DNA from: the human T2T-CHM13v2.0 reference genome, Homo sapiens
Strand: one strand, 5' to 3'
Assembly: GCF_009914755.1 (NCBI RefSeq)
Contig: NC_060939.1
DNA: 64,000 nt
A model generated the notes under the pieces. The model was not told the origin of the DNA, made no database searches, and saw only the letters and a list, made by a program, of their open reading frames with translations. Numbering within the stretch: the stretch's first letter is position 1; every line of letters begins with the position of its first letter. The translations under genes were made by a program, and so were the position numbers. Positions 1-64,000 of this stretch are shown here, in pieces.

Positions 1-1600
1 ATGTTCACTCAAAGCCAAGTAACTGGGGCTCTACAGTCAGCAGGTGGCAAAGCCAGCCTGGCTTATGTCTTTCCCTTCAGGGCAACGAGTTCTCTCAGGC
101 CCTGGTGGGTCCAGAGATGCTGTCTGGGAGTCAGGGACTACAGTCAAAAACCTTAGAAACTTACCTGGTGCTTTATTCTAAGGCGGCTGGGCTGACACTG
201 AAACCATGAGACAAAGTCCTTCCCACTCTGCCTTTCCCTTTTCACAGGCAGAGGAGCCTCACCCTGTGGCCACCACCACAGGCCCACAGGGAGTGCTGCC
301 AGGCTACTGTCGATGTTCACTTAGGGCCCAAGGGCTCTTAAGTCACTTGTGGTGAATGCTTCCAGGCCTGGGGCTCACCCTTCAGGGCAGTGGGCCCCCC
401 TCTGTCTCAGGGCAGGCCCAGAAATGCTGTTTAAGAGCCAAGGCCTAAAATCAGTGACCACAAGAGCCCATTTAGTGCTCTACCCCATTGTGGCCAGGCA
501 GGTACCTAAGCTGCAAGACAAAGTCCCTTTTACCTTTCCCTCTGCTTTTCTCAAGCAGAAGAAATCTCTCACCACAGCCACCAAAGCTGTGAATGTGCTG
601 GGTCTCACCTGAAGCCAGCATGTCGCAGAGCCTTACTCCAGGCCTATAGCACATTACCTGGGTATCACTGTTGGCTATTCAGGGCCCAAGGGCTCTTGAG
701 TCAGCAGGTGATGAATCCTGCCAGGACTAGAATCTTTTCTTTAAAGCAGCAGATTCCCTTCTGGCCCAGGGTGTATCTAGAAAGGTAATTCAGGAGCTAG
801 GTCCTGGAATGGGGGTCTCTCAACTCTGACTGGGGCTGTATCCTACTGTGGCTGAGCTGCTATCCAAGACGTAAGACAAAGTCCTCTTTACTCTTCCCCC
901 TCCTCTCCTCAAGCAAAAGGAAAGAGCCACTTTTGTTGCTGCAAGCTGCACTGCCTGGGGTTGGGGGAGGGGTGGTACAAACACTCCCTTGGCTGTCCTG
1001 GCTGGTGTCTCTCTAGGTCGTGTGCCTCTTGAGTCCACTGGCTCTGAGCCCAGCATGGCATTAGGATGTGCCTAGGAGTTGAAGTCCTTATGGACTAGAC
1101 TGCTTTCAAGTTTATTTAGGACCCTGGGGCATAATAGCCTGCCATGCCAAGGCTTGTCAAAACCCAAGCCTCAAGCCTCCTAACTACTGGGATGGGTGAA
1201 CCCCTCTGGGTAGGGCTGGTCTAAATGCTCCCTCCATGGGCAGGTGTCACGTGAGTTCCACCTGGTTTCGCTTTCTGCTGTGACAGGGCAGCACTGAGTT
1301 CAAGGCAGAGTCCCACAGTTGCTGCATTCTCCCTCCCCCAGGTGCACAGATTCTCAGCACCACAGCGACCACTGCTGGGGGAGGGGGAGGGGTGATATTG
1401 GTGTTTCAAGGCTGTCTCTCCTACCTTTTCAGTGCCTCTTTCAGCGACATGAAGTTAAACCCAGGTACTGTGAGTCCTCGCCTAATTTTTGGTTCTTATG
1501 ATGATGGTTTTCTGGTGGAAACAGTTGTTAAATTTGATTTTCCTGCAGGGGGAATGATTGGTAGAGACTACTATTCAGCCATCTTGCTCTGCTCCTCCTC
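1..1600 (-). mobile_element. Old LINE-1 (L1PB/L1M-type) 5' UTR region, antisense
   Basis: Ends in ctattcagccatcttgctctgctcctc, the reverse complement of a typical L1 5' terminus (gagcaagatggctgaatag). Internal sub-repeats such as gacaaagtcc recur near 209, 517 and 875. Subfamily is from recall. Confidence 0.7.
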
Positions 1601-1614
1601 CCTCCCTTCACTTT

Positions 1615-1710
1615 AATTACCTCCTAATAGCCCTATTTTTAAATACAATCATATAGGGGGTTAGGGCTCCAAGTATGAATTTTGAGGAGACACAATTCAG
1701 TCTATAGCAT
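1615..1710. mobile_element. MaLR (MLT1-like) LTR terminal fragment
   Basis: gggggttagggctccaagtatgaattttgaggagacacaattcagtctatagca resembles an MLT LTR end. Confidence 0.55.
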
Positions 1711-3636
1711 TTGGACTTGGGAAGAGGGAGGAAAAGAACACGCACAGGAAAGTCACAGTGTAAGCAACAGTATGGAGGTGGGAAAGTTCAGCTCATGGAT
1801 AGGAAAAATTGATCCAAGTTGGCAGGGCCCACAGGGAGATGTGGTGGGGTGGTGAGTGGCGGCCACATCAAAAGAACCTTGAATGCCAGGCTGAGGTGGG
1901 AGGCATTTCCTGTTGTGTGGAATGTGCCATGAGGTGGTGGGGAGGGTAACGTGATGAAAGGACATTTGGGAGGATGGATCTGGCATCAGTGATGGGTGGG
2001 GGTAAGGAGTGAACAAAGCTGGAGGCCAGGAAACCGGACACATGGCCCAGAGTTCAGGCATAGGCTGTTCAAAGGCAGTTTCCACACTGAGTTCCAATGT
2101 GGATCCAAGCATGCAGCGGATATATTTGGAAAAGCAAAAGCATTCCCTTCCCATTACCACACAGTTTCCCAGCTGAGTTCATCACCAGAGTCCTACACAT
2201 CAGACAGTCAACCTGCCCCAAACTCTGTCCCTAGAAGCTGTGGCCCAGAGGGAGCCCTTGTCCAGCTGTAGCCCGGGGACGCTGCAGCCTGAGCAGGACT
2301 GCACCTGTTCCCTCCCAGGAGCCTCATCTCTGTCCGGCCTGGCTTTGGCTTCAGATGCCCTCAGCTTTGGCTTCGAAATCTGTTGGGTCAGATTCACGAG
2401 AGCTCTGGCCTTCTTTGGGTTGGGAATTTTAAATAGTTTTTTCAAGCAGGCAGTAGATCAACTCTACTTGCTTACTTCTGGGTGCATCTCCTGTTCCCCG
2501 GCCCCAGATCTTCTTTTTCCTTGGTTTATCCTCTCATTGTGTTGCAGCACATCTTCCAGTGGCTTCCAGAGAAACAGTGAATGGAAGCCAAGCTTTCTGA
2601 CCCTCACATATTTTAGAATGTCATTGTTCTACCCCAATTCCTGATTACTAGTTTGGCTGGATGTAATGCTCTAATTTAAACATAACTTCTCTTCACATTG
2701 GGAAATATTGCTCTATTATTTTCTAGTTCCCAGTGTTGTTGGGAAGAAGTCAGTGTCATGCGGAGTCTTGGCTCTTTACATATGACCTGTCTTTTCTCTC
2801 TGGAAGATTTTAGGATTTTCTATCTTTGGGTTCTTGGAATTTCTCAGTGATGTACCTTGTTATAGGTCTTTCTACCTATACTGTGCTAGTCACTTGGTAG
2901 ACTCTTGAACTAGAAAATTATGTGCTTCTGTGGGGGGAAGCCACCAGCATGTTTGGGTCCTGGTTTGGGTCCCAATGGGGCACATGTGGGAAAGACCATG
3001 AATGCCCATGTCTCCGACTAGTTTCCCCATCAGAAGTGTTGTTGCACCAATCATCCTCCTCCATTAAAACTGGACAGACTAAGGGCCACTTTCCTAATGG
3101 ATGGGTCTTCTTGGTTCATCTCATGCTCCCAACAGAGCTCCCTCCCGGGGATGGGAACGCGCCATGCCAGGAGAGCCCTCTTGATCCAGCCTCCAGCCAA
3201 AGCCAGTCCCCCTGCCAAACAGGCCCTAGAGTTACACTGGAGGGTGACAGGCCTAACCTGGAAATTTCTTGCTGAAAATTGTCAGTTTCCCACACAAGTA
3301 CAGCCTGGCAGTTAATTCAAATTCAAACCAGAAGACTGCTGCTTCAGTCTCGACTGCTTGAAAATTAGGTTGTGTAGAGCTTTCATTTGCTGGAAATTGT
3401 GCAGCCAGACATTGTGCAGATTGACCCAGTAGCTACAGCAAGTACACACATAGGGCGCCAAGCAAGGACAAGTGTGCACATGTGCGCACGCACACACACA
3501 CACAGCAGAAAATCTAGAAATAAACTATTTTAATGTCAGCTGTCATGGAAGTTTTGTGTCATTTCCCCAAAAAAACACAAATTTTATTTTATGATTTAGT
3601 CTAGTATTTATTTAGAATTACTTAAGGAAAAGGAGA

Positions 3637-3930
3637 CGTGAGTGCAGTGGCTCATATCTGTAATCCTAGCACTTTGGGAGGCTGAGGCAGGAGGATCACT
3701 TGAGCCTGGGAGTTCAAGACCAGCCTGGGCAACATGATGAAACGCCATCTCTATAAAAAATATGAAAATTAGCCAGATGTGGTAGCATGTGCCTGTGGTC
3801 CCAGCTACCCAGGAGACTGAGGTGGGAGGATCCCTTGGGCCCGGGAGGCGGAGGTTGCAGTGAGCCAAGATCACATCACTGCATTGCAGCCTGGGTGACA
3901 GAGTGAGATCCCATCTCAAAAACAAAGAGA
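3637..3930 (+). mobile_element. Alu
   Basis: gtggctcatatctgtaatcctagcactttgggaggctgagg ... cagcctgggtgacagagtgagat followed by an A-rich tail. Confidence 0.95.
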
Positions 3931-4080
3931 AAGAAAGAAGAAGACAGAGAAAGAGAAGAGAAAAGAAAAAGAAGAGAGGAGAAAAGAAAGAAGAGAAAAG
4001 AGAGGAAAGAAGAGATAAGAGAGGAGAGAAAAGAGGGGAGGGGAGGGAAGGGGAGAGGGGAGGAGAGAAGGGGAAAGGAG
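3920..4080 (+). repeat. Purine-rich (GA) low-complexity tract derived from the Alu tail
   Basis: Almost entirely A/G for ~160 bp. Confidence 0.9.
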
Positions 4081-4084
4081 CAAT

Positions 4085-5960
<1,876 letters not shown>

Positions 5961-6329
5961 CTCCCTCAACTGTGACCGCCACCTTATAATGATGGTATTC
6001 TTACATTTCCCCACCTGTCCCTTGTGCCATTCTCATCATCATTTTACTTCCACACGTTATAAACCCCACAATGTTATTACTTTTGCCTCAGTCAATTATT
6101 TCTAGACATCAAAAAATGAGAAAATAGGATCTTTTCTATTTATCCATGTATTTATTATGTCAGTGGTCTTCATTCCTTTGTGTAGAACCAAATTTCTATC
6201 CAGTGTCATTTTTCTTCTGACCAAAGAACTGCTTTTAACACTTCACAGAGTGCAGGCCTGCTGGTGATTATCCTGGCTTTTGTCTGTGTGAAAAAGTCTT
6301 TATTTTGTCTTCATTAAATTTTTTAAAAA

Positions 6330-7440
<1,111 letters not shown>

Positions 7441-8147
7441 TAGTGTGGGACTGTGTTCCAGCACTAGTTAAGTTATTTGAAATAAGTTGGATCTACAAAG
7501 GTTTGCTTTCAATCTTTGTTAGGACAGTTTCAGAGAAGTCTTTACTCCAGTGCTCATTTAGCCCCACTATTAAGGCAATAGTTTTTTAAAGCTTCTCTTC
7601 CATTTCCTAAGTATTATGAGGTATTTTCATTCTGACTAGTGAGAATATGAATTCTCTCTAGCCTGTTGTGAGCTCTGGGGATTCTTCTGTCTGCTTTCTG
7701 GCAGTTCTTTCCCTGGGTACTTTCTTCTCACATATGTCCCTATCAGCCCTTTGCCAAAGGCTTGAGGGCATCTTCCATAGCTCTCCAGAGTTCACGCGCT
7801 CTCTTCTCCCACCTCCTCCCTGGTACTCTACCTCACAAATTCTACCGGCCTTGAAGATCTTCCCAAGCTCTGATCTCTGTCTCCTCAATCCACCAAGACC
7901 ACCGGACTTTGGATTCCCCTCCCTGTGTTGGAGCCTGTAATTGCTTCCGGCAGTAAACCGAGGACACTCTAGGGTTCACCTTCTTTTAGGGATCATAGTT
8001 CTGCTCGACCTGTTCTCCGATGTCTGAAAACTATTGTTTTATATTTTGTTCCATTTTTCTAGTTATTAAAGGTGGGAGGCAAATCTGGTCCCTGTTATCA
8101 GTCATGGCCACATGTAGAGGTTGCAGGATGTTGTTTACATCTGTATC

Positions 8148-8300
8148 TTTTTTTTTTTTTTTGAGACAGGATCTCACTCTGTCACCCCAAGTGGCACCAT
8201 CTCGGCTCACTGCCACCTCCACTTTGTGGCCTCAAATGATCCTCCCACCTCAGCTTCCCAAAGTGCTGGGATTACAGGTGTGAGCCACTGTGCCTGGCCT
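8148..8300 (-). mobile_element. Internally deleted Alu
   Basis: Poly-T + gagacaggatctcactctgtcacc joined to cccaaagtgctgggattacagg. Confidence 0.85.
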
Positions 8301-9334
8301 GAAACTGTATCTTTCTTATTACCAGAGAAGTTAAACATTTTTTCCTGTGTGTCAGCAGCATTTGTGTTTCTTTTTCTTTGAATTTTCATTTTTCCAGTTT
8401 GAACTTTCCATTTTTCTTAGAATTTTTGGTCTTTGTCTTCTCTACTTTTAGAATAGAATGAATATGATATTAATCATACTTCGAATTGTGGCCATGATGG
8501 AGTACCTGTATTGATGATGGTCTCCCAGCATAAACAACTACAAAGCTGGACAAAGTACATGAAGAAATTGTCTTCAGCCATTGGGCAATAGGCAGTTCCA
8601 GGTACAATCTGAGAGAAGGGAATCACATGAAGTTACTGCTACATTTTTCTGGTGGGGAAAGTTTCAAAACCCTCAATGACAGCACGAGGAAGCAGAGTCC
8701 AGGCAAAGGATCAGTCTTGTTTGGTGGAGGAAACGGAGACTGCTGCTCAGGGCTGCTAAAATGTGTGTGGCAGGGTATCAGAAAGGATGGAGTTGCAGAG
8801 AAGGAGCCCCAGAAATCTTATAGAGGTTGCTGCAGGTCCTTGGCCAAATCCCAAACTATGAATGTGTGGATTGAGACTCTGCAAGGCCTAGCACAGAACA
8901 GCCGATGGGGAGCTGAGAGCTAAACAGCGATTTCAGTGGTCACAGAGTGCTGGAAACACATCTGAATTCTGGCTCAGCCAGCATCTCCACTCTTGGAATC
9001 TCAGGACTTGATGAATATCCCAGACATTCACAGGAGGGCCTAGAAGGCCATGCCTTGGGATTAAGGAAGATTCTCTAGGAATAAGGTCAAAACTAAAAAC
9101 CAGCTCACGCTAACAAAACCTAAAATGTAGCCTTGACACACGTGATCAAGTTAACCCATCAGTAATTTAATTCCCTGCCAAAATAAAACTCAACACTGGA
9201 GTAGGATAACATAACCCACATCTCTACAATGAAGGTTCACAATGTCCAACAGCTCAAGAAATACTTAGAAGACATGAGAAAAAGTGAGAAAATATATCCT
9301 ACAATTAAGAGAAAACCAGTCAATACGAACTGAC

Positions 9335-10168
<834 letters not shown>

Positions 10169-10289
10169 GGCCCATAAATGGCTCACACATTGGAATTAGC
10201 AGGCAAGAGCTTTAAAGTAACTACATACATACATCAAAGATTTTAGAGAAATATCAACACCTGTGAAGATGGTGAAAAAAGAATTTAGA

Positions 10290-10412
10290 GAAATAATTTT
10301 TAGTATAAGTATGTCCTAAATATGCATGGTACATACTTACTAAAATATAGTTTATTTTTTAATCAGAAATCTAAATTTAACTGGGCATCCTATATTTTAT
10401 CTGGCATCTCTA
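10290..10412. mobile_element. MER53-like hAT MITE fragment
   Basis: tagtataagtatgtcc...catacttactaaaa...aaatttaactgggcatcctatattttatctggca. Confidence 0.6.
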
Positions 10413-10599
10413 CCCCAAAGCCAAGAAAGAGAGAATCCAGAGTCCTATCTTTTAGCAGGTGACCTAGCCTAGGACAGGGCCTGGCCAGGGGCAATTGTGC
10501 ATTGGATGGATTAGAGATGCCAGTCATTCAAAGGTTTGCCAGACCTGCATACAATCAACATTATTTTTATTTAATATTTTTGTCTAAAGCAACTTTAAA

Positions 10600-12450
<1,851 letters not shown>

Positions 12451-12499
12451 GTCAACTCATTTTTAAAACCTAAATAAATGTATTTAAAAAGGAAACTTT

Positions 12500-12760
12500 C
12501 GCTTTGGGAGGCCAAAGCGGGTGAATTGCTTGAGCCCAGGAGTTCAAGACCAGCCTGAGCAACATGGCGAAACTCTGTCTCTACAAAAATTACAAAAATA
12601 TCCAGGCATGGTGACGTGAGCCTATAGTTTCAGCTACTTGGGAAGTGAGGCAGGAGGATTGCTTGAGCCTGGGAGGTTGAGGCTGCCGTGAGCTGTGATC
12701 GCACCATTATACTCCAGCCTGGGAGACAGAGCAAAACCCTGCCTTAAATAAATAAATGAA
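12500..12760 (+). mobile_element. Alu (5' truncated)
   Basis: ctttgggaggccaaagcggg...cagcctgggagacagagc, then a taaa tail. Confidence 0.9.
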
Positions 12761-12779
12761 TAAAAGGAAATTTGTGATT

Positions 12780-12940
12780 AGTGGTTCTCAAAGTGTGGTC
12801 CCTGAGCCAGCAGCATCAGCATCCCCATCAGCTGAGAACTTGTTAGAAATGCAGATTCTCAGGCGCCACCCCAGACCTCCTGAATCAGAACCTCTGAGGC
12901 GTGGGTTCAGCGACCTGTGGTTTAACAAGCCCTCCCGGTG
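12780..12940. mobile_element. MER5A
   Basis: gtggttctcaaagtgtggtcc...cagcagcatcagcat...ttgttagaaatgcagattctcagg...tttaacaagccctcc. Confidence 0.8.
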
Positions 12941-14063
12941 AGAATCGGTCTCATTCACTACAGATAGAAGGAAATGGTAAAAATCAATTCATCCCCGTAT
13001 CGCCTAAAATCCTCCTGTGGGCCCCAGGTTGGCACAGCACACTTTTGGGCAGGAGCCCCACTCACAGAGGCTGTGACAAGAATGCTCCTGCCCCTGGGGT
13101 TGTGCAGTGACAGCTCACACAGCTCCACGTGGCGGTTCTGAGTTTGGGAAGCGCTGATGTAGTCCTACTACAGCCCTTCCTGCCCTTCACTGGACTGAGA
13201 AAATCCAGGCTCTGAGGAGGGAGAGACTTGCCCAAGGTCACCCAGCAACATGGTCAGTCTCCTTTCCCAGGGCCCTCACAATGCGTGGCCTGTTTAAAGC
13301 CTGCCTCTATTCACTGCTGAGTGAAAAATCCAGCTCCAAAACAGAATATGGGGAAGGATACTATCTTGTGCAGCTTATGTTTATAGCTGCAGATACGTGG
13401 GAAAAAAAGTCAGAAAATACTGTTGAAGCAGTTACTTAGGGAGAAAAGGTGTTTGCTGGTCTTTTGTGTTTTTAACTTTTCTATATTTCATAATTTTTAT
13501 CACAATAATGTTTAGTTACATAATCAAAATGTATTAAATGTTAAAAATTGACATGAAGCCTGATCCAGCCACGGCCTATTGTTGGCAGAGTCAGGAAGCC
13601 TTCCAGATAGAGCAGCCCCGCACCTGCCCCAGGTCACACCCTGGGCCTGGGCACATGCTAGGTCCTCTGTCTGGACACCCTCACCCTGTGGTGGCCTCCA
13701 CGTCCGTACCCACCAGCACCTCCTGTGGGCGAGGCCCTACATTACATCCAGCCCTGGGCACCCACTAGCCCAGAGGGCACCTCATGGTCTGAGAGCCCGC
13801 CTGTCTGTCTCTAAAGAGAGGAAAACTCCTTGGGACATGTGTTCCACTTGACCCATCACCCCTGGCCTGGTACAGAAAGGTAGACAGTGGGTATTTGGTG
13901 AATAAATGAATGGATGATTAGAATGAATTCCCAAAATGGCAATTTCCTGAGGCCCTTCTCCAGCTGGCCCAGGTGGAACCAGTTCCACTTTTCACAGGAA
14001 AGCCAGGTGGGAGGAGTGGGGCAGGTGTGTGTGAGGGGCCAGATTCTTGAGGGCTGCATGGAC

Positions 14064-16107
14064 ATGGGGCTTTGGCGGGTCTGGGGGCGGCAGTGCTTCT
14101 GTGGGAGCCTCAGGGAGGGCTCATCCTTGGAATCCACCAGGGTATCCTGGTACCCCCAGCTGCTGCGTGGCGTGAGAAGTCCTGGCTGGTGGGGACACAC
14201 AGGTACTTGTTTGGATTGGCCACCTGGTCCAGCCCAAGGAGCTGTGCCTCCAGCCCCTTGGGGAAAAACTCACTTCTGATGTGTGACAACAGCTGCAGGC
14301 AAGGGGAGGGAGAGGTGTGCTGGGCCTCGGCCTTAGAAGCCAGAAGCCCTACCTTGGTCTATATGGGAAAGGCATGCGGCCTCAGCTAGATCTAGGGTCC
14401 TGGGTTATGGTCAGAACCCTCCCTTATGGACTCAGTGACTTGGGCTGACCCCGCCCCTCCCTGAGCCTCATCAGTGAAACCAGGATGGGGCCAGGGCTCT
14501 CGACACCTCCCAGCTCAGACCTCTGACTTTCTCCCAGGAGGGCAGGAGATCAGACAGAGGTGACCCGGGCTCTCCTGTTTACCTCAACCTCCTTGTGAAG
14601 CCTCCCTCTTTCTGCCTGTGAGGTGGGTGGGGCCGGAAGGAGGGGCATTCACCTGTAGGCCTCTGACTTCTCTGCCCAGGTGTACCTGGAGAGCCTGGTC
14701 TATACCCGGTGCTCTGCTACACCCCATGGCCTGGCCATGACCTCCCTGCCTCCAGAGCAGCCCTGGCCCAGGGAAGAAGCTGTCTCTGCATCGAATGATA
14801 GGTGGAAAATGGAAGTGGGGATGATAGCTCTGAAAAGGAGTCAAGGAGGAGGTGCCTTCCCAAGGATGCTGAGGGTTTTTCCAGAATGGAACTTGACTGG
14901 TGCGGGCAAACATCAGGAGGTGGGAAGGGTGGCTCCCTCTGTGGGAGCCAGGGTGACTTGCCTGGATCGAACAGTGGTAGGCAGTGGGTAGGGCAGGCAG
15001 AGCTGGGGTGCCCAGAGCCTGGGGTCCCTGTCCTTGCAGAGGACTGGATTGCAAAACAAGTGTCCCCTGCCTTCTGGCTGGGGGACATCCTCTACTTCCA
15101 AGCCCAGACATACACCTGCTGCCACAAGCCCCTGAGGTTCTTCAGAGGACCAATGGGCAGCCACACCCATGCTGGGCCAGCCTGCTGGGCCCACCTGCAC
15201 CATGGTCAGAGCCCATGACTGAGGGGACTCTCTGGGGACAATGGGGGCAGTCTCATGCTGCCCTCTTACAGGTGGATCAGTCCCTGGGATCTGGTGTTGG
15301 GCCGGGGTAGGCTGAGTATGTTCTCTGATGGGGTGCCTTGTGGACAGCAGGTAGAGCAACTTCTTCTTGGCTTTCTTGGACCTCAGGACATAGCTGAACA
15401 CTGCGCTTTACCCTGGATGCCTTCAGATTCTCAGGGGACCCTGGGAAGGAAGAGGGGCTGCCCCTGCAAAGGGCCAGGGCCCTGGCCCATGGTTGCTTCC
15501 CCCAGCAGGTACCTCCTCTCCAGATTGACATCACCTGATTCCTGAAGGCCTGAGCTACAGACCAGAGCCCCAACACCCTCACCAAGGCCTGTTCTTAATC
15601 AGAGCAGCTAGTATATGATTCCGGAGCTGAAGTGGGCAGAGAGAGAATGCAGGGCTCTGTAAGACTTCTTGGCTCCCTGCTGCGGTGGGCCCTGTAGAAG
15701 GCCCCCCAGAAATCTGCAGCTGCTGTAAGTCACTGGGAGGAAGCTGCAGCAGACATGTGTTTCCCAGCCTGGTAGATGGAGAAGGGTTTCCGGGTCTCCG
15801 AGTGGGAGGCCCAAACGTGGCCTTGGTTGTAGCAGTGCAGGAATTCTAGCCAGCTCTGGGGCCCAGGGCAAGTCATTTAACCTCTCAGAACCCCACTCCT
15901 GGTCACCATGTGGCTCTTGTGTGGTTGTAAAGAACACCCCTGGCCACTTATGTCCCATCAGTGGAAGCCTAGCATGGGTGGAGACCCCCGAGACTGAACT
16001 CAGTGGCAGGATCCAGCCTTTCCAGCTCTCCTACATAGAGCCCAGAGCCAGCAGGGTGGGTTTCCTGAAGAAGCAGGCACTCCTGTGGGCTGGAGAGCAT
16101 GATTAAA
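14064..16107 (+). pseudogene. Unprocessed, heavily decayed zona pellucida ZP3 (ZPC)-family pseudogene
   Basis: Manual translation allowing frameshifts. Ex1 ~14064-14298: MGL..GLGAAVLLW; HRYLFG/GHLVQPKEL; LLMCDNS.Q. Ex2/3 14680-14801: VYLESLVY; YTPWPGHD; KKLSLHRMI. Ex4 15040-~15204: EDWIAKQVSPAFWLGDILYFQAQTYTCCHKPLRFF. Ex5 ~15331-15450: GCLVDSR*..AF..LRFTLDAFRFSGD. Ex6 15524-~15610: IDIT*FLKA*ATDQSPNTLTKACS*. Ex7 ~15686-15825: W.PVEGPPEICSCC; RPKR. Possible ex8 ~15960-16107 ending at ATTAAA. Motif order and several intron phases match ZP3. Confidence 0.9.
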
Positions 16108-16256
16108 GGTCCCTTTGGGAAGGTGGAAGAGGCTGCGGTCAGTGGAGGCCATAATGAGGCAGAGCTTGGGCAGAAGGGGCATGATTGGGGGATCTGAGAC
16201 CCAATAGAGACTGGACTGAGGACACTGTGCCACTCAGGTGGTGGAAACTGAGCTAG

Positions 16257-16546
<290 letters not shown>

Positions 16547-17662
16547 TGACACACATGCTGGCAACTTGCCCCTAGACAGACATGTTTCTGGACTTGGTTC
16601 CATTTGTTCTGATGGGCTCCTCTCTCTCAATGACCGCACGTTATATTATGTGGCCATTCTTACACATTTCTGTATAGACCTGAGGGTTAGTGTATTAATG
16701 TCAAAGTTCTACTGGTTTTTCGAGGCTGGGTGGAATGTTTGGGTTAATTTAGGAGTGGGCATCTTGACAATATAGGCTTTTCCTCCGGGAATGGTGATTC
16801 TGGGACGCAGGTTTTGCACATCCTGGTTTATTGCTTGGCTCGCTGCCACAGAGGGATGGCACTGCTCCACATGCCATGCCCAAGAGATGTCCCACCTTAT
16901 CTTTCTAAATCAAGCTGAATGTTCTCAGCTGACAGGATATCCTATCAGTGCTGCGGGGACTCACACCTTCCAAACTGAGATGAAGTGAGGTGGAGACTAT
17001 GGAGCAGATCCGTGCTGACTGCATTCGCCCTTCCTGACCCACACTGCTGCTGGCCGGGGCTATGTCTGAGCCATCAGAGGGCATTGATTTGGGGACGGGG
17101 CGGGGGGCGGTCCTGGAGAGATGCCCCTCACCTCCCTCAGCTCCTCCTGTCCACCTAACACTTGGCCACCAAGGTCCCTGACTTCCAGGCCCCAGTCACC
17201 ACTAATGGGGTGCTGCATGGGAACAAAGTGTAGGCCCAGAACCTGGAGCTCAGGTCACTCCTCCTTCCATTCGAAGCCTCTGCCCCTCCCAGGTGATTCC
17301 ACCCTCATTCCTCCATGGGCCAAATATCCTAAACAAAGGCCTGGACAGGGGTCTTTATCCGAGTACTCAGAAAACACACACGGAAATGCTTTGCATGCCC
17401 CCTGTGGCCTGCCAGGGGTAAGAGCCTGCCCGTCAAAATGCACAGTCCTGGTTCTTGCAGGGAGGTGAGGAGCGGAGGAAGAAAAGATCCATCTCATTCT
17501 TTCAGCAGGATCCTAAACTTGGGAAAGCCAGATGCAGTACATTTCTTAATCCTGATACTTTTATAACTGGTTATAGCGGGGTCACATGCGCAACTGTTTT
17601 CCAACATCTTTCAACGGGCCACATAACATCCTGTAACTTCTTTTTTTAATTTTTATTTTGTA

Positions 17663-18095
<433 letters not shown>

Positions 18096-18171
18096 TAGAC
18101 TGCCATTGGCAAATGCCAGTTGATTATCCACCCACATTTATGTTAATGGATTTCCCATGTTTTATTTGTCT

Positions 18172-18385
18172 AGACCAGGCTTTCTCCACAGCAGCACTGT
18201 TGATGTTTAGGGCTGGACAGTTCTCTGTTCTGGAGCTGTTTGCGCCTCGCAGGATGTTTAGCAGCATCCCCAGCCTCCGCCTGCCACATGCCAGCAGCAC
18301 TCCTCAGTGTGACAGCCAAAGTGATTTCAGATACTGTCAAATATCCCCAGGGCGGCAAAATCACCTCCAGTTGAGAACTGCTGAC
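18172..18385. mobile_element. MER20
   Basis: aggatgtttagcagcatccccagcctc...gccagcagcac...gtgacagccaaa...tgtcaaatatccccagggcggcaaaatcacc...ttgagaac. Confidence 0.8.
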
Positions 18386-18516
18386 CTAAAACCCTCTGGA
18401 ACAATGTTAGATCATGGTAATGATAGCGCATACTGCTCCTGACCTTAATGGGAATACCTCTAGCATCAAAGTATAGTAGTACCTGTATACTACTGTCTGG
18501 GCTGTTATTAGTACAC

Positions 18517-18874
18517 TGTATTAGTCCATTCTCATGCTGCTATGAAGAAATACCCAAGACTGGGTAATTTATAAATAAAAGAGGTTTAAGTTGACTCACA
18601 GTTCTGCATGGCCGGGGAGGCCTCAGGAAACTTACAATTATGGCAGAAGACACCTCTTCACAGGGCAGCAGGAGAGAGAAGGAGAGCCGAGCAAAGGGGA
18701 AAGCCTGTAATAAAATCATCAGATCTGGTGAGAACTCACTTACTATCATGAGAACAGCATGGGAGAAACCACCCCCATGATTCAATTATCTCCACCTGGT
18801 CCCACCCTTGACATGTGGGGATTATTGCAATTCAAGGTGAGATTTGGATGGGGACACAGAACCAAGCCATATCA
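18517..18874. mobile_element. MSTA-type MaLR solo LTR
   Basis: tgtattagtccattctcatgctgctatgaagaaatacccaagactggg...ggggacacagaaccaagccatatca. Confidence 0.85.
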
Positions 18875-18914
18875 TATCCTTTATATTAGCATACTGTATC
18901 AAAGTATAATTTTC

Positions 18915-19735
<821 letters not shown>

Positions 19736-19861
19736 CCTATTGGGAAATAAAACTGTCATCTTTGGGAGTTATCTTTTCTACTGTACTGAAATCTGTAAGT
19801 TAACATATATACATATTCTCACATATATTCATAACATATTCTCTAGTATATTTCCCTACAT

Positions 19862-20045
19862 TAGTGGTTTTCAAACCATGGTCTCAAATTGGAAGCACCA
19901 GCGTCACCTGGGAACACAGACATGCAATGCTTAGGCCCCACCTCAGTCCTATTGAGTTAGAAACTCTGGTGTGGGGCCCAGCAGCCCATTTCACAAGCCT
20001 TGCAAGTGATTAGGATGCACTCTAATGTTTGAGAAACACTGCTCT
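19862..20045. mobile_element. MER5A-like
   Basis: tagtggttttcaaa...cagcgtcacctggga...agaaactctggtgtggggcccagca...tttgagaaacactgc. Confidence 0.65.
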
Positions 20046-20324
20046 AAATAGTCAATCTTTAATAGTAAAACAAGTATCTATGAAACAATGCTCAGTATGA
20101 CATTAAAAGGGCGCACCACCCACCTTTTAACTTTATTTCTGAATTTAAATATTTTGTCTGTCTAATGTTAAATTTGCTGTTTTGTTTTTCAAATACTCTT
20201 AAGATAAGACAGTTTTCATCTGTTCCTAATTTTCTTTTTAAATAAAAAATGGTCCCAAAACTATCCATTTTTCTCTTCTTTAACCTACTGACAGCATGAA
20301 ATAAAAGTTGAACCATTCCTACAT

Positions 20325-20905
20325 CTTTTTTTTTTTTTCTCACCTTGTTGCTCAAGTTGACTGAAATGCAGTGGTGCAATCTCGGCTCACTGCAACCCCC
20401 ACCTCCCGGGTTCAAGCGATTCTTGTGACTCAGTCTCCTGAGGCTGGGATTACAGGCACCCAGCACCATGCCCAGCTAATTTGTATTTATTTATTTATTT
20501 ACAGTAGAGACGGGTTTTGCCATGTTGGCCACACTGGTCTCCAACTCCTGACCTCAGGTGATCTGCCTGCCTCGGCCTCCCAAAGTGCTAGGATTACAGG
20601 CATGAGCCACCGCACCCAGCTTTTTTTCTTTTCCTTTTTTTGTTTTGAGATGGTCTCATTCTGTTGCTCAGGCTGGATGGAGTACAGTGGCGCCATCATG
20701 GCTCACTGCAGCCTCCACCTCCCATGCTCAAGAGATCCTCCCATCTCAGCCTCTTAGGTAGATGGGATGACACGTGTGCACCAGCACAAGCAGCTAATTT
20801 TTTGTAGAGACTGGGGTCTCCCTATGTTGCCCAAGCTGGTCTAGAACTCCTGGGCTCAAGCGATCCACTGGCCTTGGCCTCCCAAAGTGCTATGATTACA
20901 GGTCT
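20325..20905 (-). mobile_element. Two tandem antisense Alus
   Basis: Canonical reverse-complement Alu motifs. Confidence 0.9.
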
Positions 20906-21179
20906 TATGTTCTTAAAATTTTTCTTTGACATGGTATAGGATAGTCTAGTAACTTAACACACTGTTGCTTTCAAGAGGATAGTGCTTATGATTTGTAAAA
21001 TAACTCTTCAGAAATGAGTTCAATTTTACCATGAATTGGGACACTTTCTATTTCTATTCTATAGAGCAGTTTACTTGTCATGAGGTCTGTCTTTTGAAAA
21101 CTTGAAAGCCTGCAACAATAAAACCAGCTGCACCTGGTGCATGGGATAGGCATGGAATTGAGGAGAGAGCTCAAACTAT

Positions 21180-21490
21180 GGTCAGCCTTCTGTATCCTCG
21201 GGTTCTGGGTCCTTGGATTTAACCAACTGTGCATCAAAAATATTTGGAAAAAGTAAAACAATAAAAAAACACAAAAATTTAAAAATACTTTATATCAGCT
21301 ATTTACAAAGCATTTATGTTGTATTAGGTATTATAGCAATCTAGAGATGATTTAAAGTATACGGAAGGATGTGCATAGGTTATATGCAAATACTATGCCA
21401 CATTATATCAGGAACTTGAGCATCTGTGAATTTTGGTATCTCTGGGGTCCTGGAACCAGTATCTTGAGGTTACTAAGCGACGACTGTATT
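21180..21490. mobile_element. MER2 (Tigger-family DNA transposon)
   Basis: gtcagccttctgtatcc...aatctagagatgatttaaagtatacggaaggatgtgcataggttatatgcaaatactatgcc...gactgta. Confidence 0.8.
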
Positions 21491-22344
21491 CAATTTCTTC
21501 TTTGGTTATTAGTTTATTCTTTAATGTATTTTTGTTGTTGTTTTGTCTTTTTGTTTTTGCCTCTTCAAGTCAACGTCGGAAACTTAGTTGTTCTAGACTA
21601 CCCATTAGCTCAAAGCTACCAGTAATCAGACTACCACTGCAATCTAAGCAACCGATTTTTTTTTTACCCATCAGACTGGCAAAAATTAAGATAAGATCTA
21701 TTGATGTTGAAGCTGTGGGGAGTTTTCCTGAGCATGTTAATTATGACAGCCCTTTTTACTAGGCACCTAGACGATTCATCAAAATGAAATAAAATACCCA
21801 TGCACTTGAAGAAGTTACCTGGTTATTTCCTTATCTGGGTGCTGGTTATGTGAGGTCTACAGTTGATGAAAACTTATTAAGCTTTATATTTCTAATAGGT
21901 ACAATTTTCTGTATGTGTAATATATTTGAAAAGTTTTTAAAATGTTTTTTGCCACAGCCCGCAGCTGTGTATAATGCTATTCGCTTAACAGTGGAAAACA
22001 TGGCAATGACCTGAATCTCCCTGGCTCCCGGGATCCTACCCCCTTAAGTTAACGAAAATAAAAGTAAAAGAAATAACTTCCACTGTCTTTCGTAATGCCT
22101 TAAATCCGTCCTCAGTTAAACCGGCGGTTGGCGCTGGTTTTTTCCAGGGCAGGATTCTGGGAGACGGAGGAGCAGACGCCAGCATTTCGCCCCCGGCACC
22201 TCCAGCGGGCTGCGGTCCGCTCCCGGCCTCACTCGAGCAGGCCCCGCCCCGCCAGAGGCCGTTAGTCCAAGTCACGTGATCGTCGACTCAGCTGACCTGG
22301 CGGGACCGGAAAAAGAAATTCCCGGGCCCTGGCTTCCTCGCGCG

Positions 22345-25439
<3,095 letters not shown>

Positions 25440-26380
25440 GTAAGTATGAGGCCAGCCAGGGTCCGGGCTCATCCTAGAAGGTGCACGCAGCACACAAAGT
25501 GCGTGGAGAGTCCAGGGAGACAATTTAACCGCAGTCACATACCGAGCAGCCGCAGAGCCGGGACGTGGCCCTCGGTCTCCTGACCCCGCGCGCTCTGTGA
25601 TGTGTACGTACAGGATCAGACCTTGCCCTTTCCTCCTGGCTGACCCTTCCTTAGTCCCCCGTGCCCCATGTGTGAGCACCCAGCTCACTCTCATTCCTCC
25701 CTCTCCAAAGCGTGGTCCCTGGCAGCACGAGTGGCAGAAGGGACAGCAGAGACTGTGGACCCCTCAGCTGCACCTAAGACCTCTGTGTGGTCTAGCCGTG
25801 TGTGCTGGGGGAGGCTTTTGGCCACCATTTCCCCCTCTGTAAATGAGACCGATACCTGTGGCATGGAGGACAGGAGGCTGGTGTGAGTGCCAAGCACTTG
25901 GAGCAGGGCCCTGAGTGAGCATGGACATGGGAACAGGGGTGTTTCTCGACTTTGTGCACCTTGGGGATGGGAGTGGGGCTCCCTGCATGGGTTGACAAGG
26001 CATTGCTTTCCCCCACCCCACCTCTGTCCCAGCCCTGCAAGTCCAGTCCTTGGGGGTCTAGGAAGGAAGAAGCCCCTGGCTGTTTGGCCTCAGGCTGGTG
26101 CCTGGCCCTCTCTGGCTCTGAGTTCCTGGGAAAGTCAGCACCCAAGGCATGCCCTCAAGTTTAGCACCTTGACAAGAAGGGCGGGGACACTGGGATCAGG
26201 CCCAACTCTTTGGCCCCAAATCCCACGGCCCCAGCTGGAGGATGAGGAGACGCTGGGCTTGGATGGGGAAATCAGGGGTGTAAAGGGGCCTGCTCACCCC
26301 TCAGCTTGGCTCAAAGGCTCAAGGCGTCAAAGGCTCAGCCTGCCACTCAGGAAGGAGCCCTGGCCAAGCCAGACACTCAC

Positions 26381-27067
26381 CAGGACAAGGGCAACTGTGA
26401 TGAGCAGGAGGCCCAGGATGAGGAGAGCCATGGCATAGCTGGAGATAAAGGCATCCAGCAGGCTGGAGGCTTTGGGGCTAGGACTGCCTAGAGCAGAGCA
26501 AGAAGGCTATGGCCAGGCGGGGCTCTGCCTCTCAGACTTCTGAGAAGACAGAATCTGGGCCCAGAAGTTGCTGCGGGACCAGAGAGCTGGGGCTAGGAGC
26601 ACCTTAGAGGGCTCCATGAGGAGGGGAGGCAGGCTTCAGATCAGGGCATGTGGAGGCAGCGAGCCCAAGGGAGGAGGCAGAGGGACAGAGGGAGGCAGCC
26701 TGCAGAGGGAAGGAGGTACTGACCGAGGTCTAGGATGACCGTGTCTACCAAGACGCCCGCTGCCTCCCACAGGGTGTGCAGGCCCTGGCGTGCACAGTGC
26801 CACATGACGGCCTGGGCTGGCGCCACCCTGAAGAAGGTGGCACCCACTCTGGCGGTCAGTGGGTCCAGCCTGCTGAGAGGATTATCACAGACTTCAGGGG
26901 TCTGTGCAGCCTTGGGGGACTAGGGGAGGTCATCTCTTCCAGCCTCCTGTCCTCAACCCCAGAACCCCGGTATGAGCCCTGGGTCACCCAGGGCCACCCC
27001 GGACCCACTGGAATTCCTCCACCACCGCTTGGTCAAAGTTCTGCAGAGATCTGAGGACAAGGGTCAG
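26381..27067 (-). pseudogene. TRCG1-like SEA-domain + transmembrane gene relic (3' exons)
   Basis: Three phase-compatible, stop-free exons with AG/GT borders: 27067-27009 (LTLVLRSLQNFDQAVVEEF), 26869-26724 (QLDPLTARVGATFFRVAPAQAVMWHCARQGLHTLWEAAGVLVDTVILDL), 26487-26381 (GSPSPKASSLLDAFISSYAMALLILGLLLITVALVL). Resembles the recalled C-terminus of mouse Trcg1, which lies near Commd4 in mouse. Confidence 0.75.
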
Positions 27068-28619
27068 CTGGGGGGTCAGAAGAGGATGAAGAGGGTCACA
27101 GCTCTACCAAACAAAGCTTCATTCCTTGTGGCCCCTGGCCCACCCCTCTGCTGCCAACCTCAGGCTGGCCCAGCCCTGCAGAGTAGGTGCCCAAAGGCAT
27201 CGTAGCAGTTCCTGTCATGCTGGTCTCCCCCCGGGGCCCCCTCTGGAGCCTGGTACCACAGATCTCAGGGTAGGGGGTACAGCTCAGTCTCCCTTCCCTC
27301 TCATCCCCCTCATAGGGGCTTAGTCCACCAAGGCCCCTGAGTGCTAGGGGACCCACACCCACGGCCTCCTTCTTTCTGACTGCTGGCCCTTCCCCAGCCT
27401 GGATACTTGAGCCCTGGGCAGAGGGGTAACAATCCCAGGACTGTCTTCATAAGCAGAGAGGCCACTTGGCACCAGGCTCTTACTCCTTGGGCTGAGCTCA
27501 GCAGCAGGTGTGTCACCAAGGTCCCCTGGGCAGAAGGGGCTCAGCCCTGAGGGCCCATCACTCGCCATGCCTGCACGTTCCTGCTAGGCATCCACCCTGG
27601 GGACCCAGCTTTCCCCCTTCCCCCAGCTGCTGGCAGGCCTGTCTTGATTCATCCAGGGTCCTTCAGGCCATGCCGGGAAGCAGCCAGCAGCTGGGAGGAG
27701 CACTTGGGGTTTCTGCATCTTTTTTTATGGAGCTGACTTGGGTGGGAGGGGCTACAGACTCAAGGGAGACTGCAGGCCACCCCTTCCCCACTCCCTGGCT
27801 GGGTAGGCTTCCAGCTCAGGAGTCTGATTGGAAGGATGGGACCGTCCTGTCACAGAGGCAGGTCTGAGTAGTCCAGGCCCAGTTTTACCCTCCAGCAGGG
27901 CCCCTTTCATTCATTTGTCCAGCTGGCTTTGCCCAAAGCACAAGTAATGTCTATGTGTACTGTGTCCCCTGTCCCCAAGGGGAGTATGGCTCCAGTCCTG
28001 GCCTGGAACTCAGAGACCTTAGAATTAGAGGCCACATCTGGCAGGGTGGACCAGCATGGTCTGCCCACGGCCAGGGCAGGTACCATGTTGGCAGCCCCAG
28101 ACCTGACACCACGGCTCCCGTCTCCCCTCTCCACTTCCATCCTGCACATCACCTACACTACGCGCTGTCCCTGATGAATCCAAGCTGTCAGCTTCTGTCA
28201 GCTTGGCTGGGAAGTCATGCTGACCGTAAGGGGAATGGTGCAGCCTGAGTTGGGGGCTGAGTGGGAATGGGCCTGGTGTGGGGTGGGGGAGGTGGGGGTG
28301 AGGCGGGTGTCTGGCGCCTCTCTGCTTATCTTCCTTTCTCCTTTGTCCACAAAGGAGGCATCTTTTCCATGTCCCTCTGCCACCCTGGGGACATAAAATA
28401 CTGCCCCACTTCTGTCTTCCCTTGGACATAGCCCACCTATCTTCCTGTGGGACTCAGGGCTTTGTTTTGTCCTGTGGCCCACATGAGAAGCAATTATCCC
28501 TGCTCTGCTCAGCTGAGAGAGGACAAACTGAGGCAGAGCAGGGGAACAACTCTGTCATAGTCTGGCTGTTAATGGCAGAGTAAAGACCAGCCCTTCCCTG
28601 AGTGTCAGGTCCAGTAGAC

Positions 28620-29615
<996 letters not shown>

Positions 29616-29939
29616 AGAGGCCTCCCCCTCCCTCTCATCAGAATCTTCTGTCCTCAGTTCAGGTGCATGCTGGCCTCCATGCCTGGCTTCCTAGAAAGTC
29701 ATCTTGGCGCCAAGGGGTTGGGCAGGGCCACTAGGCTGAGGGTTGGAGCCCTATCTCTCCTAGTCCCAGCCTGGGTCTCCATCACTGGGTAACCCGTACT
29801 GCTCGCTGCATTCTCTCCACACCTGCTCCCTACAGCCCAGGGGTCAGTCTGGGTGCAGGCCTGGGTAGAGGTCCAGGAGCAGATTCTGCCCCCCAGCTCA
29901 TACTTCCTGTGCACCATGGCAGAAAATGCACCAGCATGG

Positions 29940-30314
<375 letters not shown>

Positions 30315-30849
30315 TCACCACTACACCTGTGTTCCTCCTGCATTCTCTGGCAGGCTTTGTGAGGAGACCTGTCACCTGCCTCTCTGGCTGCCCAAAGGCC
30401 CAGCTCAAACCTTCCCTGACCCTGAGAACCTTTTTCTGAAGAGTCTTTCCCCCACCCATAGGCCCCCTCATTTCAGAGCTTTTGGTGGGGTGAGTACAAG
30501 GATCGACTCTCTGCTACCAGCCTGGGTAGGGTCCCTAGGGTTGGGTCTCTGGATGGCATATGAGGGTCTAGACCAGGATCCAGATGCCTGTAACCTGAAG
30601 GGCAGGCCCTCAGCTGCCCCAACTTCATGGAGCCCCTCGTCCAGCCTGACCTTCTGGGATAGGCCCAGCCCCTGCATCCTTTGGTCTTGGTCCCTGCAGG
30701 GAACTCTGGTTACCCTGGCTTACCTACTTTGACTCCAAAAGTAATGCTGACATCCCCCGTGAGACACAGTGACAGACTGAGACTAACGTAGGGTTACGTG
30801 GCTCAGAGTCACCATGGCCAGGCAGAGCTCAGGTCCTAGCACTGTTCAG

Positions 30850-31068
30850 CCCTGCCTCCCGGGTTCAAGTGATTCTCCTGCCTCAGCCTCCCAAGTAGGT
30901 GGAACTACAGGTGCATGCCACCACACCCGGCTAATTTTTTGTAGTTTTAGTAGAGATGGGGTTTCACTGTGTTAGCCAGCGTGGTCTTGATCTCCTGACC
31001 TCGTGATCCGCCCACCTCAGGCTTTCAAAGTGTTGAGATTACAGGCCTGAGCCACTGCACCCAGCCTC
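30850..31068 (-). mobile_element. Truncated Alu
   Basis: ctgcctcccgggttcaagtgattctcctgcc...gagccactgcacccagcc. Confidence 0.9.
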
Positions 31069-31100
31069 CCTAACACTCTTCTAGCTCTGGTGCCCTGCAG

Positions 31101-34100
31101 GGTCTCCCTTGGAGCACCTGGAGCCCAAGAAGCTGTCCCTCACCTTTGCAATCCCAGGGACTCGCTCCCTGATCATGATGAAGGTGGACCCAAACCCGCT
31201 GAGGGGCCTGAAGGAGCAAAGGTCAGCCTCTGCCTCCCACGGCCTCTCTGATGGGGGGGATGTTATCCCAGCAGCATGAGCTGGGAGCAGAATTGGGAGG
31301 ATGGGGGGTTTTCTCTGTGGGTAGCTCTGGGCTCCAAGGTGGAGCCCTCTTAACCTGGCCGCTCCCCTGTGACTCTCCTTAGCCCCAGGCAAAGAAAGCA
31401 GCTTGCCGGAGGTCACCTGTCAGATAGGGAAAGAGTGGGACCTGGGTTCTTTCTCACCCAGCTGCAGCTCTCCCTTCCCCCAGCCCCTTCCCCCAGGTGA
31501 TAGAGAACCTGGCAGGCTGTGTCCCATAGAAGAGTTCACTTTCCTTCTGGTAAGGGATGGGAACCAGCTTGGGATGGGAGGGATGAGGGGTCTGGGGGCT
31601 CTCCCAGCCCTGCCTCACATTTGAAGGATGGCATCTGGGTGTCAGCATGGTTTAGGCTAGACGGGGCGGCCCCGAGGTTTATAGCCTGGCCTCGGGCAGG
31701 ATGCTGCCATGCCACCTTCTCTTCTGCACGTCCTGACCTGGCATCCTACCTAAAGGTCCTCAGGTCTCCTGCCCCCTGGGCATTGCCCCCACTCCCTGCC
31801 CAGACACAGCTGTCCTTGTCCTGGACTAATCTTCAGAGATTCTTGTCCAGCCCACAGCTTTGCTGGACATCGCAGGCTGGGCCAGGCCCCCTGCCCAGCA
31901 CTAACATCTCTGTGTGTCTCAACCAGACTGAGCTGCAGCTTCAGGGTCAGGGTAGGCTCTGACTTAATTGACGTGACCCAGGACAAGGGGATTTATTGAT
32001 GGTGTCACATATGCTTAAGCTCTTGGCCTCTATGATTTCTTTGGGGCATGATACCCCTCTGTCCCATGCTTAGGTGCCCACCTGTGGCCACAAGTACCTT
32101 TCTTACCACCATCCCTACTTGAGATCGGTGTCCAGGCACCTGTGGCTCCACGCAGAACGCTGAGCACAGAGCCAGGCCTGGGCGGATGTTCTGCAGGGGC
32201 TGCAGGAGCTGACAGTCCTGACCACCCAGCCCGTGGCCATCCATTCCCTTTCACCGTGGCTGGCTCTTCATCCACCATCCTTCCAGGGGCCAGGCCTGAA
32301 CCCAAACTGACTTTTACCTGCCCTGGTCCCCCTTGTGCCTATCAGGTTCTTGGCTGAGCATGATGTTCTTGCCCATTTCCTTGATTATCCTCAAAAGGTT
32401 TATAGAACCACTTGGGGACATCACATCTGTCTACCAGGTCCTCACCAGAGACATGACTGCCTTGGGCCGGGCCTGGGATAGTCAGGGGTCACACTCACCT
32501 GTTGGGACCTAGCTTCAGTGGCTTCAATCTGGGCAATGGCCTGATGGGCGGCTGCCCCTTCTCCTCTGCTTGGGGGAGGCAGGAGAGGAAGGTCAGGGAG
32601 GAGATCTGCTTCCTGCCCACCTGACACTGGTTGGAAGCAGGGCGCCCACCTGTGCCTGTCTCACCTTGCTGCAGGTGCATCGGAGGCCGAACCCCTCTCC
32701 CGATCTCCTGCAGGTGCAGATTCCAGGTTTCCAATGGGTGTCAGTGTGGGCTCCAGAGCTCTCCTGGTCCTAGGGAACCCTGGGCTCCATGAGGCCTTCG
32801 CCTAGCCAGATTGTTTCCCACACTGTCACCTCCCCACCCTGTCACCTCCCCAAACATGGGGCTGCATGCTCTGTGCCCTGGGTGGGACATTGGAAGGAGT
32901 GCCACCTTCCAGGTTTGGATCACAGTAAAGCCTCTGCCATGGGGATGTGCTGGCCGAGACAGATGGGGTTGAACCAGTCATGATATGTTGGCCTTGGGCA
33001 AGTCATCTGTGCCTTGCTTCCCTTTCCCCAGCAGCCAGAAGGGATAATAGCACCTATTTCACCCATACTCAAGTGTTCATTTGTTAGCAGGAACTGAGTC
33101 CCGGAGGAGGTGCAGGTGGAGCCATTGAGGCAGCACTGCAGCTGGACCTGGGTCTGAGTCCCAGCTCCTGGCTGTGATATGCATCACTCTCTCCATTTAT
33201 TTATCTGAAAGACAGGGCTGTGCTGTTCTGGGGTCACTGTGAGAATGCAACTGGCCTGTGTGAGTTGGTGGTGGCCTCCTGTGATAGCTTGAGGTGGGCT
33301 GGAGGTGTGTCTTGAATGCCCCCTCACCCCCATGGGGAAGACCCACTTAGGGAAGACTCAAGTGTCTGTATGGAGGAACCCACATTCCCTGCCCCTCAGC
33401 TGTCCTCTGTCCCTTCCTAGCCCCCTCTGCTGTCCTGCAGGCTCTGGCGGTGGCCATCCAGCTTGGTGGCCATCTGGCTGATCCACTCCTCCAGGTGGAC
33501 CCTCTGTCCTCATGTGGTGCAGGTCCCATTGTGCCACCTCCAGACAGGCCATGCTAGCCCCAGGGCCTCCGTTCCCTGTTACCCAGCCCCCACCCCCAGG
33601 TACGTGCCACCTCCCTAAAGCCCACTGTGTCCACCAGCTGTGTTTCAACTCTGTCTCTGAGCAAGGCCTAACGCAAAGCCTGAAACAGCCTGGCTTGTAG
33701 AGGGCCAGGAGACCAAAGCTTGAAGAGAGAGTGACGGTCTCCCAGAGCCCACTTAGCCTCAGCCCCAGGGCTGTGTCCATGCTGTTCCTGGCTCCAGTGA
33801 GCCAATTCTCTCCCCTGACGCCTGTAAGGGCTCCAGTGGTGATGGAGGTAGCTGGAGAGAACAAGGCTGTCTTAACCCTCCCTCCCTGAGAAGGCCCAAC
33901 GGGGAACGTTTTAGGCATCAGGGCATTCTGGGGGGCATCTTCCAGGGACCCCTCCTATACCCTGCCCTGCCCTGGCTCTCTAGTGAGAAATTGCAGTTGC
34001 TTGGACAGTGGGGCTGACCCAGGACAAATGCATATATTGGGCTGGTCTTCAGGGTGCTGGGGTAGGGGCAGGGGCACTTCAGGGATAGGAAGGAGGGGCC

Positions 34101-34213
34101 TGTGTGTTCCAGAAGTACAGAGGAACCTGGTGCCGGCCGCCGTCAACCCCTATGTGATGATCTTTCTACCCGCCCTCTTTCGTGTCTTGGTGCTGGCTGC
34201 TGTCTTTGGCCAG
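31101..34213 (+). pseudogene. Second SEA-domain + transmembrane gene relic (TRCG1-like paralog)
   Basis: Exon-like blocks: 31101-31221 (GSPLEHLEPKKLSLTFAIP...), 32675-32733 (VHRRPNPSPDLLQVQIPGF; donor gtgggt>atgggt), 33351-33522 (EDSSVCMEEPTFP / frameshift / PSAVLQALAVAIQLGGHLADPLLQVDPLSS), 34113-34213 (EVQRNLVPAAVNPYVMIFLPALFRVLVLAAVFGQ|gtaag). The last three match the phases of the minus-strand relic. Confidence 0.6.
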
Positions 34214-34721
34214 GTAAGCTCATGGTCTGGGCTCCTGGGGTCCACTCACTGGGCCTCCACACTGCCTGCAGGTAGGGGAGCCTTTGGGCCAGGACTATCC
34301 TTGGCTCCCCTTCCAGGTGGTGGGTTCAAAGACCATTCCTGGGTTCCACCACCGCCAAGCCTCAATGGTGTCTCGATGGTCACAGGAACTGCTGGGGCTT
34401 TCTAGGTTAAGACCCTTGCCTATCCCGGTGTTCCTCCCTGCAGTAGGGGGCTGCAGGGGTCAGCCTCAGTCTCTGCCTTGGGAGCCTGCCTTACCTTGCC
34501 TGAACTCAAGCGATCTGCCTGCCTTGGACTCCCAAAGTGCTGCAATTATAGGCGTGAGCCACTGCACCCAGCCCAGCCTTGACTTTGAAATATATGTTGT
34601 ACATCCAGACAGCAGTGAACTCTGGGGGAACACCAAAGATGAGGAGAATGAGAGAAGAGATACCTCCAATTAAAGGAGTTAGGAAGAGATGCTTGAACTT
34701 ATGTTTTAAAAAGTCAATGCA

Positions 34722-34997
34722 GGTTGGGCACAGTGGCTCGCACCTGTACACACAGCACCTTGGGAGGCTGAAGTGGGTGAACGGCTGGAGCCTAGAAGTC
34801 TGAGACCACCCTGGGCAACATGGCAAAACCCCGTCTGTACACAAAATACAATAATTAGCCAGGCACGGTGGTGCCTGTGGTCCCAGCTACTCGGGAGGCT
34901 GAGGTGGGAGGTCGAGGCTGCAGTGAGCTGAGATCCACCACTCCACTGCAGCCTGGGCGACAGAGTGACACCCTGTCTTAAAAAAAAAAAAAAAAGT
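34722..34997 (+). mobile_element. Alu (plus an antisense Alu fragment at ~34500-34575)
   Basis: Canonical Alu motifs and poly-A. Confidence 0.9.
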
Positions 34998-37097
34998 CAC
35001 GGTTTGGGGTTTTCTGGGTGAAACCTCTGTTTCCATAAAAAAAGAAAAGGGTCGAGACAGTGTGTATTACTGATTCAAAATCATAACCTGATGCTTAGAG
35101 TAAATCATTGTATCTATTGTTTCAAAAACCAACGTCAGGATTATTAAAAGTTAATTTTATTGGGTTTTTCTTTAAGCTTGGCTGATTCACTCAGGTCTGT
35201 CACTTCCAAGCCCATGTTTTACTACTTTGTAACCCTATTTGGAAGGAAAGCTGCAGCTCACATTATGATCCATCCTGAGATGAAGAGTTTCACACATATA
35301 CACCACATATACCCCCCACCACAGTATGACGACACAGCAACCCAACCTTGGGCAAATGGTACCACTGCCAGCAAATTTTTTTCTTTATTTTAAATATTTT
35401 TACTGTATTTCTTCTAACAGCAGCAAATGCATTTAACACTTTATTGAGATTCTCAACAGCTGCCATTTGGTTTGTATAGCAAATTGTTTACAAAGTAACT
35501 TTTTTCCATTTTTGATATTTTAATGAAAATTATGTTCTTCAGTTTTAAAGCTCTGTCCCTCTCCCAAAGAAAGGTTAATAACTAACTACCAAGTAATGAT
35601 TATTTGGGAAAAGAAGAAAAGCAAAACCAGCTTGTAAACACTTCTGGAACGTGGGTAAGGGGCCAAAGTCAAGACCTTCTGGGCCCAGTGCAGGTGCTAG
35701 GCTTGCCTCGGGACACCATCAGCACTTCCCCATCCACAACATCCTCAACAGCTGGGAGCCATGTGCAGACCCCAGGGGGCTTCCTGTTCCACAAGCTCCC
35801 CTCTCTTTTTCCTCTCCACCCTTGCTGTTGGGCCTCCCTTCCAAATCTGCCTAACAAAGGCAGCAGGATCTTTAATACTGTTCAGCTTTGTCAATGGAGA
35901 CAGGATACTCTAGAAAGTTGAGAGATTCCCTGGTCCAGTCTGGGGGAGGAAAAAATATGCAGTGTAGCATAGATGGTTTTACTTGTCCACTCAGACACAT
36001 GCTCATACTTATTAGATGGATGTATCAGATGCTTCAAAAGTCCTGATGTGTAGTAGCACAAAAGCTGCTTGTAAAAAGGAAGTTGCAAAATGATAAAAAT
36101 TTCTGCAGCAGTTCAGGCTCCTGATGACAAAGCTGGTTCTGATAAGTAGTTATTTTGACATGCACAGCAGCTTTCACTGTTAAGTCCTGTGTTCCAGCGG
36201 TTTCATTTAGACCATAGGAAGTTGAAAGCAAAGTTTAAATGTTCTCTGCTGACAAAATGTGGTATATATCCATCAATGGACTTCTACTCAGTAATGAAAG
36301 GAACAAACTACCAAAACCTGTTATATGTCATGGACCAACCTCAAAAACCTTAGCTAAGTAAAAAGCCAGACATGTGACCACATATTGTATAATTCTGTTG
36401 ATTTGAAATGTCCAAAAAAGGCAAGTTGATAGAGACAGAAATGGTCTGATTTACCTCAAGAAGTAGGGATTCAAGCTCTTAGGGTACATGTGATACATAC
36501 ATTAGAAGAAATAAGGAAAAGAAAAGAAATTTATATGTAAATAAATGAAAATAATACTTCTCCCTGATTATAAAGAAAATTGCATTCTTTTTGTAATAAT
36601 TTGGAAGACAAAATATGAAGAAAAGTCTTTAATTTTGCCACTGAAAGCATTCTGGTTTGTTGCTTTTTATATTTTTTTATGCATATGAACATTTTAAAAA
36701 GTAGAATCGTAATATATAGTCTTTTGTCACTATGTTTTGGGCATATTTCTATGGCAGTAAATATATCCTTGGCATCATCTTTTTAAAAGCTCGATGTGTA
36801 TTAAGTTAATCATTGCCACCCCAGAAGTAAATTTTCTTATATATATATTTTAATGGACGCAAGCAAGCATTTTGGGGCTGAAGTCATAGAAGTAGAATTT
36901 CTGGAGAAAAATAACATAAAATAGTTTTAAGATTTTTAATAGAAATTTTCAAATTATCCTGCAGAAAAATTGGTTCAGTTTATACTCCCAACAGGGGCAG
37001 AGCTCCAGTATCCCGTTTCCATTTGTCCTCTTTGCTGATATTTAAGGAGAAAATCTCATTGTTTTCATTGTATTTCTTTGGTTTCTAGTGCTTTTGA

Positions 37098-37840
<743 letters not shown>

Positions 37841-38559
37841 GAGGGCTCATTTTGTTTGCTAGTGGTGATATTGGTATCTGTTTATATTTGAGGCTTTGGT
37901 GCTAGTGCTGATGTATTACACTCACCATCCGAGGTTTGCAGGACTTTTGTTTTAATATTGAATAGATGGAACTGTTTACTTCTGCATCTTTGCAGGCATA
38001 CAAAATGTGCCTACCAGGACTCTGCTTTATATCTATCGAAAGCAAGAAGTAATACAGTAAAACTTTGCCTGGCTAGAGGCTTTGGAAGAATGGAGTATTC
38101 TGATTTAATGCTATTGAAGTGTGAAGGTGAAAAGAATGAAAAACTTACATTTCCTGTTGAATGCAACTTGAAAATACAGCCAGTGATTCCACTTTTCTTC
38201 TCTAGTAAGTTTGGACATTCTGATCTACTTGGTGTTTTATTATAGAACTGCTAGTGTGCCCGAGACTTACATTGTGAAGACACTTTTTAAAAAACTTGAG
38301 AGGTAAGAGGGTGTAAATGGTATTGTGTGAGATCAGGCTGGATGAGAACTGACACTTGTAAACATACTTTTTAGGCTGAATCTCTGATTGCCGTTTGTTT
38401 TCTTATTTAACTCATAAAAATAAAACACATTGGATGGAGGGTGGGAGCAGGAAGGAGATTTATGTCTTTTAATTGCATGCCATTGTTTCATATCAAGACA
38501 GAACATATGGTATCCCTGGCTTTGGACCTACAGAAGGAAACACATTTTTCTGCCTGCTG

Positions 38560-38735
38560 TATGCCAGAGGTTCTTGAACACCTGGAGGGATGACTGCAGC
38601 ACAGATTGCTGAGCCCTACTCCAGAGTTTCTGATTCACCATGTCCAGGGTGGGGCCTGAGAATTTGCACTTACAAAAGGTTCTCAGGTTCTGCTGCTGCT
38701 GCTAGTCCAGAGACTACATTTTTGAGAACCACTCT
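38560..38735. mobile_element. MER5A-like
   Basis: cagattgctgagccctactccagagtttctgattca...ggggcctgagaatttgcact...ttttgagaaccact. Confidence 0.7.
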
Positions 38736-39059
38736 TGTCTACTAACTGTAAATTGTAGAACTCTAGAACAAAGCTTAGTTTGGTGTAGGAAAAGAAGCTC
38801 ACAGGTTATGGAGCAAATCATGAAAGATTCAACCCTTGATCCCAGCCTAGTGTGGAATTCAGGTAACAATCAATACACAGTGACATAACACAATTCTTGG
38901 TTTTCATGATTGCAAGTCATAGCCAAGTATCAAGTGAGAAATTCAGTTTCATTTGCAAGGCTTAGAGAGGCCAGGTGATTCTAGAAAAATAGGCCTTGTA
39001 TTTGCTTTAAACCAGTAAAGAGCTTTGAGTGCTTATTAAATGGAAAGCTTTGTGTTTTT

Positions 39060-39376
<317 letters not shown>

Positions 39377-39779
39377 AAGCTTTGTGTTTTTAAAGATATT
39401 AGACATGTTTCTTGTTTTTTAAAAAATCTTAATAATGTAGGAGAATAAGAGAAATGTTTTTTCCAAAGCCGAGAAATCATTGTGATTATTTTACCTTATT
39501 GGGATGTTGGATAATATAGTCCACTTCATTCATTAATCATCAAACATGCTATGGATTTTCCATTTTTATAGGATTTGTGTCTTAACTGGGGTAATACTGG
39601 TAATTCTTATACTCCCTCTGAAGATGAAAAATGTAGGCCAAAATCATAGACCATGCATAGAAGCTGGATAATGAAGACAGCTCTGGAGGAACATGTAGAC
39701 ACACACACACTGACACACATATATATAAAGTATAAATACATATTTTTTTAAAGTTTATTTTTAACATTTTAAAGCAAAA

Positions 39780-40054
39780 ACCAGCCCTCCCCTCTCCCGG
39801 AGTAGGCAGGCCCCGCCCCTCTCCCCAAGTGGGCAGGGACAGCAGTCGCATGGGCAGCTTTCCTTGTGATGTCACAGGTTCCTCTGGGCACACTGCTGCC
39901 TGGCCACGCCTCCTTTCCCTTTCATCTTTCTCATTGACCAATGGGATTGGAGCATTAAGGCCACACCCCTATTCTGCATTCTAGTGTGGCCCTGGTTACG
40001 CCTCCTCTGGCTCAGTCACACAGCAGCCTTGTAGGTGACTGGAGGTGTTCGCTG
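39780..40054 (+). promoter_or_regulatory. GOLGA2-derived proximal promoter/5' UTR of GOLGA6
   Basis: GC box ggccccgcccc (~39809) and CCAAT/ATTGG pair (~39939-39950) upstream of the ATG at 40055. Confidence 0.55.
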
Positions 40055-51665
<11,611 letters not shown>

Positions 51666-51761
51666 GAGCACCCAGGCTTGCCCAGCAAACCCTGCGTGCC
51701 ATTCTTCTACCAGGCAGCCGAGAACAGGGAGATAAACATCATCATCTTCTAAGAGCTGGTC

Positions 51762-54700
51762 AAGAAATTTAAAACAACAACAACAACAAAAAGTTACGGG
51801 GTTCATCTCCTACACAATTCATTTACTCCATTTGAATGCTAGAGCCACTCACATTTATTTGTGTTTCTAATTTACCGTTTAAATTTATTTGTAAAAAGTT
51901 AAGGGAGAGTTGGTCTTTCCCTGATGTTCTTTCTGGCATCCTTTAGCATTTTTATTTTTAATTTGATAATTGTAGGTCATTAGTATGCATATCGAGTTTG
52001 CCCTTAGGTGGTGGGAATTCAAACACACAAAGACCCACTAATTTGCACAAAACTATTCTGGCTGGTTTGGAACAGGCTGCCATGCTTTTTTAATGTTATT
52101 GCAGCATGTATATTCATTACAGAATTCAGATAAAATGTGCTTATGTTCTGCTATGACGTTTGATCGAATCCTAACCACAGTGAGCTCTTCATTAGCTCAA
52201 TATGTGGTTTGCCCTCAATTGAGCACTGTTTATTACTTTGTAATATGCCACTGTGAGTACTGACATTTAGAGTTGTTTAAAGGCCAAGAACTGGAAACAG
52301 CCTTTTCCCTATTTTCTGTGTATTGGGGATGGGAGTAATAACATTTTGGGGAGCTTTTTAAATCTCACAGAAGAGGAAAGTGGCCTGCTCTGGCAGGTGT
52401 GTGCAGGATAGAGTGTGTTTCATTTGTTCTGGTGCCAAGAATGAGTGCTGTACTATGGTAGTTCCCTTAGGATTTGTATGTGCTCTGGGCTCATGAAGAT
52501 ATTGCATCATGAGCTGCAGCAGTTGTACCCTTTCTTGATGACCTAAAAAGGGATTATTTCTGAGGAATGAAAGGCTCCCATCATTGACTGTGGATGTGGA
52601 AAACCTTTTCTAGCTTAGAGCATTTATATCTACAATACATTTTAAAGTCAGAGTTCATGTTACCTGTTTTAATCACATGAGTATATGTCCCAGTACACAA
52701 AAGGGCACTGGTTGGCATTCTTCTTAAGGTATTTAGTGAAGATCATAAGAAATCCTTTAAGAGTTTAAATGTCCCTGGAAGAGGCATACAGGCTCTAGTC
52801 AAGAATGAATTCGAGTGAAGGAAAGCTGTGTGACACCTGGCCTTCCTCTATGTTCATGGAGCTTCTTTGAGGCTAGAAGATTGATTTTATCATCTAGACC
52901 TCTCTGGCTAATACCTATTCTTCAGCCACATTAGTTACTCTGACGTAGGAATTTACTTCTTTTCTTTGAATGGAAAACACTTTAAAAATAATAACAACCA
53001 TTATTATAAACCAATATATGTGAGAGTACTTAGTTGAAACAAAAAGGAGTTTTAGTAGACAGTATTATACTACACATGAAAATCAAGGCGAAGTTTATGC
53101 AACTTAAAATGTTTACAAGCTGCAGTGCAATCTAATGTTTGTGAATGTCCAAGTATTATGAGAAAAAGTGTCTATACAATGACAGACTTATGTTTCCTCA
53201 CAAAGTTCTTCACAAAGAGTGAAATATGTTTTTATACCTCTCAGTTTCAGTTAGAGGCATATTTTGTGCCATATTTATGTTAATGTGCCTATACGTGATG
53301 AGTGAATTATTTCAGTCATACATTGCCTAAATCATAACTTTAAGATGCTTGGGAAAGAATCAACAGCTAAAAGTTCATGAAGTTCTAATGTCTGTGTTCC
53401 AAAATACGTCACAGTATTAGGATGCAGGGAGAGATGTGTGTGCGCTCCCTGGGGTGGGCATTTCTAGTTACTAGACCATCTCCATTTTTAGCATTTGGCA
53501 TCCTCATGATACTTTTATACATATGACGTTAATAGGAGAGCAATAATACGATTTTACAGATGGAATAACAGATGTGCCTGCATTCAGTGAAAGAGTGCAA
53601 ATATTAAGTCCTTGTGACTTCAACTGACTCTTCCAAATTGTATGAATTTATCAATGTATTAGATAAACTCAGTTCCAGAATTATAAAGAAAAACTGTTAG
53701 ACCAACGAATGTGGCTAATTAACAGTAGGACGATTTCTAGCCCGAGGGTTTAAAATGGACTTCAAGTCCTGTTCTTGCCTTTTATTTTCTGAACTTGCCA
53801 CTTTTGCATTCTTTGAGTTCAGTTTAAAGACAGTTTGAGTCCAATTTAGACCCTCGGGCTAGAAATCATACCACTGTTAATTAGCCACCTTATTTGGTCT
53901 AACAGTTTTTCTTTATAATTCTGAAACTGGGTTTACCTAATACATTGATAAATTATTTCAAAGGTATTTTTATAGTTCAAATCACTTCACTTTTACCCTG
54001 ATAAATATAAATGACTAGGAATGATCTTCAGCTAGCCTTTAGCACCTGCAACCAATCTGACAATAATGTGTTCATCAGGTACCTGTGGATTAAATCACAC
54101 ACCGGCATATTTAAGCTGAATGTCAGTCTGGAAAATGAATGTACTATATTAACTGAAATACCACTCTTTGTGTAGGTATTCTGTCATATATTTAAGAAAA
54201 ATTAAATAGCATGTAAATCATATAACAATAACTTAAGTCTTTCTTCAAAGTGCATGTGGTCCTTTGCAATACCTCATTCAGCCAAGTATTTGTTCTCTTC
54301 CTCATTCAGTTTAAGGCAGCTTTCAATTTGCTTAGAAGGCAACATTAGAAGGGTAGAGTTTAATCAGAAACATAGAATTTTAAAGTGTGGGTTCAACTGA
54401 ATAAATTTGAATTTCTGTAGGAAGTAAAGAATTAAAAATCTATTTAAAGATTGCAATATATAATCATTTTTAAAGTATTTGTTTAACCTGATGGGTTTTC
54501 CAGAAATGAAAACAAGTCAGTTCTAAAACCAAAGCTGATATTTAGAAAATGTGAAAATGTAAATCAGCCCTATCCATAATATAGTTTCTCTAAAACTTTA
54601 TCTTAAAGAGTCATTTTAAAAGAATATAACTATTCATAAGTGTAACTGCTATCTTAATGTTTTGAAATAAGTTAAAACACTTTAAAATATGAATACTGTA

Positions 54701-55271
54701 GTTTGAAAGAAAGAAACTGGGGGAAGGAAAAGTAGAGAAAGAAATGCCAATTCCAATGCAAGGCTTTATTTGCCAAGTTTTCTTAGAATGACTTTTACCA
54801 GTTTATGAATTCTTGTAAACAGAATGTATAATAGAAATACTGAAACACTGTTGCCTAAAGTGGCATTGTTGACTGCTACTGTGATGCTACTGTAATGTAA
54901 TAAATTATTAAATGGTTGCAAAGTGCTGTTTTTGCCTTAAAATTTTGTGTGTCTTGAAAACTATAGTATTACAGGTATTGAGACTGTGCAAATGCTGGGC
55001 ACGCTTGGCATGAGATAATCAGTTTTTATTTTTACAAAATTGTAATTAACTATGCAAGTGTGTTTATTAAAAGAATACAAACTAAAAAGAAGTTATGGGA
55101 TTTAGAAAATGTTGTAGGATGAAAAAGTTATGGGATAAAAAATGTGGAAAAGTCGTGGCAAAAAAAGTTGTGAAAAAAGTATTTAAAGTTTTATGAAAAG
55201 TTTAAAAAAAGTATTATGAAAAAGAAGTTACGGGATTAAAAAATAAGTCATGGGATATAAATAAAAATAAA
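51762..55271 (+). other. AT-rich inserted 3' UTR block of the chr15 GOLGA core duplicon (reported as ITSN2 3'UTR-like), ending in an A-rich degenerate repeat
   Basis: Abrupt composition change after the ancestral stop. AATAAA ~54899 and ATTAAA ~55066; A-rich aaaaagttatggga repeats at 55070-55271. The ITSN2 origin is recalled, not verified. Confidence 0.6.
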
Positions 55272-56700
55272 TAAAAGCAGGCCTCTGTCAGCATAAGCCT
55301 GGAGAAGTGGGGCTGGAGTCTCTGCCGCCATCGTGTCCCTACCATCCCTTCCTACCCCTTTATCATTAGGGTAGCAAGACAAGACCCCTGTCTAATGGGG
55401 GGAGACAAACAGACCCTTTGCCACCTTGACCAGGGCTGAGTCCTTAAATTTCTGGATGATGATGATTGTTATTTAAGAGCCAGAGGCTGGTGGAGTCGGT
55501 TTGTTTGGAGGCGGCCTGATGGCCTCCCTACCCTCACCAAAGCAACTTTTCCCTCAGGGGGCTCCCATCTTCTTATTCAGAGAGGCAGCTGAGGCAGGGA
55601 CAATGGGGCTAACTGTAGAGCAGGTGAGGGCACGGGCTGCTGGGAAGGCCCCAGTGTACATATAGTATCTGTGTAACATTTTGTATATTCCAGGGGGTAG
55701 GGCCACCCCCTGTATCGTACCTAGCAGAGGTTGGAGCTGGCATATGAGGAGGAGGTTCTAATCATTATTTGTGGCTGGGAAACTTATTTATTGATAGCAT
55801 GGGGCAGAGGAAGGAGGCGGGGATGGGGTTGTGGCTCCCTGGTGATGCGACTCCTGTTTATTTTGCCTTTCATTTTGGAATAAATGGATTTAGCCATACT
55901 GCTCAGCCTGGTGTGTTCCTTTTTCCCTCACTGGGTCCTGGAGTTTGTGCCACTGAATGAGGAGCCCCAGAGTTGTCTGAGCATGTCCAGCTGGGCTGTT
56001 GGTGACCTTCCAGGCCTGTTACCTTTATGCTGCCTAGTGACACCTGGTGGATTTCATTGGGACTGCCATGGCGCCTATGGGGCACAGTCCAGCCCTGACA
56101 GCCAACAGGCTCAGAAGCCTGATCTAGCGGTGGCCGGGAAGACAGATACTAGCACCCAAGGGCACTGACTTCCATTCACCCCAGGAGTCTTCCATTCCGT
56201 CCCCCTCCCTCCTTCTCCTGTCTGCACTGGGTGGCCTGTTCTGTCTGTCCCTCCAGTGCACCTGGTGACCTGTTCTGTCTGTCCCTCCAGAGTGCCAGCT
56301 GCCCCGCAGGCTCCTCGAGGCTGAGTTCATGGCCCTGCCCCTAGTGGCCAGAGCCGGCTTCACAGGATAACAGCCAGCTAAGCTCCAGGGGCTTTCCAGG
56401 AAAAGTGTCCCTTGAAAAGGGTGTGGCTTTTTCACTGCTCCCAACAGCACCCTAGAAATGGCTTGGCCTTTTCCCTCCCCTGAGTTCCAAAAAGAACACA
56501 GCCAGCAGAGGACACATTCCCTGACATACGAGGGACTGGAAGACTGGTAGAGATGTCAGGTCACAGGCTGCCAGCACAGCACCCCCATGATTGGCCACGG
56601 GAGTGCTGGAGGAATGGTGGGGGTTGGCTGTCCACTGGCTGGGCATGACAGGGAGACTCACTGGAGGTGGTGCACTTTGGAGGGGCGATGTCAGGGATGT
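55272..56700 (+). other. Displaced GOLGA2-like 3' UTR and flank (end of duplicon)
   Basis: taaaagcaggcctctgtcagcataagcctggagaagtggggctgga... resembles the recalled start of the GOLGA2 3' UTR. GC-rich sequence ends abruptly at ~56700. Confidence 0.6.
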
Positions 56701-57500
56701 ATTTGGGTCTCAGTAAAGAGATCTGTTCTTTTTAAATTTCTGCATCTAGTTGCCTATACGCGATGATGACACATAGCAACTTATTTTTTACTTTCTAAAG
56801 ACAGGATATCATGCAAAGAGATCAAGCTGCCCTTCTATAAATATAACTCAATTGCCTTCCAGCCATAGGCTGCATGCTTCAAGTTGTTTTCAGAAATAAG
56901 AAATGGGTTGAGCTGAACCACTTATAGCCTTACATGGAGAGTTCCCACTGTGACCTGTAGCACATGTGAATTGACTTGCTTAATGTATGAAACCAATGGA
57001 AATGAGATGAAAAGTCCTATTCTCATGCAAGCCCGTTGGGTTATGCAGAGACACAGTAGCAGAGACACAGCCCTAACTACAGCCTGCCCTCCGGAAAACA
57101 TGTGTCTGTTCATATGGAAATGACACAAGTCTAGTGCTTGTCTGAAAGTCATGCAGCAAAACAAAAAAAGTCTCTGCAAAACCGGGGAGAGTTTTTTACA
57201 ATGACTTTAACTTTGAGGGTGCTCTTTAGCAGAGGCTTTTGATAAAGGAAGAATTCTATCAACCAGGATCACTGAGGAGGAATGAATTTATAACTACTCT
57301 TTTTAAGGCTAGAAGAGACCTTAATTAAATTCCTTCTATTTACAAAGGAGGGAACTGAAGTCCAGAAATGACAAAAGGTTTGGCAGCTTTAGAAATAAGG
57401 CAACATTGAGTTTCAGTATTCTAAACTTTTGGAAAGTGGTAAAAATGAAGGATATTGAACAAAAAATACTAGTTGTTTTTTTTCTATCTTGTTCAGTTAG

Positions 57501-58129
<629 letters not shown>

Positions 58130-59411
58130 TAATTTTTATGATAATAAAAATATTCTCATAAAATTTGGGAAATTCCAAAACCTATGGAGAAGAAAATTTA
58201 AATTATTCATCATCCCACAATTTATTCATTTGCTTATTTGAGCAACAAATAAAAGTGCACACCTTATTAAGAGCAGGGCATGTTCCAAGACTGACTATCC
58301 AGAAATGATTGATAGCCTCTAACTGATTCCCTTCCAACCCATTTCTCAGTGCACTACTACTAATAATTTTAAAATCAGATTATTTAGTTTTGAAATCTCC
58401 TTTTCACCTAATATATCATAAGCCTTTTCCCAGGTTATCAAATAATATTCCAAGCTATGATTTTAACAGCTGCATAACGTCACATCATATAAATTTACAC
58501 TGATTTATTAAACCATTGTACTTGGGACATAATAAGATGATCAATTTTTCAATATTATAAATAATGTTGCATGTAACATTCTTTGGCCACATACCTGATT
58601 ATCTTTGAAAACTTCCCTAGAATTCAGATTGTTAGATCAAAGCCTTAAATATTTTTAAGGTCTTAAATACACAATACTCAACTGCTTTCTTGAAAGACTG
58701 TAATAGTTTTACTTCTACCAGCTACAAGAGTGTCTTTCAGTCATGCAACAAAGCCCACACCTCAAAACAATGAGTATTAGCTTTAAAAAAGTCATTGTCA
58801 ACTGAGTTCAAATGGTTTTTCCTTTAATTTGCAGTTCTTACTTGGCAATGGTTAAGTCAAACTTTCCAAAAAAAACTTTGTTCTCTTTTTTCATAAATTA
58901 TATATGCATGCTTTTTGTCATTTTCTATGGAACTGTTAACATTTCTTCTTAGCATTCTAGTCTTAATATTTCTCAGTGAGGGATTTTTCTGACTGCATTC
59001 TGAGATCTAGGCTCCTGGCTGGGGCAGCAAGAGGTGGGATGGAGAAAGGGCGGGGAGTCAGAGTCAGGCTTGTTCTCTTAGTCCTTCCACAATCACCAAG
59101 GTGTGACCTGGGCCAACTCTTGGTATCTCTGGGCTTCAGTTTCCTCCTCTGTAAATAGAAGGGTCTTAATTAAGGTCCCTTCCAGTCGTATAAAAGGGAG
59201 TTAGAGATCCGTAGTTTCAAAGCTTCTTTCACTATCATGATTTGTGATCAGCTTTGAAGGAGGTAGTGCTAGTGGGTAAACATCAAACCATAAGCTTGTT
59301 TGCCAGTTCTAACCTACCACTACCACCTACCACTGAGAAAATCATTTCAAGGCTCTTAGTTTCCTGATCTGTAAATGGAAACCTCGTTTTACAGATTTGT
59401 TGTAAAAATTA

Positions 59412-61096
<1,685 letters not shown>

Positions 61097-61388
61097 CTAA
61101 AAGATTACATACAGTATGTGTGTAATTTTTTACTTTTTTCTTATTTTTAGAGTTTATTAAGCAGGGGAGTGGAGGGAAGATGTGGCACAAATAGAAATAT
61201 GTAACATTCAAACAACAGAATCTGGGATTTTTGAAAAAATCTTTCAGTTATGGTTACAGGAAGGGTCACTTCCTCCCCCAACGACACAGGGACCTCTCAA
61301 AGGAGAGGAGAGAGTAAGTCCCATGGTAGGGCCAGTGGTTGCTCCTGGGTTTTGGAATGATTTCTGCAGAGTTTTCAAGACCCTGGGC

Positions 61389-61709
61389 TCAGGGTGGAGA
61401 CTTCATAGCGGTGGCAGCTAGACCCAGCAAGATGGCTGCAATGGTGAAGCCCTGGGCGGCGATCTGGGTGTGCATCATAAGCCGTGAACATTGGCTGTTG
61501 CCCTGGTGGAAGCAGTAGAGGCCGTTGGTGAGGACGGCCGCCGTGCACAGGAAACCTATGGGTACCACCGGATTCTCGCGGGTCTTGCGAAGGAACTTTT
61601 CCTTGAAACCCTCTGGATTGCTGTAAACAGTGGGGCTAAGCCCCTCAAAGATGGGGGGCTTCGATGATTCAAAGGGGGCCTCCGGAGTCACAAAGCCGAG
61701 AGTCGCCAT
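61389..61709 (-). CDS. HIGD2B: HIG1 domain family member 2B (intronless retrocopy of HIGD2A), 106 aa
   Basis: Intact ORF MATLGFVTPEAPFESSKPP...KTRENPVVPIG...IAAQGFTIAAILLGLAATAMKSPP with no introns. Minus-strand AATAAA at 61153-61158 and decayed poly-A at 61126-61148. Confidence 0.92.
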   Translation of the reverse strand: MATLGFVTPEAPFESSKPPIFEGLSPTVYSNPEGFKEKFLRKTRENPVVPIGFLCTAAVLTNGLYCFHQGNSQCSRLMMHTQIAAQGFTIAAILLGLAATAMKSPP

Positions 61710-61715
61710 GCCTAG

Positions 61716-62050
<335 letters not shown>

Positions 62051-62054
62051 ACAT

Positions 62055-62480
62055 GTTTTATATAATGTTATTTGATATAACAACTTGGAAAGGACAAAAT
62101 TATAGAAATGGAGAATAGATTAGTGGCTGCAGGGGTTAGGAATGGGGAGGTGGTGGGAAGGAGGTATATGTTTATTAAAGGGTAATGACAGGGAGGCTTA
62201 TGGTGATGGAACTCTTCGTATGTTGACTATGGTGACAGATAGGAAAACCTACACGCGTGACAAAACTGCACAGAACTAAATACACACAAATGAAGTAAAA
62301 GTGGGGAAGTCTAAATCAGATTGGTGGACTGTATCAATGTTAACATTCTGGCTGTGATATTACACAATAGTTTTGGAAGATGTTACCATGGGATAACTGT
62401 AGAAAGGGTATATGTGATCTGTCTATTATTTCTTATGACTGCAGGTGAATCTACAATTATCTCATAAGAAAAAGTAAGAA
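62055..62480 (+). mobile_element. Old L1M 3' end fragment
   Basis: gagaatagattagtggctgcaggggttagg...ggtgatggaact...gtatcaatgttaacattctggctgtgatatt. Confidence 0.7.
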
Positions 62481-62481
62481 G

Positions 62482-63940
<1,459 letters not shown>

Positions 63941-64000
63941 GTTTCTATAATTTTCAACAGACGGAGCTCACTAGTTGGAGAAAAAGAGATTCCTGGGGGC

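What the first reader, a model, noticed from the sequence alone, without database searches (positions are those of the whole stretch)
15040..15740. The ZP3 relic looks closer to avian ZP3 than to human ZP3, suggesting an ancient paralog at its original locus
Seen: EDW...LGDIL, GCLVDSR*SN..AF, LRF.LD.FRF.GD and DQSP. Recalled: chicken ZP3 has EDW...LGDIL, GCLVDGRVDD..AF, LRFRIDVFRFAGD and DQGP, whereas human ZP3 has ENW...LGDAA, GCLVDGLTD, LQFTVDVFHFAND and EQDP. I also recall chicken ZP3 mapping to chromosome 10, which is largely syntenic with human chr15. Inference: this could be the positional ortholog of the bird/marsupial ZP3 lineage rather than a recent copy of the chr7 gene. If so, shared inactivating mutations would date its loss.
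Basis: inference. Interest (0 to 1): 0.82.

Follow-up and report, generated by a model that had tools for sequence, protein, structure and literature searches.

The report
Ancient ZP3 pseudogene copy on chr15
This stretch is a dead remnant of an old second copy of the egg-coat gene ZP3, and the window holds one of six duplicated copies of it rather than the original site.

Summary
Window 15039-15765 (+) holds colinear remnants of ZP3 exons 4-7, and there is a weak exon-1 trace at 14144-14215. ZP3 proteins match with tblastn E down to 3.5e-7.

It is not a recent copy of the chr7 gene. There is no DNA-level match outside an Alu. In codon alignment, third-position identity to human ZP3 is 59 of 131.

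The claim "closer to avian than to human ZP3" is not supported.
- A majority consensus of the six relic copies is 51% identical to human ZP3, 45% to reptile orthologues of chicken ZP3, and about 43% to chicken by hand count.
- ML trees place the relic beside eutherian ZP3 (95/93 and 97/90).
- AU tests reject no alternative placement (p 0.07-0.36).
- The "avian" motifs also occur in sharks and reptiles, so they are ancestral states.

The window copy is not at the original locus. It is one of six chr15 copies, and it carries the most stop codons (four). The likely original lies about 6.7 kb upstream of the real COMMD4. A published table places chicken ZP3 in the matching gene block on chromosome 10.

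No bird, marsupial or monotreme sequences could be fetched, so assignment to a named lost paralogue stays open.

The parts
14144..14215 (+). Weak remnant of the start of ZP3 exon 1 (first strand of the ZP-N domain, ending in ..LFG)
   Evidence: In the window copy tblastn gives only E 0.12-0.13 (33-39% over 23-24 aa). The same place in the COMMD4-proximal copy (chr15:73197648-73197716) matches turtle ZP3 at 58% over 24 aa, E 7.7e-5, and caecilian at E 9.5e-5. It is colinear and on the same strand as exons 4-7. Exons 2-3 were not found.
15039..15143 (+). ZP3 exon 4 equivalent, first part (EDW...LGDIL...PLRFF); start of the ZP-C domain
   Evidence: tblastn: dog ZP3 47% over 38 aa, E 3.5e-7. ZP3 profile E 2.3e-5. 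PDB best hit is chicken ZP3 3nk3, E 0.022.
15144..15147 (+). Frameshift: four bases where ZP3 proteins have one residue
   Evidence: Reading frame changes between LR(L/F)F and DQW. There are no length differences among the six copies here, so the lesion is shared by all six.
15148..15219 (+). ZP3 exon 4 equivalent, second part (DQWAATP...), with a conserved Cys replaced by Trp
   Evidence: Aligned with D.CVAT... of ZP3 proteins. C>W at a column invariant in 36 functional rows.
15331..15396 (+). ZP3 exon 5 equivalent, first part (GCLVDSR*SN..AF..), with two TAG stops
   Evidence: tblastn matches. TAG at 15352-54 is shared only with the 73.62-Mb copy; the others read TGG. TAG at 15391-93 is in the window copy alone; the others read CAG.
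15397..15397 (+). Frameshift (one extra base) inside exon 5
   Evidence: Frame changes between ..T*L and TLRF. It is present in all six copies.
15398..15448 (+). ZP3 exon 5 equivalent, second part (TLRFTLDAFRFSGD..)
   Evidence: tblastn and profile matches.
15524..15601 (+). ZP3 exon 6 equivalent (IDIT*FLKA*ATDQSPNTLTKACS*), with three stops
   Evidence: tblastn. TGA at 15536-38 replaces the Cys of ITCHLK in all six copies. TGA at 15551-53 is window-only (others TGG). A one-base deletion after 15597 gives a TAA in the window copy only.
15691..15765 (+). ZP3 exon 7 equivalent (PVEGPPEICSCC..GSC..)
   Evidence: tblastn: caecilian 71% over 14 aa, tuatara 64% over 14 aa, as part of summed matches. 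Profile E 0.014.
22392..25439 (+). Context: COMMD4-derived exons (annotated LOC112268145). They show the relic travelled with its COMMD4 flank in a segmental duplication.
   Evidence: Window 22300-25500 matches the true COMMD4 (chr15:73206107-73209467) at 89-91%, COMMD4P1 at 92% and the COMMD4P2 locus at 100%. Window 9000-14900 is colinear with the sequence upstream of COMMD4.

Best explanation
The stretch is a non-functional remnant (a unitary pseudogene) of a second, ancient ZP3-type egg-coat gene that the human lineage lost.

Shown:
- The remnant keeps pieces of exons 4-7 and a trace of exon 1, in gene order, with very short introns (about 75-110 bp).
- It carries two frameshifts and one stop that are common to all six human copies.
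- The window copy has further stops of its own: two found in no other copy and one shared with a single other copy.
- The block was duplicated together with its COMMD4 flank into the low-copy repeats of 15q24.

Inferred:
- The original copy is the one about 6.7 kb upstream of the true COMMD4, on the same strand.
- That neighbourhood is the counterpart of the chicken chromosome-10 block that holds ZP3. The chr15 site is therefore probably the ancestral ZP3 position, and the working chr7 ZP3 is a relocated duplicate made in the mammalian stem.
- This fits the published view that placentals lost two of three ZP3-1 paralogues (1a, 1b) and kept 1c. Which lost paralogue this is could not be tested.
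- It has no role in the egg coat now. It lies antisense in an intron of LINC02259.
For: ZP3 homology:
-.

Old divergence from chr7 ZP3:
- No blastn match except an Alu, while ZP3P1 matched ZP3 exons at 69-82% in the same run.
- Codon-aligned identity 240/393, third positions 59/131, with GC3 about 0.7 in both.

Placement:
- Relic + eutherian ZP3 supported at 95/93 (LG+C20, 42 rows x 177 columns) and 97/90 (LG+G4, consensus row only).
- Amniotes + relic are separated from the caecilian and cartilaginous fishes at 100/98.

The reptile rows are orthologues of chicken ZP3:
- Turtle against 3nk3 scores 531 bits, gapless over 289 aa.

Six copies and shared lesions:
-.

Duplicon nature and true COMMD4 neighbour:
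-.

Chicken synteny:
- Table 7 of PMC10976558 lists ZP3, ZP3L1, NEIL1, COMMD4, MAN2C1, SIN3A, PTPN9, PML, ISLR2 and others in one 1-Mb window of chromosome 10 (passages read).

Published loss of ZP3-1a/1b in placentals:
- PMC8005149, section 2.2 read.

No annotation:
- RefSeq has no pseudogene or repeat annotation at any of the six copies.
Against: - AU tests reject none of the alternatives: relic+sauropsids p 0.196; relic outside amniote ZP3 p 0.136 and relic+primates p 0.358; relic outside tetrapod ZP3 p 0.066.
- The relic branch is very long (1.3-1.6 changes per column), and eutherian ZP3 is also a long branch, so attraction between them is possible.
- No bird, marsupial, monotreme, ZP3.2 or ZP3.3 sequence was in the tree. 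The last protein search listed only the best 120 of 415 hits, mostly sharks.
- Synteny rests on one gene list at 1-Mb resolution. The same chicken window also holds ZP3L1.
- Pfam does not recognise the pieces.
- Exons 2, 3 and 8 were not found.
Confidence: 0.65

Rival explanations
1. The relic descends from a different, older ZP3 subfamily (ZP3.2 or ZP3.3 of Feng et al.). One example would be the counterpart of chicken ZP3L1, rather than the ZP3.1 lineage that includes chicken ZP3 and human ZP3.
For: - AU tests do not reject a position outside amniote ZP3 (p 0.136) or outside tetrapod ZP3 (p 0.066).
- Chicken ZP3L1 lies in the same 1-Mb window as ZP3 and COMMD4.
- Feng et al. report ZP3.2 pseudogenes in panda, cat and opossum (PMC6262864, passages read).
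Against: - The ML trees place the relic inside the amniote group (100/98).
- Holding it outside tetrapods costs 12.1 log-likelihood units.
- Although decayed, the relic consensus is 45-51% identical to amniote ZP3. Intact shark ZP3 is only 42-45% identical to eutherian ZP3 over the same columns.
- Feng et al. do not name human among the species with a ZP3.2 pseudogene in the text read. Their Table S3 could not be seen.
Confidence: 0.2
2. The relic is the direct orthologue of sauropsid (bird-type) ZP3, and eutherian chr7 ZP3 belongs to a separate lineage that split off before the bird-mammal divergence.
For: - Position next to COMMD4, as for chicken ZP3.
- Relic+sauropsid grouping is not rejected (p 0.196).
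- Some chicken-like motifs are present.
Against: - The ML trees prefer relic+eutherian (95/93 and 97/90).
- Identity is higher to human (51%) than to reptiles (45%) or chicken (about 43% by hand).
- The chicken-like motifs are shared with sharks, so they do not mark a bird-relic group.
- No column was found where the relic shares a state derived in sauropsids. There was only 1 such polarised column, and 0 shared.
Confidence: 0.1
3. The relic is a DNA copy of the chr7-type ZP3 gene made within placentals or primates, which then decayed.
For: - Highest protein identity is to primate ZP3 (50-51%).
- Relic+primates is not rejected by the protein AU test (p 0.358).
Against: - No nucleotide match to the chr7 gene outside an Alu, although ZP3P1 was found at 69-82% in the same search.
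- Third-codon identity is 45%. I take this to mean roughly one change per site, which is far too much for a copy made within placentals (my estimate, with assumed rates).
- Introns are 75-110 bp, against 390 bp, 6 kb and 133 bp in the chr7 gene.
- The neighbourhood matches the chicken ZP3 block.
Confidence: 0.04

Closest known systems
Human ZP3 (chr7q11.23), the working egg-coat gene
   Same: Same family and the same exon order for the ZP-C domain. The relic consensus shares 72 of 142 aligned residues with it. Several of the conserved cysteines are kept (GCLVD, KACS, CxCC, GxC).
   Different: No DNA-level similarity, and third-codon identity of 45%. Different chromosome and much shorter introns. 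The relic has frameshifts and stops and has lost exons 2, 3 and 8.
ZP3P1 (chr5), ZP3P2 (chr7) and POMZP3: annotated young derivatives of chr7 ZP3
   Same: They are non-functional or chimeric pieces of a ZP3 gene in the human genome.
   Different: ZP3P1 matches ZP3 exons at 69-82% nucleotide identity and lacks introns. The chr15 relic keeps intron positions and is far more diverged. RefSeq does not annotate it.
ZPAXP (chr2), human unitary pseudogene of the lost egg-coat gene ZPAX
   Same: Same kind of object: a remnant of an egg-coat ZP gene that other vertebrates keep and the human lineage lost. It is listed in RefSeq and cited as known in PMC8005149 and PMC3434135 (passages read).
   Different: ZPAXP is annotated and published. 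The chr15 ZP3 relic is neither annotated nor mentioned in the text I could read, and it has been multiplied to six copies.
ZP3-1a / ZP3-1b of marsupials and monotremes (Moros-Nicolas et al.)
   Same: These are the ZP3 paralogues said to have been lost in placentals (PMC8005149, section 2.2 read). The relic is a candidate remnant of one of them.
   Different: No sequence of either could be fetched, so membership is untested. The original paper (10.1071/RD16519) is not held.
Chicken ZP3 (PDB 3nk3), on chromosome 10 near COMMD4/NEIL1
   Same: Matching gene neighbourhood. Several motifs are shared: LGDIL, LRF..D.FRF.GD, DQ.P.
   Different: Only about 43% identical by hand count, less than the relic's identity to human ZP3. 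The shared motifs are ancestral (also in sharks). The tree does not group the relic with reptile orthologues of chicken ZP3.

Membership tests
ZP3 (ZPC) egg-coat glycoprotein family, ZP-C domain | Significant sequence similarity to ZP3 proteins over the ZP-C domain | tested here: met
   tblastn E 3.5e-7 (dog) and 3e-7 to 6e-5 (reptiles, caecilian) against the 64-kb window. ZP3 profile E 2.3e-5 among 1512 pieces.
ZP3 (ZPC) egg-coat glycoprotein family, ZP-C domain | Match to the curated Pfam model PF00100 (Zona_pellucida) above its cut-off | tested here: not met
   0 families for three pieces at E up to 10. None of the 31 genome-wide PF00100 matches lies on chr15. The pieces are short (46-138 aa) and decayed.
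ZP3 (ZPC) egg-coat glycoprotein family, ZP-C domain | Colinear exons in ZP3 order on one strand | tested here: met
   Profile positions 203-239, 262-286, 287-301, 311-329 and 327-354 follow each other along the + strand. A trace of exon 1 lies upstream.
ZP3 (ZPC) egg-coat glycoprotein family, ZP-C domain | Conserved cysteines of the ZP-C domain | tested here: inconclusive
   Kept: GCLVD, KACS, CSCC, GSC. Lost: C>W in D.CVAT and C>stop in ITCHLK. Overall 5 of 29 invariant columns are changed. This is as expected for a pseudogene.
Functional gene | Open reading frame across the exons | tested here: not met
   Two frameshifts and one stop in all six copies. The window copy has four in-frame stops: two in no other copy, one shared with a single other copy, and the one in all six.
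ZP3.1 subfamily (Feng et al. 2018), as against ZP3.2 / ZP3.3 | Falls inside the clade of characterised vertebrate ZP3 genes | tested here: inconclusive
   ML places it inside amniote ZP3 (100/98). A position outside tetrapod ZP3 is 12.1 lnL worse, but p-AU is 0.066. No ZP3.2 or ZP3.3 rows were available.
ZP3-1a or ZP3-1b (paralogues lost in placentals) | Groups with marsupial/monotreme ZP3-1a or -1b and shares their gene neighbourhood | not testable with these tools
   No marsupial or monotreme protein or genome could be reached.
Positional orthologue of chicken ZP3 | Same flanking genes in chicken and at the human ancestral copy | tested here: inconclusive
   The human copy lies 6.7 kb upstream of COMMD4-NEIL1-MAN2C1. 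Chicken ZP3 and ZP3L1 are listed with the same genes in one 1-Mb window. Gene order and the immediate neighbour in chicken were not seen.
Segmental duplication (15q24 low-copy repeats) | Several long, highly similar copies on the same chromosome arm with shared flanks | tested here: met
   Six copies at 89-91% over 0.9 kb. K2P is 0.058-0.093 over 3.9 kb, with one pair at 0.0034. Flanks are colinear over more than 8 kb, and COMMD4-derived exons lie downstream.

The most novel reading that the evidence does not exclude
The human fertilisation gene ZP3 on chr7 is the relocated daughter, and the chr15 relic beside COMMD4 is the decayed parent at the ancestral amniote ZP3 locus.

The parent may also have stayed under constraint well into placental history. 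Before the duplications began, the relic had changed at only 5 of 29 invariant columns and carried one stop and two frameshifts in about 142 codons. With assumed mammalian rates, I read this as roughly 0.05-0.1 neutral changes per site. That would put the loss near the placental radiation rather than in the eutherian stem. If so, some placental lineages may have lost the gene independently, or may still keep it.
Probability: 0.2. Interest if true: 0.65.

Novelty: new member of a known kind. Interest (0 to 1): 0.4.

Why it matters
Egg-coat genes are a textbook case of stepwise gene loss in mammals. The literature I could read says placentals lost two ZP3 paralogues, but it shows no human remnant of them.

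A dated remnant beside COMMD4 would give that loss a physical locus. Its lesions could be compared across mammals to time the loss. It would also suggest that the essential human ZP3 gene sits at a secondary position.

On the practical side, the relic is an unannotated, non-repeat marker present in six of the 15q24 low-copy repeats. These repeats mediate the 15q24 microdeletion syndrome (abstracts of PMC3261729 and PMC7336734, seen in the listing). The copy-specific lesions help tell the repeats apart.

Tried and rejected
- Chance similarity was rejected, given the E-values and colinearity.
- A recent copy of chr7 ZP3 was rejected on DNA evidence, although the protein AU test alone could not reject it.
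- A second relic downstream was not supported. Weak tblastn hits near chr15:73200742 (E 0.3-0.9) gave profile E 32.
- An exon-2-like bit at window 13630-13716 (E 0.14-0.35) lies upstream of the exon-1 trace, so it is out of order. I left it as unexplained.
- Pfam scans of the pieces gave nothing.
- The literature gave no paper with ZP3 + pseudogene + 15q24 (0 papers). ZP3 + COMMD4 gave 2 papers, neither about a pseudogene. The lists of known ZP pseudogenes in PMC3434135 and PMC8005149 (passages read) do not include it.
- Supplements were closed and may bear on this: Feng et al. Table S3 and Fig. S7, and Moros-Nicolas et al. Fig. S1. They could list a human ZP3-type pseudogene.
- Goudet 2008, Moros-Nicolas 2018 and Frankenberg & Renfree 2018 are not held.
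- Dating from the protein branch length was abandoned, because a pseudogene breaks the model.
Full report
**What is there.** Real ZP3 proteins matched the window in gene order and on one strand: exon 4 equivalent at 15030-15143, exon 5 at 15316-15439, exon 6 at 15521-15604, exon 7 at 15691-15765. These proteins came from the protein word search. Dog ZP3 scored E 3.5e-7, and tuatara, turtles, lizards and a caecilian scored 3e-7 to 6e-5.

I built a ZP3 profile from 38 full-length or near full-length rows. Against 1512 six-frame pieces of the window and of the COMMD4 locus, it ranked the relic pieces first. The general Pfam model does not see them. The introns between the pieces are only about 75-110 bp.

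Upstream there is a trace of the start of exon 1. It is weak in the window (14144-14215, E about 0.1) and clearer in the COMMD4-proximal copy (58% over 24 aa, E 7.7e-5). Exons 2, 3 and 8 were not found.

**Six copies, and which is the original.** The 0.9-kb stretch occurs six times on chr15, at 70.45 (the window), 71.97, 73.20, 73.62, 75.81 and 76.61 Mb, with 89-91% identity to the window copy.
- Over 3.9 kb the pairwise K2P distances are 0.058-0.093. The exception is the 75.81/76.61 pair at 0.0034.
- With an assumed primate rate of about 1.2e-9 per site per year (my knowledge), the main spread dates to roughly 25-40 million years ago.
- The window's flanks are colinear with the sequence upstream of COMMD4.
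- The annotated LOC112268145 just downstream is COMMD4-derived: 89-91% to the true gene and 100% to the COMMD4P2 locus.
- Only the 73.20-Mb copy sits next to the intact COMMD4-NEIL1-MAN2C1-SIN3A row, 6.7 kb upstream of COMMD4 on the same strand.

I therefore take the 73.20-Mb copy as the original and the window copy as a secondary duplicon copy.

**Lesions.** All six copies share four lesions:
- a frameshift at 15144-15147;
- a frameshift at 15397;
- a TGA in place of the cysteine of ITCHLK (15536-38);
- a Cys-to-Trp change in D.CVAT.

These lesions predate the duplications. The window copy adds a TAG at 15391 and a TGA at 15551. It also has a one-base deletion that makes a TAA near 15597, and it shares a TAG at 15352 with one other copy. 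Where ZP3 proteins allow the direction of change to be read, the window copy is the changed one (LRLF to LRFF, ..S.AF to ..F.AF, ..PR. to ..LR.). It carries the most stop codons (four) of the six copies.

**Old or young.**
- The same blastn run that found the processed pseudogene ZP3P1 on ZP3 exons at 69-82% found nothing between the relic and the 25-kb chr7 gene, apart from an Alu.
- In codon alignment with the chr7 coding sequence, the relic consensus is 240/393 identical. Third positions are 59/131, with GC3 near 0.7 on both sides.
- That is close to saturation. My rough Jukes-Cantor estimate is about one change per site. With assumed rates, this means a split of the order of 200-300 million years.

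A copy made within placentals is excluded on this ground, although the protein AU test alone could not exclude it (p 0.358).

**Closer to bird or to human?** The reptile rows are good stand-ins for chicken ZP3: a tortoise protein aligns to chicken 3nk3 without gaps over 289 residues at 531 bits.

Identity of the relic consensus over the relic's columns (except chicken):

| Compared with | Identity |
|---|---|
| Human ZP3 | 72/142 (51%) |
| Sifaka (a lemur) | 50% |
| Dog | 45% |
| Tortoise, tuatara, two lizards | 45% |
| Caecilian | 43% |
| Chicken (hand count) | about 60/138 (43%) |
| Chimaera and shark | 36% |

Sharks read GDW..LGDLIH, GCLLDS, LRFDLDAFRFYGDE and DQG. The "avian" motifs are therefore old states that eutherian ZP3 changed.

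ML trees put the relic as sister to eutherian ZP3:
- 95/93 under LG+C20, with 42 rows x 177 columns;
- 97/90 under LG+G4, with the consensus row alone.

The evidence is thin, however. The relic branch is 1.3-1.6 changes per column, and AU tests reject nothing:
- relic with sauropsids, p 0.196;
- relic outside amniote ZP3, p 0.136;
- relic outside tetrapod ZP3, p 0.066.

In the count of polarised columns, the relic shared 2 of 9 eutherian-derived states. It did not share the state of the single sauropsid-derived column.

**Synteny.** Table 7 of PMC10976558 lists genes of one 1-Mb window of chicken chromosome 10 (build 6; passages read). The list holds ZP3, ZP3L1, NEIL1, COMMD4, MAN2C1, SIN3A, PTPN9, PML, ISLR, ISLR2, CSPG4, SNUPN, UBE2Q2 and others. 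This is the gene content of human 15q24. I could not see gene order or the immediate neighbour, and ZP3L1 is a second candidate counterpart.

**What is known.**
- PMC8005149 (section 2.2 read) states that the mammalian ancestor had ZP3-1a, ZP3-1b and ZP3-2. A therian duplication gave ZP3-1c, which is the eutherian ZP3, and placentals lost two of the three ZP3-1 genes.
- PMC6262864 (passages read) reports ZP3.2 pseudogenes in panda, cat and opossum.
- Neither text, nor the list of ZP pseudogenes in PMC3434135, mentions a human chr15 remnant.
- RefSeq annotates none of the six copies.
- My searches found no paper on it.
- Supplements and three key subscription papers could not be seen.

**Reading.** The best fit is a unitary pseudogene of a lost ZP3.1-type paralogue. 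It sat at the ancestral ZP3 position beside COMMD4 and was later carried into the 15q24 repeats. The chr7 gene would then be the relocated duplicate. The relic and eutherian ZP3 would have parted in the mammalian stem, which agrees with both the tree and the published therian duplication.

The relic shows few lesions before the duplications: 5 of 29 invariant columns changed, one stop and two frameshifts in about 142 codons. This hints at a loss nearer the placental radiation than the eutherian stem. It is an inference from small counts and assumed rates.

**Verdict.**
- It is a new, unannotated member of a known kind. Interest is moderate.

Noticed in passing
window 22300-25500 (LOC112268145) vs chr15:71962967-71966168: The COMMD4-derived exons annotated here as a protein-coding gene are 100% identical over 3201 bases to a locus annotated as the transcribed pseudogene COMMD4P2. 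The ZP3 relic 7 kb upstream differs about 9% from that same copy, and the 3.9-kb block differs 5.8%. The block is a mosaic, which suggests a recent duplication or gene conversion with a breakpoint between 15800 and 22300. The two annotations are inconsistent.
   Followed up: partly
window 13940-14532; chr15:73622106-73622667; chr15:75813872-75814372: RefSeq 'hESC enhancer' elements (H3K27ac/H3K4me1) overlap the relic or its exon-1 trace in three of the six copies.
   Followed up: no
L002 (chr15:75.81 Mb, -) and L003 (chr15:76.61 Mb, +): These two copies differ by only K2P 0.0034 over 3.9 kb and are inverted relative to each other. They also share a 6-base deletion in exon 5. This is a young inverted pair about 0.8 Mb apart.
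   Followed up: partly
window 13630-13716 (+): A weak exon-2-like stretch (QVTPWAWAHARSSVW..; E 0.14-0.35 against human, dog and tuatara ZP3) lies upstream of the exon-1 trace, so it is out of gene order. It may be chance, or a trace of a second tandem gene.
   Followed up: partly
protein P0023: A 461-aa record named 'zona pellucida domain-containing protein, partial [Salmonella enterica ...]' on a 1415-base contig is 80% identical to a shark ZP3. This is most likely a contaminated public record.
   Followed up: no
listing: About 100 of the 120 listed hits are shark, ray or chimaera ZP3-like proteins. Many come from one species and often from one contig, which points to large ZP3 expansions in cartilaginous fishes.
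   Followed up: no
L037:7257-7949 (chr7 ZP3 exon 1): The frame of ZP3 exon 1 stays open for 231 codons, running 28 codons upstream of the ATG and 99 codons into intron 1.
   Followed up: no

What the first reader, a model, noticed from the sequence alone, without database searches (positions are those of the whole stretch)
14064..16107. Fossil second ZP3-type egg-coat gene in apparently intergenic DNA
Seen: the six-frame ORFs look like noise, but stitching frames on the + strand gives ZP3 motifs in the correct order. These are a signal-peptide-like MGL..GLGAAVLLW; ZP-N remnants (HRYLFG/GHLVQPKEL, LLMCDNS.Q, VYLESLVY); the IHP-like end KKLSLHRMI; ZP-C remnants (EDW...F.LGDIL.FQA...H.PLRFF, GCLVD, LRFTLDAFRFSGD, IDIT*FLK, P..L.KACS); the ZP3-specific W.PVEG..ICSCC cluster; and a furin site RPKR (15807-15818). 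Acceptors at 14679, 15039 and 15523 sit at ZP3 intron positions and phases, so this is an intron-containing copy, not a retrocopy. Stops at 15352, 15391, 15536, 15551 and 15596 plus several frameshifts show it is long dead. Known: functional human ZP3 is on chr7, and non-placental vertebrates carry extra ZP3 paralogs. Inference: this is the remnant of a ZP3 paralog lost in the placental or primate lineage. I do not know of an annotation for it here.
Basis: partly seen in the sequence, partly recalled or inferred. Interest (0 to 1): 0.93.

Follow-up and report, generated by a model that had tools for sequence, protein, structure and literature searches.

The report
Decayed relic of lost ZP3 paralogue
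This stretch is the broken remnant of a second ZP3-type egg-coat gene that placental mammals no longer use, later copied six times along human chromosome 15; it cannot make a protein and matters for gene-family history and annotation, not for present-day function.

Summary
Nine ZP3-family proteins (human, turtle, tuatara, alligator, chicken, pigeon, lizard, shark) were searched against the whole 64-kb window. All 27 matches with E<0.01 fall at 15000-15800 on the + strand, in ZP3 order (exons 4-7); a reversed-sequence decoy gives none. Exon 1 is weakly supported. Exons 2/3, the furin site and the signal peptide are not shown. Three acceptors and two donor positions sit at ZP3 intron positions and phases, so this is an intron-bearing ancient paralogue, not a retrocopy.

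First, the window copy is one of six chr15 copies, 7-10% diverged from each other (one pair 0.2%). They lie inside a ≥23-kb segmental duplication of the COMMD4 upstream region. The likely original sits 7.5 kb upstream of the real COMMD4 (15q24), in a block that carries ZP3 and ZP3L1 in chicken. Several lesions are shared by all six copies, so the gene died before the duplications. Second, the human genome holds another intron-bearing ZP3 relic, RefSeq ZP3P2 at 7q33.

The subfamily (ZP3-1a/1b or ZP3-2) could not be resolved. None of the six chr15 copies is annotated in RefSeq. Verdict: a real, ordinary unitary-pseudogene relic, a new member of a known kind.

The parts
2517..25587 (+). Segmental-duplication block that carries the relic. 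It is collinear with the region upstream of, and the 5' part of, the real COMMD4 (chr15:73181496-73209558).
   Evidence: megablast gives 8 collinear blocks of 84-94% identity, 7 of them 89-94%. LOC112268145 exons 22392-25439 fall in the COMMD4-like part.
13636..13740 (+). Possible further upstream piece resembling the long N-terminal extension of sauropsid ZP3. Unproven.
   Evidence: Second-best hit in the window for a sauropsid N-terminal HMM: 7.5 bits, against 9.1 bits for an unrelated place. tblastn E 0.2-2.5. Readable in 5 of 6 copies. The spacing to exon 1 is about 360 nt too long.
14096..14298 (+). Exon 1 remnant (first half of ZP-N), read in three frame segments: 14096-14215, 14215-14274 and 14273-14298. 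GC stands where the donor GT would be (14299-14300). An ATG at 14064 lies upstream in another frame.
   Evidence: The exon-1 HMM's top hit of the whole window is 14215-14277, and 14153-14218 abuts it in order. Per-copy translations are; the sequence is.
14680..14800 (+). Short exon-like block between AG (14678-79) and GT (14801-02). I infer it to be a fusion of the start of exon 2 and the end of exon 3 after an internal deletion. It is 121 nt, against 119+104 nt in ZP3.
   Evidence: Splice dinucleotides and the phase-1 junction into exon 4 are read. HMM support is absent. Five of 6 copies carry one more base here.
15039..15218 (+). Exon 4 remnant (start of ZP-C), the best-preserved part. Acceptor AG is at 15037-38, phase 1 as in ZP3. 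One extra base at 15144 shifts the frame. CT stands at the donor position (15219-20).
   Evidence: 45% identity to human ZP3 aa 176-213, rising to 50% for the consensus of copies with a shifted-frame continuation. The best PDB hit is chicken ZP3 3nk3 (E 0.022 and 0.015). The best non-chr15 hit in the human genome is ZP3 exon 4 (E 0.021).
15333..15451 (+). Exon 5 remnant. The acceptor is lost (GG at 15331-32). There are stops at 15352 and 15391, and a 1-base frameshift near 15398.
   Evidence: tblastn hits 15331-15387 and 15398-15445 with 6 of 8 non-human family queries for the first part (the four sauropsid queries P0126, P0115, P0157, P0240 and shark P0020 at 15331-15387/15378, chicken P0168 as part of one HSP 15356-15595) and all 8 for the second. 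Per-copy reading.
15524..15611 (+). Exon 6 remnant. Acceptor AG is at 15522-23, phase 0 as in ZP3. A TGA at 15536 replaces a conserved Cys codon in all six copies. The TGA at 15551 and TAA at 15596 are private to the window copy.
   Evidence: HMM hit 15524-15601.
15667..15800 (+). Exon 7 remnant with the ZP3-type Cys cluster (15691-15750). The 3' limit is uncertain.
   Evidence: 58% identity over 19 alignment columns (17 residues of human ZP3), joint E 4e-5. Found by 8 of 9 family queries (not by shark P0020). HMM hit 15691-15750. No PDB ZP3 hit for this piece alone.
15807..15818 (+). Unproven.
   Evidence: It lies in a different frame from the Cys cluster and overlaps an alternative reading in that frame. 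The site is deleted or changed in 4 of 6 copies.
13940..14532 (.). RefSeq 'H3K27ac-H3K4me1 hESC enhancer' feature lying over the exon 1 remnant.
   Evidence: Annotation table. Similar features lie on the relic in 2 other copies.

Best explanation
Window 14096-15800 (+) is a non-functional, intron-bearing relic (unitary-type pseudogene) of an ancient ZP3-family egg-coat gene, distinct from the working ZP3 on chr7.

Shown:
- Collinear ZP3 homology across exons 4-7, and more weakly exon 1.
- Conserved intron positions and phases.
- Multiple disabling lesions.
- Six copies on chr15.
- The window copy lies in a duplicated block of the COMMD4 upstream region.

Inferred history:
1. The gene lived next to COMMD4-NEIL1-MAN2C1, the block that holds ZP3 and ZP3L1 in chicken.
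2. It lost function in an ancestor of placentals. The lesions already present before any duplication include loss of most of exons 2-3, frameshifts in exons 1, 4 and 5, and a Cys codon turned to TGA in exon 6.
3. Roughly 25-45 million years ago the dead gene was carried along when the COMMD4-upstream segment spread with the GOLGA6-associated low-copy repeats of 15q24-q25. That produced five old lineages and one very recent pair.
4. Each copy has since gathered private lesions.

It does nothing as a gene today. It most likely represents one of the two ZP3-1 paralogues (ZP3-1a or ZP3-1b) that the literature says placentals lost, and ZP3P2 at 7q33 would be the other. That assignment is the weakest step.
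For: Homology:
- 27 of 27 significant HSPs from 9 queries lie in one collinear + strand block; the decoy gives 0.
- the family HMM gives four in-order hits in the window, and the same four in the copy beside COMMD4.
- the reverse searches point to ZP3 exon 4 and to chicken ZP3.

Gene structure:
- AG at 15037-38 with phase 1, AG at 15522-23 with phase 0, AG at 14678-79 with phase 0, and GT at 14801-02. These match the ZP3 exon 4, 6 and 2 starts and the exon 3 end as rebuilt.
- The introns are only about 60-380 nt.

Ancient paralogue, not a copy of ZP3:
- 41% identity to placental and to sauropsid ZP3 over about 200 columns, and 33% to shark.

Death before duplication:
- The TGA at 15536 is in 6 of 6 copies.
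- The frame change at 15144 and the one near 15398 are in 6 of 6.
- The same short exon 2/3 block is in 6 of 6.

Duplication:
- One search finds five more copies.
- One search gives K2P distances of 0.069-0.099, with one pair at 0.002.
- One search shows the ≥23-kb collinear block.
- a GOLGA6-family gene or pseudogene lies within about 35 kb of 6 of 6 copies. COMMD4 or an annotated COMMD4-derived gene lies about 7 kb downstream in 4 of 6.

Synteny and literature:
- A chicken chromosome-10 interval lists NEIL1, ZP3, ZP3L1, COMMD4, MAN2C1, SIN3A and CSPG4 (PMC10976558, one table passage).
- Placentals lost two of three ZP3-1 genes and ZP3-2 (PMC8005149, passages).
Against: - Exons 2, 3 and 8, the EHP/TM region and the furin site are not demonstrable.
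- Pfam ZP models do not reach threshold on any piece.
- A turtle-ZP3 scan of the whole human genome at E<=1 lists ZP3, POMZP3, ZP3P1, ZP3P2 and a chr1 fragment, but none of the chr15 copies. The chr15 relic is therefore far weaker than the annotated ones.
- The tree position is unresolved. The branch is long (2.3-2.4). In one tree it is sister to placentals at SH-aLRT 92, but it sits in a polytomy. An AU test does not reject placing it outside all amniote ZP3 (p 0.49). Synapomorphy counts are too small to use.
- I obtained no monotreme, marsupial, amphibian or ZP3-2 sequences, so ZP3-2 is not excluded.
- The chicken synteny rests on an unordered gene list for an interval of about 1 Mb. It is not adjacency.
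- The ages rest on recalled primate divergence figures and ignore gene conversion.
Confidence: 0.88

Rival explanations
1. The relic descends from the ZP3-2 (ZP3.2) subfamily, not from ZP3-1a or ZP3-1b. It would then be the human counterpart of the ZP3.2 pseudogenes reported in panda, cat and opossum.
For: Feng et al. 2018 (PMC6262864, passages) found ZP3.2 pseudogenes in two placentals and a marsupial by tBLASTn, so ZP3.2 relics do survive in placental genomes. My AU test does not reject a position outside the amniote ZP3 clade (p 0.49). No ZP3.2 sequence was available for comparison.
Against: The relic is more like every one of 51 amniote ZP3 proteins (37.6-43.5%) than any of 6 shark ZP3 proteins (32.8-34.3%). 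A lineage that split before sharks and amniotes should not show that difference. The relic lies in the block that holds ZP3 and ZP3L1 in chicken. All three trees put it inside the amniote clade.
Confidence: 0.25
2. It is a recent copy or a retrocopy of the working ZP3 gene, like POMZP3 or ZP3P1, and not an ancient paralogue.
For: The human genome does hold such copies. ZP3P1 (chr5) is intronless and groups inside placental ZP3 (99*). A chr1 fragment is 82% identical to ZP3 across two exon junctions. POMZP3 exons are found at 46-80% identity to the turtle query, the same figures as ZP3's own exons.
Against: The relic has its own short introns at ZP3 positions. Its identity to human ZP3 is only 45% in the best exon. 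It is as close to sauropsid ZP3 as to placental ZP3, unlike ZP3P1 (53% against 40%).
Confidence: 0.02
3. The resemblance is chance similarity produced by stitching frames in GC-rich DNA.
For: Individual pieces are short. Pfam finds nothing. The Atlas search finds nothing.
Against: 27 of 27 significant HSPs fall in one collinear block, against 0 in the decoy. The reverse hits go to ZP3 and to chicken ZP3. Similarity rises when private changes are removed by taking the majority of the copies. Splice sites and phases coincide with ZP3.
Confidence: 0.01
4. The DNA has been taken over for another use, for example as an enhancer or as part of LINC02259. Its survival would then not be purely neutral.
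For: RefSeq hESC enhancer features overlap the relic in 3 of 6 copies. The relic lies in an intron of LINC02259 on the other strand.
Against: The marked parts differ between copies (exon 1 in the window, exons 3-4 and exons 4-6 in the others). The copies differ by 7-10% across relic and flanks alike, with no sign of extra conservation. I ran no functional test.
Confidence: 0.07

Closest known systems
ZP3P2 (RefSeq 'ZP3 pseudogene 2', chr7:137793337-137793863, 7q33)
   Same: It is an intron-bearing, stop-ridden relic of a ZP3-type gene that is not the working ZP3. It falls in the same unresolved amniote ZP3 polytomy as the chr15 relic.
   Different: It is much better preserved: E 1.7e-26 with turtle ZP3, exons 1-7 recognisable over 5.1 kb, and 48% identity to turtle over 270 columns. 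It is single copy, lies next to CHRM2 and is annotated. It is only 32% identical to the chr15 relic over 176 columns, so it is a different gene.
ZPAXP (human ZPAX unitary pseudogene, chr2)
   Same: It is an egg-coat ZP gene lost in mammals that survives as a decayed, intron-bearing relic in the human genome. Sources: RefSeq table; Goudet 2008 as cited in PMC8005149 and PMC3434135 (passages).
   Different: It belongs to a different ZP subfamily, is annotated, and was not seen here to be multiplied by segmental duplication.
ZP3.2 pseudogenes of panda, cat and opossum (Feng et al. 2018, PMC6262864)
   Same: They are relics of a lost ZP3 paralogue detected by tBLASTn with stop codons (passages).
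   Different: They come from other species. The main-text passages I saw name no human relic. Table S3 and Fig. S7 could not be seen. It is unknown whether they are the same locus.
ZP3P1 (chr5) and the chr1:237679879-237679980 fragment
   Same: They are ZP3-derived dead sequences in the human genome.
   Different: They are intronless retrocopies of the placental ZP3 lineage. The chr15 relic keeps introns and is an older paralogue.
POMZP3 (chr7)
   Same: It is ZP3 sequence multiplied by segmental duplication.
   Different: It is a recent partial copy of the working ZP3, fused to POM121 and still annotated as coding. The chr15 copies were already dead when duplicated.

Membership tests
ZP3 (ZPC) subfamily of egg-coat ZP-module genes | ZP-C half collinear with ZP3 proteins | tested here: met
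   Exons 4-7 are hit in order by 9 of 9 family queries. 27 of 27 HSPs with E<0.01 lie in one block and the decoy gives 0. The family HMM agrees.
ZP3 (ZPC) subfamily of egg-coat ZP-module genes | ZP-N half | tested here: inconclusive
   The exon-1 HMM top hit of the window is at 14215-14277 with an abutting in-order hit, but it scores only 6.3 bits against 5.6 for the next place. Exon 2 is not detectable.
ZP3 (ZPC) subfamily of egg-coat ZP-module genes | ZP3-type Cys cluster after ZP-C | tested here: met
   15691-15747 is 58% identical over 19 alignment columns (17 residues of human ZP3), with joint E 4e-5. It is found by 8 of 9 queries (not by shark P0020).
ZP3 (ZPC) subfamily of egg-coat ZP-module genes | Intron positions and phases of ZP3 | tested here: met
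   The starts of exons 2, 4 and 6 and the ends of exons 1 and 3 coincide with ZP3 boundaries and phases as rebuilt. The acceptor of exon 5 and the donors of exons 4-6 are mutated.
ZP3 (ZPC) subfamily of egg-coat ZP-module genes | Furin-type cleavage site, external hydrophobic patch and membrane anchor (exons 7-8) | tested here: inconclusive
   No HMM or tblastn hit lies beyond the Cys cluster. RPKR is in another frame and is not kept in 4 of 6 copies.
ZP3 (ZPC) subfamily of egg-coat ZP-module genes | Pfam Zona_pellucida (PF00100) at the gathering score | tested here: not met
   0 ZP hits for 7 pieces. 0 of 31 genome matches are on chr15, while ZP3 exon 4 scores 43.5 bits. This is expected for short decayed exons. 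It bars calling the relic a ZP-domain protein, not calling it a ZP3 relic.
Functional gene | Open spliced reading frame | tested here: not met
   Stops and frameshifts are present in every copy. A TGA in exon 6 and three frame changes are shared by 6 of 6.
ZP3-1a / ZP3-1b (ZP3.1 subfamily paralogues lost in placentals) | Groups with amniote ZP3.1 and apart from ZP3-2 | tested here: inconclusive
   The relic is inside the amniote clade in 3 of 3 trees and closer to amniotes than to sharks. The AU test gives p 0.49 for the outside position. No ZP3-2, monotreme or marsupial sequences were in hand.
ZP3-1a / ZP3-1b (ZP3.1 subfamily paralogues lost in placentals) | Conserved synteny with a living ZP3 paralogue | tested here: inconclusive
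   The presumed ancestral copy lies 7.5 kb upstream of COMMD4. A chicken chromosome-10 interval lists ZP3, ZP3L1, COMMD4, NEIL1 and MAN2C1 together (PMC10976558). Gene order and other species are not testable with these tools.
Processed pseudogene of ZP3 | No introns; exon junctions fused | tested here: not met
   The homologous blocks are separated by 60-380 nt at ZP3 intron positions.
15q24-q25 low-copy repeat / GOLGA6-associated segmental duplication | Several long copies of about 90% or more identity on the same chromosome arm beside GOLGA6-family genes | tested here: met
   There are six copies, 89-92% identical over 3.2 kb. A ≥23-kb collinear block links the window to the COMMD4 locus. 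GOLGA6-family genes lie within about 35 kb of 6 of 6 copies.

The most novel reading that the evidence does not exclude
The copy beside COMMD4 marks the original amniote ZP3 locus, the one still occupied by ZP3 and ZP3L1 in birds. On this reading the ZP3 that all placental fertilisation work studies (7q11.23, 'ZP3-1c') is a relocated therian duplicate. The resident gene died and left this relic, and ZP3P2 at 7q33 is the relic of the other lost ZP3-1 gene. Together the two relics would account for both ZP3-1 losses and let the time of each loss be read from shared lesions across mammals.
Probability: 0.4. Interest if true: 0.6.

Novelty: new member of a known kind. Interest (0 to 1): 0.4.

Why it matters
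- **A missing relic.** It supplies a physical remnant for a gene loss known so far mainly from the absence of the gene in placentals. It also points to the likely ancestral position of ZP3-type genes, next to COMMD4-NEIL1.
- **A dating tool.** The shared lesions (the exon 6 TGA, the exon 2/3 deletion, three frameshifts) are ready-made markers. Aligning other mammals at this locus would date the loss.
- **Annotation.** Six pseudogene copies are absent from RefSeq, and ZP3P2 is annotated over only about a tenth of its recognisable span.
- **A marker for repeat history.** Because the relic was dead before it was copied, it is a neutral marker for dating the 15q24-q25 low-copy repeats that mediate the 15q24 microdeletion (PMC3261729 and PMC7336734, seen in a search listing only).
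- **No present function.** It has no bearing on present-day human fertility.

Tried and rejected
- **Pfam on seven stop-free pieces, and PF00100 over the genome.** Neither sees the relic; the pieces are too short and decayed.
- **First tblastn of window pieces against the ZP3 locus.** It was swamped by Alu matches. I repeated it on the repeat-free stretch 12830-16330.
- **ESM Atlas with the exon 4 piece.** The best score was 0.75, to an unrelated bacterial cluster, so it was no use.
- **PDB search with the exon 7 piece.** No ZP3 hit.
- **Alignment A4 of turtle proteins with 30 relic pieces.** MAFFT stacked the fragments wrongly, so I discarded it and did not use it as a query.
- **The three protein word-searches.**
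  - They gave placental, shark and sauropsid ZP3 only. The 120-row listings filled up before any monotreme, marsupial, amphibian or ZP3-2 protein appeared, so the subfamily could not be settled.
  - Unnamed candidates were left out by the tool (25, 6135 and 6384).
- **Trees, the AU test and the derived-state count.**
  - All are inconclusive for the exact position.
  - In one search, tests A and C did not finish. Only A was rerun; test C was dropped.
- **Internal duplication of exon 1 (13560-13900 against 14000-14320).** None found.
- **A second tandem relic.** None was found in the 64-kb window or in the 30 kb upstream of COMMD4 at HMM sensitivity.
- **Literature.**
  - Searches.
  - Passages read: PMC6262864, PMC8005149, PMC3434135, PMC13361971, PMC7555810, PMC5922311, PMC10976558.
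  - None mentions a human ZP3-type relic on chromosome 15 or ZP3 synteny with COMMD4/NEIL1 as such.
  - The papers were seen as listings only.
  - Supplements are closed. Feng 2018 Table S3 and Fig. S7, and Fig. S1 of PMC8005149, may bear on whether a human relic was already listed.
  - GENCODE and HGNC could not be consulted.
- **Correction.** My note says the family HMM had 35 sequences. The script used 34.
Full report
**What is there.** The stretch 12827-16332 of the window carries no masked repeat. It lies in an intron of LINC02259, on the other strand. Its six-frame ORFs are short; the longest on the + strand is 138 aa, 14802-15218. The five stops, the RPKR and the three AG acceptors are all confirmed.

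**Is it more than chance?**
- I rebuilt human ZP3 from the reference: chr7, 8 exons, all 7 introns GT-AG, 424 aa.
- I searched it against the whole 64-kb window on both strands.
  - Only three HSPs have E<1. All are on the + strand and in ZP3 order: aa 176-213 at 15030-15143 (45% identity), aa 260-304 at 15398-15604, and aa 311-327 at 15691-15747.
  - The fourth-best hit has E 1.6.
- Eight further family members give the same places: two turtles, tuatara, alligator, chicken ZP3-like, pigeon ZP3, a lizard and a shark.
- Over the nine queries, 27 of 27 HSPs with E<0.01 lie in 15000-15800 on the + strand. The reversed window gives 0 of 173 HSPs below 0.01.
- A 34-sequence family HMM, run on six-frame translations, hits 15033-15143, 15359-15442, 15524-15601 and 15691-15750 at profile positions 202-238, 274-300, 304-329 and 337-354.
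- The reverse searches agree.
  - The 59-aa exon 4 piece finds, outside chr15, ZP3 exon 4 as its best place in the human genome (E 0.021).
  - It finds chicken ZP3 (3nk3) as its best solved structure (E 0.022; as a six-copy profile, 0.015).
- Against this, generic Pfam models see nothing. The exon 7 piece alone finds no ZP3 in the PDB, and the Atlas gives nothing.

**Anatomy.**
- Exon 4 starts after AG at 15037-38 in phase 1, and exon 6 after AG at 15522-23 in phase 0. Both match ZP3.
- The block 14680-14800 starts after AG in phase 0 and ends before GT in phase 1. Those are the phases of the exon 2 start and the exon 3 end. It is 121 nt where ZP3 has 119+104, so I infer an internal deletion that fused the two. 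HMMs give it no support.
- Exon 1 has modest support.
  - The exon-1 HMM's best hit in the whole window is 14215-14277. An in-order hit at 14153-14218 abuts it in another frame.
  - The exon ends at 14298 with GC at the donor position.
- Nothing is found beyond the Cys cluster, so exon 8, the hydrophobic patch and the anchor are not seen.
- RPKR lies in a different frame from the Cys cluster and is not kept in 4 of 6 copies.
- A possible extra upstream piece at 13636-13740 resembles the long N-terminus of sauropsid ZP3. It ranks only second in the window, at 7.5 bits against 9.1 for an unrelated place.

**Six copies.**
- The exon 4 piece finds five more places on chr15 at 83-90% amino-acid identity: 71.97, 73.20, 73.62, 75.81 and 76.61 Mb.
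- Over 3.2 kb the copies are 89-92% identical.
- K2P distances are 0.069-0.099, except the 75.81/76.61 Mb pair at 0.002.
- Window 2517-25587 is collinear with chr15:73181496-73209558, in eight blocks of 84-94% identity. That region is the upstream region and 5' part of the real COMMD4.
- LOC112268145 in the window is therefore a COMMD4-derived model.
- The 73.20-Mb copy lies 7.5 kb upstream of COMMD4, which is followed by NEIL1, MAN2C1 and SIN3A. The other copies lie beside COMMD4P1, COMMD4P2 and GOLGA6-family genes.
- I take the 73.20-Mb copy as the original. This is an inference.

**Dead before copying.**
- All six copies share the TGA at 15536 in place of a conserved Cys codon. They also share the extra base at 15144, the frame change near 15398, the short exon 2/3 block and the lost exon 5 acceptor.
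- By contrast, the stops at 15391 and 15551 and the 1-base deletion that makes the TAA at 15596 are private to the window copy. The stop at 15352 is in 2 of 6 copies.
- The in-frame KKLSLHRMI reading depends on a private 1-base deletion.
- Taking the majority of the copies raises similarity to ZP3: exon 4 goes from 45% to 50%, and a shifted-frame continuation appears. True homology would behave this way.
- By my recalled figures for human-macaque (about 6-7%) and human-marmoset (about 11-12%) neutral divergence, 7-10% puts the old duplications roughly 25-45 million years ago. Gene conversion is ignored in that estimate.

**Which gene was it?**
- The literature gives the frame.
  - Feng et al. 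2018 split ZP3 into ZP3.1, ZP3.2 and ZP3.3. They report ZP3.2 pseudogenes in panda, cat and opossum (PMC6262864, passages).
  - The 2021 review PMC8005149 (passages) states that early mammals had ZP3-1a, ZP3-1b and ZP3-2. It adds that a further duplication in the therian ancestor gave ZP3-1c, which is the placental 'ZP3', and that placentals lost the rest.
- A chicken chromosome-10 interval lists NEIL1, ZP3, ZP3L1, COMMD4, MAN2C1, SIN3A and CSPG4 together (PMC10976558, one table passage). The relic therefore lies in the block that still holds ZP3 genes in birds.
- My three protein searches returned only placental, shark and sauropsid proteins.
- With those sequences, the relic (majority sequence, about 200 columns) compares as follows.
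  - It is 41.3% identical to placentals.
  - It is 39.2-41.5% identical to the five sauropsid groups.
  - It is 33.4% identical to sharks.
- It sits inside the amniote clade in three trees, on a branch of 2.3-2.4 changes per site.
- An AU test does not reject a place outside amniotes (p 0.49). Derived-state counts are too few to use.
- The subfamily therefore stays open. I put ZP3-1a or ZP3-1b at about 0.55 and ZP3-2 at about 0.25.

**A second relic changes the novelty.**
- A turtle-ZP3 scan of the whole human genome lists ZP3, POMZP3, ZP3P1, ZP3P2 and a chr1 fragment, and no chr15 copy.
- ZP3P2 turns out to be an intron-bearing relic.
  - Its pieces for exons 1-7 span chr7:137790544-137795667, about ten times its RefSeq span.
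  - It is closer to turtle ZP3 (48% over 270 columns) than to placental ZP3 (39.6%).
  - It is only 32% identical to the chr15 relic, so it is a different lost paralogue.
- ZP3P1 is an intronless retrocopy inside the placental clade (99*). The chr1 fragment is also a retrocopy.
- The kind of object is therefore already known and partly annotated. The chr15 relic is a further, more decayed and unannotated member.

**Verdict.**
- This is a real, non-functional, ancient ZP3-family pseudogene relic, multiplied by the 15q24-q25 segmental duplications.
- In the searches named under Tried and rejected I found no paper describing it.
- Closed supplements, GENCODE and HGNC could not be checked.

Noticed in passing
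L015 (chr7:137787000-137796999), pieces at chr7:137790544-137795667: RefSeq ZP3P2 (527 bases) is the middle of a larger intron-bearing ZP3-like relic with recognisable exons 1-7. It is closer to turtle ZP3 than to placental ZP3 and lies next to CHRM2. It looks like the relic of another lost ZP3 paralogue.
   Followed up: partly
L016, chr1:237679879-237679980 (-): A fragment 82% identical to human ZP3 aa 276-309 runs across two exon junctions. It is an unannotated retrocopy fragment, about 380 kb from ZP4.
   Followed up: partly
window 22392-25439 (LOC112268145 exons): The 5' exons of this 'uncharacterized protein-coding' model lie in sequence 90-94% identical to the 5' part of COMMD4. The model is therefore COMMD4-derived.
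   Followed up: partly
L002 (chr15:75812352-75815528) and L003 (chr15:76606135-76609311): These two copies differ by only K2P 0.002 over 3.2 kb. They are in inverted orientation about 0.79 Mb apart, so they form a recent inverted duplication that could mediate rearrangement.
   Followed up: no
L005, at window-equivalent 14822: The copy beside COMMD4 carries a 74-base tandem duplication in the intron after the exon 2/3 remnant. The other five copies lack it.
   Followed up: no
window 13940-14532; chr15:75813872-75814372; chr15:73622106-73622667: RefSeq hESC enhancer features lie on the relic in 3 of 6 copies, but over different exons.
   Followed up: no
proteins P0021 and P0207: Two vertebrate ZP3 proteins, one shark-like and one bird-like, are filed in public databases under Salmonella enterica and Lysinibacillus fusiformis. 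Contaminated bacterial assemblies are the likely cause.
   Followed up: no
proteins P0005 and P0087: Myotis davidii has a 276-aa 'ZP3-like' protein that is 89% identical over 197 aa to its own ZP3. It is a recent partial duplicate, unrelated to the chr15 relic.
   Followed up: yes
sauropsid rows of the trees: Turtles, squamates and archosaurs each have two or more ZP3 paralogues that cluster by lineage, not across lineages. This could reflect lineage-specific duplication or gene conversion between linked copies.
   Followed up: no
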